Assembly: GCA_003707115.1 (NCBI GenBank)
Contig: PPNB01000033.1
Coordinates: 47,880 to 67,879 of the forward strand
DNA: 20,000 nucleotides
Direction: 5' to 3'
Source: Tortispora ganteri
Taxonomy: Eukaryota
The notes beneath the pieces were generated by a model that was given only the letters and a program-made list of their open reading frames with translations, did not search any database and was not told the DNA's origin. Positions 1 to 20,000 of this stretch are shown here, piece after piece; positions within the stretch are counted from its first letter, which is position 1; each line of letters opens with the position of its first letter. Made by a program: the position numbers and the translations under genes.

Positions 1-1752
1 TTGACATTTGCCTTGGGCATGAACACCTTTTCGGTTGATTGGATTAACACCAAAACAGGGTTCCACTTCTGGAATAACTTCTGCGACTTCTTCAGGATCA
101 TAGCTCGCTATTTTATCAGGCTGACCGTTGAACCTTGTACTTGGTTCAGTTCCGGATTCACTACTAGATGAGGAGTTGTAAAACCAGCGAAATTGGTTAT
201 TAAGACCGCCACCGGTACATGCGATCACTGAGAATTCTCCTGCTGTATCGGAAAATGATTTAACATCCTTGGAATGATCGTCATGAAAAACGTACTTAGG
301 TCTAATTCCGCGATCATAAAGTATTTTGAAAGCAAACTGGACCGTATCTTTAATGACATCTGGTTGTTCAAATTGAAGAATTTCTGGTATCCAACCATGC
401 CCAATCGGTATGCAAGACCCCTTATATTCGCAAAAAAAAATGCAACTAATGTGCTCGTGTTTCTTTCCCACTTCTGATTGAATATATACTGCCATATTTT
501 CAACGCCTTCAGCGACAAGCGGTTTCAGCAGATTCTCATAAAGACAAATAAAAGAACCTTCTAGCGCAACATCGTATCCGTCTTCAGGAAATATGTCATA
601 GTTGGGGATATCCTCATCACTGTGAAGTAAGCCAACTTCACGTTTCCCATTGATGCATTCTAAGTGACTCCGTTCAAAGCGTTCACTAGAAGCTTGAGCT
701 TCGTCTTCTAAAGTTCTAACAGTGTAGTCGCGTAATTCTTCGGTGTACTTTCGAGCAGAGATTAAAGGCTGCTCGGGGTCGCGAAGCCAAACGTAGTCTT
801 TCTGCCGATTTCGGAGATTCGTTAATTGAGCCAAAGTCATATTACAGGAAGCTTGTTTGAGTTCAGGATTTGTAGAGTTCTTCAGCGCTTGAAGTAGCTT
901 CTTCGGGCCAAGTGAAATGTTCTTGCGAATAAAACGATTGATGCCTGATACATCCCTATTTTGAGGTAAGTGTGCAGGAGTATGGTATATGTGTGAATAA
1001 GCACAGTCAAACAATTTGAGATGATTCAAATATTTAACTGTAAACTGGCCTCCTTTACAGGGATACTTTTTCCGGTTTTCGTCACTGACAGGTAGTTCAT
1101 TCAAAATCTTTGGAGGAATCTCTTGTGAGCAACTAAAGGTGTAGCTCGCGCTATTCTCGCGGTAGGACGTAGATCTGAGTACAAACTTGAAGCCAGTTTC
1201 TTCTTGGATACGATCGCGGATATGCTTGTAGATATATTCCAGTAGTTTCTTGCGATATTCTGGTGAGAATTTCCTGTTATATCTGGGTCTTTTGCGACTG
1301 CTATTCTCACTATCATCGTAGGAATCATATTCGCCGCTATTATCACTGTCATTTTCGACTTCTTCGCTATCACTAAGTTCGTCTTTGTCAGTCTCAATAA
1401 TGAATTTCGTATAAGGAAAGTCTTTCTTAGACTTATCTGCCAGGGCGTCAAGAAACTCGTTGAACAACAGCGGTTCCTCATCGATTTCGTTAAACATGCT
1501 AGAAGAGGAAAACCTATCTGCAATACGCTCATGACCCGATAACGTCATAAACTGGCGACAACGTTGTGCGCGCTTACGCTCGCGTGCTGCACGTCTGCAT
1601 TGCGCACAAGTCCGGTGCAATCCAACAGGACCATCCGCACGTGTCATCTGGACTTTGCATTGCGAACACAGTTTATATGGTATATTATTGGTTATACTAC
1701 TACTCTTATGTTTCACAGTCGAGTCTTCTAAAACGTTACGAGTAGAGTCCAT
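1..1752 (-). CDS. Probable MULE (Mutator-like) transposase-derived DNA-binding protein; >=584 aa, 3' end outside the window
   Basis: Hand translation from ATG at 1752-1750 is open to base 1 (MDSTRNVLEDSTVKHKSSSITNNIPYKLCSQCKVQ...RKGVHAQGKCQ). It is absent from the ORF track, presumably because no stop codon lies in the window. It contains C-x2-C-x16-C-x2-C plus a basic helix (1561-1668), an acidic tract, an NLS-like RKRPR, and a WRKY/GCM1-like TGFKF...C-x23-C-x21-H-x2-H (982-1197). Further on are WLRDPEQPLISA and the MULE-core-like KGSCIPIGHGWI...LYDRGIRPKYVFHDD (277-424). The ORF is seen directly; the family assignment is inference. Confidence 0.65.
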   Translation of the reverse strand, partial: MDSTRNVLEDSTVKHKSSSITNNIPYKLCSQCKVQMTRADGPVGLHRTCAQCRRAARERKRAQRCRQFMTLSGHERIADRFSSSSMFNEIDEEPLLFNEFLDALADKSKKDFPYTKFIIETDKDELSDSEEVENDSDNSGEYDSYDDSENSSRKRPRYNRKFSPEYRKKLLEYIYKHIRDRIQEETGFKFVLRSTSYRENSASYTFSCSQEIPPKILNELPVSDENRKKYPCKGGQFTVKYLNHLKLFDCAYSHIYHTPAHLPQNRDVSGINRFIRKNISLGPKKLLQALKNSTNPELKQASCNMTLAQLTNLRNRQKDYVWLRDPEQPLISARKYTEELRDYTVRTLEDEAQASSERFERSHLECINGKREVGLLHSDEDIPNYDIFPEDGYDVALEGSFICLYENLLKPLVAEGVENMAVYIQSEVGKKHEHISCIFFCEYKGSCIPIGHGWIPEILQFEQPDVIKDTVQFAFKILYDRGIRPKYVFHDDHSKDVKSFSDTAGEFSVIACTGGGLNNQFRWFYNSSSSSESGTEPSTRFNGQPDKIASYDPEEVAEVIPEVEPCFGVNPINRKGVHAQGKCQ

Positions 1753-2058
1753 TACTAATCGAGCAGGAAGCAAGCCGCGATGATCTCTCAATGCCTTTAG
1801 CGTTCATGAGATTGAGACTTTGATGCTGGTGTAGTTCTGTTTCTATAGCAACCAACAACTTGCCTGCCTCATGCGTCCTCCCCCCACCCATCGACCTATC
1901 CATCTAGCTATCTATCCACCTTCCGGAATCTAGTCGCCTCTGATTATTGGGCCTCCCTGCTACTCGAAGTCACAGCCTGTATTTGCATCAGGTGGACCTT
2001 TGTGAAGAATTACTAGTCAAGTCTTTAAGACGGCGGTAGCTGCACCTTTGTAAACACA

Positions 2059-5000
2059 ATGCCTGCGCCTTCTATCGTACTTACTCCGGCTGAGAAAAGC
2101 CTCTTTGCACAGCTTTTCCGCGCTGCCGATACCGACGGCGTTGGCGTGGTCACTGGCAATTCAGCAAGATCTCTTTTCGAAAAGTCCGGTCTTTCGCCTC
2201 TGCAACTAGGTGAGATATGGCAACTTTCCGATACCGAGAACGCCGGATTTCTAACCCAATTAGGCTTCTCTATCGCATGTCGTCTAATCGGTCATGTGCA
2301 GCACGGCAAGCCTACTAGAGCAGAACTTATATCTTCTCCCGGACCGTTACCTCGTTTTGATGGCATTAAACCTTCTCTGACAACTGCGCCGACTGCGTCC
2401 AACGCTGCTGCTGCTGCTTCGTCCTATAGGAATCCTCTCATAGATTCAGCTACGGATGCCGGATCCTCCGTTCCTCCTTTAAACTCAGCCGACAGGTCTC
2501 GATTTGCATCTCTGTTTGAGCGGACTGCTCCTGATGGTATTCTTTCGGGTGATAAGGCTCGGGAAATTTTTCTCAAGGCGCGCCTATCACCTGAGGTTCT
2601 CGGCCAAATATGGAATCTCGCTGACTTGAAGCAACGCGGCTTTTTAGAGAAGTCGGAATTCATCGTCGCGATGCACCTCATTCAAAATTGTCTGAATGGT
2701 TCTTTGAAATCTATTCCTAGTGCTATACCGCACTCTATTTATGCTGCTGCTGAAGGTGCAATCAATCCTGAACCTGTCGTCGACCTGTTTAACACCTCTC
2801 CGAAGGCACTGAATGCTAAGCCCCCTGCGCCGAATCCAAGGCATTCTATTACTTCACCTATTATCTCGGAAGCGGTGCAATCTTCTGATCGCAACAATTT
2901 CACGATGCCGCTTTCTTCTGAGCCCGCTTTTGCGGAACCACTTCCCGTGCCGCTTTCAGCCCGAGACCGATCCCGCTTTCAATCTCTCTTCAAATCTCTT
3001 GACACTAATCACTCCGGTCAAATTGGACCTAACGAAGCAGTACCATTTTTGAAAAAGTCAAACTTGTCTGATACTATCCTAGCACAAATATGGGACTTGT
3101 CAGATAGACACAACACCGGAACTTTTGACCAAGATGATTTCTGCGTTGCAATGTACTTTGTTGAACAAGCTTTGCATGGTAAGCCTCTACCATCTTCTAT
3201 CGCAGAAGTGTCGCCTAATATTGCTAATGAAAAACCTTCTTATCAAACCTCAACCACTCCAGTTGCACCTATGAGCCCCCCTGCAGGCCAGAAGAAAACT
3301 ACTTTGGATGAATTGTTTGATTTAAATGATGCGTTTAGCTCTTCTCCGGGTTTGCAAAATGATTTCACTGGATCATCTGCCAATTCGCAACCACTAACTG
3401 GAAGAGCATTGTCGAATGTTGTCTCACCAAGGGGCTCTGTCTTTGTTCCGCAATCCTCATTTGGGCAGCAAATGGCTGCTAACATCAAAAAGGTACCTAT
3501 GGAATCATTTGAATCTGTTACAGCATTAGGCAAATCTTCTAAAGCCTCTAATCCAGTTGTCACGCCTGTTAAGGCTCCTGAATCTGCATCTAGCTCGACT
3601 TTTGTCTCTGCGCCTGCACTTGCACCTGAGAGGGATCTTCTTGATTCTACAGATGATGTAGCAGTTCCCCAGGAAGCAACAGCTCTAGCTAACCTTGGCA
3701 ATCAGGTTTCGTCTCTAACGAGCCAAACTCAGGGTCTTGTAAATAAGCGCTCTAGCCTGGAAGAGTCTGCTAGTTTGGCGAGCAAAGCCAAAAGCGAAAT
3801 TGAGGCGAAATTATCTCAATTGCGACAAATATATGATGTTGAAGTGATAAAAGTGCAAGAGGCAGAGGCTCGGTTGGAACAATCACGCAAAGAAACATTG
3901 GATTTGCGTCGCGACTTCTCTGTATTAGAAGCTACTTATCATGCTTTGCAAGCACGTTACCAGGAAACTTCATCTGCATTGGAATTGGACCAAAATGAAA
4001 ATTTGGCCCTTAAAGAGAAAATCAAAGTGACCAACGAAGAGATTTCTCGTCTTAACGTTGAGCTTGAAAAGTTAGAGAAGGAGTCTCGACACGTTAAAGG
4101 ACTGATTGCTATCAACAAAAAGCAATTTGCTACTGTGGAGGGCACTATGGCTTCTTCTCAAGCGGAAGCTGCTACTTTACGGCATGAGATACAAGATGCG
4201 CAGCAAGAATTATCCTCCTTTAAGAATAACAAAGAGATAACCGCAACGGACGCTGGTGCTTCCTTTACAAAGTCACATCCAAGTTCATCTCAAGACAACA
4301 TTCTCTATCCTGTAAGTGATGCTATTCAAAGCGATGGACTGAATTTGCATGCCGAAAGTGAGACAGAAGATGTGGGTGAAAATGTATCGCGTTCTCTCAA
4401 TACCGGTAACGTTGCTGCGACAATGTCACCGTCCTCTTCCAGTGGACCAAGTTTGGACACCAACATCTCTTCACTCCCTCCTCCTGATGCCAGTACAGGA
4501 TTTTCTTCATCAATGATGCCATTAGTTACCGGAGTTTCGAATGTCAACTCTGTATTATTTGCACGTTCTGGATCTGTTTCGTCTTCTGTCCAAAACAATG
4601 CACCATTGTCGGTGCGAGGTGACATTGATACGTCTCGACCTATAACTCCTGAGTCCAGCGTCACAAACGCGGCTCATGTGGCATCATTAGCCGATGCATC
4701 TGAAACCAATGATGCGCCATCTGACGTGTTTTCTACACAAGCTGCTGCTTCAGGGTCAGAGCAACAAAGCAGGGCAACCTCTTCTCAGGACAGTAGAGCT
4801 TCATATGAATCATTTGAGCCGGTCAATCTACCTGGAACTTTCCCTGGATCTGAAGATGATTATAGAAAGGCTGAGAGCGGTACGGTTCATGCTAGTGTTG
4901 GGGATTCCTTTAACGATCATGTTGTGGATACATACGGTTCTACTGAAAACCCTGGGTCTACTGCCACTCTCGAAGCGTCTGAGATCGAGGCGTCATCTTT

Positions 5001-5802
5001 ACCTCCCATTTCTGAAAGATTATCGATCAATGAAGAGTTTCCACCTATACATGAATTAGAAATCGATGAGTCAAGCAGCGAAACAGAGGATGAAACTGAC
5101 AATATGTATTCAGAAAGCCCCGATGCCAAATCATTGGAACCTATCGATACGGTGAAAGAAAATAGTGATGGAAGCGATATTGTTTCAAACTCTAATAATG
5201 ATATGCCCGAATTACTGCAGGTCGCTTTAGACTCTTCTTCTGCCACCACTACTCCTGCAGACCCTAATTCTGATGTGATTCATTCTCCAGTTCCTGTGCA
5301 CGCCTCTCAGTCTCTATCAGGTATCAACGGTCTAGATATGAATACCGCCAATGCTGCTGGTAATAGCGTTGTGGAAACTTCTAGAAGTGCAACTGATACT
5401 CCAGATTTTGACGATGAATTCAGCGGACTTCAAGATGCTACAGAGGAAGCAGAAGAAGCCAATCTGAGCGCCGATATTTCCTACGACATGCAAAATGAGG
5501 AATCCGTATTTGGAGATTTCAATGCATTTGCTAAACAGAACCTTGCAGGAGTAGATGTTGAAAAGATACAAGAGAGCACAGATGGTAAAGACGAATGGGA
5601 TGAGATTTTTGCTGATTTCAGTAAACCTGGGGCAGAAGCTGTCATAGAAGACGTGGCGGCGCCTATTGAACTTACTCCGCAAAGAAACGGACCGTTGGGC
5701 GAGTTGTTGTCTATGGGCTTTAAGGAAGAAGCAGCGAAGGCGGCTCTGGATACGCACGGCGGGGATCTGGCTCAAGCTACTAACTATCTTCTAGACAGCT
5801 AG
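2059..5802 (+). CDS. EDE1: EH-domain endocytic scaffold Ede1/Eps15 (3 EH domains, coiled coil, C-terminal UBA)
   Basis: 1247-aa ORF. Three EH repeats (LGEIWQLSD, LGQIWNLAD, LAQIWDLSD), a central coiled coil, the conserved EEFPPIHELEIDES and DEWDEIF motifs, and a UBA domain LLSMGF...GGDLAQATNYLLD. Confidence 0.96.
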   Translation: MPAPSIVLTPAEKSLFAQLFRAADTDGVGVVTGNSARSLFEKSGLSPLQLGEIWQLSDTENAGFLTQLGFSIACRLIGHVQHGKPTRAELISSPGPLPRFDGIKPSLTTAPTASNAAAAASSYRNPLIDSATDAGSSVPPLNSADRSRFASLFERTAPDGILSGDKAREIFLKARLSPEVLGQIWNLADLKQRGFLEKSEFIVAMHLIQNCLNGSLKSIPSAIPHSIYAAAEGAINPEPVVDLFNTSPKALNAKPPAPNPRHSITSPIISEAVQSSDRNNFTMPLSSEPAFAEPLPVPLSARDRSRFQSLFKSLDTNHSGQIGPNEAVPFLKKSNLSDTILAQIWDLSDRHNTGTFDQDDFCVAMYFVEQALHGKPLPSSIAEVSPNIANEKPSYQTSTTPVAPMSPPAGQKKTTLDELFDLNDAFSSSPGLQNDFTGSSANSQPLTGRALSNVVSPRGSVFVPQSSFGQQMAANIKKVPMESFESVTALGKSSKASNPVVTPVKAPESASSSTFVSAPALAPERDLLDSTDDVAVPQEATALANLGNQVSSLTSQTQGLVNKRSSLEESASLASKAKSEIEAKLSQLRQIYDVEVIKVQEAEARLEQSRKETLDLRRDFSVLEATYHALQARYQETSSALELDQNENLALKEKIKVTNEEISRLNVELEKLEKESRHVKGLIAINKKQFATVEGTMASSQAEAATLRHEIQDAQQELSSFKNNKEITATDAGASFTKSHPSSSQDNILYPVSDAIQSDGLNLHAESETEDVGENVSRSLNTGNVAATMSPSSSSGPSLDTNISSLPPPDASTGFSSSMMPLVTGVSNVNSVLFARSGSVSSSVQNNAPLSVRGDIDTSRPITPESSVTNAAHVASLADASETNDAPSDVFSTQAAASGSEQQSRATSSQDSRASYESFEPVNLPGTFPGSEDDYRKAESGTVHASVGDSFNDHVVDTYGSTENPGSTATLEASEIEASSLPPISERLSINEEFPPIHELEIDESSSETEDETDNMYSESPDAKSLEPIDTVKENSDGSDIVSNSNNDMPELLQVALDSSSATTTPADPNSDVIHSPVPVHASQSLSGINGLDMNTANAAGNSVVETSRSATDTPDFDDEFSGLQDATEEAEEANLSADISYDMQNEESVFGDFNAFAKQNLAGVDVEKIQESTDGKDEWDEIFADFSKPGAEAVIEDVAAPIELTPQRNGPLGELLSMGFKEEAAKAALDTHGGDLAQATNYLLDS

Positions 5803-5861
5803 CGGTGAGATATCTATTATTACTTTATAACTGGAGTAGTTTTGTAAGAAGATGCAGAGAG

Positions 5862-6557
5862 TCATTGTATTTCCGATACGTGATCAGGTTCGTGGAAAGT
5901 AGGGGAGCAATGTGCTAATGTGACTCTTTTGTGATTTCTACCTCTAAGAGAGAGGTTCTGAAGCCAGGCAAAAAATTGAGGAGCAACAAAGAGGTACGCT
6001 GATATGGCGACGAGAGCAACTAGCGCGATTATAGATGTGAGTGATCTGGGCACCAGGCCAAAGAGTAGTGGGTCGAAAGCAATGTCAAACGTTAGTAGCT
6101 GAGGCACAGTAGATAAAGAGAGATTGAACGGTACGTATGTGGGTGTAAAAGTCAAGGTTAGCATGTAATTGTCAGATTGAACTTTTAAGTCGCAGGGCGG
6201 AGACGCTGGTAGACTGACACGCAGGGAATAGCGGTTCGCGGGGATGCGATCTGTAGCGTAGCGACGCACTACTGGCCTAGGTAGATACACATCAGTCATG
6301 TTAGGGTCTAACAGTGCGTTATCAGGATAGGAGATGTTATCATAATATGCATGCTTATCATAAATCAGCGAAACCATGTCTGTGAATGTTAAAGGGTATA
6401 CTGCAGCCAAAGACGGGCTAACTTTGATCGGGAAAATGGGGGAATCATTGGGCGGCAGCAGGGCTGGAGGGTCGCTAGAAGTACCAACAAACTCCACTGT
6501 AATAATCTCAGTGTTCGCTAAAACATAAGTGATAAATATAGGTACCAGAAGTAGCAT
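5862..6557 (-). CDS. Pga1-like GPI-mannosyltransferase II co-activator (ER type I membrane protein)
   Basis: First ATG is at 6557; the track's start at 6605 is a non-ATG codon. Signal peptide MLLLVPIFITYVLA-NTE, then RYSLRVSLPASPPCDL and FDIAFDPLLFGLVPRSL followed by one C-terminal TM helix. This matches the pattern I recall for fungal Pga1-family proteins. Confidence 0.65.
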   Translation of the reverse strand: MLLLVPIFITYVLANTEIITVEFVGTSSDPPALLPPNDSPIFPIKVSPSLAAVYPLTFTDMVSLIYDKHAYYDNISYPDNALLDPNMTDVYLPRPVVRRYATDRIPANRYSLRVSLPASPPCDLKVQSDNYMLTLTFTPTYVPFNLSLSTVPQLLTFDIAFDPLLFGLVPRSLTSIIALVALVAISAYLFVAPQFFAWLQNLSLRGRNHKRVTLAHCSPTFHEPDHVSEIQ

Positions 6558-6654
6558 TTTTGTGGGTTTGCCAAAAATTAAGAAGGTGAATGTAACGGAA
6601 GACAAAGATGAAGTAACGTGAGATGGGAGTTGGTGTTCTAGAAATCGTCAAACC

Positions 6655-7188
6655 ATGTCTGTAGACGAAGCAACATTTGTCCGTGCTTATTTAAGCCTCT
6701 TGAATAGTAAATCTATTGGCTCGCGTACATTTGATGGTGGCGCTCCAGAAATTTTGCCGCCGCTAGATAATATGAAAGCGCAGGCGATCGACCAGAACAC
6801 CGATGACTGCCTAGTGTCAGTGAGTGTTAAGACATTGCGGCCGCCTGTTAAGTCCACAGAAATAACTCTGAAGCCTACAGACACTGTGTTTTATTTGAAA
6901 GAGCAACTGAAAAAAGTGGCTGGCTTTGAGAATGTTCTCAAATTGTTGATTAAGGGAAAAGTTCTCAAAGATTCGATGCAGATCAGAGAGGCGTATGATG
7001 GCACGTCAACAATCATAGCGATGTTGGGTACTACTCCAACTGCTAACGAAATGAAGATGCAATCTTGTGCACAATTTGAGATGACGGACAAAGTCTGGAG
7101 CGAAATTCGCAATTGTCTCGTCAAATCGGATAATGTTCCGAACAACGCTGTCGATGATATACTGCAGCGATTGAAGCAAAACTGGTGA
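6655..7188 (+). CDS. GET5: Get5/Mdy2 ubiquitin-like protein of the GET tail-anchored protein pathway
   Basis: N-terminal EATFVRAYLSLL (Get4-binding helix), a central Ubl domain (VSVKTLRPP...TVFYLKEQL...KLLIKGKVLKD), and a C-terminal dimerisation motif VWSEIRNCL...LQRLKQNW. Confidence 0.85.
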   Translation: MSVDEATFVRAYLSLLNSKSIGSRTFDGGAPEILPPLDNMKAQAIDQNTDDCLVSVSVKTLRPPVKSTEITLKPTDTVFYLKEQLKKVAGFENVLKLLIKGKVLKDSMQIREAYDGTSTIIAMLGTTPTANEMKMQSCAQFEMTDKVWSEIRNCLVKSDNVPNNAVDDILQRLKQNW

Positions 7189-7398
7189 CAATGGGTTCTC
7201 AAAACATGATACATATATTTTATGATCTATTTACTGTATAGTTATAATACAATGAACCCCTGGAATGTGAATAAAGACACTTATAATCTGCTGCAAGCTC
7301 TGCAGCCTGTAGAAATGGTGTCGCCGTTGCTATGAGACAGGTCACAGAGATCGATATTAATACTGACCGTCAAAGTACTCCATACCATATAACTCGTA

Positions 7399-8454
7399 AT
7401 GTTCAATTTGCACGCCTTCCATAATCCTAATCAGAAGTTTCACGACTATTTCCGATGCTACCCGATATCTATGATGGCTGGTCCGTCAAGAGAGTCGCTG
7501 AACTACGGTGGTAAAATTATCTTACCACCGAGTGCGCTGGATAGATTGTCTCGCCTCAATATCACGTATCCTATGCTGTTTGAACTCAAGAACGAATTCT
7601 CTGGAAAGATTACATATTCTGGTGTTCTTGAGTTTATAGCTGAAGAGGGAAGGGTCTATTTGCCTAACTGGATGCTTAGATCTTTAGGACTAGGCTCTGG
7701 CGAACTCATAGTTATCGAATCTGCTACTTTAATGCAAGGTTCGTTTTTGAAAATACAGCCTCAATCAACTGATTTTCTCGATATTTCTGACCCAAAAGCT
7801 GTATTGGAAAATTCTCTCAGGAACTTTAGTACACTCACTGTTGACGATATCTTTGAAATATCTTATAATGATCATATCTACGCTATCAAAGTGCTGGAAG
7901 TAAGACCGGAATCAGATTCTCACTCGATATCGGTTGTGGAGACTGACATAGAAGTTGATTTTGCCCCGCCCGTGGGCTACGTCGAGCCAAATCCTGCATC
8001 CAGTATATCTACAGCTGCTTCGCGAAGTATGACGCCAGCAATTAATACGCCTGGTGCTATGGCTGCCACAATAGGCTACAACGATATGCTGGCATCTGCT
8101 TCGCAATCTTCTCTATCGTCGTTTCAAGGCCAGGGCCAACGTTTGTCTGGCCGATCACGATCCGTTATACCTTCACCAGCATCTACTGATGCTAAACCAG
8201 CTACCGTATCTGCACATCTGCAAGCCGATAGCACGCCTCTGCCTCTGAATTTGAGCTACGGTACTTTCTTTTTTGGGTTTCCGATAATCCCTGTGCCAGC
8301 TGAAACGAGCAACGACGATACTCCGGAACTGTCTGAGTCGCAGGTATTCGCAGGCGTCGGCCAGAGTCTTCGCACGAACCGTAAACGCAAAGAGAGCAGT
8401 GAACAGTCTAGAAGAGTACGCCAGCACTCCGCAGACGCTATCGAAGTCGATTGA
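7399..8454 (+). CDS. UFD1: Ubiquitin fusion degradation protein Ufd1 (Cdc48 cofactor)
   Basis: FRCYPISMM, NYGGKIILPPSALDRL, YPMLFEL, GVLEFIAEEGRVYLP and QPQSTDFLDISDPKAVLENSLRNFSTLT, plus SHP-box-like FQGQGQRL and FAGVGQSL. An in-frame TAA at 7390 lies just upstream of the ATG at 7399. Confidence 0.97.
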   Translation: MFNLHAFHNPNQKFHDYFRCYPISMMAGPSRESLNYGGKIILPPSALDRLSRLNITYPMLFELKNEFSGKITYSGVLEFIAEEGRVYLPNWMLRSLGLGSGELIVIESATLMQGSFLKIQPQSTDFLDISDPKAVLENSLRNFSTLTVDDIFEISYNDHIYAIKVLEVRPESDSHSISVVETDIEVDFAPPVGYVEPNPASSISTAASRSMTPAINTPGAMAATIGYNDMLASASQSSLSSFQGQGQRLSGRSRSVIPSPASTDAKPATVSAHLQADSTPLPLNLSYGTFFFGFPIIPVPAETSNDDTPELSESQVFAGVGQSLRTNRKRKESSEQSRRVRQHSADAIEVD

Positions 8455-8810
8455 TTGATAATACACCATGTAGGTCGCGTTCTCAAAGTTACACTCTGCG
8501 AACTTTATTTTCCCGATACGGAAACCACTATCAGGAACGTGCGCAACACCCGTTTCCCCATACATCACAATATCGCCTACCCTTTGCCCCGTCATTCGCC
8601 TACAAAACTATTCACCGATAATAAGGGCACCAATCCGTGTAGATCTCGTTTCAGTTTTTTAAGGAACAGATAAATCAGTACGGTTTCCATTGTGATTCAT
8701 TCTGTGTTGTCATTTCTATCGCAGTAAGGATAAGATAACTCACCCTCTCACGTCTACTTGACCTCGTTGTTTTCCTATAGCAGTGGGTTAAACCCGTGTT
8801 TTACCGCCAT

Positions 8811-9688
8811 ATGAAAGTAAGTAAATTATCGCATCCCCCAAACCTTTGAAATAAGCACTAACAGTAATCCAGTACGTTGAGCTGCGCGATTTAGACATAA
8901 TCAATCAGGCACTGAGATTCGATGCCCCGGATTGCCGAGTCAAAGGAGGTTGTGATCTGTACACTACTAAATCAGCCGGTAACGATAAGAAACTGTATAA
9001 GGCTATCGATGAACATCTAGACAACCTACGCGATAATGATGTAGGCCAGCCGATTGTTTCTCCTCCTGGATCGCTCAACGAGTCGACAATGGATAGCTAC
9101 CTTCTGGGATCCAGCTTAACTTCTTTAAGCAGCCGCAGAGGAAGCCGATCCTCAGATTCCGGACCCGCGAGCAACGAACTTTCCGCTTCTGTTGGTTCCT
9201 CCCCATTTGGGCCCTTAGACCAAGTTTCGTCTCGGAGAACTTTCGCATATCTCATTGCTGTCCTGAATGCTTCGCATCCTGATCACGATTTTTCGACGCT
9301 TCGTCCTGTAGACTTCAAGCGCGAACGCAATGTTAGTCAAGTAATTAATGCATTCAATAATGCACTCTTTGGTCTGGGCATGCCTGTACCTCCGACTCTA
9401 TGGGACATCGTGGATGACCATATTGATCTGAAAGAATCCGCAATTTATTCATACCAGCCTTCAGCATCTTTTCTAGCAGATGAACCATCGACGTTATGGT
9501 CTATGATGTGGTTCTTCTTTAACAAGCGACGGAAACGTGTTGCATATATCTACTTAAAGACAGTTCGTTTACATTCTCCACTGTACGCAAAGCATCCGGA
9601 TGGAGATGACGCCAGTATTAGCGATGCAAGCGGGTACGAACTGAATAACTATGAAGATGGAGTGGTTGGTGATCTTGAAATGAATTGA
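8811..9688 (+). CDS. MAF1: RNA polymerase III repressor Maf1; exons 8811-8816 and 8873-9688, 273 aa
   Basis: Splicing gives MKYVELRDLDIINQALRFDAPDCRVKGGCDLYTTKSAGNDKKLYKAIDEHL (Maf1 box A). This is in frame with the track ORF 9089-9688, which carries SSRRTFAYLIAVLNASHPDHDFS (box B) and LWSMMWFFFNKRRKRV (box C). Confidence 0.96.
8817..8872 (+). other. Spliceosomal intron in MAF1 (56 nt, phase 0)
   Basis: Donor GTAAGT at 8817, branch point CACTAAC at 8856-8862 and acceptor CAG at 8870-8872. Removing it restores the conserved Maf1 N-terminus. Confidence 0.92.
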
Positions 9689-9815
9689 TCTGTGTATTTT
9701 TCTTGTATGAATATAATGTATTAATATTTTGCTCCGTTCTTTTCGTATATATATTAGTAGCTGAGGTCTTGAAATCCTCCAATGCAAGATATATCTCTTA
9801 TATATACTATAAATG

Positions 9816-12344
9816 TCATGATCGTACCACTTGACGTCGGGACCCTAAAGTGTACTTCATGAAATTTCTCGAGAGGTTCTTTTTCACGCTTAACTTTTGA
9901 GCGCCGATAAATGAATCAATAGCTACTTTAATAGCACGATCAATATCACCGGCTGAAACGTACTCCGACAGCCTCATACGTGCAAATGCCTCCGCACTTC
10001 TAAGAATCGATTCCAGATGCCTCACTGTAATTGGAAATGCACCAGTAGCCAATGACTCGCGTCGCATGTCTGCATATACTCGCGAAATTTTATCCTCGTC
10101 GATCTGCTGAAGCTTTGGCGTAACTCTAGTTCTCGCATAGTAGATATATTTCATTAGCAATTTCTGATCTATAGGAGAACGAGGCAGCGGTGCGGAGTGA
10201 TCAGTAGTATCTTCGTTATCCAAATCTTCTAGATTCTTCCTTGCCGGGTGTGATCGCTCATGAGAAGCGACAACGAAAGATGCCAAATTCTGATCTGCCG
10301 TCGGATTCGAAATATCCTTCACCACGCAAAGAATATCAAAACGAGACAGAATCGGTTCAGTCAAATCAACATTTTGTGAAAATGGGATTGTAGAATTGTA
10401 GTGTCCCATCTTAGGATTGGCCGCAGCAATAATACCGCAGCGCGCTTGTAATGTGGTGACAATACCTGCTTTCGATATAGAAATTGACTGTTGCTCCATG
10501 GCTTCGTGAATAGATGTGCGGTCTTGATCGTTCATTTTATCAAATTCATCAATTAAACACGTGCCCTGATCCGCTAGTACTAAAGCGCCACCTTCCAAGG
10601 TCCACTCATTGGAAGCAGGATCTTTTCTTACAGATGCAGTTAGACCCACAGCTGAAGCACCTTGCCCAGTGGCAAAAACTGAACGATATGCTGTCTTCTC
10701 AGCATACTTAAGGAATTGAGACTTTGCTGTTCCGGGGTCACCGAGAAGCAATACGTTTATATCTCCTCTAATCGAATGCTTTCCATTGACATTCTTTGAG
10801 ACACCACCAAAAAGAGAGCAAGCGATAGCAGTTTTGATATCTCTATGCCCATAAATAGACGGCGCTATAGATGATATAATTTTGTCAATGATATCCGGGT
10901 CCTTAGACAAGTTTTTAATTTCTTGCTCATCAGTAGCAGTGCAGGCAATTTTTTCAGATCGTCCTTCGCCACGTAGAATTAAGTTGGCTTCAATTGCAGT
11001 TGCAAATACTGGGAATCCATTCTTAGCATTCAGGTTTCCATCGTAGATATTCTTGTATATGCCAGTTATATCAAGCTCATCGCCTGGTTTAGCAGAGTCG
11101 ATGAGATCAGCCAGAAGAATTACTTCCCTATGTCGAGGCAATCTGCCTGCTGGAACACTTCCAGGGGATTCTTGAAATGTTATCTTCTGATAATTTGAAT
11201 ATACTGTTTGCTGAGTATTAACAAGGAACGGTCCGCGTGATTCACAAACGTGGCAAAATGACGGTTTAACTTCGTCGTGGTCAGAATCCTGAAAAAATGG
11301 CCCCAACACAGCATGACACTTCTGACAATCAAATTTAATGTATTGTAGTTGTGGAAATACGTTAGATCGACGTGTTACAACTCCGGACACGCGTATGAGA
11401 GTATTCAGTTGTGCTTCTCTGAGGTCACGGAGGCTGTAACTAACTGGCAAATCCGATACGCGGACATGAATTTGCGAATGTATGCGTTCATAATCAGGGT
11501 AGTAGAATTTGACAACATCCATTGCAACTTCATCAAAGATGCGTAAAATCTGGCTAGGAGCATCAACAAGAAAATATGCCAATACTGCTCTAGATTCAGC
11601 TAAATGGTTATATGAAATAACCAGCGATTCAGAATTCTCAGCTCCTAAGTCTGTAATACGTGCACCGTAAACTGATTGCCCATTTTCGTCAGTATATTCC
11701 AGCAGGAATCTATGAAACTGAGTAGAAATTCCACGAGCGACGGAGGGTACTGAAATCCATTCCGGGAGGTTGGTCGCTTTAACATCTGCCAATGCTTCTA
11801 AAGACATTTCTTCATTCTCTGCATCAAACTCCATATCTAAATCACTGTCATCTTCGTAAGCAGCTCGTCTTCGGCGCCGTGTTGTAGGCGGAGCTGCATC
11901 GTCGTCAAGCTCGTCAAACATTGTCAATCCCTGTCTGCGCATCATTACGCGGTCGCGAATATTTAGTACTTGATCAACTTCACGCCTTTCACGAGCACTC
12001 AATTCTCGATGTTCAGTGTTGTCATCAATATATCGCGCTGATAAATTGTAGTGGTCACGAGAATTATCTGAATTGTAATCCTTTTCGAAATCGTCCGCAA
12101 AAAGATCTTGACCGTCTCTCTCTTCAGCGCGCTCATCTTGCGCGTCTAAAGCGTCTAAGTCAGACAGTTCTTCAGAAATGATATCGTCTTCATATAAATC
12201 GTCATCAACAGCGGTATTCTCTACATTGTGCCTGTACTGTTCAGCGATCGTTGATGCATTATCAGCAGGGGATTCAGGAGGGGTACTCGCAATTCGGCTT
12301 CCGTCGCCCTCAGATGGTGATGCTGATCTTTTACGCGAGGACAT
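9816..12344 (-). CDS. MCM2: DNA replication licensing factor Mcm2
   Basis: 842 aa. Acidic N-terminal histone-binding region (DLFADDFEKDY...DHY), zinc finger CQKC...CHVC, Walker A GDPGTAKSQ, Walker B CLIDEFDKM and arginine finger SRFD. Confidence 0.98.
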   Translation of the reverse strand: MSSRKRSASPSEGDGSRIASTPPESPADNASTIAEQYRHNVENTAVDDDLYEDDIISEELSDLDALDAQDERAEERDGQDLFADDFEKDYNSDNSRDHYNLSARYIDDNTEHRELSARERREVDQVLNIRDRVMMRRQGLTMFDELDDDAAPPTTRRRRRAAYEDDSDLDMEFDAENEEMSLEALADVKATNLPEWISVPSVARGISTQFHRFLLEYTDENGQSVYGARITDLGAENSESLVISYNHLAESRAVLAYFLVDAPSQILRIFDEVAMDVVKFYYPDYERIHSQIHVRVSDLPVSYSLRDLREAQLNTLIRVSGVVTRRSNVFPQLQYIKFDCQKCHAVLGPFFQDSDHDEVKPSFCHVCESRGPFLVNTQQTVYSNYQKITFQESPGSVPAGRLPRHREVILLADLIDSAKPGDELDITGIYKNIYDGNLNAKNGFPVFATAIEANLILRGEGRSEKIACTATDEQEIKNLSKDPDIIDKIISSIAPSIYGHRDIKTAIACSLFGGVSKNVNGKHSIRGDINVLLLGDPGTAKSQFLKYAEKTAYRSVFATGQGASAVGLTASVRKDPASNEWTLEGGALVLADQGTCLIDEFDKMNDQDRTSIHEAMEQQSISISKAGIVTTLQARCGIIAAANPKMGHYNSTIPFSQNVDLTEPILSRFDILCVVKDISNPTADQNLASFVVASHERSHPARKNLEDLDNEDTTDHSAPLPRSPIDQKLLMKYIYYARTRVTPKLQQIDEDKISRVYADMRRESLATGAFPITVRHLESILRSAEAFARMRLSEYVSAGDIDRAIKVAIDSFIGAQKLSVKKNLSRNFMKYTLGSRRQVVRS

Positions 12345-12470
12345 TTACAATTGGCAAAAGCGAATGAAGGTCTTAGGAAATAATGCAAAGAAGAATTCGT
12401 ACTTTTCAGAATTAAAAAAAAGGTGAAAAGCGTAACAATGAAGGGGGTTAAATGAGAAATACCGTGCAGT

Positions 12471-12516
12471 ACGCGAGAGTTAAAACTCTAAACTTTCTTC
12501 TTTTTATTTCACGCGA
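12471..12516. promoter_or_regulatory. Two MCB-like ACGCGA elements in the MCM2/UBR7 divergent promoter
   Basis: ACGCGA at 12471-12476 and 12511-12516 in an AT-rich 190-bp intergenic region; a third copy lies at 12333-12338 inside the first codons of MCM2. Each is one mismatch from the canonical MCB ACGCGT. Confidence 0.5.
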
Positions 12517-12534
12517 CTTGCAGTTACCGTTACT

Positions 12535-13890
12535 ATGTCAAAAGACATCAGCGATATTAGTCTTCCAACTTTCGAGCCGATATTCAGCGAAACGGACATG
12601 GACAAAATTAAAGAGGATGGCGAAGTTACTGCACTGGAAGTATTAGAGGAACAATTAAGGCTTGAACGCGAAGCGCGAGAGGTCATGCCTTATGATCCAA
12701 AGGAGTGTACTCATACACTTGGAAGCATCAGGCAACTAGTATTCGCCTGTTTGACGTGTAATAGCACAGACAACACACGCGCTGGGGTCTGTTATTCATG
12801 CAGTATTCAATGCCATGCTGATCATGAAATTGTAGAGCTGTTCGGAAAGCGCGAATTTACCTGCGATTGTGGCACAGATAGGCTGCCTTCATTTGGGGGG
12901 TGTAACCTAAGGAAGAATTACACTGATTTGTCTATAGCATCTCGCGATAACAGATACAACCATAATTACGACGGTAGATTCTGCTCGTGCAATACGAAAT
13001 ACGATCCAGAAACAGATAATTCCGTATTCTATCAGTGCACGCTTGGTGACGCATGTGGCGAAGATTGGTATCATGAACACTGCTTGTTAGGAGACGAGGT
13101 TATCGTATCAGATTCTGATGTGACTAGCCAAGGGCTGCAGATCATTATTGAAGAAACAGAAATGCCTCTTGAATCAAGCCCTGATACTGCTACAGGTAAA
13201 AATGTGCTCCCGAAACTACAAGACCCGACCCGTACAGAAACGATAATCGACTCCACCAAAGAATCAATACAGCTCAAAACCTCAAATCACACTTTACCAG
13301 ATTCTGAAGATTTTGACTCTTTGATTTGTTGGAAATGTGTGGAAAAAAATCCCATACTTCGCAAATGGAATGGTCTCGCTGGCGTAGCGTATCCAGCACT
13401 GATTCGAAATGTCAACAATCAGTCTATAAAACGCAAATGTTCTGACGATTTAGATCTGGTTACTGTCAAGCGTACTAAATTGAATGAATATGGAATAAAT
13501 TTGAACCAAGCTGATAAGAACACATGCAAACTGCCTCAAAAAATCGAAGGTACCAATAGCGAAATGTCATTGTTACTGATGCATGGGTTTCGCAACCATG
13601 TTTGCCGGTGCGCAAACTGTTTATCATTCCTGGTGAGACATCCCGTGCTATTAGAAGAGGAAATAACTTACGAGCCGCCAGAAGATAATGATGAAAGCTC
13701 TGTCTACGAAGCAGGTATGCGAGCCCTTACAAACCTAACACATGTATCTGCAATGGAAACCTTAAATGCATATAACATGTTAAAAAGTCGCATCTCTGAT
13801 TTTCTGCTTCCTTTTGCCGAACAAGGGAAGGTAGTTACTGCTGAAGATATTACTCGATTCTTTGAATTAATTAAATCAGAACCGAGGTGA
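12535..13890 (+). CDS. UBR7: UBR7/Mlo2-family UBR-box and atypical PHD protein
   Basis: UBR box CTHTLGSIRQLVFACLTC...GVCYSCSIQCHADHEIVELFGKREFTCDCG, then NRYNHNYDGRFCSC. The PHD (QCTLGDACGEDWYHEHCL...ICWKC) is followed by CRCANC and a C-terminal FLLPFAEQGKVVTAEDITRFF. Confidence 0.93.
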   Translation: MSKDISDISLPTFEPIFSETDMDKIKEDGEVTALEVLEEQLRLEREAREVMPYDPKECTHTLGSIRQLVFACLTCNSTDNTRAGVCYSCSIQCHADHEIVELFGKREFTCDCGTDRLPSFGGCNLRKNYTDLSIASRDNRYNHNYDGRFCSCNTKYDPETDNSVFYQCTLGDACGEDWYHEHCLLGDEVIVSDSDVTSQGLQIIIEETEMPLESSPDTATGKNVLPKLQDPTRTETIIDSTKESIQLKTSNHTLPDSEDFDSLICWKCVEKNPILRKWNGLAGVAYPALIRNVNNQSIKRKCSDDLDLVTVKRTKLNEYGINLNQADKNTCKLPQKIEGTNSEMSLLLMHGFRNHVCRCANCLSFLVRHPVLLEEEITYEPPEDNDESSVYEAGMRALTNLTHVSAMETLNAYNMLKSRISDFLLPFAEQGKVVTAEDITRFFELIKSEPR

Positions 13891-13898
13891 TTCGATTA

Positions 13899-13997
13899 GC
13901 CGTCAATCGGCAGATATAGTATTCGGCAATATGAAGTGCAATTTTTAGTTATGCGATCGGTGATATTTCCTCATTGAGAAATGCCGCACGAGAGCGG
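13899..13997. promoter_or_regulatory. CGG/CCG triplet cluster upstream of the TTC36/HmgX gene (candidate Zn2Cys6 sites)
   Basis: GCCG-N5-CGGC (13899-13911), three TCGG-N2/3-ATAT copies (CGG at 13908, 13924, 13958) and CCGC-N6-GCGG (13984-13997). Confidence 0.4.
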
Positions 13998-14103
13998 AAC
14001 TTTAAATCGAACGGTTTTCTGAAGGGGAACTCCTGCTTTACATAATTCATTGTATTTAACGACTCTTCTTACGACATATCTTTGTGCAGAACGAAGATTT
14101 ACT

Positions 14104-14766
14104 ATGAGTGATAACTTTTCAAAACTATCAGACAGAGATATATCCGTTATTGATCAGGTGTTTGATCCTGAAGGAGGTGGAGGGATTAAGAGTGTGGTGG
14201 TCCCCGATATTGACGTATCGTTCGTCAACGAAGGCGTTAATATTGCAGAAGCTCGGGAAGCAGAAGAAGCTGCAGTAAGAGCAGCAGAATCGGGTGATAT
14301 TGATCGAGCATTGACTAATATCAACGAGCTACTTGAGAAGTATCCTAATTACGCCAGTGCATATAACAACAGAGCGCAGATCAGAAGAATGAAAGGTGAA
14401 GTCGACAAAGCTCTTATCGACCTATATGAATGCCTAAAACATGCTAGACCCGAAGTTTTAAAAGAAGCTCCCGAAACACAATACATACCAAGCGGATCTG
14501 TGCCTGCACGAATTCCCTCAAATCAAGTTCTGATACTGTCGCAAGCGCATGCACAGCTTGGTAGCATATATATGAGCAAAGCCTCTGACTTAAGCGAAGA
14601 CGAAGGATGGAGTCTGAAAGCCCAGGCTAGCAAGCACTTTGCAGCAAGTGGAGTGTATGGCAATGAAATTAGTCGAAAACTGGCTACAGCCATAAATCCA
14701 TATGCCCGACTCTGTGGCAGTATCGTAAAACAGGCGCTAGAGCAAGAGATATGCGGCGGCCAATAA
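14104..14766 (+). CDS. TTC36: TTC36-family TPR protein (HmgX-like accessory factor of HPD), 220 aa
   Basis: First ATG is at 14104; the track start at 14050 is TTG. Family hallmarks: LSDRDISVIDQVFDPE, EEAAVRAAESGDIDRAL, PNYASAYNNRAQIRRMKG, QAHAQLG and C-terminal INPYARLCGSIV. Confidence 0.9.
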   Translation: MSDNFSKLSDRDISVIDQVFDPEGGGGIKSVVVPDIDVSFVNEGVNIAEAREAEEAAVRAAESGDIDRALTNINELLEKYPNYASAYNNRAQIRRMKGEVDKALIDLYECLKHARPEVLKEAPETQYIPSGSVPARIPSNQVLILSQAHAQLGSIYMSKASDLSEDEGWSLKAQASKHFAASGVYGNEISRKLATAINPYARLCGSIVKQALEQEICGGQ

Positions 14767-14825
14767 GCTTATCGCGCCCAGCGACAACCTATCCATTGAT
14801 CTATTAATCAAAAAGTAGTATATTT

Positions 14826-15075
14826 CGGAAAGATCGGAATACAGCGGATGTAGTATAATCTATAGCTTAGAGCAAAAATTGAACCATTCACAGTCTTGAA
14901 ATATCACTGATCACGTATTAGGTCTTCTAGGAAGCCCCCGCATATTATGAGGATCGGCAGGACGAGTATAATCAAATTAAGGTTGCTTATTAGCACGAAT
15001 GCCGCCAAGAGCCGTACATACGGAAACGGGGAGAAAGATTCGGCTTCGCAATCATGCGGTTAGCAATTATATAAG
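14826..15075 (+). promoter_or_regulatory. HPD promoter: CGG/CCG arrays and TATA box
   Basis: CGGA direct repeats at 14826, 14835 and 14845; CCG-N7-CCG at 15002/15012; inverted repeat CCGTA-CA-TACGG at 15012-15023; further CGG at 15027, 15041 and 15057. TATATAAG at 15068-15075 lies about 70 bp before the ATG. Confidence 0.5.
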
Positions 15076-15135
15076 GGTTGTTTATTTTCTCTTCTTCATC
15101 ACTGCAACTTCTTGATTACAAAAGCATCTTTATAA

Positions 15136-16320
<1,185 letters not shown>

Positions 16321-16499
16321 ATAGTATTTAACATTGTAGTATGAATAGTCAATTTCTGAAATACAGGTATGAAGAACGAGAGTACAGTACGCAGTATATC
16401 TTGTAGTAATCTATAGGGTGGAGGTAGCGGTGGAGAAAATGGTGGGCGATGAGTAATTAGAGTATCCCCATTTCAGCGGTTTAAAATTCGATAAAAGTC

Positions 16500-17234
16500 A
16501 TGCAAAACGAGATTGTCATCTCGACAGGGAATGTGATTCGAGCTGGGGACGGCGCTCAAAGTGTTGACGAAGAGATCGAAGCCAGAGTAGCAAGGTATCT
16601 CGAGACAAACAAAAGCTTGAAGAGTAACGTCATACCGCCCGAAAACGAACCGTATTGTGTCTCCAAAGATGACAATGATGAGACAGATAGGTATAATACT
16701 GTGCTAAAAGTTATTGTTGCGGAGAAAGATAGTGAGCTCGAAAGCAGCAAAAGAGTTATCGAATGCATGAAGAAGGAGTTATCTGCATCTCTGAAAATTG
16801 ATACAGTTGTGATATCGCGAAGAGGTGGTGGTGGACACTTAAAGGAGCTAGCTGCGATACTGAGGTACTTGAGGGAAGAGAGAATTAATGGATGTGGTAT
16901 TGCTGATTATGGCGCTGAAGAGCTCGAAAGTGCAATGGAAAGCCTTAACGAAGATGATAGAAGAATGTTGGTTATAGACCAGGTTCGATGCGGAGGTTCG
17001 GAAGCTAAAGATCCAAGACTATTGCAGGTTTCGAAGAAATGGGGTATTAAATTGCTAGTTCATAATGATCCCAATTATCCAGTGTCAGAGAAAGGAAAAC
17101 AACATATTCTAGAGATGATTAATCTAAAAGGAGAAGATTATGAAATTGGATGGTGCGGCCTTATGACGGTTATCGACACTAAGAGAAATATAGTGTCCGG
17201 GCGAGGATGGTGTATTCAATTAGTATCCAGATAG
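16500..17234 (+). CDS. Divergent glutamate-cysteine ligase modifier (regulatory) subunit, aldo-keto-reductase fold
   Basis: IVISTGNVI at the N-terminus, YNTVLKVIV, GIADYGAEEL, IDQV, GIKLLVHNDP and C-terminal W...TVIDTKRNIVSGRGW follow the order of GCLM/S. pombe Gcs2 motifs, but are considerably diverged. Confidence 0.65.
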   Translation: MQNEIVISTGNVIRAGDGAQSVDEEIEARVARYLETNKSLKSNVIPPENEPYCVSKDDNDETDRYNTVLKVIVAEKDSELESSKRVIECMKKELSASLKIDTVVISRRGGGGHLKELAAILRYLREERINGCGIADYGAEELESAMESLNEDDRRMLVIDQVRCGGSEAKDPRLLQVSKKWGIKLLVHNDPNYPVSEKGKQHILEMINLKGEDYEIGWCGLMTVIDTKRNIVSGRGWCIQLVSR

Positions 17235-17243
17235 CTTAACTAG

Positions 17244-17900
17244 TTATCCGATCATGGATCTTTTCCTGCCTCTTAAGCGAACGTCTTTTAACCTTTTGAT
17301 GACTTGTTGTGCTGCATAATTTTGAAGAACGGAATCGATGTAAGTATCCGCGTGGACGGGATGCGTTGATCGAATAGCCCTTTCCAGCACGTACAAATCC
17401 ACAGCTTTATCTTCGACCAAGCTAGAATGCGAACCTAAGCCTAAATCAATAAGGTGTATTTTGTTATCAGGACTGATCATGATATTCGAAGTAGTTAGAT
17501 CACCATGTATGATATCCAGTGAGTGTAGATTGTTCAACAAGGACCCCAGCTGCTTTAAAACGACCAAAATGTCATTCAGCGATAAATTTTCTTCACTATC
17601 CCATATCCACTGTTTCAGAGTTTTACCAGAAATATATTCCATCCATATTATCCCATTAACGGAATCTATACAATATATTTTAGGTGCTTTTATGCCACTA
17701 AGGAACAATTTGTGCAAGATTCTTGCTTCAGCTAACGTTCGCTGTTTCAGTAACTTGTTATCTAAAGTCTCATGTCGATATTCTTTCTTAGGACGATATT
17801 TAACAATACAAGGAGTTTTAGGCCCTAAATATGGGTGTTCTTTACAATAATAAATTATCGCTTCTGCTCCTTGACTAATAACATCTCCGTCAATATTCAT
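17244..17900 (-). CDS. BUD32: Bud32/PRPK atypical kinase-ATPase of the EKC/KEOPS complex, 218 aa
   Basis: First ATG is at 17900; the track start at 17942 is GTG. Motifs ISQGAEA, KYRPKKEYRHETLD, RTLAEAR, IIHGDLTTSNIM, IDLGL, EDKAVDLYVLERA and terminal VRLRGRKRSMIG. Confidence 0.97.
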   Translation of the reverse strand: MNIDGDVISQGAEAIIYYCKEHPYLGPKTPCIVKYRPKKEYRHETLDNKLLKQRTLAEARILHKLFLSGIKAPKIYCIDSVNGIIWMEYISGKTLKQWIWDSEENLSLNDILVVLKQLGSLLNNLHSLDIIHGDLTTSNIMISPDNKIHLIDLGLGSHSSLVEDKAVDLYVLERAIRSTHPVHADTYIDSVLQNYAAQQVIKRLKDVRLRGRKRSMIG

Positions 17901-18309
17901 CTTGTCGAATGGGAATAACTGACATACACTTCGACTTAACACTTATATATACATGTATATGTATGTATTGTAAACCATCTTATTCGTAGATATTTGAAGA
18001 AATGATGAATGACTAAATAAACTCAGCTCACTCAGAAACAGAATGATTGAAGACTTATTTATAAAATATCAGTTCTGATCTTCAAAGTGAACATTTTAAT
18101 AATAACGATTTTTTTTTTGATAACTTTTCAAGCATAACCACTGTAGATGTTCACTCGTAAACACATTAATTATTTGACTAAATATATTAGCAGCTCTCAT
18201 ATAGAATCAATTGCAGGAATAAGTTGATCGATTTCGTCAATAAATAAGTGCTATATGTCTTTATTAAGCACTTTTTGCACTTCTTTTTCGTTTCATCGCT
18301 TTTCTCTTA

Positions 18310-20000
18310 ATGCTCTTCGATAAATTACTAAAAGCCGTCGATGATGAAAAAACCGCTGATATCACTGAAAACGAGTCTCTTCTTAAATTGCTGACTTTAA
18401 GGCAACTGGCGGCAATCGGTTTAGCATTGTTGAATCTTTCGGTGAGTAATGTACGGTCTGTTTTAGGCGGCAAACTGGAATTGCAACTTTCATGTTTTCC
18501 TGGTACATTCAAGGACTTAGACTCCTCCAATATATCGGTGGGTGATATAGTTAAGATCCAAAATTCGAAATCTGACCCTGGTTCTATGCCTTTCACGGCT
18601 GTAGTATCAAAAATTTCGTCGAGCTCTGTCTCTTTGATCTTGGACAGTGCAAATGACGCTGCAGCATTACCGGCAATAGATAATGGCGCCCCGTTGTCTA
18701 TTATAAAACTTGCCAATTCAATTACATACCAGAGAATGGAGCAGACTTTAACTACTTTAAGCAAATTACCATCTCAAACTCACCTTCAGCAAGTCGTTCT
18801 GGGTACGGCTCTTCCAATACAGCTTCTCGCTCTAGAACAAATCACTCCTTTTGACAGCGCAATCAACGATTCACAGTTAAATGCAGTGAAACATTCTATC
18901 CAATCAGAATTATCAATTATACATGGCCCTCCGGGTACCGGGAAGACTAACACCATGGTGGAAGTAATACGACAGTTAGTGCTAAACCACAACGAATCGG
19001 TTCTAGTCTGCGCACCTTCCAACGTCGCCGCCGATACGCTATTGGAACGCCTTAACCCTCATTTACCAATTAATTTGATTGTGCGTATTGGACATCCTGC
19101 CCGTGTACTTGATTCCGTCTTGTGTCATTCACTTGATATTGCTACGCAGTCATCAGATGGTGGCCTGCTCGTCAAGGATGTTAGGAACGAAATCCAACAG
19201 CAACTTATTAAACTAAAAAAAGCGCGTTATTCTCGCGAAAGGAAATCTATATACTCTGAGCTTAATATTCTCAGAAAGGAACTCCGGCGAAGAGAAGCAG
19301 CAGCCGTTCTATCTGTTCTGAAATCCGCAAAAGTTTTTGTCTCTACATTACACACGTCTGGTTCAAAATCACTTATTAATTGCAAAGAGATAAAGATTGA
19401 TACTATCATGATAGATGAGGTGTCTCAATCGCTTGAACCTCAGTGTTGGATCCCCTTGCTTAATTTCCCTACAGCTAAACGACTAGTACTTGCAGGAGAC
19501 AACAAGCAACTTCCCCCTACTCTGCATGTCAAAGAAAAATCTATATTGATACAGACCTTATTTGATCGTTTGGCGAAACTGCATAAAGACATCCTTAGAA
19601 TGCTACTGGTACAGTATCGCATGAATAGGACTATTATGGAGTTCCCTTCTAATGAATTTTACGGAGGAAACTTACAGGCAGACAAGTCTGTCGCCTTTCG
19701 TCTCTTGAAGGATTTGCCTGGAGTCGAAGAAGATATTGAAACCGCCACCCCTGTAAGGCTCATAGACACCCAGGGGGGGTACTACGATGAATGCGAGGGC
19801 TTGACATGGGACACTGGCTTTGCAAATGATAGTAAATGGAACTATGGAGAAGCACAATTGGCAGTTGAAGAAGTCATCAAGCTTCTCCATCTGGGAGTAA
19901 GTCCATGTGATATTGGCATCATAGCCCCCTACTCAGCACAAGTTCAGTTACTTAAGAAGCTGTTTGATGAAGATGAAAGAATATCTATCAACGGTTTAGA
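18310..20000 (+). CDS. HCS1: Upf1-like SF1 helicase Hcs1/IGHMBP2 (SMUBP-2), 3' end outside the window
   Basis: Hand translation from ATG 18310 (MLFDKLLKAVDDEKTADI...) shows Q motif INDSQLNAV, Walker A IHGPPGTGKT (GPPGTGKT from 18925), VLVCAPSNVAAD, VRIGHPAR, IDEVSQ (19411), LAGDNKQLPPT, QYRMN (19612) and IGIIAPYSAQV. The N-terminal GLALLNL...GGK and KLANSITYQRM are Hcs1-type. It is not in the ORF track. Confidence 0.93.
   Translation, partial: MLFDKLLKAVDDEKTADITENESLLKLLTLRQLAAIGLALLNLSVSNVRSVLGGKLELQLSCFPGTFKDLDSSNISVGDIVKIQNSKSDPGSMPFTAVVSKISSSSVSLILDSANDAAALPAIDNGAPLSIIKLANSITYQRMEQTLTTLSKLPSQTHLQQVVLGTALPIQLLALEQITPFDSAINDSQLNAVKHSIQSELSIIHGPPGTGKTNTMVEVIRQLVLNHNESVLVCAPSNVAADTLLERLNPHLPINLIVRIGHPARVLDSVLCHSLDIATQSSDGGLLVKDVRNEIQQQLIKLKKARYSRERKSIYSELNILRKELRRREAAAVLSVLKSAKVFVSTLHTSGSKSLINCKEIKIDTIMIDEVSQSLEPQCWIPLLNFPTAKRLVLAGDNKQLPPTLHVKEKSILIQTLFDRLAKLHKDILRMLLVQYRMNRTIMEFPSNEFYGGNLQADKSVAFRLLKDLPGVEEDIETATPVRLIDTQGGYYDECEGLTWDTGFANDSKWNYGEAQLAVEEVIKLLHLGVSPCDIGIIAPYSAQVQLLKKLFDEDERISINGL

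What the first reader, a model, noticed from the sequence alone, without database searches (positions are those of the whole stretch)
1..1752. Hidden ORF: probable domesticated Mutator transposase turned transcription factor
Seen: an uninterrupted >=584-codon minus-strand ORF, missed by the ORF track, head-to-head with EDE1 in a housekeeping neighbourhood. It has a C-x23-C-x21-H-x2-H module preceded by TGFKF, then WLRDPEQPLISA, then a segment resembling the MULE DDE core. Established: WRKY-GCM1-fold factors such as Aft1/Aft2, Rbf1 and plant FHY3/FAR1 derive from MULE transposases. Inference: where the first catalytic Asp is expected (xDxTYxTN-like) the protein reads MAVYIQSEVG. The second Asp seems retained (YVFHDD), and the MULE CxxH motif is replaced by VIACTGG. 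An intact frame with a broken active site suggests a co-opted host regulator rather than an active or decaying element.
Basis: partly seen in the sequence, partly recalled or inferred. Interest (0 to 1): 0.8.

Follow-up and report, generated by a model that had tools for sequence, protein, structure and literature searches.

The report
Mutator-derived single-copy yeast gene
This is a real, conserved, single-copy yeast gene that most likely descends from a Mutator-type jumping-gene enzyme and now probably serves the cell as a DNA-binding protein, a kind of event already known in yeasts and plants.

Summary
The ORF and every quoted motif are present (window 1-1752, minus strand, 584 codons, open at the window edge). 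Its only relative among about 1.8 billion representative proteins is a 721-aa hypothetical protein of Tortispora caseinolytica (78% identity).

Pfam, PDB sequence searches and profiles built from bacterial MULE/IS256 transposases give nothing significant. A protein-language-model atlas puts the whole protein next to MULE clusters. It puts residues 160-268 next to FAR1/AFT/GCM-type zinc fingers, with TM 0.70-0.71 to N-terminal domains of ascomycete MULE-type proteins.

Domain order, strand/helix order and the second-Asp motif fit a MULE. The Asp expected after strand 1 and the His of the CxxH motif are absent in both species.

The gene is single copy: one assembly contig runs from it into the EDE1-like neighbour. 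It appears to keep its place three gene models from UFD1 in T. caseinolytica. Substitutions avoid the predicted domains.

"Domesticated MULE" is therefore well supported as to domestication and supported only by leads as to MULE ancestry. "Transcription factor" and "catalytically dead" remain inferences. This is a new member of a known kind, of moderate interest.

The parts
1..1752 (-). Codons 1-584 of the gene. The ATG is at 1750-1752 and the frame runs off the window's left edge. The full length is probably about 720 aa.
   Evidence: orthologue P0002 of 721 aa with the same start; the assembly contig continues 532 nt beyond window position 1
1555..1671 (-). Residues 28-66: a C-x2-C-x16-C-x2-C zinc-ribbon-like module followed by an Arg/Lys-rich stretch (a possible nuclear localisation or DNA-contact segment). 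It is 92% identical between the two species.
   Evidence: only weak generic zinc-ribbon Pfam matches, E 0.03-0.07 and below cut-off
1297..1395 (-). Residues 120-152: an acidic, Ser-rich, poorly conserved linker. In the wider stretch 120-160, 15 of 41 residues are Asp or Glu. It could be an activation region; this is inference only.
952..1272 (-). Residues 161-267: the putative WRKY-GCM1 (FAR1/AFT-like, insert-containing) zinc-finger domain. An N-terminal helix and TGFKF are followed by C208-x23-C232-x21-H254-x2-H257.
   Evidence: spacing; atlas part search gave FAR1 0.86, AFT, GCM, ZSWIM3_N and DBD_Tnp_Mut clusters, and TM 0.70-0.71 to ascomycete clusters including a MULE cluster; AF2 domain model shows helix plus three strands at pLDDT 61; no Pfam match
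751..951 (-). Residues 268-334: a helical segment between the finger and the core, including WLRDPEQPLISA. It is 85% identical between species and was the best-modelled part of the full-length AF2 model.
166..555 (-). Residues 400-529: the putative degenerate RNase H-like (MULE-type) core. The predicted element order is strand, strand, strand, helix, strand. It is 85% identical between species.
   Evidence: secondary structure of the low-confidence model; atlas whole-protein neighbours; hhalign local match at the second-Asp motif; identity
466..495 (-). MAVYIQSEVG (residues 420-429), where the first catalytic Asp is expected from the spacing to the second Asp. No acidic residue is conserved here: Tyr, Gln and Glu in this protein face Phe, Glu and Gly in the orthologue.
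   Evidence: the position is inferred and the alignment is uncertain (one search aligns this part differently)
277..294 (-). YVFHDD (residues 487-492): the retained second acidic motif after strand 4.
   Evidence: aligned to the S-D motif of bacterial PF10551-bearing transposases
208..228 (-). VIACTGG (residues 509-515): the Cys of the MULE/IS256 C-x2-H motif is kept, and the His position is Gly in both species.
1753..2058 (.). The 306-bp intergenic region shared with the divergent EDE1-like gene. No inverted-repeat arm was found in it.
2059..5802 (+). The divergent neighbour, an Ede1-like endocytosis scaffold with three EH domains. It is context only.

Best explanation
The ORF is a genuine single-copy host gene restricted, as far as can be seen, to the Tortispora lineage. 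It most likely descends from a Mutator-like (MULE) transposase.

Reading from the N-terminus, it has:
- an added C4 zinc-ribbon-like module with a basic stretch;
- an acidic linker;
- an insert-type WRKY-GCM1 (FAR1/AFT-like) zinc finger;
- a helical segment;
- an RNase H-like core that keeps the second Asp and the motif Cys, but lacks the Asp after strand 1 and the His after strand 5.

The most likely mode of action (inferred, not shown) is this. The two zinc modules bind specific DNA in the nucleus. The conserved but probably non-catalytic transposase body serves as a folding, oligomerisation or partner-binding scaffold, and the acidic stretch may activate transcription. That would parallel plant FHY3/FAR1, rather than cut-and-paste transposition.
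For: The gene is real and conserved.
- It is 78% identical over 585 columns, with one 1-residue gap, to T. caseinolytica ODV92232.1.
- Substitutions cluster in linkers (37-54% identity). The predicted modules are 82-94% identical.
- That unevenness was reached by 0 of 10000 column permutations.

The gene is not a repeat.
- Of two whole assemblies of about 9.5 Mb laid at 80% likeness or more, each gave only 3 pieces on window 1-4000.
- One 4061-nt contig runs from the ORF through the intergenic region into the EDE1-like gene. Its word depth is 88.5, against 94.8 for the next contig.
- The orthologue's cluster has 1 member on 1 contig.

Its place in the genome is kept.
- The orthologue (ODV92232.1) and the UFD1 orthologue (ODV92229.1, 94% identical to window 7399-8454) lie on the same 3,117,240-bp scaffold, three accession numbers apart.
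- In the window, three ORFs separate the two genes.

Its composition is host-like.
- GC is 0.419, GC3 is 0.378, and the synonymous-codon fit is 0.033, within the range 0.012-0.068 of 12 neighbours.

Leads for MULE ancestry.
- Atlas first hits score 0.92, with 193 and 199 of 256 features shared, to clusters in which 53-59% of members carry PF10551.
- 9 of the ten best family-bearing hits agree in family or clan.
- All ten structure rows are MULE, Mutator, FAR1 or ZSWIM-type clusters, at TM 0.29-0.37.
- For residues 160-268 alone, the neighbours are FAR1, ALS2CR8, GCM, ZSWIM3_N, AFT and DBD_Tnp_Mut clusters. TM is 0.70-0.71 to ascomycete clusters, including the N-terminal part of an 853-aa MULE cluster.
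- The predicted element order from residue 420 is three strands, a helix and a strand, followed by an all-helical tail. This matches the MULE core as described by Babu et al. 2006 (PMC1702500, section 10, read).
- The best local profile-profile alignment to 17 bacterial PF10551-bearing transposases falls on FKILYDRGIR-PKFVFHDD against their second-Asp motif. The extended alignment puts the Cys of CTGG on the Cys of their C-x2-H motif.
Against: Classical homology methods do not see a MULE.
- There were 0 Pfam families at E up to 10 for both orthologues, and none relevant for five fragments.
- PDB sequence searches found nothing better than E 0.17.
- An HMM of the bacterial relatives scored the real proteins (-5.2 and -5.8 bits) below the best of 500 shuffles, which reached 2.9 bits.
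- hhalign gave P 0.074 for the whole protein and 0.045 for the core, with probability about 1%. Two of 40 column-shuffled cores scored as high.

The atlas evidence comes from one language model. Whole-protein TM values are under 0.5.

No Trp lies in the expected fourth strand of the finger, and the His ligands are H-x2-H rather than H-x-H.

The loss of the first Asp rests on an uncertain alignment. Glu 406, 418 and 433 (this protein's numbering) are conserved nearby, and one search aligns strand 1 differently.

The third catalytic residue lies outside the window and is ambiguous in the orthologue.

DNA binding, nuclear location and any effect on transcription were not tested.
Confidence: 0.6

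Rival explanations
1. The gene is a domesticated MULE that still cuts DNA. It would be a host-controlled nuclease or recombinase acting at fossil transposon ends, as K. lactis alpha3 and Kat1 do in mating-type switching.
For: The second Asp pair, a Glu just after predicted strand 3 (IPEIL) and the motif Cys are all conserved in both species.

The core is as conserved (85%) as the DNA-binding modules.

Conserved Glu residues near strand 1 could stand in for the missing Asp.

Domesticated yet active MULE and hAT transposases exist in yeasts (passages in PMC4629796 and PMC5499181).
Against: The His after strand 5, called absolutely conserved in this transposase family (PMC1702500 section 10), is Gly in both species.

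No conserved acidic residue sits at the spacing expected for the first Asp.

The locus is not a mating-type locus. Its neighbours are EDE1-like, UFD1, MAF1 and MCM2 genes. Tortispora species were classed as heterothallic non-switchers (PMC6692504 passage).
Confidence: 0.15
2. The gene is not transposase-derived at all. It would be a lineage-specific zinc-finger protein whose likeness to MULEs is a false lead of the language model.
For: Pfam, PDB and profile-profile tests were all negative or non-significant.

Atlas scores of 0.9 or more occur for 4-10 in 100 shuffled proteins, by the tool's own calibration.

Whole-protein TM is only 0.29-0.37.
Against: Two separate parts point independently to the two domains that make up a MULE, and in the canonical order: finger first, core second.

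The shared-feature counts of 193 and 199 are above the 170 that the tool gives as typical for true family members.

TM is 0.70-0.71 for the finger domain.

Confidence: 0.15
3. The gene is the transposase of a still mobile or only recently immobilised autonomous MULE.
For: The reading frame is intact and long. Only one end of the gene's flanks is visible, so terminal repeats cannot be fully excluded.
Against: It is single copy, and an assembly contig runs unbroken into the neighbouring gene.

Its place relative to UFD1 is the same in a second species whose UFD1 has diverged by 6%.

Only 306 bp separate it from the EDE1-like start codon, and no inverted-repeat arm lies there.

Its codon usage is host-like.

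The first Asp and the motif His are missing in both species.
Confidence: 0.05

Closest known systems
Plant FHY3/FAR1 (FRS family): transcription factors derived from full-length MULE transposases
   Same: The proposed architecture is a FAR1-type WRKY-GCM1 finger followed by a retained MULE core. It is a single-copy host gene, and the proposed role is DNA-binding regulator. A FAR1 cluster is among the atlas neighbours of the finger (0.86), and FAR1-RELATED SEQUENCE clusters appear in both structure lists.
   Different: There is no Pfam FAR1, MULE or SWIM match here, and no C-terminal SWIM finger is visible in the orthologue. An extra N-terminal C4 zinc-ribbon-like module and an acidic linker are present. 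The lineage is fungal. The FHY3/FAR1 function is taken from a search listing and abstract start only (PMC6000157) and from recall.
K. lactis alpha3 and the T. blattae singleton TBLA0D02000: MULE-like transposase genes without terminal repeats in budding yeasts
   Same: They are full-length MULE-like, single-copy genes in Saccharomycotina that are not flanked by terminal inverted repeats (PMC4629796 passage).
   Different: Those proteins are recognisable as MULEs by sequence. Alpha3 sits at the MAT-alpha locus and is excised during mating-type switching (PMC5499181 passage). The present gene is not at a MAT locus, is unrecognisable to Pfam, and lacks the motif His.
Aft1/Aft2 (Rcs1) of Saccharomyces and Rbf1 of Candida: transcription factors with insert-type WRKY-GCM1 fingers derived from fungal MULEs
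   Same: They have the same proposed finger family, with an insert between the two Cys and a helix before the first strand. They share the same evolutionary route from fungal MULE to host factor (PMC1702500). An AFT cluster is among the atlas neighbours (0.80).
   Different: The paper groups them with stand-alone forms of the finger, whereas this protein keeps the whole transposase-sized body. The insert here is acidic rather than basic, the fourth-strand Trp is absent, and the ligands are H-x2-H.
Mutyl of Yarrowia lipolytica and Hop of Fusarium: autonomous fungal MULEs
   Same: They are the presumed kind of ancestor, with a WRKY-GCM1 finger plus a DDE core (PMC1702500 passage). Mutyl is described as the only complete, active MULE in Saccharomycotina (PMC4629796 passage).
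   Different: Those are mobile elements with terminal repeats. This gene is single copy, fixed in place, and lacks two of the family's conserved core residues.

Membership tests
MULE transposase (Pfam PF10551, Mutator superfamily) | Match to the PF10551 profile above its gathering score | tested here: not met
   0 families at E up to 10 for P0001 and P0002, and none relevant for five fragments
MULE transposase (Pfam PF10551, Mutator superfamily) | [quoted passage not shown] 2006, section 10) | tested here: inconclusive
   AF2 secondary structure gives E420-427, E436-444, E447-456, H465-481, E486-491 and then helices to the C-terminus. The model has pLDDT 33.9. Atlas structure rows are all MULE-type clusters, but at TM 0.29-0.37.
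MULE transposase (Pfam PF10551, Mutator superfamily) | Conserved acidic residue (Asp) after strand 1 | tested here: inconclusive
   At the spacing expected from the second Asp, the two species read Y-I-Q and F-I-E, with no conserved acid. The alignment is uncertain: one search aligns this part differently, and conserved Glu residues lie nearby.
MULE transposase (Pfam PF10551, Mutator superfamily) | Conserved acidic residue (Asp) after strand 4 | tested here: met
   VFHDD is conserved in both species. It aligns to the S-D motif of 17 bacterial PF10551-bearing transposases in the best hhalign segment, which is itself not significant at P 0.045-0.074.
MULE transposase (Pfam PF10551, Mutator superfamily) | Absolutely conserved His after strand 5 (the C-x2-H motif) | tested here: not met
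   Both species read C-T-G-G. The Cys aligns to the motif Cys and Gly takes the His position.
MULE transposase (Pfam PF10551, Mutator superfamily) | [quoted passage not shown] | not testable with these tools
   This region lies beyond the window's left edge. In the orthologue, candidate Glu residues exist (for example in SENLN at 678), but no reliable alignment was obtained.
MULE transposase (Pfam PF10551, Mutator superfamily) | Mobile-element features: several copies, terminal inverted repeats, target-site duplications | tested here: not met
   The gene is single copy, with a contig running into the neighbouring gene. No inverted-repeat arm lies in 1753-2058. The 3' flank is outside the window, so terminal repeats could be examined on one side only.
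WRKY-GCM1 zinc fingers, insert-containing family (FAR1/AFT type) | Match to the FAR1 (PF03101), AFT (PF08731) or DBD_Tnp_Mut (PF03108) profiles | tested here: not met
   No such match for residues 160-270 at E up to 10
WRKY-GCM1 zinc fingers, insert-containing family (FAR1/AFT type) | Ligand pattern C...C...H-x-H, with a 20-70 residue insert between the two Cys | tested here: met
   C208-x23-C232-x21-H254-x2-H257, conserved in the orthologue. The His spacing is x2 rather than x1, and the insert is acidic rather than basic.
WRKY-GCM1 zinc fingers, insert-containing family (FAR1/AFT type) | [quoted passage not shown] | tested here: inconclusive
   The AF2 domain model (pLDDT 61.4) shows helix 7-29 and three strands. 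The expected fourth strand is modelled as a low-confidence helix. The atlas model aligns at TM 0.70-0.71 to N-terminal domains of ascomycete clusters, including a MULE cluster.
WRKY-GCM1 zinc fingers, insert-containing family (FAR1/AFT type) | Conserved Trp in the fourth strand | tested here: not met
   There is no Trp between C232 and H254 in either species
WRKY-GCM1 zinc fingers, insert-containing family (FAR1/AFT type) | Fold match to solved WRKY or GCM structures | tested here: inconclusive
   Foldseek against the PDB gave no match at E 0.001 or better. VIA-align wide gave a best Z of 5.3, to generic helix-plus-sheet domains. The query model is of middling quality.
Exapted (domesticated) transposase gene | Single copy and immobile: the same genomic neighbourhood in different species | tested here: met
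   Single copy. The orthologue and the UFD1 orthologue are three accession numbers apart on the same 3.1-Mb scaffold of T. caseinolytica. This assumes that accession order follows gene order, which is recalled practice and was not checked.
Exapted (domesticated) transposase gene | Purifying selection (dN/dS well below 1) | not testable with these tools
   No DNA of the orthologue could be fetched. Indirect support comes from an intact frame in both species, one 1-residue gap, 513 of 585 positive columns, and domain-clustered conservation reached by 0 of 10000 permutations.
Exapted (domesticated) transposase gene | Expression | not testable with these tools
   No RNA run is listed for this DNA

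The most novel reading that the evidence does not exclude
The protein may not be a dead relic. It could be a host-controlled DNA-cleaving or rearranging enzyme with a rewired active site: the second Asp pair, the Glu after strand 3 and nearby conserved Glu residues are retained, while the canonical first Asp and the His are not. It would act at fossil transposon ends somewhere in the Tortispora genome, in the manner of K. lactis alpha3 and Kat1. This would be a separate recruitment of a Mutator transposase for programmed DNA breakage in an early-branching budding-yeast lineage.
Probability: 0.1. Interest if true: 0.7.

Novelty: new member of a known kind. Interest (0 to 1): 0.4.

Why it matters
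Budding yeasts have very few DNA transposons. The few known MULE-derived genes became major regulators (Aft1/Aft2, Rbf1) or mating-type switching enzymes (alpha3).

A further domestication that keeps the whole transposase body, in the small genome of the Tortispora lineage, would add a case for studying how transposases turn into host factors.

It would also give a name and a testable function to a "hypothetical protein" that Pfam and HMMER cannot classify.

Finally, it shows that apparent orphan genes in isolated lineages can be old families diverged beyond profile detection. Here the nearest UFD1 outside the genus is only 57% identical.

Tried and rejected
- Own-genome search: no genome is held for this window.
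- Pfam on both orthologues and on five fragments: nothing relevant. Residues 1-80 gave only weak generic zinc-ribbon matches.
- PDB sequence searches with the protein and with the two-sequence profile: best E 0.17-0.32, to unrelated proteins.
- Exhaustive HMMER search: the second hit, P0003 (E 5e-7), is a 1020-aa repeat protein that matches a 60-residue linker six times and has no MULE domain. I rejected it as a repeat artefact.
- Full-length AlphaFold2 with the two-sequence alignment: pLDDT 33.9. It is unfit for fold search, and I used only its secondary-structure order, with that caveat.
- AlphaFold2 of the finger domain alone: pLDDT 61.4.
  - Foldseek against the PDB gave no match at E 0.001 or better, with FtsK and Cks1 at the top.
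  - VIA-align wide gave a best Z of 5.3 (PulL, FtsK), with no WRKY or GCM chain among the 50 rows shown.
  - This is inconclusive, not evidence against.
- Bridge through bacterial relatives.
  - PF10551 matched in 76 of 301 genomes of one bacterial phylum, and 30 loci were fetched.
  - 26 of those loci gave an ORF of 250 aa or more, and I kept the 17 ORFs of 340 aa or more.
  - Their HMM did not score the yeast proteins above 500 shuffles.
  - hhalign gave P 0.074 for the whole protein and 0.045 for the core, and 2 of 40 shuffles scored as high.
- PF28944, which the atlas named for the aligned part of its best structural neighbour, is not in the local Pfam copy, so its identity stays unknown.
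- No RNA holder is listed among the sequencing runs.
- Repeat search: an 18-nt inverted pair, 1010-1027 with 6930-6947 at 89%, lies inside the ORF and in another gene's flank. I judged it chance.
- No tRNA genes in the window.
- Earlier findings: no note exists on this sequence or genome. Of two word searches, the first found nothing. The second returned only other genomes.
- Literature: the orthologue's locus tag occurs in 0 papers of the searched library. No paper holds 'MULE', 'exapted' and 'Saccharomycotina' together.
Full report
**Observation**

The minus-strand frame from window 1752 (ATG) to window 1 is open for 584 codons and runs off the left edge. The spacing C208-x23-C232-x21-H254-x2-H257 is exact.

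The divergent neighbour at 2059-5802 has three EH domains and EF-hand matches, an Ede1-like make-up. The rest of the window holds housekeeping genes: UFD1, MAF1, MCM2, a UBR-box protein, an HPPD-like dioxygenase, a small kinase and an HCS1-like helicase.

One is a C29-x2-C32-x16-C49-x2-C52 module followed by a basic stretch. The other is an acidic stretch at residues 120-152.

**Relatives**

A word-indexed search of 5.8 billion proteins found 1 protein at E 0.001 or better among 7971 candidates. It is T. caseinolytica CANCADRAFT_84138 (ODV92232.1), 721 aa and 78% identical over the whole query.

An exhaustive HMMER scan of 1.84 billion representatives found 2 proteins. One is the same protein. 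The other, P0003, is a repeat protein that matches only a 60-residue linker six times and has no MULE domain. I treat it as an artefact.

A profile of the two orthologues again found only the T. caseinolytica protein, 1 hit at E 10 or better among 8000 candidates scored.

The window's UFD1 is 94% identical to T. caseinolytica UFD1, and the next best is 57%. The two species are therefore close and the lineage is isolated. A protein that changes almost four times faster than UFD1 (22% against 6% differences) would be expected to be invisible to sequence searches outside the genus. Orphan status here does not imply recent origin.

**Is it a host gene or a mobile element?**

- Two public assemblies of about 9.5 Mb that hold this DNA were laid on window 1-4000 at 80% likeness or more. 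Both may be the source of the window and so are not independent. Each gave only three pieces.
- One 4061-nt contig covers 1-3529 without a break, from the ORF through the 306-bp spacer into the EDE1-like gene. Its word depth is 88.5, against 94.8 for the adjoining contig.
- A repeated element would break the assembly graph at its borders, raise the depth and attract further pieces. None of this is seen.
- The orthologue's cluster has one member on one contig.
- The orthologue and the UFD1 orthologue are on the same 3,117,240-bp scaffold, with protein accessions three apart (ODV92232.1 and ODV92229.1). In the window, three ORFs lie between the two genes.
- T. caseinolytica has 4657 genes (PMC5499181, table passage). 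Such closeness would arise by chance in about 0.1% of cases. This assumes that accession order follows gene order, which is common practice recalled by me and not checked.
- GC, GC3 and synonymous-codon fit of the ORF lie within the range of the 12 other ORFs.
- No inverted-repeat arm lies in the spacer. The other flank is outside the window.
- The 129 differing columns are far from evenly spread. The zinc ribbon is 92% identical, the block at 93-126 is 94%, the finger domain 82%, the helical segment 85% and the core 85%. The N-terminal tail and linkers are 37-54%. This unevenness was reached by 0 of 10000 permutations.

Together these results argue for a fixed, constrained host gene. dN/dS itself could not be computed, because no DNA of the orthologue was obtainable.

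**Is it MULE-derived?**

Classical tests are negative.
- Pfam gives no family at E up to 10 for either orthologue and none relevant for fragments.
- PDB sequence searches are empty of meaning.
- The full-length AlphaFold2 model from the two-sequence alignment is poor, at pLDDT 33.9.

To obtain a related profile I fetched bacterial PF10551-bearing transposase loci.
- PF10551 matched in 76 of 301 genomes of one phylum, and 30 loci were fetched.
- 26 of the 30 loci had an ORF of 250 aa or more, and I used the 17 ORFs of 340 aa or more.
- Their HMM scored the yeast proteins below the best of 500 shuffles.
- hhalign gave P 0.074 for the whole protein and 0.045 for the core alone. Two of 40 column-shuffled cores did as well.
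- By score, then, this is not significant.

The positive evidence is of another kind.

(i) The language-model atlas places the T. caseinolytica protein next to MULE clusters.
- Scores are 0.92, with 193 and 199 of 256 features shared. The tool states that 170 or more is typical of true family members.
- 9 of the ten best family-bearing hits share a family or clan.
- All ten rows of the search with the atlas's own structure model are MULE, Mutator, FAR1 or ZSWIM-type clusters, though at TM only 0.29-0.37.

(ii) Residues 160-268 were searched alone.
- Their neighbours are FAR1 (0.86), ALS2CR8, GCM, ZSWIM3_N, AFT and DBD_Tnp_Mut clusters.
- They align at TM 0.70-0.71 to ascomycete clusters, including the N-terminal part of an 853-aa MULE cluster. 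The aligned part of the best neighbour is labelled PF28944, a family absent from the local Pfam copy.

(iii) The two parts stand in the canonical MULE order, finger first and core second.

(iv) The predicted element order from residue 420 is three strands, a helix and a strand, then an all-helical tail (low confidence). This is the order that Babu et al. 2006 give for the MULE/TnpA catalytic domain (PMC1702500, section 10, read).

(v) The single best local hhalign segment falls on FKILYDRGIR-PKFVFHDD against the second-Asp motif of the bacterial family. The extended alignment places the Cys of C-T-G-G on the Cys of their C-x2-H motif.

I put MULE ancestry at about 0.8.

**State of the active site**

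I measured it against the features listed in PMC1702500, section 10.
- The acid after strand 4 is kept (HDD in both species).
- A Glu follows predicted strand 3 (IPEIL in both).
- The His after strand 5 is Gly in both.
- At the spacing expected for the first Asp, the two species read Y-I-Q and F-I-E, with no conserved acid.
- The last point depends on an alignment that hhalign does not reproduce. Conserved Glu residues lie within 15 residues on either side.
- The third catalytic residue is beyond the window and ambiguous in the orthologue.

A dead core is therefore likely but not shown.

**Finger domain**

- The ligand pattern and the 23-residue insert fit the insert-containing WRKY-GCM1 family of FAR1, Aft and Rbf1. 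So does a helix before the first strand, seen in an AlphaFold2 model of the domain alone at pLDDT 61.4.
- The insert is acidic rather than basic, the fourth-strand Trp is missing and the His spacing is x2.
- PDB fold searches with my model returned only generic helix-plus-sheet matches. Foldseek found nothing at E 0.001 or better, and the VIA-align best Z was 5.3.
- I count this as inconclusive, because the part carrying the His ligands is poorly modelled.

**Mechanism proposed (inferred)**

The protein would be nuclear and would bind DNA through the C4 ribbon, its basic stretch and the WRKY-GCM1-type finger. The conserved transposase body would act as a scaffold, and the acidic linker could act as an activation region. 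Rivals are listed with their odds. An active domesticated nuclease of the alpha3/Kat1 kind is the most interesting one.

**Comparison with what is known**

- MULE-to-host transitions in fungi were described for Aft1/Aft2 and Rbf1 (PMC1702500, passages and section 10).
- Single-copy MULE-like genes without terminal repeats are known in K. lactis (alpha3) and T. blattae. Mutyl of Yarrowia is described as the only complete, active MULE in Saccharomycotina (PMC4629796, passages; PMC5499181, passages).
- Plant FHY3/FAR1 were seen only as a search listing (PMC6000157); the rest about them is recalled.
- No paper in the searched library mentions the orthologue's locus tag.
It concerns another genome and was not tested here.

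**Verdict**

The finding is a new member of a known kind. Interest is moderate.

Noticed in passing
window 1555-1671 (-): The gene has an N-terminal C-x2-C-x16-C-x2-C module followed by an Arg/Lys-rich stretch. It is 92% identical between the two species. Only weak generic zinc-ribbon Pfam matches were found (E 0.03-0.07).
   Followed up: partly
window 5862-6557 (-), 6655-7188 (+), 16500-17234 (+): Three ORFs of 231, 177 and 244 aa have no Pfam family at E 1e-5 or better. T. caseinolytica seems to have only two gene models where the window has three ORFs between the MULE-like gene and UFD1, because the accessions are 3 apart. One of the two small ORFs may therefore not be a gene, or may be unannotated there.
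   Followed up: no
window 2802 (inside the EDE1-like gene): Both public assemblies that hold this DNA read A where the window has G. This is a single-base difference between the window record and the contigs.
   Followed up: no
window 3500-3529: Both runs contain a 54-nt, low-depth (2.3) contig whose loose 24 letters look like a sequencing-adapter remnant. The main contig also breaks here. This is an assembly artefact rather than biology.
   Followed up: no
P0039 (hit of the UFD1 search): A UFD1 protein 50% identical to the yeast query is labelled in NCBI as coming from an 'Asgard group archaeon' MAG. Its cluster was seen on 81 contigs from several sources. It looks like fungal DNA binned into an archaeal MAG.
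   Followed up: no
window 7399-8454 (+) and the whole window: UFD1 is 94% identical to T. caseinolytica UFD1 but at most 57% identical to any other listed species. The window's organism is a close relative of T. caseinolytica in an otherwise isolated lineage. This explains why fast-evolving genes here look like orphans.
   Followed up: partly
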